Source: Candidatus Saccharimonadota bacterium
GTDB lineage: Bacteria; Patescibacteriota; Gracilibacteria; BD1-5; UBA2023
Reading direction: 5' to 3'
Assembly: GCA_042852035.1 (NCBI GenBank)
Contig: BAAFHK010000003.1
Span: 60,001 to 92,000 of the forward strand
Length of the DNA stretch: 32,000 nt
In this document: positions 1 through 32,000 of the stretch, one piece after another
Numbering within the stretch: position 1 is the first letter of the stretch
Layout of the letters: each line of letters opens with the position of its first letter
Program-made: the position numbers and the translations under genes
The notes under the pieces: generated by a model
Database searches by the model: none
What the model was told of the DNA's origin: nothing
The model's input: the letters and a program-made list of their open reading frames with translations, nothing else

Positions 1-134
1 TGAAAATACTTTTCTTTCAAAGTGAGTTCTTGGTTTGTACTCACTTGAACAGGAGGAACAGCTGAAACTTCAGGAGATGTTGTCTCTGAGGAAGTATTTA
101 CAGTAGAATCAATTGGGGCAGAATTTTGATCCAT
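1..134 (-). CDS. hypothetical protein, N-terminal fragment; the gene runs off the left edge
   Basis: ATG at 134-132 on the minus strand is followed by 44 open codons to the window edge (MDQNSAPIDSTVNTSSETTSPEVSAVPPVQVSTNQELTLKEKYF). The peptide is Ser/Thr/Pro-rich and I recognise no domain. Confidence 0.35.
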   Translation of the reverse strand, partial: MDQNSAPIDSTVNTSSETTSPEVSAVPPVQVSTNQELTLKEKYF

Positions 135-220
135 AAAGAGAAATAAGAGGATAAAATGATTTGCCGATGAATGGAAATCTAGTATTATCATACTATTGAC
201 TCATTAATTATCAATTTCTT

Positions 221-1249
221 ATGAGAAATGCATTTGATTATTTAGAATATTCGTTTTTTACTCTATTTTCGAAAAAGTGAATTCGTATCATCGGATCATC
301 GGCTCTTGTTGACGCTATTTCAAGCATTATTACAATCATCCTTCTTTATGAAAGCGTTATCCTATTAGGGAAAGATTATATCGAAAATGGTACAGCAGAT
401 ATTCGCAACCTTATATTAAAGGCACTCCTTGTTCTCTTATGACTTACCACTATTGGCATTATTAATGTCTGATGGAAAATGATCGTAATTCCTATTCGTT
501 CCCTCGAAAATGAACAAAAAAAACTAGATTTCAGTGAGGATATTGCTCTTTTTAAAAAATACTTTGGTTACTATATTTCTTATGTTACATGGTACAGTGT
601 ATTTCTCATCATTTGGATTCTTTGAGCCATTTGAGGAGGGATATTATTTTGGATGATAGAGAAACCATTTTTGCTCTTTTTATATGAGGTTATACTCTTT
701 TGAGCATTATTCTTTTTTCAGATATGAATCTCTCTTACGTGGTATAATATTCTTATAGATCCCACATATTGAATAAAGGGTCTAAAAAAATGATATCAAC
801 TCTCAGAGTGAATAAAGTGGCAACTTTTTAAGATTATCTTTCTTTTTTCTCTCGTGATAAGCCTTGCAAGCGGTGTCATTACAAACCTCAACTCCCTTTT
901 GCCTTCCCCAGATACTTCTCAGACTCTCAAATCATTTGATATTAAGACTGTTTCATGAGAAGCACCGGATATAAATAATGTGTTTCCTTCAACCGAAAGT
1001 GGTAGTCGTTCGGAAACAGCGATGCCTCCTCTTCAGATTACGAGTCAATCTATTGAGAGCATAATACGTGTTATTGAAATTCTCATGCCAAATATATCAA
1101 TAACTTTCATACTCATGTCTCTTGAATGAGTTCTCGCTACTGCTATGATGCAAATCTTTCTTATGCGACTTACTATCGATGTCCGCCAAGATACTGAACT
1201 CTCACGAAAGAAGAGGATAGAAACTAATTCGACCTCATCGCTTGAATAA
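221..1249 (+). CDS. multi-pass membrane protein of unknown function (342 aa under code 25)
   Basis: Read codon by codon, this is 343 codons with no TAA or TAG. It has 12 in-frame TGA codons, starting at 278, 440, 470, 623, 632, 701, 725, 770, 791, 809, 956 and 1127. Several long hydrophobic runs (for example YYISYVTWYSVFLIIWILGAIGGGILFWMI and FKIIFLFSLVISLASGVI) suggest TM helices. The stop is TAA at 1247-1249. No family recognised. Confidence 0.7.
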
Positions 1250-2813
1250 ATCAAAGGAATAGAGGGTGTGGTCTTGTTGGTCGAGAGATAAGCTCTGGAT
1301 GAGCCTGAGTTGCTATCATATATGGATGATTTCGAAGTTCAACCACCTCAGCAAGAGTTCCGTCTGGGGAAGTTGCCGAGACGATGAATCATTTTTCTTC
1401 CATTTGTTCTCGATATTCTGGATTAAATTCAAATCGATGCCGATGTCGTTCAAGAGCTATTGATGCTTCATACACTTTTTTTGCAAGAGTTCCATCACGG
1501 ATAGTACATTCATAAGCCCCAAGTCGCATATTCCCTCACTTTGTTGTGAGTCATTTTTGATGCTCCATGATGTGGATGATATTATTCTTTCCTTCTGGGG
1601 TAAACTCTTCACTTGAAGCATCATTTATGCCGAGTACATTTCGTGCAAATTCTATAGCCATAATTTGGGAGCCAAGGCACACTCCAAGATACGGGATATT
1701 ATTTTCTCTCGCGTATCGAGCAGTCATAATCATTCCTTCAGTGCCACGAGTTCCAAATCCACCGGGAATACATATACCATCAAATCATTTGAGAAGCTCG
1801 ATTCATTCATTTTCAATATCTTCTGCCTCAACAAATTCAAGCTTCACCTTCATTTGATGAGCATATCAAGCACATTTGAGTCACTCATTGAGTGAATAAT
1901 ATGCATCCTCAAGTCCAACGTACTTTCCTACCATTGCAACTCGAAGAACCTCTTTGGATGCATCAATATTTGCAAGAAGATTTTCCCATTTTTTCATATC
2001 CAAAATAACCTCTCCCATTCTAAAAGCTTGCAGTATTTTCTCTCAAAAATGGTAAGAATGGAATGAAAGTGGAACTCTATAGATTGAGTCAAGAGTTGGA
2101 GCTGGTATAACATTCGAAACTTGTAAACCTGTAGAAACTGCAATTTTTTTTATAACATCCTCAGGGATTTCTGCATCTGCCCGGATAATAAGAAAATCAG
2201 GAGAAAGCCCGTAGCTCATAAGGGTTCGGACCGAATGCTGAATCGGCTTTGTTTTTAGCTCTTTACTTGCACCAAGATATGGTAGGAGAGCCACATGAAC
2301 AAAGATAACATTCTCTCGACCAAGATCATGTTGAAGTTGACGGGCTGATTCAAGAATATATTCATTTTCCATATCACCGACGGTTCCTCCGATTTCAATA
2401 ATCGAAATATCTGCGCCCGTCGACTCAAAACCCGTTTTTATTTTTTCTTTTACAAGATCCGTGAGGTGTGGAACAATCTGAACGGTTCCTCCAAGATAAT
2501 CTCATCGTCTCTCTTTTGCAATAATTTCTTCATAAAGCTTCCCTGAAGTAAAAGAAGAGAATTTATTGAGATCTGTATCAAGAAATCGTTCATAATGTCC
2601 GATGTCAAGGTCTGTCTCCGCTCCATCATTTGTGACGAATACTTCACCGTGCTGGAATGGACTCATCGTTCCCGGATCAACATTGAGGTATCCATCAAAC
2701 TTTTGGCAAAAAACGTTTTTTCAAGCTCATTTGAGGAGTGCCCCAATCGATGCGGCAGCAATTCCTTTCCCGATTCCTGAAAGAACTCATCCAGTAACGA
2801 ATATAATTTTCAT
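1224..2813 (-). CDS. pyrG: CTP synthase (529 aa)
   Basis: ORF-track fragments 1551-1733 and 2043-2372 and the gaps between them lie in one frame when TGA=Gly; I count about 13 TGA codons. Signature blocks are [68 protein letters not shown], the GATase block YLGVCLGSQ, and GGNMRLG. The stop is TAG at 1224-1226. Confidence 0.95.
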
Positions 2814-2862
2814 AAATTTATAGGTTTAGTAATCTTAGATGTAAATGATTTATTTTTACTAC

Positions 2863-2888
2863 AAAAAAGAAGGTCAGCAAAGACCTTC
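2863..2888 (-). terminator. rho-independent terminator after the 2991-3365 gene
   Basis: The stem is gaaggtc (2869-2875) paired with gaccttc (2882-2888) around a 6-nt loop. On the minus strand a U6 run (plus-strand A6 at 2863-2868) follows the hairpin. Confidence 0.6.
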
Positions 2889-2990
2889 GAATCAAAACAA
2901 TTGGTGAGCATGAAGTGAAGATATTTGTCGCTTCATGTGGAATACATTATAGAGAAAATGCTTGAAAATCAAGTATTTAGATAGGAAATA

Positions 2991-3365
2991 TTAATGAATA
3001 TTTCTACTTTCTGGTACTTGGATAGAATATGGGTGAGGTGGATTGAGAATTCCTTGTATTATTTGATCTTCAAAATCTCTCATTTTTTGATTTGCATTAT
3101 TTCAAGCCTCGAGACATACGGTAATACTTTTAACTATTTCTCATGTCATGCGAGGAGTTCATCATCTTTTCTCCTTAAGTCTTTTTTCAGCATCAATAAG
3201 TCATAAAATTCAGTTTATATCGAAAGGATTTCCTGGGTCTTGAGCATATCTGGAAAAAAATATGCTATTAACTTGGGGCTTTACGTTTTCTTCTACTCAT
3301 CATAAATAATCAAAATATCCGATTCGGATAGGTTCATTATTTGATGGAATATCAATATTTGGCAT
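2991..3365 (-). CDS. hypothetical protein (124 aa)
   Basis: Runs from ATG at 3365-3363 to TAA at 2993-2991. It is 125 codons with 8 in-frame TGA and no TAA or TAG, checked codon by codon (MPNIDIPSNNEPIRIGYFDYLGGVEENVKPQ...). No recognisable family. Confidence 0.6.
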
Positions 3366-3403
3366 AAATTTGATGCTATTTCCCTCTTCACTTTTGTCAA
3401 AAG

Positions 3404-3433
3404 AAAAAACCTCAGAAATTTCTGAGGTTTTTT
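3404..3433. terminator. bidirectional rho-independent terminator downstream of fusA
   Basis: A perfect palindrome, aaaaaacctcagaaa/tttctgaggtttttt, centred at 3418/3419. It lies 12 nt after the fusA stop and has A and T runs on both sides. Confidence 0.8.
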
Positions 3434-3444
3434 GCATCATCATT

Positions 3445-5589
3445 TTACTCTTCTTCGTCCTCCTCAAACTTCACTCCGCGTTCAGCACGGATTTTCTCTG
3501 TAATATTATTTGGAGTATGAGCATAGTGAGCAAATTCCATAGTGTAAGTTGCACGACCTTGACTCATAGATCGGAGATCGGTTGCATATCCAAACATTTC
3601 TGAGAGTGGAACATGAGCGCGGAGGATTTTTGCCATACCACGTTCAGTCATTTCAGTAATTTGACCACGCTTTGAGTTGAGGTTTCCGAGAACATCACCC
3701 ATATACTCTTCTGGAGTATTTACCTCCACGAGCATAATTGGTTCGAGAAGCACTGGACGAGCCTTCTTTGCAGCTTGGCGGAATGCCTTGATGGCAGCCA
3801 TTCGGAACGCAAGTTCATTCGAGTCAACTTCATGGTAGCTACCGAAGGTAAGCGTTGCCTTTACATCAACGATAGGGTATCCAGCGATAATACCGCGTGA
3901 GTAGGCAGCCTTGAGCCCCTTCTCCACTCCTGGAATATACTCACGAGGAACGACACCACCGACAATTTTGTTGAAGAATACATTTTCTTCCTTAAGTCCT
4001 TCTGGATCTGCTGCTCGCATTTCTGGAGTGATTGGTTCGAAAGACATGACGACATCACCGAATTGTCCACGACCACCTGATTGCTTTTTATGAACTCCAC
4101 GTTCGTCAATTACTGCTTGAGTTATAGATTCACGGTATGCAACCTGTGGAGCACCAACATTTGCTTCAACCTTGAATTCACGCTTCATACGATCAACCAA
4201 GATTTCGAGGTGAAGTTCACCCATACCCGCCATGATTGTTTGACCTGTTTCAGCATTTGAAGTCACACGGAATGATGGATCTTCTTCAGCAAGCTTATTG
4301 AGAGCCATACCCATCTTTTCTTGATCAGCCTTTGTCTTTGGTTCAACAGAAATAGAAATCACAGGTTCTGGGAAGGTCATACGTTCGAGGATAATTGGCT
4401 TATTCTCATCACAGAGAGTATCACCAGTTCGAGTGTTCTTGAGACCGATTACTGCACCGATATTCCCTGCTGGGATTTCATCGATTTCTGTACGATTGTT
4501 GGCGTGCATTTGGAGGAGACGTCCGATACGTTCCTTTTCTCCACTTACTGTATTTTGTACGTAAGAACCTGACTTGAGAGTTCCTGAGTATACACGAACG
4601 AAAGTAATTCGTCCAACGAATGGATCTGTCATAATCTTAAACGCAATTACTGCGAGTGATTCATTTGGATCTTGCTTGAGTACAATTTCCTTATTCTCAT
4701 CGTCAACATCAGTACCAGTAATTGTACCGTTGTCGATATCGAGAGGAGAAGGAAGGTAGTCTACAACTGCATCGAGAACGAGTTGTACACCCTTATTCAT
4801 AAGAGCAGAACCACAAAGAAGTGGGTATACACCATCTGAAATAACTCCCTTTCGAAGTCCAGCCTTGATTTCTGCCTCAGTAAGAGTTCCTGTCTCAAAA
4901 TATTTATTCATAAGTTCATCGTCTTGCTCTGCAGCTTTCTCGATAACTTTTGCATGCCATTCTTCAGCAAGAGCCTTCATATCTTCAGGGATTTCAAATT
5001 CGATCACTTTTTCTCCCATAGCACCCTCGAATCGGTATGCCTTCATCTTTACGAGATCGATAATACCAGCAAAATCATTCTCCTGCCCGATAGGAAGTTG
5101 TACTGGGATAACTTTATTTCCAGCGAGACGCTTTACGATAGATTCGTAAGTCATCATGAAGTTTCCACCGGTCTTATCCATCTTATTGGCAAAGGCGATA
5201 CGAGGAACTCCGTATTTATCTGCTTGCTTCCATACTGTTTCTGACTGTGGTTCTACTCCTTGTGAAGAATCAAAAACCGCAACAGCACCATCAAGAACAC
5301 GCATAGAACGCTCTACTTCAATCGTAAAGTCAACGTGCCCCGGAGTATCGATAAGATTGAGATCAACTCCTCTCCATGAAGTCGTAGTTGCCGCAGAAGT
5401 GATAGTAATACCACGTTCTTTTTCTTGTTCCATCCAGTCCATAGTTGCTCCACCATCGTGTACCTCACCAATCTTGTGATTAATACCAGTATAGAAAAGA
5501 ATACGTTCAGAAGTGGTGGTCTTACCTGCATCGATATGGGCTGCGATACCGAAGTTACGAAGATTCTTGAGATCTTTAGAAATCGCCAT
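3445..5589 (-). CDS. fusA: translation elongation factor G (714 aa)
   Basis: Intact ORF in the track with GTPase motifs [17 protein letters not shown] and NKMD and full EF-G domain architecture. It has a TAA stop and contains no in-frame TGA at all. Confidence 0.97.
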
Positions 5590-5640
5590 AAGAATAAAAT
5601 GAATAAATAATGTCCTCGGAAATCCGAGAAATTCGCGTGG

Positions 5641-5668
5641 ATAATATAGAAAAAATAAAGGATGTCAA
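5641..5668 (-). promoter_or_regulatory. sigma70-like promoter for fusA
   Basis: Minus strand reads TTGACA (5668-5663), a 16-nt spacer, then TATTAT (5646-5641). The local sequence is TTGACA-N14-TATATTATC, the same layout as upstream of infB. It lies between the GT2 stop (5687) and the fusA ATG (5589). Confidence 0.5.
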
Positions 5669-5686
5669 AAGATAAAAACTGTGCTT

Positions 5687-6496
5687 TTACTCCCTTATAT
5701 CTACAAATGAATTTGGTCAAGATAATTCTCTATTGTATGCCCACATATGGAGTAATCTTTTTCTGAGTAAACCTAATATTTGTTGAGTAGTTCTATACCG
5801 CCTTCAGTCAGTTAATACCTCAACTGATTTTCATCTAAGTTTAATAGTTTTTCACATTTCTGCTATCTTTCTGCTTATAAGAACATCTTCTCAAAGATTA
5901 ATTCACGATACAAATCCTCATACACTGCGAGCAACATCAGTTTTATACGATCGATTCGGTCATCAAATAACTTCAGGAAGAAGATTAAGCTGATTTCATA
6001 CCAATCTTATAGCCCGAAATGATGTTCTTAGCATAAGAAAAGATAGGTGTGCATCATGATATGCAATCGGACCATAAGCCTGTACCACCTCTGAATCAGA
6101 ATATGCCTCATAATGTCGATTTACCCATTCGGGTGGAACGAGAGTATCAGCACTTCATTCGATAGCAATATGTCATCTTAAATTCTCTAATCATGTCTGA
6201 CGAGCAAAGGATGTTCACTTTCTTGGCTCATATAACGTACGAATTCAACACTGTTCCAAAATTTCTTTTGTTCTGTCAGTACAAGCATTTGCTACTCAGA
6301 CTATCTCGATAGGAACACTCGTTTGCATCCTTGCATACGCAGACAATGTTGGTAGTAAGTAATTTTGCTCATTAAAGGCACAAAAATATACTGATACTTT
6401 TGGATTTTGACTTGTGACTGCTGAAATACCAGTTTTTATCTCTGAACATTTATCTTGTAATGTCTCATCGGACATTAATGTTGTATTTAAATACAT
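5687..6496 (-). CDS. family-2 glycosyltransferase-like protein (269 aa)
   Basis: ORF 6296-6496 extends through many TGA codons to TAA at 5689-5687. The N-terminal block VSVYFCAFNEQNYLLPTLSAYARMQTSVPIEIVGVANACTDRTKEIL...IEGSADTLVPPEW matches the GT2 pattern (xxPxYNE ... EIIVVDNxSTDxT ... DAD). The assignment is from memory of the family pattern only. Confidence 0.6.
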
Positions 6497-6574
6497 ATAC
6501 TTTTATTGTCAAATAATATTCAAATATTGAAATTTTCAAGTATATTTTTCAGAGAATTTCACTAAAATGCAACT

Positions 6575-7948
6575 ATGCAATCTCTTTTTTCTCATTCTAT
6601 CACTCCGCTCGCCTCACTGCTTAGACCCGAAAGGATTGATGACCTCGTCGGACAATCACATCTTATCGGACCAGGAAAATCAATAAGAAAATTCATCGAG
6701 GCAGGGAAAATTCCTTCACTTTTATTCTGGGGACCACCTGGTTGCGGAAAAACGAGCCTCGCGCGAGTGATTGCGAATTCTCTCGATGCTGAATTTTTTC
6801 ATCTTTCATGAGTCCTCTCGAAAAAAGAAGATGTTGTGAAGATTATTGGAAAGGCTCAGAAAAACTATAATGAATGACAGCAAACTATTCTCTTTCTCGA
6901 TGAGATACATAGGTGGACCAAAAGCCAACAGGACGTCCTCCTCCCATGGGTGGAAAAAGGAATTGTCACACTTATTGGTGCAACGACTGAAAACCCGAGT
7001 TTCACCGTGATTAATGCCCTCCTTTCGCGCTGTCGGACGTACATCCTCGAACCCATCAAGCCAAAAGAAGTCGAAGAATTTCTCATGAAGAATCTTAGAA
7101 GAATAGAAGAGAGGTATCCAAAAATAGTTTTTTTTCCTGATAATAAACAATGAAATAGGGAGTCCGAGGGGGCAATACTGTCTGAGCGAAGATGAGAGCA
7201 GAACAATGACGAGCGAAAGCAGAGTAAGAGGGAGTTTATTGGCCCCTCGGGAGCTTTTGGTACTTTTCAATCATGAAAAGTACCTTCATTTGAACTTATC
7301 GCCAAACTCGGATGAGGCGACCTCCGCAATACATTGAATCTTCTCGAAACTGCCTGTATCCTCCAAGGCGAAGGTGAGCTCACACGAGAAAATATCCTCG
7401 AAGCCTGAAGTAAATCACTCATGTATGACCAGGATGGTGAGGAACACTATAATCTCATCTCTGCGATGCATAAATCCCTGAGGGATTCAGACTGAGATGC
7501 AGCTATTTACTGGATTGGTCGTATGCTTGCATGAGGTGAAGATCCGAGATACATAGCCAGACGTATGATAAACTTTGCGAGCGAGGATGTATACAGTCCT
7601 GAGGCAATCATGCTTACCAATAGTGTCTACGAAATCTGTGAAAAAATGGGAATGCCAGAGTGTGAACTCCCGCTCATTAATGCTGCCTACTTCCTCGCTG
7701 ATCTCCCGAAAGATAATCGAGTCTATATGGCGATGCAGGCGATGCATGCCGATGTACGAGAGTTCTGAAATCTCGGAGTTCCCCTCCACTTACGCAATGC
7801 TCCAACGGAACTCATGAAGGAAGCTGGATATGGAAAAGGATATGAATATGCTCATAATCTCAAAGAGAAGAAAAGTACTCAAGAACACCTTCCAAAAGAA
7901 TTACAAGGAAGAAGATATAGAGGCTCATCTCACGAAGAAAAAAACTAG
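6575..7948 (+). CDS. rarA: replication-associated recombination protein A (AAA+ ATPase, MgsA/WRNIP type), 457 aa including a 45-aa insertion
   Basis: Track fragments 6575-6811, 6950-7153 and 7565-7768 share a frame and join across TGA codons. Motifs are Walker [75 protein letters not shown] and [25 protein letters not shown]. The stop is TAG at 7946-7948. Confidence 0.92.
7151..7285. other. 135-nt in-frame, purine- and GC-rich palindromic insertion inside rarA
   Basis: It sits where orthologues run ...PD-x4-AIAELxxGD. Here PDNKQ and [12 protein letters not shown] are separated by 45 extra codons. The long-range inverted repeat is ccgagggg (7164-7171) with cccctcgg (7243-7250). A terminal 9-bp hairpin is ggtactttt (7259-7267) with aaaagtacc (7276-7284). 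A hand count gives 32/60 G+C for 7161-7220. Confidence 0.55.
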
Positions 7949-9192
7949 TTTAATTCGTCAATACTCTCAAGATCAGCCACGAAATCTCCCATTTGAGAAA
8001 AATCATCAAAATAAATCCGTATTCGTGCTCATGATCGATATTTTTCAGGAAATGGTTTTGTAAATATTTCTGTGGCTTTAGACTGACCGCTTAATAGAAC
8101 AATAAATCGATATTTATATCCATAGATATTTATATTTTTAGTTGATAGACCATCATTTATTTTTGAAATATCAACACCTTGGGATTCTCTTTCTTCTTCG
8201 GGGATATACCCAAGTGCCACAGTCTTCCAGTCTGAAGCCTTCTCAACATTCACAATTTCTGTAATAATACTTATATTTTTCTCGATTATCTTCTGTCGTT
8301 TTTTTTCTCGAAAGAAATATGCAAAATTCATGGATCACAGTCAGAGAAAAATAGAGCCAACTACTCAAAATGGAAGAGATTGAAGAAAAACTGCTAATAA
8401 TACAAGCATAAGTCCCATAATCCCAAAGAGGGCGAGCGTTCCTCCATAACTCATACTCCCTTTCAGGAGCTTGCGTAAGTTTCGTTCATTTGCTTCAATT
8501 TTACTTTCTTGATATTGCGTAGCTACTGCAAATGATTCGGAGTTTTGTGATACTGTATTGAGATCAACCCAATATATACCTGGATATCTACTGTAATCCT
8601 TAATGACTCGCACGGAACTTCCGACCTCAAATTCTGGCATCCTTATAACATCACTCTCGTATTCTTCTTGGGTATTTTTATCCTTACAGAGATATTTATA
8701 CCCAACAATCCGAGAACCCCTTTTTGACTTTGTTTTCACAACTTCCATATCAATAATAGTTGATTCTGTGAAACAGCCTTGAGACTGAAGGAGAAGAATA
8801 ATATCCTTTTTTCTTTTACTTCTAACATAGGCATATATCCAACCCATCATTAGAAAAAGTCCTATTATTGGAAAAATAGAACCTAAAACAAGTTCTTGGA
8901 GAGTGGCAACCCGTAAAGGGTTACTTCTATCATAAACTACACGAATAGTTTCACCGATTCGATTACACGGAACATTATTACAACTCATGGAACCTCGAGG
9001 GTGGGATATATATTCTTTTCATCCATGAGAGTAACGTATATCTGGTGATGTAGAATACGTGAGAACCTCACCTTCTACGATGGATGCTGAAGAAAATGAA
9101 ATTCCTGACGAAACGATAAATATAAGCCCAAAGGAGAAAAATATGCCTCCGAAAATAAAGAGAAAAATTGGGGTAGTTTTTGGACTGTACAT
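7945..9192 (-). CDS. membrane protein with three DUF3592-like modules (415 aa)
   Basis: Track ORFs 8029-8331 and 8365-8988 are in one frame and are bridged by TGA codons. The frame extends upstream to ATG at 9192-9190. The layout is a TM helix followed by a beta-rich module ending in a (V/I)xYDxxNP-like block ([15 protein letters not shown]), repeated three times with TM helices between. The stop is TAG at 7947-7945. Confidence 0.7.
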
Positions 9193-9335
9193 ATACTAAA
9201 AATGACTCAATTTATTCTAACACATCTTCCTAATTCGTGCAATTTCTTAGAAGCTTCTCACATTTTTTTAATACGAAAATTCGCAAATATGAGAATATTG
9301 GAGAGTATAAGTGGTGAATATATTTATTAAGCTTC

Positions 9336-10193
9336 CTAAAAGAACCGAAAATATGCCTCTCGAAATGAGAGTCTTGTGGTAATAAAGTTCTCTTTAAATT
9401 CAGTATACCCTTTCTGGTCGCTTGGACCCGTCCTATTTCGGATATGGTCGACGGTAAGATATTTCATCCCTTTTTCTTTCGAGTCTCGAAACCACTCTCC
9501 CATTACAGCAGTACCAGCCTGAGTATCATAGTATTTTTGATTCGTAAATGCCACCAGATGCACCGAATGATTATCAATATAATCATGTGCTGCAAGTCCA
9601 GCTATAGCTACGCCATCTGTACTATAAGCTACCCACTGCCTTACTGCACTAGAATTTATAGCAACCATTTTTTTATAATAGCCAATATATACACTCTTAT
9701 GCCAGTGTTTAACCTTGGTTGCACGAAAAGCGGTAACAAATTCTTCAGGAGTCACAGCACGAACGCTACATCCAGATTTCTCAAATTTCTTGAGTGCACG
9801 CTTTGCTCGATCATTCCAACTTGCAGTGTAGGGTTGTCATTCTTTTAGTTCAGCAAATCCTGTTTCTTCGAAATGGTCAGTAAACCAGAGCTTTCTCCAC
9901 GGCTTTGGTATTTGGCTTTTTGTCCGAGAATATGGAATCCATGCAACAAATGCATGTTTGAGTCCTGTGACCTTTTTTATTACTTCGATATCTGGTTCAT
10001 GATCAACGCGTTCATATTTTACGACTCAAAAGTTATCACCAAATATTTTTTTTCTCCAAGCAAATTGGGGTGGATGATGAAAATCAAACGTCGAAAGCCC
10101 ACAGCCCTCAAGATATTTTCGATAGGTAGGTGATGATGTGCGATGATAGAAGAAGTCTTTTGGGTAATCTTTTTTCTCTGGGAATTGATGCAT
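9336..10193 (-). CDS. FemAB/GNAT-fold acyltransferase-like protein (285 aa)
   Basis: ORF 9336-9755 extends upstream across two TGA codons to ATG at 10193-10191. The C-terminal half (WVAYSTDGVAIAGLAAHDYIDNHSVHLVAFTNQKYYDTQAGTAVMGEWFRDSKEKGMKYLTVD) resembles FemAB-type or BioF2-like GNAT domains. The functional call is tentative. Confidence 0.5.
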
Positions 10194-10245
10194 AGAACGA
10201 GTATAACAGGTATGAGATGGAAAGGCAATTTTACTCAGTTAAATA

Positions 10246-11016
10246 CTAAGTTTCTATCACTTTCTTCGGAAGAGTTATTTTCTTTTCCCAGCTAGATCGA
10301 TTTGCGATTGCATTTTCTGCTGCATCTTGCTCTCATTTTTTCTTGGAAGTTCATTTCCCAACACCAAGCTCAATACTATCGAGAGTTACGGAAATTTTGT
10401 AGAGTTTATTGTGATCTGCTCATTCCTCTTCAGCAACACTATAAGTTGGAGTAATTCCCCAAATTGCTTGCGTTACTTCCTGAAGATGTGATTTTGGATC
10501 AACAAAAAGCCCCTCAGCAAGGATACGAGGAAGAGTTGAATAAATATGCTTCGCGATAAAAGCTCTCGCAACATCGAAACCCTGTTCGAGATAGATAGCG
10601 CCAATGATAGCTTCGAGAGTATTAGCGAGAATATATGGGTTCTCGTGACCCAGAGCAAGTGACTCACCACGAGAGAGTTGTATAGCACTCGAGAATCCGA
10701 GTTTTGCAGCAATTTGAGCAAGATTACGCCCACGAACGAGTGCTGATCGAATATCTGTCAATTCACCCTCAGGCTTTTCAGGGAATTCATGAAAAAGAGC
10801 CTCAGTAACTGAAACCTCGAGGACTGCATCTCAAAGAAATTCGAGTCGTTCATTTGATTCTGAGTATCCCATATGAGCCTCATTCAAGACGCTTCTATGG
10901 ATACACGCAAGGATATAGAGTTCTGAATTTTTCGGGAGAATCTGGAGAGAAGAGAGGAGAGATCCCACCTTCGCTTCAAACTCACCTCGTTCATAACGAA
11001 GAGATGGACGAGACAT
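10246..11016 (-). CDS. rnc: ribonuclease III (256 aa)
   Basis: Fragments 10831-11016 and 10420-10761 join across TGA. The RNase III signature NERLEFLGDAVL has TGA at its Gly. The C-terminal dsRBD reads GVGKGTSKKKGEQDAAENA. The stop is TAG at 10248-10246. Confidence 0.93.
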
Positions 11017-11018
11017 AA

Positions 11019-11052
11019 AAAAAGATATGAAGTGCGGATATCATATCTTTTT
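11019..11052. terminator. hairpin 1 of a twin terminator-like pair
   Basis: A 12-bp stem, aaaaagatatga (11019-11030) with tcatatcttttt (11041-11052), around a 10-nt loop. It lies between the protease stop and the rnc start. Confidence 0.6.
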
Positions 11053-11087
11053 GCAGAGGAATGTAAATTAAAACGAGTTAATCTCAT

Positions 11088-11120
11088 AAAAAAAGATATG
11101 AATCGCTCATATCTTTTTTT
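11088..11120. terminator. hairpin 2 of the twin pair; same stem sequence
   Basis: A 14-bp stem, aaaaaaagatatga (11088-11101) with tcatatcttttttt (11107-11120), around a 5-nt loop. The stem arms are identical to hairpin 1 and only the loop differs. Confidence 0.65.
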
Positions 11121-11131
11121 ATAGGTAAGAA

Positions 11132-12886
11132 TTAATTGGTAAACGCAGGTCTTCCTGGAAGATCAAGGCTTTCCATAAAATCTCGTATAGCGAATATTTC
11201 AGATTCATCAGTCGTATGAAGTATAAATGTAAACTTATAAGCCCTATACACTCAAGATGGTGTGAGAAATGGATAAAAGAATGTTACATACTTCTCATAT
11301 TTTGCCGGAAAGACATCTGTGTCACTATAATCGGAAAGGGTCATTACGAATTTTTTGCCATTCTTTGATGTCAGCGCAACATCACTTACATTGGTGTATC
11401 CGGTAGTCTTGTAGGTATCAAAAAAGGCTTGAAAAGAATATGTTGGTTCATTATAAGTTTTTGATTCGGAAGAGCTATATTCCATAATTGATCCGATATT
11501 TTCGAATTCCAATAGAGAAAAATCAGAATATACCATCTCATTTCACTTATACGAAACAAAGCCAATACTCGGAACAATTTCATTTCCTTTGCTAAAAGAA
11601 GCAACTTCAGAGATTTGAAAGTTCTTTGGAATACTTTGTGCATTAAAATAGGTTGACTGAAATGTTGATGTATATTGAAGTGTTTTTGTGAATTTTACAC
11701 TTTTAGCAAGCTGATAGGCTTTCTCAAATAGAGCTTTATCTTTATTTTCCGAATCAGAAGCAACGATTAAAGACAGACAAGTTGGGGCATCTTTATAGAG
11801 CACCGCCTTCGCTCATCACCTTTCACCTTTGGTTTCCTTTTTATCAAGGGCGTAAAGAACATAGAGAGATGAAGATGAGTCATTTATCTCGGTAACAGTT
11901 GTTGCACTATCTTTTTTTAACTGCATAAGCCTGTATGACTCTTTCTCAAATTCTATAGAATCTTTCCAGGTTGTTTGAGCATCTTTAGAACAACCGATAG
12001 TCAAGAGAACTCTTTCATTCTTATCGATGAATTTATAGGTAAAGATTGATCCATCGGTAGAGGTAACTGCACTGATAAGGCTAAATCAATTTTTTTCAGC
12101 ATTTTTGAGCTCCATATACTTTGTCTTCAAAAGATTCGGCTTTGAAAAAATAGCTTCAATAGACCTGATATATACAGAAAATGTGGAATCAATTTTTGCG
12201 GAAAATAACTCAATGGAGTCAGTCTTTTTCTCAAGAAACTGTTTCACCTTTTTAAGTGGAATAATATATCCAATCACTCCATTATCCGAACTTACGGCAA
12301 AAGGAATTCCGATAAGTTTACCATTATTATCAAAAGCTCAGCCTCAAGAATTTCCATGGTCAATGGTACCATCAAATTTGTAATTTTCTTTATCGAAGCC
12401 GCCAATTTTTCCTTCCGTTCGAGTTATAGTAAATCATCCAATTGCTGGATAACCATAAACAACAACATTTTTACCTATACCCATATCAGTAGAGTCACTC
12501 ATGAGGGCTGGTTTTAGTCCTTTCGGGATTGAAGCCACTTCAAGTACTGCAAGATCAGCTATCTTATCGAGGTAGAGTAATTTTGCTTGAGCAAAACAGG
12601 TTGGTATTTTTTTATTTGTCTCAGTCCGACAAACTTCATAATATCCAGTAGGCTTATTCCCATTAGCATCAAGAACCACATGCGCATTCGTTATAATTCT
12701 CTTCCCATCAATAATGACCGCACTTCCATATTGAGTAAATACATAATTTCCGTCTACAGCATTTTTCTCATAAGCCTTGATCTTAAGCACTGATGACATC
12801 ATATCAGCATCTATCGAACTCGCTCAAAATGAGATTGAGCATGAGGCAAAAATCCCAATCAGAACCAAGAAAATTCTAGAAGTCAT
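11132..12886 (-). CDS. secreted trypsin-like (S1) serine protease with a long uncharacterised C-terminal region (584 aa)
   Basis: Five track fragments (ends at 12802, 12277, 12004, 11803 and 11536) are all in the same frame. The catalytic blocks are TNAHVV (His), DLAVLEV (Asp) and DHGNSGGGAF (Ser), with TGA encoding two of the Gly residues. An N-terminal signal-like segment MTSRIFLVLIGIFASCSISF appears if the start is ATG at 12886. The stop is TAA at 11134-11132. I recognise no PDZ domain. Confidence 0.8.
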
Positions 12887-12965
12887 AGAAAAAGATAGAG
12901 GATATAAATTGAACCTATGGTATGTATTTTCAGGACCAAAGCAACCTATGATAGAAGTAAGATTC

Positions 12966-13418
12966 TTAAAAAACACGAAACTCGCTCTTTTTCTCAAAAT
13001 GTTTCTCTGCATCTTTTATATAACTCGACAATACTCCATTCACAAACTCACGTCCCCCATCATCAGAGAATCGCTTCGCGAGTTCGATAGCCTCATTGGT
13101 TGCTACCGCCTCCGGGATATCGAAGTCCTTCATGTAGCATATCTCCGTGAGTGCAATCATGATGATGAGGATATGGAGGACTGGGAGAGTGGCGAGTTCG
13201 AACTTCGGTGCTAGTGCTGAGATAATCGAGAGGAGTTCTTCTTCATGAGCAATAAGAGCCTCTTCAGCAGCACTTACATATTTTTCTTCGAGATCGATAC
13301 GATTTTCTCAGGAAAAATAAGCCTCGATAAAAGCTTCCTTATCGAAATCGTTCGCACGAGAAGTGCGAGCATAGAGGGACTGGAGGAGAAATTCACGGGA
13401 TTTACGGCGAGAGTGCAT
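12966..13418 (-). CDS. nusB: transcription antitermination factor NusB (150 aa)
   Basis: Begins MHSRRKSREFLLQSLY and continues ...LPVLHILIIMIALTEICYMKDFDIPEAVATNEAIELAKRFSDDGGREFVNGVL. It has one in-frame TGA and a TAA stop at 12968-12966. Confidence 0.85.
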
Positions 13419-13505
13419 AGTTTGTAATATTTTGGGCGATTATAGAGAGAAATATGGAAAAAGCGAGGGGATTTTTGTAAGAAGAAAATGGTAGCTTATT
13501 ATTAT

Positions 13506-13537
13506 AAAGACTCACCCTTTCGGATGAGTCTTTTTTT
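13506..13537. terminator. rho-independent terminator-like hairpin after rpmF
   Basis: The stem is aaagactca (13506-13514) with tgagtcttt (13525-13533). A T7 run follows on the plus strand and a U-rich AU tail on the minus strand. Confidence 0.55.
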
Positions 13538-13548
13538 GATATTCATAA

Positions 13549-13785
13549 TTACGCACGAATCTTTGTTGGAGTCTTTCCTTTTCCTGTTCGAATAGAGAGA
13601 ACTTTTCGCCCTTTGTATTCTCCTGTAATTGGAGAAGCAAAGTGTGAAAGAGCTACCGCATTCCCCTCTTTATCATATTGGAGAGAAACGAGATTCTTGA
13701 GACGCTTAGCATTGAGTTTCACCCATGCGCTATATCGTTTTTTTGAACGAACCTTCGAGAGTTGTTGTTGAGGAGAAATTGTCAT
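13549..13785 (-). CDS. rpmF: 50S ribosomal protein bL32 (78 aa, Cys-less type with a C-terminal extension)
   Basis: Intact ORF. It resembles E. coli L32 at PQQQLSKVRSKKRYSAW (compare QQNKPTRSKRGMRRSH) and at LQYDKEGNAVALSHFASPITGEYKGRKV (compare [27 protein letters not shown]). Confidence 0.75.
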   Translation of the reverse strand: MTISPQQQLSKVRSKKRYSAWVKLNAKRLKNLVSLQYDKEGNAVALSHFASPITGEYKGRKVLSIRTGKGKTPTKIRA

Positions 13786-13823
13786 ATTTTGGAGAGATTA
13801 ATTTTCTAGTTATGCTATGAAGC

Positions 13824-14096
13824 TTAGACAACATTAACATAGGTATCACGATAGACACGTCCATCGAAACGTACACGGCGCTTTTCTTGGAATTGAACTG
13901 TACCATCTTTTACAGCAAAAAGTGTAAAGTCAGATCCTTGTTCAACACCAGTTCCTGCCCAGAAAGTGTTGCCTTTCTGACGAACGATAATGTTTCCAGC
14001 AATTGCAGGTTGTCCTCCGTAGATTTTTACGCCAAGTCTTTTGGCTTGCGAGTCACGACCATTAGCCGTCGACCCCATCGCTTTTTTATGAGCCAT
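13824..14096 (-). CDS. rpmA: 50S ribosomal protein bL27 (90 aa)
   Basis: Intact ORF reading [29 protein letters not shown]...[13 protein letters not shown], the canonical L27 N-terminus. Confidence 0.95.
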
Positions 14097-14132
14097 ACTG
14101 TGAGATTAAAATTGTAATTTTTAGAAAGAATA

Positions 14133-14588
14133 CTACTTATTATTCGCGTAACGTGCGAATGCCTTGTTTGCTTCTGCCATCTTATAAACATCGAGCTTTT
14201 TCTTTACAGCAACTCCAGTTTCTGTAGCTGCATCGATAAATTCTTGAGCAAGGTAAACGGAGAAGTCTTTTCCACTCTTACCTCGTGCCGCTCCGAGAAT
14301 CCATCGAGATGCAAGAGCAAATGCTCTTCCTGGAGGAACCTCTGTTGGAACTTGGTAAATAGCACCTCAAACTCGTTTTGGACGACACTCAATCTTTGGG
14401 GTAACGTTATCGATTGCCTTATCGAACACTTCCTCAGGATTGGTATATCCCTTTTCTCGGAGGATATCAAAAGTTGCATTGATAAGCTTATGGGCAAGAG
14501 TTTTCTTTCCCTCTTTCATTACGTAATTTACGAATTTTTTGAGTCTTTCATTTTGTGTAGAAAATGATACGCTCCCTTTGGTACTCAT
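14133..14588 (-). CDS. rpsG: 30S ribosomal protein uS7 (151 aa)
   Basis: ORF 14367-14588 continues across TGA in the conserved RV-G-GAIYQVPTEV block. The C-terminus is KKKLDVYKMAEANKAFARY. The stop is TAG at 14135-14133. Confidence 0.93.
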
Positions 14589-14676
14589 AGTAGTTGATTT
14601 CTAAAGTTATAAAGTTGTTATTTTGAGTATAGCTCAGCCATGAGGTCTACTCATGCAACTCTGGTATTTGTATAAA

Positions 14677-15096
14677 CTATTTTTTTGCTTTTGGTCTCTT
14701 CGCTCCGTAAAGAGAACGACCTTGTCCACGCTTATCAACACCCTGACAGTCGAGAACTCCTCGAACTATATGGTATCGAACACCTGGAAGATCTTTCACA
14801 CGGCCACCACGAATCATTACGACTGAGTGTTCTTGGAGATTATGACCTTCTCAACCGATATAAGAGATAACCTCATATCCGTTAGTAAGACGAACTTTTG
14901 CAACCTTACGAAGGGCAGAGTTTGGTTTCTTTGGAGTAGTTGTATATACCTTAAGACAAACTCAACGACGTTGAGGAGCAGCAAGTGGAAGTACCTCTTG
15001 CTTGAGGGTATTCTTATTAAATTGAAGAGCTGGAGACTTACTCTTACGAGTTGGATCTTTGCGCTTTCGACGAACGAGTTGATTAATTGTAGGCAT
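14677..15096 (-). CDS. rpsL: 30S ribosomal protein uS12 (139 aa)
   Basis: Hand translation gives [13 protein letters not shown]...[73 protein letters not shown]. Both TGA codons fall on conserved Gly positions (RGVC and GGEGHN). The stop is TAG at 14679-14677. Confidence 0.95.
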
Positions 15097-15129
15097 TGGG
15101 GAAGAAACTTAAAAATTTTGAAGTGAAGA

Positions 15130-15525
15130 TTAACGTTTAGACCAAGATGGACCTTTACGAGATTTATGAAGACCTGGCTTCTTACGTTCAACCTTACGAG
15201 CATCTCGAGTGAGGAATCCTGCACCCTTAAGGGCTTTCTTGAGATTCTCATCTGCCTCTACGAGAGCACGGGTAACACCGTGTCGAATAGCTTCAGCCTG
15301 AGCTGACTCACCTGAACCACTTACCTTTACTTCAAAGTGAAAACCTTCATACACTCCTGCAACCTTAAGAGGCGCATAAATTGTAGAAAAAAGATCGGCA
15401 CGCTTTACATATGATTCAAGCGGTTGACCATTGGCGATATTCGCACCCTTTCCTTTAAAGAGACGGACTTCTGCAACTGCAGTTTTTCGGCGGCCAATTG
15501 CGTATGTATACTTATTATCTGACAT
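15130..15525 (-). CDS. rpsI: 30S ribosomal protein uS9 (131 aa)
   Basis: Intact ORF with GRRKTAVAEVRL near the start and the C-terminus ...RKKPGLHKSRKGPSWSKR. Confidence 0.95.
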   Translation of the reverse strand: MSDNKYTYAIGRRKTAVAEVRLFKGKGANIANGQPLESYVKRADLFSTIYAPLKVAGVYEGFHFEVKVSGSGESAQAEAIRHGVTRALVEADENLKKALKGAGFLTRDARKVERKKPGLHKSRKGPSWSKR

Positions 15526-15551
15526 AGGAGAGTATTAGGATTTTTTTTGAA

Positions 15552-15983
15552 CTAAAATGTAAGTGCTTCTGGTTTTTGAGCGTCATACTCATGAGTTGCC
15601 CCAATAACGAGCTTGATGCGCTTGCTCATATCAGTGCGAGCACGAGTACGAGGAAGCATTCCTTCAATAGCATGACGGAGGATTTTTGTTGGATTTTTCT
15701 CTCGCATTTTTCCGAGAGGAGTTTCCTTAAGTCCACCCATATACTGTGAGTGCGTTCGGTAGAGCTTATCTGACTCTTTTGCACCAGTAACTGCTATTTT
15801 TTCAGCATTGATTATAACTACATAAGCACCGTTATCGATGTGTGGAGTAAAATCAACACGATTTCGGCCAGCTACTACACGAGCTATACCCGTTGCGAGA
15901 CGTCCAAGATTCTGACCAGCAGCATCGACGACATACCATTTTCGTTCTGGATTTTTGAGAGCAGGAGAAACAAGAGTTTTCAT
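15552..15983 (-). CDS. rplM: 50S ribosomal protein uL13 (143 aa)
   Basis: Intact ORF with the blocks KWYVVDAAGQNLGRLAT and GMLPRTR. Confidence 0.95.
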   Translation of the reverse strand: MKTLVSPALKNPERKWYVVDAAGQNLGRLATGIARVVAGRNRVDFTPHIDNGAYVVIINAEKIAVTGAKESDKLYRTHSQYMGGLKETPLGKMREKNPTKILRHAIEGMLPRTRARTDMSKRIKLVIGATHEYDAQKPEALTF

Positions 15984-16014
15984 AAATAATTGGAATTAGT
16001 TTTTGATTTCTTTA

Positions 16015-16374
16015 TTAGACGAGTTCAATCTTTACAAGTTTTGCAGAGTCACCATCGCGATACTTGATAGGAGTTATGCGAGTATATCATCCTGCTTGTT
16101 TTGCGTAGTTCTTTGCAAGAGCCATAAGTGATTTACTTGCATCTTCTGTAAAGAGCTCAGCAGAGATAAGACGAATCTTATTGTATTCTGTATGATTTCA
16201 CTTTGCGACCTCAATAAGTCGATGAGCAAGAGGCTCCATAGCAAGAGCTCGTTTCTCAGTAGTCTGTATAGACTTATGAGTAAAAAGTCCAGTAAGAAGA
16301 TTTCGTATTACTGCCTTTCTGTGGGCATTATCTTTTTGAGAAAGATGAAGATGTTTTTTAACTCGGTGGCGCAT
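16015..16374 (-). CDS. rplQ: 50S ribosomal protein bL17 (119 aa)
   Basis: Hand translation gives MRHRVKKHLHLSQKDNAHRKAVIRNL...QAGGYTRITPIKYRDGDSAKLVKIELV, with TGA at the Gly of GGYTRI. The stop is TAA at 16017-16015. Confidence 0.92.
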
Positions 16375-16430
16375 AGGGGAAAATTATTATTTTAGTTGTC
16401 ATTTATTATTCCTGAAAAGGAATGGGAGTG

Positions 16431-17408
16431 CTAGTCATCTCCAAGGAGCTTAAGTCCTCGTCATTTAAGAGCATCTCGTACCTCAGTCATAGCTTTCTTT
16501 CCAAAGCCTTTTATTGAAGATAGTTTTGCTTCAGTACACTTTGTAAGCTGTTCAATAGAGAGGATATCACCGTTAACGAGAGCATTTAGTGTTCGAGGCG
16601 AGAGACCCATAATTTCGATTGGAGTATACGTTTCTTTTTCGAGTTCTGATTTTACTTCTTGTTTTTCACGTTCGATAACCTCACGGATATCTGAAATGAA
16701 TTCTCCACCTACCTGAAGCTTTTCCTCGTTGAAGAGAGAGAAGTAAGATTCTAGCATTTGAGCTGAAAACTTAACGACATCAGAAGGAGACATAACTCCA
16801 TTCGTTCGAACCGTCATTTCAAGAGAATCTAGAGAAGTAAGCTCACCGTAACGAGCCGTCTTTACTTCGTATTTTACATTTTGTACTGGAGAGAAGTTTG
16901 CATCAAGAACAAGAACTTCAACATCTTCTTCACGCTTCTTAAGTTCTTCAATAGAAACATAACCAACATTTTTCTCAACTCGAATAGAAAGTGTAAAATC
17001 AAATCCTGCATCTACTGTTGTGATATACATTTCCGGGTTGAGAATTTCTGTACCAGAAGGACACTTAATATCAGTACCAGTAACAACACCACCTTTCTTC
17101 TTTGTAAGAGTAAGCCATTCAATATCAGTTGAATCCTTCTTAATAATAAGACCTTTGATATTGAGCATAATATCGAGAACAGATTCGCGTACACCAGGAA
17201 GAGTTGAATATTCGTGAGAGACTCCAGGGATCTTTATTCCAGTGACACGAGCACCAGGAATAGAAGAGAGCATGACGCGACGGAGTGAGTTTCCAAGAGT
17301 TACACCATATCCATTTGGAAGTGGTTCTACAATGAAGCGTTCTTCTGTAGAAGAGATAACTTCACGGCGAATCTTTGGAACTCAGATTGTATTATGAAGG
17401 ATGTGCAT
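16431..17408 (-). CDS. rpoA: DNA-directed RNA polymerase alpha subunit (325 aa)
   Basis: ORF 16461-17273 extends upstream across TGA to MHILHNTIGVPKIRREV...GYGVTLGNSLRRVMLSSIPGA. It extends downstream past the TGA at 16463-16461 to TAG at 16433-16431. The C-terminal domain carries the helix-hairpin-helix block (LSPRTLNALVNGDILSIEQL). Confidence 0.95.
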
Positions 17409-17450
17409 AAATCTATGGTTGGTAAGAAAAACGAGACCAATGAGGAAGAA

Positions 17451-18071
17451 TTACTTTGAGTAAAATTCTATAATACGCGCCACATCTATCATCTGATCGA
17501 AATCTCCTTTTTCTGGAAGAGCTGTAACTGTAATTGTAAGCTTCTTTGGATCTACTGTAAGCCAACGTGAAGAAGTAACTTGAGCTGCCTTATTTTTTTC
17601 AGCAAATGCTTGAAATTCATCAACGAGACTCTTATAAAGTGATGATTCTTTCATTCGCTCTTTGAGAGTTATCACATCACCAATTTTAACCTCATATGAT
17701 GGAACATTGAGTTTTTTTCCGTTTACAAGAAAGTGAGCATGAGAAACACACTGACGAGCTTGCATGATAGTTCGGGCAAAGTTTGCGCGCATAATAACAT
17801 TATCAAAACGTGTCTCAAGCATTCGTAGCATAGCATCACCAGTAACCTCAGTTCCTTTTACGGCACGAGCATAGTACTTTGAAAACTGCTTCTCTGAGAG
17901 AGAAAACTGTCTTTTTGCTGCTTGCTTTTTACGAAGTTGAACACCAAATTCAGAAAGCTTTCCAGCACGCTTCACCTTTCGGTGATTGTCTTCAAGATTA
18001 TATTTTTCTGTACCAAAAAGGTTATAACCTTCACGGCGGCAGAGTTTCATTTTTGGACCAGTGTATCTCAT
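17451..18071 (-). CDS. rpsD: 30S ribosomal protein uS4 (206 aa)
   Basis: Begins at the internal Met of ORF 17451-18170 (MRYTGPKMKLCRREGYNLFG...). It has an S4 domain and a TAA stop. Confidence 0.93.
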   Translation of the reverse strand: MRYTGPKMKLCRREGYNLFGTEKYNLEDNHRKVKRAGKLSEFGVQLRKKQAAKRQFSLSEKQFSKYYARAVKGTEVTGDAMLRMLETRFDNVIMRANFARTIMQARQCVSHAHFLVNGKKLNVPSYEVKIGDVITLKERMKESSLYKSLVDEFQAFAEKNKAAQVTSSRWLTVDPKKLTITVTALPEKGDFDQMIDVARIIEFYSK

Positions 18072-18111
18072 AGGAGAAATTTTAGAGTGTAGAGTAAATT
18101 TGATTGAGGGA

Positions 18112-18504
18112 CTAGAGACTTCGAGCTTTTGGCTTACGACATCCATTGTGAGGTACTGGAGTAGTATCATAGATAGCTACGAGCTCAACCCCTGCAGTGA
18201 TAACTCCGCGGATTGCTTGCTCTCGACCAGAACCAATTCCTTTAATATAAACGTGTGCTCGTTCTACATTATGGAGAGTCTTTGCCTTCGTAACAGCTTG
18301 TTCACTTGTAACTTGTGCGGCATATGGAGTAGCTTCACGAGCCCCCTTAAATCCTGCTGTTCCACCACTTGCCCAAGTAAGAACCTGACCAGAGAGATCA
18401 GAAACAACAACGTGAGTATTATTGAGGGTTGCAGTTATCGAAATGATTACCTCAGGGACATTTTTGCGAGTTTTTTTCGTTCGACGGAGTGTAGCTTTTG
18501 CCAT
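18112..18504 (-). CDS. rpsK: 30S ribosomal protein uS11 (130 aa)
   Basis: Begins at the internal Met of ORF 18112-18570 (MAKATLRRTKKTRKNV...). Other blocks are GFKGAREATPYAAQ and PHNGCRKPKAR. The stop is TAG. Confidence 0.93.
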   Translation of the reverse strand: MAKATLRRTKKTRKNVPEVIISITATLNNTHVVVSDLSGQVLTWASGGTAGFKGAREATPYAAQVTSEQAVTKAKTLHNVERAHVYIKGIGSGREQAIRGVITAGVELVAIYDTTPVPHNGCRKPKARSL

Positions 18505-18598
18505 AATAAATTGTAAGTTATTTTTTGGGGATTTTTGAAGTTCTTGGAATTTCACTTTGGTGTAATTCATTCGAGAAATACGCCTAAAGTTATTTTGA

Positions 18599-18964
18599 TT
18601 ATTTCTTCTTATTCATAACTGTTACTGCCTTACCCTTACGAGTACGAGCATTTGTCTTTGTTCTTTGTCCTCGAACTGGAAGTCGCTTTTTATGGCGAGA
18701 TCCACGATAAGCACCAATATCTTGAAGACGCTTAATATTACCAGCAACCTCACGACGAAGATCACCTTCAATAATAAAATTCTTGAGTTCTTCACGGATT
18801 TTATCGAGCTCAGCTTCTGAGAGATCTCCCATCTTTTTATTCCATGCAATCCCTACCTTAGTAAGAATTTTTTGAGCAAGTGGACGACCTACACCATAGA
18901 TATACATGAGAGAGATTTCTGCATGTTTCCCATCAGGGAGATTTACTCAGGCAATACGAGCCAT
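18599..18964 (-). CDS. rpsM: 30S ribosomal protein uS13 (121 aa)
   Basis: ORF 18599-18907 extends upstream across TGA to [14 protein letters not shown], with TGA at the invariant Gly of MARIAGV. Confidence 0.94.
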
Positions 18965-19009
18965 AGTTTTCTGAAATTAAGAATTACGAAGGAAGAAAAT
19001 AATAAGGAA

Positions 19010-19123
19010 TTATCCTTGTCTTTGTTTATGCTTTGGTTCTTGACAGATAACACGAACTACCCCCTTTCGGCGGATAACGACGCACTTATCACAGATTTTC
19101 TTTACTGAAGGACGGACTTTCAT
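19010..19123 (-). CDS. rpmJ: 50S ribosomal protein bL36 (37 aa)
   Basis: The sequence [37 protein letters not shown] lies within ORF 19010-19234. Confidence 0.93.
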
Positions 19124-19148
19124 AATGATTATAGATACTTGATAGAAA

Positions 19149-19421
19149 TTATCTTCTTGTATTTTGTCCTTGCGGACGAACTGGAGCATTTGCATTTGGC
19201 TTTCGGAAAGTGATGCGACCACGAGTAAGATCATATGGAGTGAGCTCTATCGTAACCGTGTCACCTGGGATAAGCTGAATGCGGTTTTTTTGCATCTTTC
19301 CAGACACATACGCACGAATCACCATGTTTGAGAAGGCTTCAGGAAGCTCAACTTCAAATATGGCTCATGGGAGGGCTTTAAGAACTTTTCCCTCAACTTC
19401 GATTTTATCATCTTTCGGCAT
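19149..19421 (-). CDS. infA: translation initiation factor IF-1 (90 aa, short C-terminal extension)
   Basis: Hand translation gives [74 protein letters not shown]... It has one TGA, at the LPGA Gly. The stop is TAA at 19151-19149. Confidence 0.92.
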
Positions 19422-19472
19422 AAGGATGCTGAAAACAGGAGGTTAAAGCAAAAATAAGCTCGTGTAGTATAT

Positions 19473-19522
19473 AAAAAAGGAGGGAGAATGCAAATCATTT
19501 TCGAAAATTCTCTTGCATTCTC
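19473..19522 (-). terminator. extended hairpin plus U-run between infB and infA (second terminator or attenuator)
   Basis: A 10-bp stem, gagaatgcaa (19484-19493) with ttgcattctc (19513-19522), encloses the inner palindrome attttcgaaaat. On the minus strand it is followed by CCUCCUUUUUU. Confidence 0.5.
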
Positions 19523-19652
19523 TTATACAAACGATTTAAAGAGCTTCAGGGAGCCAAAATGGTGAGCAAAATAAGTGAACTATTTATGGATTCAATATGA
19601 ATGTAAATAATGGGGCTTAAGTAACTTTTTATTCACTGAAGTCTCATTATTT

Positions 19653-19681
19653 AAAAACCCGTTTCATTTGAAACGGGTTTT
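19653..19681. terminator. rho-independent terminator directly after infB
   Basis: The stem is aaacccgtttca (19655-19666) with tgaaacgggttt (19669-19680), with A and T runs on both flanks. It begins 9 nt after the infB TAA at 19692-19690. Confidence 0.8.
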
Positions 19682-19689
19682 AATATTTT

Positions 19690-22188
19690 TTACTTTCTCT
19701 GCACCATCTTATAGAATTCGAGCACATCGCCTTCTAGTATGGTAACGTCTCCCTTAAAATTAATACCACAATCATTTCCTTCTTCTACTTCATTCACATC
19801 CAGAGGTCATTGTTTGAGGTTTGCAACTTCTCCACTTCCAGCCTTAGCTCCATCACGAATAACACGAACCTTCGCACGATTCTCGATTTTTCCAGAAGTG
19901 ACCCCCATACCAACAATCATCATTGAATGATTTTTTCCAGTATAGAATATTGCCTTTACGAGAGAGGTACCGAGTTCTTGCTCTTCATATCGGATATCGA
20001 TCATTCCTGTAATGATAGATTCTACTTTTTCAATAATATGGTAGATAACTTTCTTATCAATAAATTCAATTTTTGATGCAGAAAGAGCATTCTTTGCTGC
20101 TGGGAGAACAGAAACATTATAGGCGATAAGAAGAGCCTGTGAAGTTCCTGCCATCATCACATCTGATTGATTAACGTCACCAACCGCAGAATGGATAAAT
20201 GTTACTTGTGTTTCTGAGGTTGAGAGTTTTCCAAGTGCCGCTTTTAATGCTTCAAGAGAACCTCCGGAATCCGTCTTGAGGACGATTTTGAGTTGCTTCA
20301 AGGCTCCTGATTTAAGTCGACCCATAAGCATTGCGAGTGAAGCTCCTTCAAAGGCATGAATTGACTTCGTATTTCGGGCAAGAGCAAAATCTTTGGCACG
20401 AGTTGCTGCCATTTCTGGAGAAGAAACTGCCTGAAGAATATCTCATCATGCAACCACATCTGAAAGTCCCGTAATCTGTACAGGAACACCTGGACCTGCT
20501 TCTTCTATATTTTTTCATTTATAGTCTTTGAGTGTTCGAACCTTTCCATAAGCACCAGCACAAACAATATTATCCCCCTTATAAAGAGTTCCCGTATTTA
20601 TGAGAATAGTAGCAACAGAACCGAGCTTTTGATCAAGATGTGCTTCAATAACCGTTGCAACAGCGGCACGATTTGGATTCGCTTTGAGTTCGAGCATCTC
20701 CGCCTGAAGAAGAATCATCTCTAGGAGATTCTCCATCCCAAGTCCTGTATGGGCTGATACTGGACAAACTACAACATTTCCTCCCCAATCTTCTGGTTGA
20801 AGCCCTTGCTCTGCCATTTGTCCTTTGATAAGATCAATATTGGCTCCTGGTTTATCCATCTTATTGATGGCTACAATAATAGGTACTTCTGCATCTTTTG
20901 CGTGATTGATAGACTCAATTGTTTGTGGCTTCATTCATTCATCTGCAGCGACGACAATTACAGCAATATCAGTAAGTTTTGCTCAGCGAGCACGCATAAT
21001 CGTGAAGGCTTCATGACCTGGGGTATCAAGGAATGTTATTTTCTTTCCATTCTTCTCCACCTGATAAGCACCAATTTTTTGAGTGATTCCTCAAGCTTCT
21101 CAAGCAGCAACTTGAGTCTTTCTGATGTAGTCAAGAAGAGAGGTTTTTCCATGGTCTACGTGACCCATTACTGAGATAATTGGAGATCTCGCTATAAGGC
21201 GTGAAGTATCTTCTTCTCGAATCATTTCTTCAATATTGCCATCCATGAGATCCGAAACAGATACATTCTCAGATATTTCTTTTGATATCTTAATGCCGAA
21301 AGCCTCTCCAATAAGGTATGATGTATCATAATCGATAGGAGCGTTGAGGTTAACGAGAACCCCATTTTTCATCAGCTCTCCGATAACTTTAGCAACTGGA
21401 ACTCAGATTTTATCTGAAAATTCCTTCACAGAAATAACGTCTGGCACAGATACTTCTTGACCCGTTCGATCAACGAGAATTTGCTTGACCTCTTCAAGAT
21501 TTTTTTCTGCCTTTTTCTTGCCTGCCTTTCCAGAGCGACGAAATGAACCATCATCAGCAACTCCTCCTATGGTTTTTACACTCCTCTTTTTTCCATCTTC
21601 AAGTGGAAATTCCTTTCCATTTTTATCCTTTCGAGACTTTTTTGCTGTCCCATCTTTCGATGGAGTTGCATATCCGATATCGCGCTGAAAAATTGGCTTC
21701 GCATCGTCACGGAGTCGTTTCTGATTATTATTAGCCTGATGACTTTGTCCTTCAGCTCTTCTTTTTGGAACCTCATCTGGTATCTGCATTACAGGTCGAT
21801 TTTCGAGTACCTTAATCTTGTTCTCAGCTTTTCCGAAAGAAATTTTTGGAAAACTATTTTTTTGCTCTTTGGTTTCTGGCTTTTGTTCTTTTGCCTCATT
21901 CGAAGAGCTTCTCATGACAGACTTAAGAAGACTTGAACTTGCATGCTCCCGCTCTACGAGACGCGCCTTCGGACGTTCTGGAGGAAGTTCCTCATGTTTT
22001 TCTTCATGCTCTTGCTCATGCACTTGCTCATGCACTCCCTCATCTTCCGTAGGTTTTTTTACCACAGCTTTTAGTTTCAGTTTAATCGGCTTTTTATCAT
22101 CCTTTCAGGCATTTGCGTTTTGCTGCACCTGGGCATAATAGTCGTCTTGATTTGTTGGAGGAGTCATGGAGAAATGGTTATAGTGCAT
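19690..22188 (-). CDS. infB: translation initiation factor IF-2 (about 830 aa; start uncertain between ATG 22188, ATG 22167 and GTG 22065)
   Basis: Four track fragments (ends at 20412, 20934, 21372 and 22065) share one frame. The G domain reads [38 protein letters not shown] with two TGA at Gly positions. Further blocks are DTPGHEAF-equivalent, NKMDK, and the C-terminus ...[14 protein letters not shown]. The N-terminal region is low-complexity and rich in Lys, Glu and His. The stop is TAA at 19692-19690. Confidence 0.93.
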
Positions 22189-22224
22189 GAGGAAGAACTT
22201 CGGTTCATAACGCCGATTTCATAT

Positions 22225-22278
22225 CTTACGAACGTAACTCTCGTACTCATAATAACTAAAAATACGAGAGCTCGTAAG
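22225..22278 (-). promoter_or_regulatory. two-tier stem-loop in the predicted infB 5' leader
   Basis: The outer stem is cttacga (22225-22231) with tcgtaag (22272-22278). The inner stem is ctctcgta (22238-22245) with tacgagag (22263-22270), around a 17-nt AU-rich loop. It lies between the predicted promoter (22302-22329) and the candidate starts. Confidence 0.45.
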
Positions 22279-22301
22279 AACTCATACGGAAATGTGCCGA
22301 G

Positions 22302-22329
22302 ATAATATAGAAAAGCTGAACTTTGTCAA
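22302..22329 (-). promoter_or_regulatory. sigma70-like promoter for infB
   Basis: Minus strand reads TTGACA (22329-22324), a 16-nt spacer, then TATTAT (22307-22302). The local sequence is TTGACA-N14-TATATTATC, matching the fusA promoter layout. Confidence 0.5.
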
Positions 22330-22339
22330 AGAAGAAGTT

Positions 22340-22350
22340 CCCCCCCCCCC
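22340..22350. repeat. C11 (G11 on the minus strand) homopolymer tract
   Basis: Eleven consecutive C at 22340-22350 in an AT-rich intergenic region. It is 10 nt upstream of the infB -35 hexamer and 34 nt upstream of a perfect TATAAT (22385-22390) that faces the divergent gene at 22428. Confidence 0.9.
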
Positions 22351-22427
22351 TCCAAGCATACAAGACTTGCAAAAGCAGAACTTTTATAATAAAGTGTTCG
22401 TGTTACAGAAATTATAAATCCTTAAAC

Positions 22428-22838
22428 ATGAGCGAAACACCCCAAGAAGTAGATTCAGCATCAGAGAAAAAATGAGAATTTGAATCCAAAATAATACCTG
22501 AATGGAGGAAGGCTGAAGAAACAGGAAATTATAGGGACTACCTTATAGTATTAGATAATTATCTCCAGAAATGATTCATAGGGAGCGCCCTTACTTTTAA
22601 TAGTGAATTATGAGACACCATGCAGGGCCTTTCTGTTGCTATTGATTGAATCTTGTTAGATGAAAGCTGAGAGAATTATAAAGAATATATTGATAGGGAA
22701 ACTATTTTTTGAAACGGACTCGATATCGACTCGATAAATTTATTTTTATGAAAGAGCCACCCTCAAGTGAAAGAAGTGGCTCATAGTTTTGCAAGACATG
22801 TAATTTGATCATTTTACCACGAAGAAACGAAACATTAA
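22428..22838 (+). CDS. hypothetical protein (136 aa)
   Basis: Runs from ATG at 22428 to TAA at 22836-22838. It is 137 codons with 8 in-frame TGA and no TAA or TAG (MSETPQEVDSASEKKGEFESKIIPEWRKAEETGNYRDYLIVLDNYLQKGF...). A perfect TATAAT lies 38 nt upstream. No family recognised. Confidence 0.55.
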
Positions 22839-22871
22839 TGCCTTGTTCTAATTCTAGAGAAATAATTTATT

Positions 22872-23492
22872 TTACTGTAATTCCTTCTCTACCTCTCAGG
22901 CAATCTTAATCGAAGGTTTAAGAGTTTTTGCCCCTGGAGTCCATTTTGCTGGACATGCAGTTCCAGGGTTTGCCTCCATGTATTGGAGAGCCTCTATCTT
23001 ACGAAGAAGTTCATCTGCATTTCGTCCGAGTGGACCACTTGTCACCTCAATACCTCGACAAACACCATGTGGATCAATAATAAATGTTCCACGTCCTGCA
23101 ATACCTGATGCTTCATCGAGAATATTATATGCTGCAGCGATTTCTGTATTATGATCAGCAAGCATAAGGTATGGGAAATTTTTCATAAGCCCTTCGTGCT
23201 TTACCCATGCTCGATGAGAAAATACAGTATCAGTAGAAGCCGCGAGAACCGTCACTCCAAGTTCATCAAATTTCGCCTTCACATTTGCCATATCTTTAAG
23301 TTCTGTTGGGCAAACAAAGGTAAAGTCTGCAGGGTAGTAAAATAGAACACTCCACTTCCCACGAAGATCTTCAAGAGAAACATGAGCATCATCATCCTTT
23401 ATAGGATCATAAGCAGGGAGATCAAAGCTCGGTGCAGGCATGTCGATTTTTACCTGTTCAAAAACGAATTCGTGTGAATCACAACAAGACAT
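22872..23492 (-). CDS. ahpC: typical 2-Cys peroxiredoxin (AhpC/Tsa type, 206 aa)
   Basis: ORF 22896-23492 carries the peroxidatic motif FTFVCPTE and the resolving-Cys block GTACPAKWTPGAKTLKPS. The track stop is a TGA, so the frame continues 8 codons to TAA at 22874-22872. The true start may instead be the internal MPAPSFDL. Confidence 0.88.
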
Positions 23493-23538
23493 AAGATGAA
23501 AATTAATTATTAGAAAATCTGTTCTTCCGAACAGCGGA

Positions 23539-23566
23539 AGTATATGAAAAAATGATGGAAAATCAA
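23539..23566 (-). promoter_or_regulatory. sigma70-like promoter for ahpC
   Basis: Minus strand reads TTGATT (23566-23561), a 16-nt spacer, then TATACT (23544-23539). Confidence 0.45.
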
Positions 23567-23571
23567 ATGAA

Positions 23572-23590
23572 AATGAGAATTATTCTCATT
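23572..23590. promoter_or_regulatory. 19-bp palindromic operator candidate (Fur/PerR-type box) upstream of ahpC
   Basis: AATGAGAAT-T-ATTCTCATT, a perfect 9+1+9 palindrome. It ends 5 nt upstream of the ahpC -35 hexamer. It is nearly identical to the box at 27104-27122. Confidence 0.6.
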
Positions 23591-23595
23591 ATTAT

Positions 23596-24960
23596 TTAAT
23601 ACACTATTACTTTTTTATTCGTGAATGCTCGGAGTCATTCTGGGCCATTTTCTTTTCCATATCAGGAGAGTTTTACTCCTCAAAAAGGAAGATGGGGCTG
23701 AGATGCTGATGGTCGATTAAGAAATACCATGCCAGTTTCTATTTGCCGAGCAACATATTTCAACTCTTCGATATCATCCCCATAGACGCACCCACAGAGT
23801 CAAAAATCAGAATGATTTGCTATTTCTATAGCCTCATCGAGGTTCCTTACTCGAATAATGGAAGCAACAGGACCAAATACTTCTTCTCTGTATGAAGTCA
23901 TATTAGTTGTTACATCTGCGAGGAGCGTGGGCGCATAAAAATATCAAGTTCTATCGAGCTTTTTTCCTCCAGTAATAAGGCGCGCTCCTTCACTAATAGT
24001 CTTCTCAACTTGCATATGGATTTCATCACGAAGGTCGGCACGAGCAAGAGGGCCGAGATCTGTCGATGGATCCATTGGATTACCGATTATGAGCGATTCC
24101 ATAGCTTTTTTTGCGAGTTCGATAAAGGCATCATAATACTCTTCAATCACGATAAATCGTTTTGAAGAGTTACACTTCTGTCCATTATTGGAAATGCGAG
24201 CTTTTACAGCCTCGTGTGCGATTCATTCAAGATTCTTTGTGTGCGCGACGATGAAGGCATCATTTCCTCAGAGTTCAAGCACAGAAGGCTTCAGGTATTT
24301 TCCAGCAAGCGATCACACAGATCGACCAGCCCCCTCTGATCCAGTGAGATTCACTCAACGAACTTCTCTTCTTGAAAGGATATACTCACTTTCACTTGAG
24401 GAGATAAAAAGATTTTGATATACCCCTATCGGAAACCCAGCTTCAAGAAAGAGCGATTCAATACGAGCTCACGCAATAGGAGTATTTGAGGCATGCTTAT
24501 AAATAACCGTATTACCAGCCAAAATATTTGGTATCGCAGCTCGAAGAACTTGATTAAATGGAAAATTCCAGGGAGCAATGCCATAAATAACACCGAGAGG
24601 ATCATAGTGGTACTCGTGCTTAGTTCCATTCCCTTCTTCAGTCAATGGAGCAAGCAGAGATTCAAAGTTATTTGCATACCACTCAATCAATTTTCCCGTA
24701 GATCAAAGTCCTGCAAAAGAAGCACTATAAAGCATCCCCATTTCTTTTGTCTGAATCGTAGCAAGCTCCTCTCGATTCGCCTCAATGAGATGAGCAAGTT
24801 TAAGAAAGAGTGCTTTTTTCTCTGTCTTTGATACGTTTTTCCAAGAGAGATATGCCTCATGAGCAAGTATGATTTTTTTATCAAGCTCTTCACGAGTAAT
24901 GGTCTCAAAGGTAGCATTTACCTCAAGAGTATAGGGATTGGTAGAAATAAGAGTGGTCAT
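23596..24960 (-). CDS. NAD(P)-dependent aldehyde dehydrogenase, succinate-semialdehyde dehydrogenase (GabD1)-like (454 aa)
   Basis: Track fragments ending at 24960, 24690 and 24150 share a frame. ALDH blocks are APWNFPFNQV, the ELGGNDA catalytic Glu block with TGA at a Gly, NNGQKCNSSKR (catalytic Cys), and PFGGVKLSGYGKENG with three TGA at Gly positions. The stop is TAA at 23598-23596. Confidence 0.88.
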
Positions 24961-24965
24961 ATATA

Positions 24966-26582
24966 TTATTTTATTTCCTTTGGATAATCAAACACGAGAT
25001 CTATAATTTTTAATCCCGGAAATTCAAGCGCTTTTTTCAAAGTTGATTCAAAATCATATTTCTTTTCGACACGAAATCCTCGGGCTCCAAAGCTTTCTGC
25101 GAGTTTCACAAAATCTGGGTTTCCAAATTTGAGTCCCCATTTTTCCATTCCACCGCCTTCCTGCTTCCACTCAATCATCCCATACGAACCATTATTGAGG
25201 ACTATGAGAGTTATATCGAGTGAGAGTCGTACGGCAGTCTCAATATCTCAGAGATTCATGACAAGCCCTCCATCTCCTGTTACACATACAACGCGCTTAT
25301 CTGGGAATTCAAGTTTGGCACTCATTGCACTGGAAAGACCTGCCCCCATCGTCGCAAGAGCATTATCAAGAATAAGTGTATTAGGCCCATAACATGGATA
25401 ATTTCGAGAAATCCAGACCTTGTAGAGACCATTATCAAGAGTGAGAATGTCCGCACTCTCCATGTTTCTGCGGAGAATATCAGTAAGCATTCGAGGTCAC
25501 ATGACAGAAGTTGGACTTTCGATTTCTTCCGTGAGATGGTTTTTGAGGTAGATTGTGTATTGATCTTTAATTCTGTATATTTCTTCAAAATCCCATTTTG
25601 CCTCGATTTTTGCTTCCGAAAGTCGCCAAAATATATTTCCTATATCTCCGATAACTTCAAGGTATGGCGCATAGACATCATCTATATGTGCCTCATAAAA
25701 GTTGATATAGATTGATGGTGTTCCATCGACTCACATAAGAGTGGTTGGCTTCTCGATCGGATCATACCCTACAGAAATAATAAGATCCGATTGGGCAATT
25801 GCCTGATGAATATAATCACCCTGTGTAAGTGAAGCTGTACCAAGATATTCTGGAAGAGATTCATTGACGACTCACTTTCCCATCTGGGAAGTAAAGAATG
25901 GGATATGATATTTCTTAATAAAGGACTCTAGGTACTTAGAAATCTGTTTTCGATTCGCTCCCGCACCGATGAGGATAATTGGTCGCTCAACCTTTTCGAG
26001 CTCTGAGATAAGTTTCTCAAGCATTTTTTCATCAATAACTGGACGGCGAATCTTCTCGGTATGAGCAGAAATGTCTTCCACTCGAACATCCTCTAAAGCA
26101 ATATCTTCAGGAAACTCAATTGCTACGACACCAGGTCGTTCCGACCGAGCAATCTTCCATGCATTATGCATCAAAGAAGGAATGCGTGAACCACTAATAA
26201 TGGTAGTAGCATATTTGGTAATTGGTCGCATCATTCCGACTACATCGATAATCTGAAAGAGTCCTTGCTTTGATTTCTTTATGGGTTTCTGTCCAGTAAT
26301 AACAATAAGGGGCAATCCGGAAAGTTGAGCATATGCTACACCCGTGACCATATTTGTAGCGCCAGGACCAAGGGTTGCGAGAGCTACTCCTGGATTTCCG
26401 GTAAATCTCCCGTGATTTGCAGCCATAAATACGGCCGTTTGCTCATTTCGAGTAAGAATAAGCTTGATATTCGAATTTCGGAGTGATTCTATAAAATCGA
26501 GATTCTCTTCTCATGGAACCCCGTAAATCCGATCAACCCCGTATGATTCGAGCATCTGAACAAAGATATCACTTGCTTTCAT
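24966..26582 (-). CDS. thiamine-diphosphate-dependent enzyme of the acetolactate synthase / 2-oxoacid decarboxylase family (538 aa)
   Basis: Fragments ending at 25178, 25490 and 26426 share a frame, which extends to ATG at 26582-26580. The N-terminal pyrimidine-binding block is YGVPGEENL...TRNEQTAVFMAANHGRFTGNPGVALATLGPGATN. The ThDP motif is GDGGLVMNLGDIETAV...NNGSYG. The stop is TAA at 24968-24966, 5 nt before the ALDH start. Confidence 0.88.
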
Positions 26583-26591
26583 ATTTGAAAA

Positions 26592-27044
26592 TTATTTTTT
26601 TCCAAGCAGAGCACGGAGCATCCAACGTTTTTTGTCGAGATCTTTCTTTGCTGCAATAATAACATCCTGGGTACAGGGATCATTGTCAGTTTCATCAATA
26701 AATTTACTCATTTCATCAGAAATATGAAGAAGATTATCATGAAGTGCTTTCTGCATATCAGCAGCGGAAAGAGTTCCCTCAAGTTCTGAAATCGTAGTTA
26801 TATGTAAATATTCACTCAGTTTTGAAATTGGATACTCACCAAGGATTCTCACCTGTTCAGCAAAAACATCACTCTGTTCTGAAAGCATATCGTATATATC
26901 TCCAAATATCTCATGATTGTCCTCAAAAACGGGGCCAAGGACATTCCAGTGACAAAATCGTGCATTTTGAGCCGCAACTGTATAAGCCGCAAGAAGATGA
27001 TTCAAGGAATGAATGGAGGGATTATTTTGAGATTCTTTTTTCAT
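26592..27044 (-). CDS. dps: Dps-family DNA-protecting ferritin-like protein (150 aa)
   Basis: Intact ORF with the Dps ferroxidase-site pattern (HWNVLGPVFEDNHEIFGDIYDMLSEQSDVFAEQVRILG). The stop is 9 nt upstream of the ThDP-enzyme start. Confidence 0.88.
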   Translation of the reverse strand: MKKESQNNPSIHSLNHLLAAYTVAAQNARFCHWNVLGPVFEDNHEIFGDIYDMLSEQSDVFAEQVRILGEYPISKLSEYLHITTISELEGTLSAADMQKALHDNLLHISDEMSKFIDETDNDPCTQDVIIAAKKDLDKKRWMLRALLGKK

Positions 27045-27071
27045 AATAAAATATAAGGAATAAACATCCTC

Positions 27072-27099
27072 ATTGTATTCATTAAGGGAAAAAATGCAA
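27072..27099 (-). promoter_or_regulatory. sigma70-like promoter for dps and the two downstream genes
   Basis: Minus strand reads TTGCAT (27099-27094), a 16-nt spacer, then TACAAT (27077-27072). Confidence 0.45.
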
Positions 27100-27100
27100 A

Positions 27101-27125
27101 AATAATGAGAATAATTCTCATTATT
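27101..27125. promoter_or_regulatory. palindromic operator candidate (Fur/PerR-type box) upstream of dps
   Basis: The core is AATGAGAAT-A-ATTCTCATT (27104-27122), extendable to a perfect 25-bp palindrome AATAATGAGAAT-A-ATTCTCATTATT. It ends 4 nt upstream of the dps -35 hexamer and overlaps the stop codon of the ABC ATPase gene (27121-27123). Confidence 0.6.
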
Positions 27126-27855
27126 CTACTTTCATATACTCTCCTTGTGCTTTTATTACTCGCTCCATAAAAAAGTCTTCAATTGGCATTTCAAGTGATC
27201 TCACTTTCATATCGGCTACAATTTTTCCCTGAGCAATGATAGCAAATCGGTCACATATTGCCTCAACATCTGAAAGAATATGGGTATTAAAAAAGAGAGT
27301 TTTTCATTTTTTCTTAAGGTGCAACATGAGATCTTTTACCATTTTTCGACCAATAGGATCAAGTCCACTCATTGGCTCATCAAGGAATATGAGCTCTGGA
27401 TCATGAAGTATTGCTTGAGCAAGCCCAATTCGTTGAAGCATTCATTTTGAATAGGTATGAAGTCTTTTGCTTCGAGCATAAGTGAGTCACACTTGGTTAA
27501 GTACTTCATTCTTTCTCTTTTCTAATTCGCCTCCCTTTAGCCCATAAAATGCAGCGTTGAAATCAAGAAATTCATCTGCAGTAAGGTACTTATAAAGATA
27601 GGTATTTTCTGGCATGAATCCGATACGTTTACGTACCTCTGTATCATCAATTTCTCCGGAAAAAATTTTTATCTCACCCGACGTTGGTCGCATTATCCCA
27701 AGAATACACTTCATTGTCGTTGTTTTTCCAGCTCCATTTGGTCATAAAAACCCAAAAACCTCTCATTCACCTATAGAAAGAGAGATGTCATGAAGAAGGT
27801 GGGACTTACCGACTTTTTTTTCGAGATGAGAAATAGAAAGAGCTTTAACTGACAT
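27121..27855 (-). CDS. ABC transporter ATP-binding protein (244 aa); no permease gene adjacent
   Basis: Walker A is [11 protein letters not shown] with TGA at the Gly. The signature motif is YSKGMLQR with TGA at the Gly. Walker B is [12 protein letters not shown], followed by an H-loop NTHIL. It runs from ATG at 27855-27853 to TAA at 27123-27121. Confidence 0.9.
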
Positions 27856-27947
27856 AATTATTGTTCCACCCTGAGCAATACGAAGGAAATAGAAACACAA
27901 ACTCTTCGGCAAAGACTCAGATGGTGGGAGTGGTATTTTATTGTATA

Positions 27948-28292
27948 CTAATCTTCTTTTCTTCGTATTTGTACTCGTATTTCTGCTACCTCAAAACCTT
28001 CTGGAATATTTTTTATGAGAACATTCTCGATAGGAAAGTCACAAAAAATTCAAGTTTTTTCATCGACCAAGTGAGCATGAGTCGAAGGATTACATTCATA
28101 GTAGGTTTTTCCGTTAATACCTGGAAAACGACGAATCATCCCCTCTTGGGCCATTGCTTCTATATTTCTATACACTGTGGCTCGACCAATTTTTGGGTTT
28201 TGTTTCTTTACTTCATCAAAAATATCCTCTGCTGAAAGATGCCTACATTCACAGGTATTACAAATTATGTCTCGATATTGATGTTTACGCAT
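27948..28292 (-). CDS. short Fur-family metalloregulator (114 aa), candidate PerR-like regulator
   Basis: ORF 28050-28292 extends across one TGA to TAG at 27950-27948. The winged-helix block is HLSAEDIFDEVKKQNPKIGRATVYRNIEAMAQEGMI, followed by the His-rich block STHAHLVDEKTG. I see no CxxC pairs in the C-terminal half. Confidence 0.75.
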
Positions 28293-28334
28293 ATAACTAC
28301 TTTGAAAGTGTGATAAGAATCAAAACTTCTATTG

Positions 28335-28363
28335 GATTATGAGAATACTCATCAAAAAATCAA
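28335..28363 (-). promoter_or_regulatory. possible fur promoter with an imperfect box in the spacer
   Basis: Minus strand reads TTGATT (28363-28358), a 17-nt spacer, then ATAATC (28340-28335). The imperfect palindrome TATGAGAATACTCAT (28338-28352), which carries one good half-site of the 19-bp box, overlaps the spacer and -10. The sequence is AT-rich, so chance matches are likely. Confidence 0.3.
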
Positions 28364-28370
28364 GCAAATT

Positions 28371-28650
28371 GAGGGGGATGGATCACATCCCCCAAATGGT
28401 TCCTGGAAACACGCCAGGTCAGTAGGAGCGACTGAATCTTGGCAGGGAAGCCTGCCTGAGAAGCTGGAGCTGCAGAAGCACCTGTTGTTGCTGTTGACGC
28501 TGTTGGCGTTGTGTGGTACGCCTTTTTTTCTTTCGGGAAGGATTTCCCCGCTTTACAAGACCACCCATGGATGTCTCCAATTGTCCAAAGCCTCCCGCCG
28601 CACGCCCGTGCGAACAGTCAAGGTCAGAGGATTGCATGATGTTAGCCCTA
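28371..28650. ncRNA. unclassified GC-rich, hairpin-dense element (candidate structured ncRNA); strand unresolved
   Basis: Hand counts give 35/60 G+C for 28371-28430 and for 28551-28610, against 12/60 for the flank at 28671-28730. Five hairpins are visible. (1) gggggat/atccccc, 28373-28393. (2) cctgg/ccagg, 28402-28418. (3) ggcagg-gaag-cctgcc, 28441-28456. (4) ggcgt/acgcc, 28505-28522, followed by T7 at 28523-29. (5) cgcac-gccc-gtgcg, 28599-28612. A UGUUG-rich run covers 28483-28516. No convincing protein reading exists. Confidence 0.45.
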
Positions 28651-28727
28651 TATGAATATTTGTCAATAAAAATACTTGATTCTTAATATTTAATTCTAAA
28701 TTCTCATTTTTTCCATATAATCCATCT

Positions 28728-29351
28728 ATGCCTCATATTCAAGAAATTGATTGGTCCAAACATACCAATATTGCATTAGATGTCGATGAGACTCTCGCAA
28801 CCACACTCATGCCTGGACTTGAGGATTTTCATAAGATGGGAAAAATGTTAGCATTTCAAGATATCTCTCAGATAACTGAATTTAACTGGCAGGAACTTGA
28901 TGGATGTGACATTACCGAAGAAGAATTTCTCACTTACTGGAGAATGCATAATCTCAAATGAATTCTCCCTGTTGAAGATAGCATAGATGGAATCTTTAAA
29001 CTTTCCGAAAAAGGAAAACTTCTCCACGTTATTACCGCTCGAAATGAAAGTGATCATGGAACAGATACGCATGAATGGCTTGGGACATACTTTCCAGAAA
29101 TACACCCAACTCATATCCATTTTGTAAATCATATCTCGAAAAATAGCCTCCCAAAATCGGGACTCTGCAAAAGTTACAATATTAGTCTCCTTATTGATGA
29201 TGGACTCCACAATGCTCTTGATGTTGCAACAAAATGAATATCATGTATCCTTATCAATAAGCCTTGGAATCAAAAAAGTTTTGATCCTCACCTCCCAATC
29301 TACCGAGTAAATAGTTGGAAAGAAATTATACAAAGCCTAAATAGAAAATAA
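28728..29351 (+). CDS. HAD-superfamily 5'(3')-deoxyribonucleotidase-like phosphatase (207 aa)
   Basis: ORF 28728-28961 extends across TGA codons to TAA at 29349-29351. HAD motif I is ALDVDETLA, and a later block is LLIDDGLHNA. A perfect TATAAT at 28716-28721 ends 6 nt before the ATG. Confidence 0.65.
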
Positions 29352-30424
29352 TGCTCTCTCAAAGCACCAAAACCGTTTGAAAAAAACAAAAAATCCTTGT
29401 CGGACTCTCTTGATGAGTCGATTCTGCAGTTTCTGCTTATCTCCTAAAAAAAGAAGGGTATGATGTTGCTTGTGGTTTTATGATTAACTATCTCGATGAA
29501 GAAAACCCTTCTCTTTGCCCCACACTTATCGATCTTGAAGAAGCAAAGAAAGTTGCAGAATATCTTGAGCTTCCACTCTATACTTTCGATTACCGAGAGG
29601 AATATGAAAAGAGGATCGTAGATTACATTTACCAAGAATATAGCGCTGGAAGAACGCCAAATCCTGATGTATTTTGTAATAATCTGGTCAAGTTTGATCT
29701 TTTTCTCGAAGAAGCAACTTCCCTTTGATATGACATGATTGCTACCGGTCATTATGCTCGAATTATGGATAAAAAACTCCATAAATGAGTTGACCCTACA
29801 AAAGACCAGTCCTATTTTCTTTCAAGACTAAGTGAAGAGCAAATTTCCAAAGCCCTCTTTCCTATATGAAATCTTCTTAAATCTGAAGTTCGATTGATTG
29901 CAAAAGAAGCCTGACTTCCAAATGCTGAAAGAAAAGACAGTCAATGACTCTGCTTTATAGGAAAGGTAAGCATGAAGGATTTTCTTGAGAAACGAATACC
30001 AAAAAAACCAGGAAAAATTCTTGATACCCATGGAAAAATAATCGGAGAACATGAAGGCGCTTTTTCATATACGATTTGACAAAGAAAAGGAATCAAAGTA
30101 TGAGGATGACCTGCACTTTTTGTTGTTGGAAAAAATATAAATGAGAATACTATTACCGTAGGAACTGAGGGTGATCTGAATCTCTACTCGAAAAATTGTA
30201 TTTTGAGTGGGTGGGTGTGAACAAATATCACAAGTGATAGAATCTGTTCCGCAAAGATACGATATCGCCAAGAAGATCAAGCTTGTACAATACAAAATAC
30301 TTGATCCTCTTGAGACTATAAGGAACTTCATTTTAACTCTCCGCAAAGAGCTATAACCCCCGGTCAAATTGCGGTTCTATATGATGATAGCTTAGTGATC
30401 GGAAGTGGAATTATTATCGGGTAA
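29351..30424 (+). CDS. mnmA: tRNA-specific 2-thiouridylase (357 aa)
   Basis: The PP-loop reads ILVGLSGGVDSAV with the Gly-Gly encoded by TGATGA. Other blocks are GRTPNPDVFCN, KDQSYFL, DSQGLCFIG and YTIGQRKG. The ATG overlaps the upstream stop (TAATG). The stop is TAA at 30422-30424. Confidence 0.92.
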
Positions 30425-30461
30425 CTTGCAGATTTTTTTCTTCCAAAATACAATTTACTCT

Positions 30462-31247
30462 ATGTTTGGTCTACTTATTTCCATCATCACGTTTTATCAA
30501 GGAATCTCACCAAAAATTGAAATAATCCGTGCTCCAAAAGCCCCCATAAATGGAGTATCAATTACATTCGATGATGGGCCACACCCCACCAATACTGATG
30601 AAATTCTCGATATACTCAAAGAAAAAAAAGTACATGCAACCTTTTTTCTTATTGGACTTCATATTCGGCGGGATGAGAAAGCAATACTTAGAGAAGTACG
30701 AGAATGACATACTATTTGAGGACATAGTTTCTCTCACCAAAACTTCTCAAAATTAAATTTGCCCCAAATGGCAAAAGAAGTATTACTTACCCATATCAAA
30801 ATTGCCTCTCTTACAGGAAAAATTCCACAGTATTTTCGTTTTCCTTATGGGGTAGATGATGTACGTATACGGTATTTTTATAGTGGTAAAATAATTGGTT
30901 GGAATGTGGATGCTTACGATTGGAAGGCAAAAAACCCAAAGCTTCTTGCCGAAAAAATAATCGCACAAACACGTACGGGGAGCATTATACTTCTTCATGA
31001 TATTAAGCCTGATACAGTGAAAGCACTTCCTTATATTATTGATGGAATTCGGGCAAAGCACCTAGAGTTCACCCCTCTTCCATCGTTAATAGCATCCATA
31101 GATGAATCAGATAAGAAGGCTATAATTTACTACTCAAAATATAAAACCTGATCCCTTCATGATCATAAAAAATCAAGAAAAAATGAAGCTCCTTCAACAG
31201 AACAATTATTAAGCCCTCTTATAATCACAGAACTACAAAGTTGGTAA
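30462..31247 (+). CDS. polysaccharide deacetylase (NodB homology domain) with an N-terminal TM anchor (261 aa)
   Basis: Track ORFs 30405-30707 and 30759-31151 share a frame. The NodB motifs are ITFDDGP, REGHTIGGHSFSH (two TGA at Gly positions), FRFPYG and ILLHD. ATG 30462 is preferred because mnmA ends at 30424. The stop is TAA at 31245-31247. Confidence 0.85.
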
Positions 31248-31248
31248 A

Positions 31249-32000
31249 TTATCTATTTCCATATTGGGAAGGCACTACTTTTTGTTTCGATTTTGATTCG
31301 AGATACCTCGAAAGCCTTCCTCACCATCAATAGTGCCAATATTCACCCATAAGGGGCTGGAACCCAGCTCATGTCATTACATGATAGAGCAACCTTCTTC
31401 ACTCGATTGATTGTAGATCTGTGGGGGATAGATACTTTCAAGAAGATAGGATTTCTTCACCATAGAGTAAAGACTTTGTTTTAGGAGAATTATCGCCAAG
31501 CGCAAGGTTTATTTTCTTTCCATCGAATCAGAGAAGGATAACATCTATAGCTCCTCATGTATGGTGATCACTCTTTCATTCGTCTGCATAAAGCCTGTTC
31601 GCATCAGTCCGTCAAAAGGTTCTTGCATGATTTTCTTTAATAACCCTCTGCTCAGCCATAGATCGATGCCCTGTCTCTACACCAATTGCATAACCAAGGG
31701 GTCTTAGTTTAGAATTTATCTCCTGAAGGGCTCAAGCAATTGATTCACGAACTCGAATATCCCCATTTTTCTCAAACACACTCCCAAGCGCTTGATTTCC
31801 AACATAAAGAGATAATGCTCGACGTACTCATTCTAAAGAATGAAAGTCCAATTCTTTTTGCATGGAATATCCAAGTTTTCACAACTCCTCTGAAATAACC
31901 TCCTTCTGCCTCGCTGGGGAAAGCAACTGAAAAACATCTTTTAATAAATTAAACGTATCAGGCTGGAAAGTATTGATTCCGGTTCATACTCTCAAAATGA
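31249..32000 (-). CDS. M15-family (VanY / D-Ala-D-Ala carboxypeptidase-like) peptidase, C-terminal part; the 5' end lies beyond the window
   Basis: The minus frame is open under code 25 from the window edge to TAA at 31251-31249. The zinc-ligand pattern is GHRSMAEQ, then DHHTGGAIDV (HxxGxAxD), then GEYWHYG (ExxH). Confidence 0.7.

Follow-up and report, generated by a model that had tools for sequence, protein, structure and literature searches.

A dispersed family of hairpin-forming repeats in Patescibacteria, with in-frame copies in rarA and other genes of code-25 Gracilibacteria

Within the 32-kb window (the whole stretch of DNA analysed, 32,000 nucleotides), the rarA/mgsA gene carries an in-frame segment of about 46 residues beyond the E. 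coli protein, raising the question of what this segment is and how it came to interrupt a conserved gene. We consider it probable, at roughly 80%, that the insert belongs to a dispersed, non-autonomous family of hairpin repeats in Patescibacteria, here called family A, that resembles the Rickettsia palindromic elements (RPEs). Translation table 11 breaks rarA into fragments, whereas table 25 gives a single ORF of 457 amino acids, and TGA is a sense codon in the window. The product matches E. coli MgsA (PDB 3pvs) with E=6e-92 (HMMER), and its closest database relatives are RarA proteins of Candidatus Gracilibacteria; identity to Candidatus Gracilibacteria RarA is 79%. In the HMMER alignment, which falls into two blocks, query residues 176-240 lie opposite residues 180-198 of the 3pvs chain, placing the extra residues between lid helices one and two; at the nucleotide level, orthologues whose site is empty are 144 nt shorter in this region. 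The 135-nt in-frame insert of the preliminary description, positions 7151-7285, is real and encodes GNRESEG...QSGKVP. It forms part of the element, but alignment with 11 near-identical copies of the same subtype from other genes and genomes sets the ends at about 7139 and about 7285, so that the true 5' end lies 12 nt further upstream and the element spans 49 codons, not 45. The parts of the window's copy are as follows.

6575 to 7948, plus strand: host gene rarA/mgsA, 457 aa under code 25, with 10 in-frame TGA codons read as glycine
7139 to 7285, plus strand: whole repeat element, 147 nt or 49 codons (DNKQGNRES...QSGKVP), enclosing the earlier 7151-7285
7139 to 7163, plus strand: 5' leader, GATAATAAACAATGAAATAGGGAGT (family consensus GATGAAAGCACAAAATGGGGAGT), defined by alignment of copies
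7164 to 7177, plus strand: 5' arm of helix 1, CCGAGGGGGCAATA, pairing with 7237-7250
7178 to 7186, plus strand: 5' side of the internal-loop motif, CTGTCTGAG (family CTGTYTGAG), columns invariant in 72 of 72 aligned copies
7187 to 7231, plus strand: variable, purine-rich apical segment with no TAA or TAG, an enlarged variant also present in a ksgA copy (L040b)
7232 to 7237, plus strand: 3' side of the internal-loop motif, GAGTTT, invariant columns
7237 to 7250, plus strand: 3' arm of helix 1, TATTGGCCCCTCGG
7259 to 7284, plus strand: helix 2, the 3' module, an 11-bp perfect hairpin with a 4-nt loop, GGTACTTTTCA ATCA TGAAAAGTACC

The inverted repeats seen earlier are thus real but longer than first given: the arms of helix 1 (7164-7177 and 7237-7250) measure 14 nt and are complementary at 13 of 14 positions, and the 3' stem, with arms at 7259-7269 and 7274-7284, has 11 bp instead of 9. 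The insert is purine-rich as described (62% purine versus 54% for the gene), and its G+C content, put at about 53%, measures 47%, compared with 43.6% for the gene and 38.7% for the window. Its frame holds three TGA codons and, as had been noticed, no TAA or TAG, while the remaining rarA has 7 TGAs in 408 codons. The RNA of the insert is predicted to fold with -47 kcal/mol (z=-5.1), and none of 200 shuffled sequences was as stable. A covariance model of the family (described below) has a single match in the window, 7154-7285 (79.9 bits, E about 2e-17); neither BLAST nor the pattern or covariance-model searches detected a second copy inside the 32 kb.

We examined the history of the site by aligning 120 Gracilibacteria RarA homologues and building a RarA tree with the insert masked. 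The site is empty, represented by a 39-aa segment, in 74 of the 120 homologues; family A, that is, a segment related to the window's, occupies it in 21, five of which carry an extra 3' hairpin module. Another eight homologues hold an unrelated segment, VIARSE...GLLRSSQ(TGA)Q, which we call family B and whose DNA forms a near-perfect 97-nt hairpin; nine hold an in-frame insert of 150-310 aa with a DUF559/Vsr-like endonuclease domain (PF04480), flanked by inverted repeats of about 35 nt; and nine retain short odd remnants. A metagenome scan for rarA loci returned 16 loci, most with an empty site. The family A, family B, DUF559 and empty states are interleaved on the RarA tree, and presence and absence are patchy even between near-identical backbones. 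In one pair of loci, L022 with family A and L028 with family B, the rarA flanks share 92.4% and 97.3% nucleotide identity, and the inserts are unrelated except for their last 18 nt. The rarA site is an insertion hotspot whose occupancy turns over. The nearest relative of the window's copy is the second ksgA copy of genome JANPGO01, with 80.5% identity and the same enlarged apical segment. Its closest rarA relatives have rarA flanks 74-78% identical to the window's, but the elements that they carry at this site match the window's copy at only 63-64%. Because the window's copy is nearer to a ksgA copy than to elements at its own site, these comparisons point to independent arrival of different subfamilies at rarA.

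These observations bear on whether the segment could be an ordinary, lineage-specific loop of RarA, vertically inherited and gradually diverged, in which the hairpins are incidental. Such a loop would fit a position between two lid helices, which is tolerant, and many Gracilibacteria RarA proteins do bear some extra segment at this exact position. A slowly diverging loop would not, however, produce unrelated inserts between flanks 92-97% identical, nor states A, B, DUF559 and empty interleaved on the tree, nor a closest relative in ksgA. Copies at the same rarA site are even read in different frames, as the window's copy and that of locus L001 show. At least 12 unrelated genes, as well as intergenic DNA, also hold the same nucleotide element (see below), and it is by these copies outside rarA that the loop explanation is refuted; we regard its probability as close to negligible. 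The preliminary description had itself named, as the finding that would count against an RPE-like element, a loop that diverges gradually, recurs nowhere else in the genome and lacks a conserved structure; we find copies elsewhere and a structure that covaries.

The search for further copies used a degenerate pattern derived from eight rarA copies, GGGGN7TGTYTGAGN{30,50}GAGTTTN{3,5}CCCC, with which one genome per GTDB species was scanned. The scan matched 87 stretches, compared with about 11 expected by our own chance estimate; 86 of 89 pattern matches are family members and the other three are chance matches in high-GC genomes of other phyla. The genomes that hold the 86 copies number at least 43 and are nearly all Patescibacteria; their labels are Gracilibacteria, Patescibacteria group, Magasanikbacteria or Peribacteria, and some TPA MAGs bear the label "Gammaproteobacteria". 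Several genomes carry three or four pattern-matching copies on different contigs, with more diverged copies besides, in a census limited to copies that match the exact pattern. The covariance model, built on 72 copies, recovers every pattern copy and eight more diverged ones, including second copies in ksgA and mutY, and the data suggest a load of about 10-25 copies per genome of about 1.2 Mb. By BLAST and pattern search, no copy outside rarA was present in the first 290 kb of Gracilibacteria loci; the element had seemed specific to rarA from the window and these 290 kb, a view overturned by the GTDB scan. The family thus exists in many copies and in many host genes. No copy has an Rfam match, either at the gathering score or at E<=10, and we found no published description for Gracilibacteria, Patescibacteria or CPR among open-access papers and preprints. 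Family A is a hairpin-forming repeat dispersed in Patescibacteria genomes and, as far as this literature goes, previously undescribed.

The host genes are unrelated to each other and belong to at least 12 families, among them cysS, dnaX, ksgA, rnr, mutY, recG, mfd, rnhB, moxR and rarA. Ten hosts are confirmed by Pfam, namely CysRS (tRNA-synt_1e), DnaX (DnaX), KsgA (RrnaAD), RNase R (RNB), an AAA ATPase (AAA), a radical-SAM enzyme (Radical_SAM), MutY (HhH-GPD), MoxR (AAA_3), RecG (RecG) and RNase HII (RNase_HII), and the RNB, RrnaAD and RNase_HII domains are each cut into two stretches by the element; other hosts, including Mfd and RarA, were identified from sequence. Where the copies lie depends on the genetic code of the genome, which was assigned heuristically, from ORF coverage, as code 11 or code 25. 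Of the 42 copies in code-25 genomes, 30 are inside long ORFs, in sense orientation and mid-protein, and the remaining 12, counted as outside ORFs, lie just beyond a gene or make up the C-terminal end of an ORF; no frame-breaking insertion was seen among the copies examined in these genomes. In code-11 genomes, all 44 copies are intergenic and none lies in an ORF; 10 are between convergent genes and one between divergent genes, and neither orientation with respect to the neighbouring gene is favoured. The sense-only orientation within ORFs is therefore better explained by a selective filter than by an insertion preference, since the intergenic copies have no orientation bias.

Across the family, the layout consists of the 5' leader, helix 1 with its asymmetric invariant internal loop, a variable apical segment, helix 2, and optional further hairpins. 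Both helices are supported by covariation. The inner five consecutive pairs of helix 1 each occur as four to six Watson-Crick pair types with 10-41 double changes (72 copies), and helix 2, present in about 80 of 96 copies, has double changes in seven of its eight modelled pairs. Paired cells amount to 98.4%; shuffling the columns lowers this to 80.7%, and sliding the partners to 48-63%. Double-change cells number 268 versus 79 in shuffles. The preliminary proposal of an RPE-like palindromic element inserted in frame is supported by this covarying structure, by the copies elsewhere and by the patchy occupancy among orthologues. Mismatches favour G.T over A.C by 34:3, in the code-11 and code-25 groups alike, which identifies the plus strand of the element as the strand that folds. 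A caution is that template-switch mutation without selection can also yield apparent compensatory changes in palindromes.

The way in which the copies are read through is equally informative. Across hosts, the invariant core is read in all three frames (24, 8 and 2 copies), so what is conserved is the nucleotide sequence and not the peptide. All 34 in-ORF copies hold in-frame TGAs, one to seven each with a mean of 3.8 per approximately 49 codons, and all keep the frame of the host, in which none has a TAA or TAG. Because every in-ORF copy holds in-frame TGAs, read-through depends on TGA being read as glycine, and under the standard code each genic copy would therefore truncate the host protein. 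The conserved motifs carry TGA in all used frames, which would account for the presence of the element in ORFs of code-25 Gracilibacteria and only between genes in code-11 relatives. Protein searches with element peptides, by word-indexed profile and by exhaustive HMMER of representatives, returned only one to nine short fragments, which are code-11 gene calls ending at TGAs of the element.

From the conservation of frame, we suggest that the element is translated. The contrary idea, that the element is removed or skipped as a self-cleaving or self-splicing RNA or by programmed ribosomal bypass and is absent from the protein, draws on a strongly conserved, strand-specific structure with an invariant internal loop, and on the sense orientation of all genic copies. 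Excision or bypass would not, however, need the frame to be kept free of TAA and TAG, as it is in 34 of 34 genic copies, nor a length of 3n in a genome that reads TGA as sense throughout; searches against Rfam gave no ribozyme or intron family even at E<=10; and in code-11 relatives the element is intergenic, in either orientation with respect to neighbouring genes. For a bypass of the T4 gene 60 type, there is likewise no stop after a take-off codon and there are no matched take-off and landing codons. We consider removal very unlikely. The spliced RNA and the embedded sRNA raised as alternatives in the preliminary description also appear disfavoured: every genic copy preserves the reading frame, and Rfam holds no matching family. 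The apical GATGAG...CGAA faintly recalls a hammerhead core, an idea dropped after no Rfam ribozyme was found at E<=10.

Under the reading that we prefer, a translated copy of family A, the element would add a hydrophilic peptide to its host. The mean Kyte-Doolittle hydropathy of the window's element peptide is -1.55, versus -0.34 for the remaining RarA, and antisense translations of the element would be hydrophobic. In the AlphaFold model of a 97% identical, N-terminally truncated protein (P0001, mean pLDDT 68.7), the insert has pLDDT 35-53 and the flanking lid helices 89-91 and 80-92. A structured message or a flexible linker of this kind might also have been co-opted by the host, as an mRNA structure for ribosome pausing or stability or as a beneficial linker peptide. 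The structure is under selection, the insertions fall at domain junctions (for example AAA+ core/lid in RarA and MoxR) and inside RNB and RrnaAD, and the intergenic copies favour gene 3' ends (10 convergent, 1 divergent), all of which co-option would explain. Yet a domain junction is the kind of place that tolerates insertions in any case, the peptide lacks conservation, close relatives do not have the element at the same site, and several unrelated element families occupy one site, so that co-option seems to us improbable.

The DUF559 inserts suggest another origin, in which family A would be a decayed or miniature derivative of a DUF559 endonuclease element, the footprint of a homing endonuclease. 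Genes of this type, bounded by inverted repeats, lie in frame at the exact site in 9 of 120 homologues, and there is a weak peptide likeness, ISERWG versus LSERRG. Against this, the covariance model has no match at the ends of the DUF559 elements, BLAST finds no similarity, and family A is present at many loci that lack a DUF559 gene; no form intermediate between the two was seen in the loci examined. Such a descent is in our estimation highly improbable.

Family A, as a dispersed repeat in its own right, can be compared with several known systems. With miniature inverted-repeat elements (MITEs), for example Correia/NEMIS of Neisseria, family A shares small size, a non-coding nature, multiple copies and non-autonomy; however, it showed no terminal inverted repeats or target-site duplication, no cognate IS element was found in the 8-20 kb around the copies, and its inverted repeats are internal and covarying, whereas those of MITEs are conserved ends bound by a transposase. 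The palindrome-associated elements derived from IS200/IS605, and the REPINs, are moved as single-stranded DNA by HUH/Y1 transposases. Like these, family A has two hairpins near its ends, no terminal inverted repeats and no target-site duplication, folds on one strand (34:3) and shows no orientation bias relative to transcription in intergenic DNA. No conserved target tetranucleotide was seen at its 5' junction, however, and no TnpA or RAYT gene was identified in the 8-20 kb around the copies, and REPs are much shorter and lie outside genes. The rarA case also recalls inteins and homing-endonuclease introns in that a single exact position of a conserved gene is occupied again and again, with DUF559 in some relatives, but family A has no splicing motifs and no endonuclease and occupies many unrelated sites. 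An intein in the window's rarA was considered and rejected, the insert (DNKQG...SGKVP, followed by SFE) having neither an N-terminal Cys/Ser nor a C-terminal His-Asn followed by Cys/Ser/Thr.

The closest parallel is with RPE-1 to RPE-10, the Rickettsia palindromic elements (Ogata et al. 2000 Science, summarised in PMC10969869 and PMC1779305). RPEs and family A alike consist of palindromic repeats about 100-150 bp long, interspersed in coding and intergenic DNA of reduced genomes that each hold many of them; both insert in frame in unrelated housekeeping genes, where RPEs are reported, and family A copies are predicted, to be translated and tolerated at protein surfaces; and both have old copies common to several species and no associated transposase. 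Each RPE family is described there as encoding a conserved peptide (PMC10969869), whereas family A uses three frames and conserves only the nucleotide structure. Family A further differs in that its read-through needs TGA=Gly and in its modular architecture of helix 1, invariant loop, helix 2 and optional extra hairpins. RPEs belong to Rickettsiales and family A to Patescibacteria, with no sequence relationship shown; given these hosts, family A is an analogue and not a member of the RPEs. ERIC/RU-1 and BOX are likewise modular small mobile sequences (Delihas 2007, PMC2759123; PMC2229807) that share with family A a length of about 100-170 bp, folding as RNA, modularity, and positions mostly at gene 3' ends or occasionally intragenic with open frames. 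Intragenic copies are, however, the exception for ERIC/RU-1 and BOX in enterobacteria and pneumococci, and the majority for family A in code-25 genomes (30/42). Family A may thus be viewed as a functional analogue of RPEs and of the rarer intragenic ERIC/RU copies (PMC2759123), a likeness that does not demonstrate membership of either.

As a plausible mechanism, copies of the element would land in, or be converted into, many loci. Within genes, the only survivors would be sense-strand copies that leave the frame intact and interrupt the protein at a domain linker or a surface loop able to accommodate them; these would be co-transcribed with the host mRNA and translated to a hydrophilic, probably disordered peptide. 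Selection would act on the nucleic-acid structure, that is, on two helices and an invariant asymmetric loop of the plus strand, and not on the peptide, and the element could be read through only where TGA encodes glycine. In this respect, family A would behave as selfish DNA. It is the distribution of the copies that argues for mobility, because no transposase, terminal inverted repeats or target-site duplication was found: there was no transposase between the two copies in L031 or nearby (8-20 kb around each copy); in the 12 aligned copies, the ends GATGAAAGCAC... and ...AAAAGTACGGAA are not inverted copies of each other and the inverted repeats are internal; and no flanking direct repeat occurs at any of these 12 copies or at the rarA insertions. 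The 5' flanks differ between aligned copies, and no conserved target sequence was seen at the 5' junction. The folding of one particular strand, the pair of hairpins, the invariant loop and the missing terminal repeats and duplication most resemble elements that HUH/Y1 transposases move as single-stranded DNA. Movement may proceed via a single-stranded intermediate handled by some enzyme; with no conserved target motif and no transposase found, a single-stranded-DNA (HUH/Y1) step is something that we infer.

The observed TGA read-through in code-25 genomes and the intergenic position of the copies in code-11 genomes suggest that codon reassignment let the element colonise ORFs, a causal link that would connect an altered genetic code with the spreading of selfish DNA, since ORFs tolerate it only where TGA is a sense codon. 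The standard-code relatives, whose copies of the element are all intergenic, serve as a natural control. More tentatively, and with considerable doubt, family A could represent a new class of mobile element to which the UGA-to-Gly change opened coding sequence and which moves by a strand-specific single-stranded intermediate, its invariant loop being recognised by the enzyme. If this were true, the translated copies with their TGAs, dozens of them in the essential genes of every genome, would make reversal of the code effectively impossible.

RPEs have long passed for a peculiarity of Rickettsia; repeats living in the same way in an unrelated phylum, also with reduced genomes, would make selfish DNA within proteins a recurrent feature of small genomes. 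On the practical side, the elements would add 40-60 residues to many housekeeping proteins of Gracilibacteria, and they break code-11 gene calls, leaving short fragments as the sole database matches to the peptide. They can also mislead alignments, phylogenies and structure predictions in CPR, and the covariance model would allow them to be masked or catalogued. Some orthologous insertions are common to several species, for example at the same rnr site in four genomes, and could be old and vertically inherited.

The lid loop of rarA that carries family A in the window, an in-frame hairpin repeat, is occupied by other inserts in related genomes. In 9 of 120 RarA homologues, this loop holds an in-frame DUF559/Vsr-like endonuclease gene, with PF04480 accompanied or not by PF18741, and both ends of the insert bear G-rich inverted repeats of ~35 nt (e.g., TCCCCCTTGATAAAGGGGGTGGGGGGGATTT). 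The insert looks like a homing-endonuclease-type element that lies in frame without an intron or intein; no published description of an in-frame DUF559 element of this type was found in the literature. The site also hosts a second palindromic family, B, unrelated to family A (GTCATTGCGAGG...CCTCGCAATGAC; peptide VIARSE...GLLRSSQGQ), in three forms: a near-perfect 97-nt hairpin, a shortened version and a decayed remnant.

Inserts at the rarA site of related loci
L027:10553-11014, DUF559 element, site matching window 7127-7294
L029:4281-4832, DUF559 element, site matching window 7127-7294
L030:7603-8109, DUF559 element, site matching window 7127-7294
L028:1910-2029, family B
L007:1754-1843, family B
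L010:1305-1394, family B

Elsewhere, genes such as mutY and mfd also contain B-like and related 'GGATTCC..GGAATGAC' hairpins in frame (L103, L111, L095). A solo G-rich hairpin (CCCCCTTTGTAAAGGGGGGCAGGGGGGATTT) similar to the terminal repeat of the DUF559 element lies inside a tRNA U5-methyltransferase gene (L002:2600-2700, minus strand), and is read in the frame of this housekeeping gene (...TPFVKGGRGDLVPE...).

Some code-11 copies of family A, from Magasanikbacteria, carry an extra GC-rich hairpin nested within helix 2 (e.g., GGCCTGCCCGCCAGTGCCAGGCATGGCAGGCGGG; loci L043, L087 and L072, and L059 and L067); therefore, elements insert into elements.

Code-11 public gene calls produce 40-100-aa 'hypothetical proteins' (P0121-P0130, P0131-P0136) that consist of the family A peptide alone and end at the element's TGA. 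Among these database proteins, P0129 is a rarA fragment that changes frame within helix 2 of a window-type element, which may reflect either a sequencing error in a homopolymer or a genuine pseudogene. Several TPA MAGs titled 'uncultured Gammaproteobacteria' contain multiple copies of family A, a Patescibacteria repeat, and code-25 behaviour is seen in some records titled 'Peribacteria'; the taxonomy of such family A-carrying GTDB records (CAYZWC01, CAZAKN01, CAYMVY01, CAZCHJ01 and others) is probably wrong.

Within the window itself, a 16-mer (ATAAAAAAAGATATGA) is present twice in direct and once in inverted orientation at 11015-11122, together with 12-nt partial copies, the whole cluster spanning ~110 nt. 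Directly downstream of fusA (3445-5589, minus strand), a perfect 15+15-nt palindrome at 3404-3433 (AAAAAACCTCAGAAA/TTTCTGAGGTTTTTT) has the appearance of a bidirectional intrinsic terminator.

Follow-up and report, generated by a model that had tools for sequence, protein, structure and literature searches.

A GC-rich island upstream of fur in a Gracilibacteria genome is probably an aberrant copy of a minus-strand microprotein mini-gene

What does a GC-rich, hairpin-rich island encode when it lies directly beside the gene of a Fur-family regulator, and on which strand is it read? In the window analyzed here, i.e., the whole stretch of 32,000 nt of Gracilibacteria DNA, the intergenic region between NT5C(HAD)-mnmA and fur-ABC-dps spans positions 28293–28727 and has the length of 435 nt given in a first-pass annotation. 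That annotation had described an unclassified, hairpin-dense element with no protein-like frame, and had offered two models, a plus-strand small RNA (sRNA) of about 160 nt under Fur control (model A) and a minus-strand RNA (model B). The GC-rich core exists on measurement: positions 28371–28650 contain 54.6% G+C, lower than the 58% counted by hand, and form the most GC-rich 280-nt segment of the window (mean 38.7%, standard deviation 4.0). The flanks, put at about 20% G+C in the first-pass annotation, have 25.6% and 18.2%. Two more independent assemblies (L001 and L002) hold the island sequence with 99.6–99.9% identity, so an assembly artefact is excluded. As argued below, the island would correspond to the leader and body of a mini-gene on the minus strand.

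The hairpins named in the first-pass annotation were all recovered, at 28373–28393, 28441–28456, 28505–28522 (with T7), and 28600–28613, and its UGUUG/CAACAG run was recovered by TRF as a low-complexity repeat (28482–28505; CAACAG on the minus and CTGTTG on the plus strand; period 9, 2.7 copies), which encodes a Gln/Arg run and explains in part why the body has expanded. Their density, however, is at chance level, because base composition alone gives that many. The folding energy was unremarkable against dinucleotide shuffles, with MFE z values of −0.22 for the plus strand, −0.86 for the minus strand, and −0.94 for the predicted minus-strand transcript. A search of Rfam with the window and its relatives gave no match at the gathering threshold and only noise (E > 3) at a permissive threshold, in line with the earlier failure to recognize any RNA family, and ARAGORN found 0 genes, which leaves no match to a housekeeping RNA, tRNA included. 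Inspection by eye led us to reject tmRNA, RNase P, SRP, and 6S RNA, the signature motifs being absent and no stem closing the 5' and 3' ends. With regard to phage origin, blastn against phages returned no match, and of two viral-contig pattern scans, one was empty and the other gave chance matches in a phage coding region.

The comparison of syntenic loci indicated where the extra DNA lies. The spacing between the divergent NT5C and fur genes is 73–155 nt in nine species (73–115 nt in seven of them), and in most related Gracilibacteria that share this gene order, the spacer between NT5C/mnmA and fur is short, about 76–115 nt, and consists of two conserved promoters placed back to back. Extra DNA is found exactly between the two −35 regions in the window (435 nt), L006 (343 nt), L007 (318 nt), L096 (345 nt), and L048, and intergenic alignments place its junctions at the same points in all five. 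Judged from these alignments, the GC-rich core is an insert that most relatives with the same gene order do not have. In the relatives that carry it, the unit is oriented towards fur and always sits directly upstream of that gene, and the linkage of fur and mnmA is kept across the class. Reduced forms occur in L048, which has 190 nt and a weak promoter, in L090, which has ∼80 nt and no promoter, and in L097 (∼105 nt), and these represent a decay series of the insert. Neither terminal inverted repeats nor a convincing target-site duplication were seen around the insert, and a 10-nt inverted repeat (28314/28676) does not bracket it symmetrically. Fourfold-degenerate sites are only 28–42% identical between the compared genomes and thus saturated; despite this, the promoter and leader of the insert align at high identity. 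The body cannot be aligned between species, and in a six-frame comparison among the inserts, similarity was confined to the leader, where it appeared in all frames.

The conserved part begins with a promoter on the minus strand. The promoter scan identified a −35 hexamer TTGACA (28661–28666) and a −10 hexamer TAACAT (28639–28644) separated by 16 nt, a near-consensus sigma-70 arrangement with 10 of 12 matches. The motif TTGACAAA is equally placed in L006 and L007 (11/12 each), L096 (10/12), L095, and L097, and the TTGACAAA-16-TAnnnT promoter that we use as a membership feature is thus present in the window. From a 7-nt spacing rule, we infer that transcription starts near 28632. The predicted transcript would then open, at its extreme 5' end, with a 48-nt stem-loop of 18 pairs (SL1; minus strand, 28584–28631), obtained as an RNAalifold consensus; no other part of the unit is as well conserved. 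In an alignment of three sequences, 90.7% of the cells were paired and eight of the 18 pairs were compensatory, a level reached by 0–1 of 500 shuffles. With five sequences, 90% were paired and nine of the 18 pairs were compensatory (0 of 500 shuffles; slid controls 35–58% paired), although this alignment was fitted to the model and is therefore biased in favor of structure. The SL1 covariance model recovered L096 (49.6 bits) and L107 (22.3 bits), neither of which was used in building it, and detected no additional copies in ∼530 kb of related loci; a scan of metagenomes with the leader core as a DNA pattern gave 0 matches. The SL1 of the window is almost identical to that of L096 although fourfold sites are saturated. 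Behind SL1, a Shine-Dalgarno (SD)-like GGAG (minus strand, 28575–28578) stands 6 nt before an AUG (28568), and an equivalent SD precedes the AUG in L006, L007 (AGGAGGUGAU-AUG), L096, L103, and L105, so that the order of SL1, GGAG, and AUG is present in the window as well.

The opposite end of the unit adjoins the promoter of fur. In the relatives, canonical intrinsic terminators in the direction of fur occupy this position; L006, L007, and L096 have strong ones, 12–26 nt past the stop codon. At the same place, the window has an 8-bp hairpin (inverted repeat I4, GGGGGAUG/CAUCCCCC; minus strand, 28373–28393), which we presume to be the terminator. It is followed by an interrupted U-run, and the terminator scan made no call because the T-run is too weak. 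The hairpin ends ∼10 nt upstream of the −35 region of fur's own promoter (TTGATT-16-CATAAT; minus strand, 28336–28363; promoter scan), a boundary feature outside the mini-gene that is conserved in all relatives whether or not the insert is present. Of the two earlier models, it is therefore the strand and the 3' hairpin of model B that agree with the homologues, whose promoters and terminators all run in the direction of fur, and the claim of an unannotated, independently transcribed unit at this locus is likewise favored by the comparison.

The Fur-family half-palindrome on which model A relied does exist at 28340–28354, as a degenerate box with three mismatches. However, it lies in the spacer of the minus-strand fur promoter, 3' of the terminator of the element. 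Because conservation of that promoter extends to relatives that do not have the element, the box is best assigned to the autoregulation of fur. No regulator box was found at the promoter of the mini-gene (28639–28666), which would thus be expressed independently of the Fur/PerR-type box. As for the plus-strand promoter itself (TTGGAT-N17-AAAAAT), it failed the promoter scan, and its −35 element is not conserved, falling in a segment of the fur 5' UTR that is absent from the relatives; the proposed pair is the reverse complement of the fur promoter region plus 5' UTR specific to the window. The plus-strand hairpin GGCGT/ACGCC with its T7 (28505–28529), taken as the end of the sRNA, is one terminator-like site where 0.9 are expected, and on the coding strand it reads as an A-run of Lys codons followed by a hairpin. 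A Fur-repressed RNA analogous to RyhB, PrrF, or FsrA would share with the unit its small size, its terminator hairpin, and its place near iron or oxidative-stress genes. Those sRNAs differ from the mini-gene in that its promoter has no Fur box, it has no Rfam match, and in the relatives it contains an apparently translated ORF; moreover, the strand is opposite to that proposed, and conservation falls on the 5' hairpin, the SD, and the AUG and on a small ORF that in the relatives is under selection at the protein level, not on a non-coding seed. Model A is contradicted by the comparison of relatives, and we give it next to no chance of being correct.

We examined what the conserved leader precedes in the relatives. 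The family, as defined in the present analysis, comprises L096, L006, and L105, with L007 and L107 as variants; no more than five sequences of the leader and three of the clean ORF were found. L096, L006, and L105 each contain a clean Lys/Gln-rich ORF of 27–29 codons (MAQQ..NDKKKQ.KP..W.KRK), with an SD ahead of it and a UAG and an intrinsic terminator behind it. Their alignment has 15 invariant residues and in-frame indels, and pN is 0.19–0.33 compared with a pS of 0.66 to >1, the synonymous sites being saturated; by this measure, the ORF of these three relatives is under purifying selection. Lys, Gln, and Glu together account for 48–56% of the conserved peptide, 38% of the first 39 codons in the window copy, and 19% of the proteins of the window, and this enrichment is absent from the cargo of L103, L107, and L007. 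When the conserved peptide was compared with the protein collection in its 42-residue GTG-extended version, no match was found, and in a profile search of the PDB, the best match was the ribosomal protein eS30 ('KQEKPKQPKGRAYKR'), which was non-significant (E = 1.4). Like bS22, bL37, bTHX, and eS30 (24–60 aa), the peptide is short and rich in Lys/Arg; unlike the genes of these ribosomal proteins, the mini-gene has undergone loss, replacement, or frameshift even between close relatives. The product of the family is presumably a basic microprotein. Other cargo was detected behind the same leader in further relatives, namely ORFs of 46, 49, and 96 residues and a hydrophobic 29-mer. The 96-residue ORF, which occupies the same slot in L095, has no similarity to the other inserts, and the L007 peptide is a single hydrophobic helix with a basic tail. 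Because the cargo varies in this way, it may be the leader, and no particular protein, that is conserved as a unit.

Variable cargo behind a structured 5' leader, together with a small ORF and a patchy distribution, is also what a type I toxin-antitoxin pair would display, in which the minus-strand transcript would be the toxin mRNA and the plus-strand RNA of model A its antisense antitoxin. The mini-gene resembles mRNAs stabilized or controlled by a 5' stem-loop, including those of type I toxins, in its order of a conserved hairpin that begins a few nucleotides at most from the 5' end, SD, small ORF, and terminator, and the hydrophobic helix of L007 would suit a toxin. Weak counterparts of the antisense hairpin at 28505–28529 also occur inside the ORFs of L096 and L105. 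Each of these antisense terminator-like sites, however, is at chance level (0.4–0.9 expected per region), no antisense promoter is conserved among the compared relatives, and the only one proposed is the reversed fur promoter discussed above. Furthermore, both the conserved peptide and that of the window are hydrophilic and basic rather than membrane-active, L007 being the exception, and no antitoxin RNA is evident. For these reasons, we regard a toxin-antitoxin pair as very improbable.

We then compared the window copy with the clean ORFs. Under code 25 (TGA stands for Gly in this clade), the ORF that starts at the AUG (28568–28566) encodes a product beginning MGGLVKRGNPSRKKKRRTTQRQQRQQQQQVLL... 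and continues for 79 codons to a UAG at 28331–28329 (minus strand, 28329–28568), so that it crosses the terminal hairpin and enters the fur promoter; there is no in-frame UAA or UAG before that point, and the first in-frame UGA is at 28421–28419. A search of 5.8 billion protein clusters returned only its own cluster, and neither Pfam nor NCBIfam gave a match. The peptide (MGGLVKRGNPSRKKKRR...) has only a KKK core and a basic, Gln-rich composition in common with the conserved peptide, and the motifs of the family (MAQQ, NDKKKQxKP, WxKRK, and a UAG before the terminator) are absent. The homology proposed between this ORF and that of the relatives is accordingly one of position and of a common leader; similarity between the peptides is not its basis. 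The earlier statement that no frame looks protein-like is thus correct for the window copy but misleading for the unit, which in the relatives is built around a short ORF. Over 900 nt, the window and L002 differ at four positions, three of them inside the element: at codon 16 the change is synonymous, and a 1-nt deletion in L002 at 28452 shifts the frame from codon 39 onward. Approximately the first 38 codons (28568–28455) are therefore shared by the two strains save for the one synonymous change. From these features, the allele of the window would be a diverged, repeat-expanded, and probably decaying copy, in which the motifs conserved at the N- and C-termini of the peptide are gone, as is the stop before the terminator. 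It may nevertheless have kept its function, or function may reside in the RNA, because the promoter, the hairpin, the SD, the AUG, and 38 codons are intact and the strains differ there by a single synonymous change.

Decay may have gone further, so that the insert is now a non-functional relic of gene decay or rearrangement, perhaps transcribed but unselected in this genome. The patchy distribution with its deletion series (L048, L090, and L097) and empty sites is consistent with such a relic, as are the simple-repeat expansion, the lost peptide motifs and stop codon, and the strain-level differences, since three out of four, including an indel, lie within the insert. On the other hand, a promoter with 10 of 12 matches, SL1, the SD, and the AUG have remained intact while neutral sites became saturated, the one strain difference within the first 38 codons is synonymous, and the persistence of a useless 340-nt insert in a streamlined genome would be unlikely. 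We consider a relic distinctly unlikely.

The same features can be read as a stand-alone non-coding sRNA, at least in this genome, the ORF being incidental. Trans-acting sRNAs usually have a conserved 5' end, a variable body, and a terminator, and the unit fits this anatomy: SL1 with the adjacent single-stranded GGAG would be the functional part, acting by binding a protein or by base pairing, with the body as a spacer and the terminal hairpin as the terminator. SL1 is the most conserved and covarying part, the body cannot be aligned between species, and in the window no usable stop closes the ORF, whose frame differs between strains. Several observations oppose this explanation. Three relatives have a clean ORF with a synonymous excess, a properly spaced SD and AUG, and a stop before the terminator; SL1 occupies the extreme 5' end, so that no seed is free there; the whole-transcript MFE z is unremarkable in the relatives except L007 (z = −2.9); and a target search with RNAduplex against local gene starts gave only noise and no conserved targets. 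We regard an sRNA as unlikely.

Based on these results, we consider it probable that the GC-rich island is an aberrant copy of a minus-strand microprotein mini-gene inserted between the NT5C(HAD)-mnmA and fur-ABC-dps promoters. The promoter, start, termination, and translation of the mini-gene are all deduced from sequence. Transcription would proceed on the minus strand from TTGACA (28666–28661) and TAACAT (28644–28639); the transcript would open with SL1 (28631–28584), followed by GGAG (28578–28575) and the AUG; a short, very basic frame rich in Lys, Arg, and Gln would be translated next; and the transcript would end at the hairpin at 28393–28373. The 5'-terminal hairpin would stabilize or control the mRNA. 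Among known systems, FbpA, FbpB, and FbpC of Bacillus subtilis are Fur-regulated small basic proteins of 54, 48, and 29 aa (PMC10730256). Like the mini-gene, they are stand-alone genes for strongly basic peptides of 29–54 residues linked to a Fur-family regulon, and for the product, nucleic-acid binding is the presumed function. In contrast to the fbp genes, which Fur represses via boxes at their own promoters, the mini-gene promoter has no box, and Pfam and NCBIfam gave no match.

A second known system concerns the position of the mini-gene. In Escherichia coli, the upstream ORF uof is described (PMC11550727; Vecerek et al., 2007, cited therein) as co-transcribed and translationally coupled with fur and as a target of RyhB, and its decoding depends on an Fe-S tRNA-modification enzyme. 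Like uof, the mini-gene contains a very short ORF directly upstream of, and co-oriented with, the gene of a Fur-family regulator, and is rich in codons whose decoding needs a tRNA-modifying enzyme. The ORF could thus be a regulatory upstream ORF of fur-ABC-dps, whose translation decides between a stop at the hairpin and read-through, its Lys/Gln-rich codons being read by tRNAs that the neighboring MnmA thiolates at U34. The invariable position upstream of fur, the fur-mnmA linkage across the class, the high content of Lys, Gln, and Glu, and the window hairpin, which lacks a proper U-tract so that read-through is plausible, all point in this direction. Unlike uof, however, the mini-gene has its own promoter and terminator, shows no sequence similarity to uof, and is missing as an ORF from most relatives, and in all clean homologues, the terminator and the conserved promoter of fur separate the ORF from fur. 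The terminators of L006, L007, and L096 are strong, an alternative antiterminator pairing was looked for and none was found, the N- and C-termini are conserved at the protein level, which argues for a functional peptide and not just for translation, and the compositional enrichment is missing from the L103, L107, and L007 cargo. We therefore consider a uof-like role improbable. A more specific and slightly more doubtful proposal, with a slim chance, is that the mini-gene is a decoding sensor, in which the efficiency of translating the ORF would reflect the sulfur, Fe-S, or oxidative status of the cell and set read-through into the PerR/Fur-like fur-ABC-dps operon. The Lys/Gln/Glu-rich ORF would be read by exactly those tRNAs that MnmA 2-thiolates at U34, read-through would start at the box-independent promoter, and the 5' hairpin would be part of the switch.

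The present locus illustrates that GC-rich, hairpin-rich intergenic islands in the AT-rich genomes of the CPR are easily mistaken for structured RNA. With fewer than 30 codons in the relatives and no proper stop in this genome, the ORF escapes gene callers. The regulator box is reassigned to the autoregulation of fur, as part of a prx/dps regulon, and the regulator appears more PerR-like than an iron-sensing Fur. The Fur-family protein has 114 residues, and further boxes lie at 23574–23588 and 27106–27120. If the decoding sensor is real, tRNA thiolation and stress regulation would be connected through it, and the CPR would have their own equivalent of the “iron-responsive decoding” known from E. 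coli uof-fur. In the reading we prefer, that of a microprotein mini-gene, the island would belong to a hitherto undescribed microprotein locus of rapid turnover whose RNA leader is conserved and which adjoins the oxidative-stress regulator of Gracilibacteria, a group in which, to our knowledge, essentially nothing is known of small proteins or post-transcriptional control.

The GC-rich island between fur and the HAD/mnmA genes (28371–28650), reported in the first-pass annotation, is present in the window at 54.6% G+C, compared with 38.7% for the window and 18–26% for the flanks, and it is the most GC-rich 280-nt stretch of the 32 kb. Because two independent Logan assemblies carry the same sequence (99.6–99.9% identity), the island is real. 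The genome belongs to the Gracilibacteria (BD1-5/“Altimarinota”) and decodes TGA as glycine: the in-frame TGA codons of fur, the ABC ATPase gene, and mnmA lie opposite Gly in the alignments of relatives, and an NCBI MAG protein listed under the name Candidatus Altimarinota has a sequence identical to that of Fur. The minus strand carries a peroxiredoxin gene (22872–23492), dps (26592–27044), an ABC ATPase gene (27121–27855), and fur (27948–28292); after a gap of 435 nt, the plus strand carries the gene for an NT5C-type HAD phosphatase (28728–29351) and mnmA (29351–30424). The GC-rich hairpins listed earlier all exist, but the predicted folding energy is no better than that of dinucleotide shuffles (z of the minimum free energy, −0.22, −0.86, and −0.94), and a plus-strand hairpin followed by U7 was found at one site, with 0.9 expected. 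Nothing in the element was recognized by Rfam (curated and permissive thresholds) or by ARAGORN, in line with the earlier impression that it matches no known RNA family.

For comparison, GTDB genomes were scanned with the Fur protein, which gave 42 Gracilibacteria loci; metagenomes, together with contigs that encode members of the Fur cluster, supplied further loci. In almost all of the 42 loci (L003–L044), fur and mnmA lie within about 1–3 kb of each other, and this linkage persists across the gene orders fur-abc-had-mnmA, mnmA-had|fur, and dps|fur-mnmA. Several of these species share the divergent NT5C/mnmA | fur arrangement of the window. Among them, the two start codons are only 73–115 nt apart in L003, L004, L005, L009, L010, L019, L024, and L075, where the short spacer is made up of a pair of conserved promoters placed back to back. 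L008 (155 nt) also has no insert, and its surplus lies between the fur −10 and the start codon. Extra DNA lies exactly between the two −35 regions in the window (435 nt), L006 (343 nt), L007 (318 nt), L048, and L096 (345 nt), and shorter remnants occur in L090–L092 (about 80 nt) and L097–L100 (about 105 nt). Carriers and non-carriers of the insert are intermixed in a distance tree of fur and ABC. The fur promoter (TTGATT-16-CATAAT) has a GAGAAT-type palindrome in its spacer. The fur ATG lies 7 nt past CATAAT in most relatives (e.g., L003 5925–6000 and L006 5966–6003), and the NT5C/HAD ATG of the window lies 6 nt past a TATAAT −10 (28716–28728). Judging from these sequences, the mRNAs of both genes look leaderless in most relatives (ATG 6–7 nt past the −10), as does that of NT5C/HAD in the window, with transcription from back-to-back promoters in a spacer of ∼76 nt. 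The window fur has a 43-nt 5′UTR (28293–28335) between the −10 and the ATG that most relatives lack; at this position, L004 and L008 each contain additional, unrelated sequence. A perfect 10-nt inverted repeat, TAAGAATCAA/TTGATTCTTA (28314–28323 and 28676–28685, 352 nt apart), encloses the insert and the fur promoter; in DNA this rich in AT, it probably arose by chance. Two metagenome contigs of low coverage (L049 1–1700 and L103 1140–1230) change abruptly to unrelated GC-rich DNA on the upstream side of the fur promoter or the leader, and are likely chimeric assemblies.

Each insert opens with TTGACAAA, followed 16 bases on by a −10 (promoter match of 10/12 in the window at 28666–28639 on the minus strand, 11/12 in L006 and L007, and 10/12 in L096), and closes with a hairpin just before the fur −35. 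The closing hairpins of L006, L007, L048, and L096 are canonical intrinsic terminators, and that of the window has 8 bp with a poor U-run. The promoter and terminal-hairpin signals all point toward fur on the minus strand, which agrees with one of the two transcripts proposed earlier, a minus-strand RNA ending at 28393–28373. Fourfold-degenerate sites of the flanking genes are only 28–42% identical between these genomes, and unconstrained DNA is therefore expected to be unalignable. The insert bodies cannot be aligned between species; the promoter and the first ∼75 transcribed nt are well conserved, with almost no differences between the window and L096. This leader folds into a 48-nt stem-loop (SL1; 28631–28584 in the window) a few nt from the inferred 5′ end. 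In three sequences, 90.7% of the cells were paired and 8 of the 18 pairs had changes on both sides, values reached by only 0–1 of 500 column shuffles; slid controls were 35–57% paired. The covariance model built from these sequences found L096 (49.6 bits) and L107 (22.3 bits), and scanning about 530 kb of related DNA with it revealed no further copies. With five sequences, a small sample whose alignment was fitted to the model, 9 of the 18 pairs were compensatory and none of 500 shuffles reached the observed values. We consider it unlikely that the RNA itself is the product. In every good copy, a GGAG-type Shine–Dalgarno sequence and a properly spaced start codon follow the hairpin (GGAG at 28578–28575 and AUG at 28568–28566, minus strand, in the window).

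The ORFs behind the leader in three relatives encode related peptides: MAQQKQNDKKKQQKPGKPAKDQWKRRK (L096), MAQQRQPANDKKKQEKPKDARGRKWEKRK (L006), and MAQQQNPNNDKKKQPKPKGSKGKSWEKRK (L105), each closed by UAG roughly 20–30 nt before the terminator stem. They share 15 invariant residues, their indels are in frame, and their codon differences are mostly synonymous (pS 0.66 to >1 vs. pN 0.19–0.33), a pattern that is a protein-coding signature. No relatives were found in Pfam or NCBIfam, and there was no significant PDB match; these ORFs are below the length included in the large protein collection. The same leader precedes a different basic ORF of 46 residues in L103/L104, a 49-residue ORF in L107, whose start KKSHSKPKSLKG resembles KKKQPKPKGSKG of L105, and a 29-residue hydrophobic-helix peptide in L007. 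In L095 (1073–1363), the slot between the NT5C and fur promoters holds an unrelated ORF of 96 residues that contains four in-frame TGAs; the TTGACAAA promoter precedes it as in the other inserts, but the hairpin is missing. This ORF matched nothing in Pfam or NCBIfam and resembled no other insert. Because relatives bear different ORFs in this slot, the locus turns over quickly. Terminator-like hairpins lie antisense just after the Lys-Lys-Lys codons in the window (28505–28529, plus strand), L096 (1601–1587, minus strand), and L105 (93–80, minus strand), where the A-run of the Lys codons reads as a U-run in the antisense direction. None of the three exceeds chance expectation. No antisense promoter is conserved, and a type I toxin–antitoxin-like pair is very improbable.

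The window allele retains an intact promoter, hairpin, Shine–Dalgarno sequence, and AUG. Its ORF encodes MGGLVKRGNPSRKKKRRTTQRQQRQQQQQVLLQLQLLRQ... and has in common with the conserved peptide only the Lys-Lys-Lys core and a basic, Gln-rich character. It contains simple CAACAG and GCTTCY repeats and, under code 25, runs for 79 codons across the terminator hairpin and the fur promoter to its first stop, UAG (28331–28329). Across 900 nt, four differences separate the window from the near-identical strain L002. Three fall within the element: in L002, codon 16 is changed synonymously, loss of 1 nt at 28452 shifts the frame after codon 38, and there is one more substitution. Six-frame translations of the window allele had no homologue anywhere searched, and a six-frame comparison among the inserts gave no frame-specific similarity. 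We take the GC-rich body to be a diverged, repeat-expanded form of the small ORF, probably in decay, which explains why neither a protein nor a known RNA was recognizable in it. The allele may still give rise to a functional N-terminal peptide or to an RNA with a function of its own. Pure relic DNA, which the frameshift might suggest, seems quite unlikely given the intact expression signals. The 5′ arm of the leader stem-loop (CUGACCUUGACUGUU, 28613–28627) has an 80% identical counterpart toward the 3′ end of the same transcript (CUGACCUGGCGUGUU, 28408–28422), which hints at an internal duplication as the body expanded. A TGA occupies the expected stop position shortly before the terminator in the window (28421–28419), L007 (5925–5927), and L104 (79–81, in place of the TAA of L103), although in these genomes the TGA codons of fur, ABC, and mnmA specify Gly. 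These codons may represent stop-codon loss in decaying alleles or a property of UGA where short ORFs of code-25 organisms end.

The predicted operator of the regulator is a 15-bp 7-1-7 palindrome, TGAGAATnATTCTCA, with perfect copies upstream of the peroxiredoxin gene (23574–23588) and dps (27106–27120) and a three-mismatch copy in the spacer of fur's own promoter (28340–28354). The same box occurs at the dps and fur promoters of relatives, and twice in dps|fur spacers. Because the boxes lie at prx, dps, and fur, these genes seem to form the regulon of the Fur-family protein (114 aa), a regulon that looks PerR-like rather than iron-Fur-like. The first-pass annotation had also proposed a plus-strand, Fur-controlled small RNA of ∼160 nt. 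The signals of the insert run the opposite way, and the TTGGAT read as its −35 comes from the 43-nt fur 5′UTR that other species lack; we regard this transcript as extremely improbable. The box lies 3′ of the terminator of the insert, in the fur promoter and on the strand opposite to the proposed promoter, and the insert's own promoter has none, so a Fur-regulated small RNA beside its regulator is not supported. The feature is real, but it is not the hypothesized RNA.

The element is instead a lineage-restricted small-ORF gene with a leader hairpin, in an aberrant form in the window. We consider it probable that this is a stand-alone microprotein gene whose mRNA has a conserved 5′-terminal hairpin, present here as a degenerate allele. 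A minus-strand mRNA would start at its own promoter, run toward fur, and end at the terminal hairpin; by analogy with the 5′-terminal stem-loops of bacterial mRNAs, we infer that the leader hairpin would stabilize or control it. The uof of Escherichia coli shares a transcript with fur and is coupled to it (PMC11550727), and the likeness is in position only. An alternative is a regulatory ORF of the uof type, which would control read-through into fur and might sense the MnmA-dependent decoding of its Lys/Gln/Glu codons. It would fit the abundance of these residues in the conserved peptide (48–56% vs. 19% background), but the other ORFs behind the leader are not so enriched, and we give this possibility little credence. 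FbpA/B/C of Bacillus subtilis, basic proteins of 29–54 residues in the Fur regulon (PMC10730256), are alike in product type, but the gene described here is without their Fur-box control. It belongs to no Rfam family; in the way it works, it comes closest to small-protein genes that have a structured leader. The main value of these results is that they define a new microprotein and leader family and correct the reading of the regulatory region.
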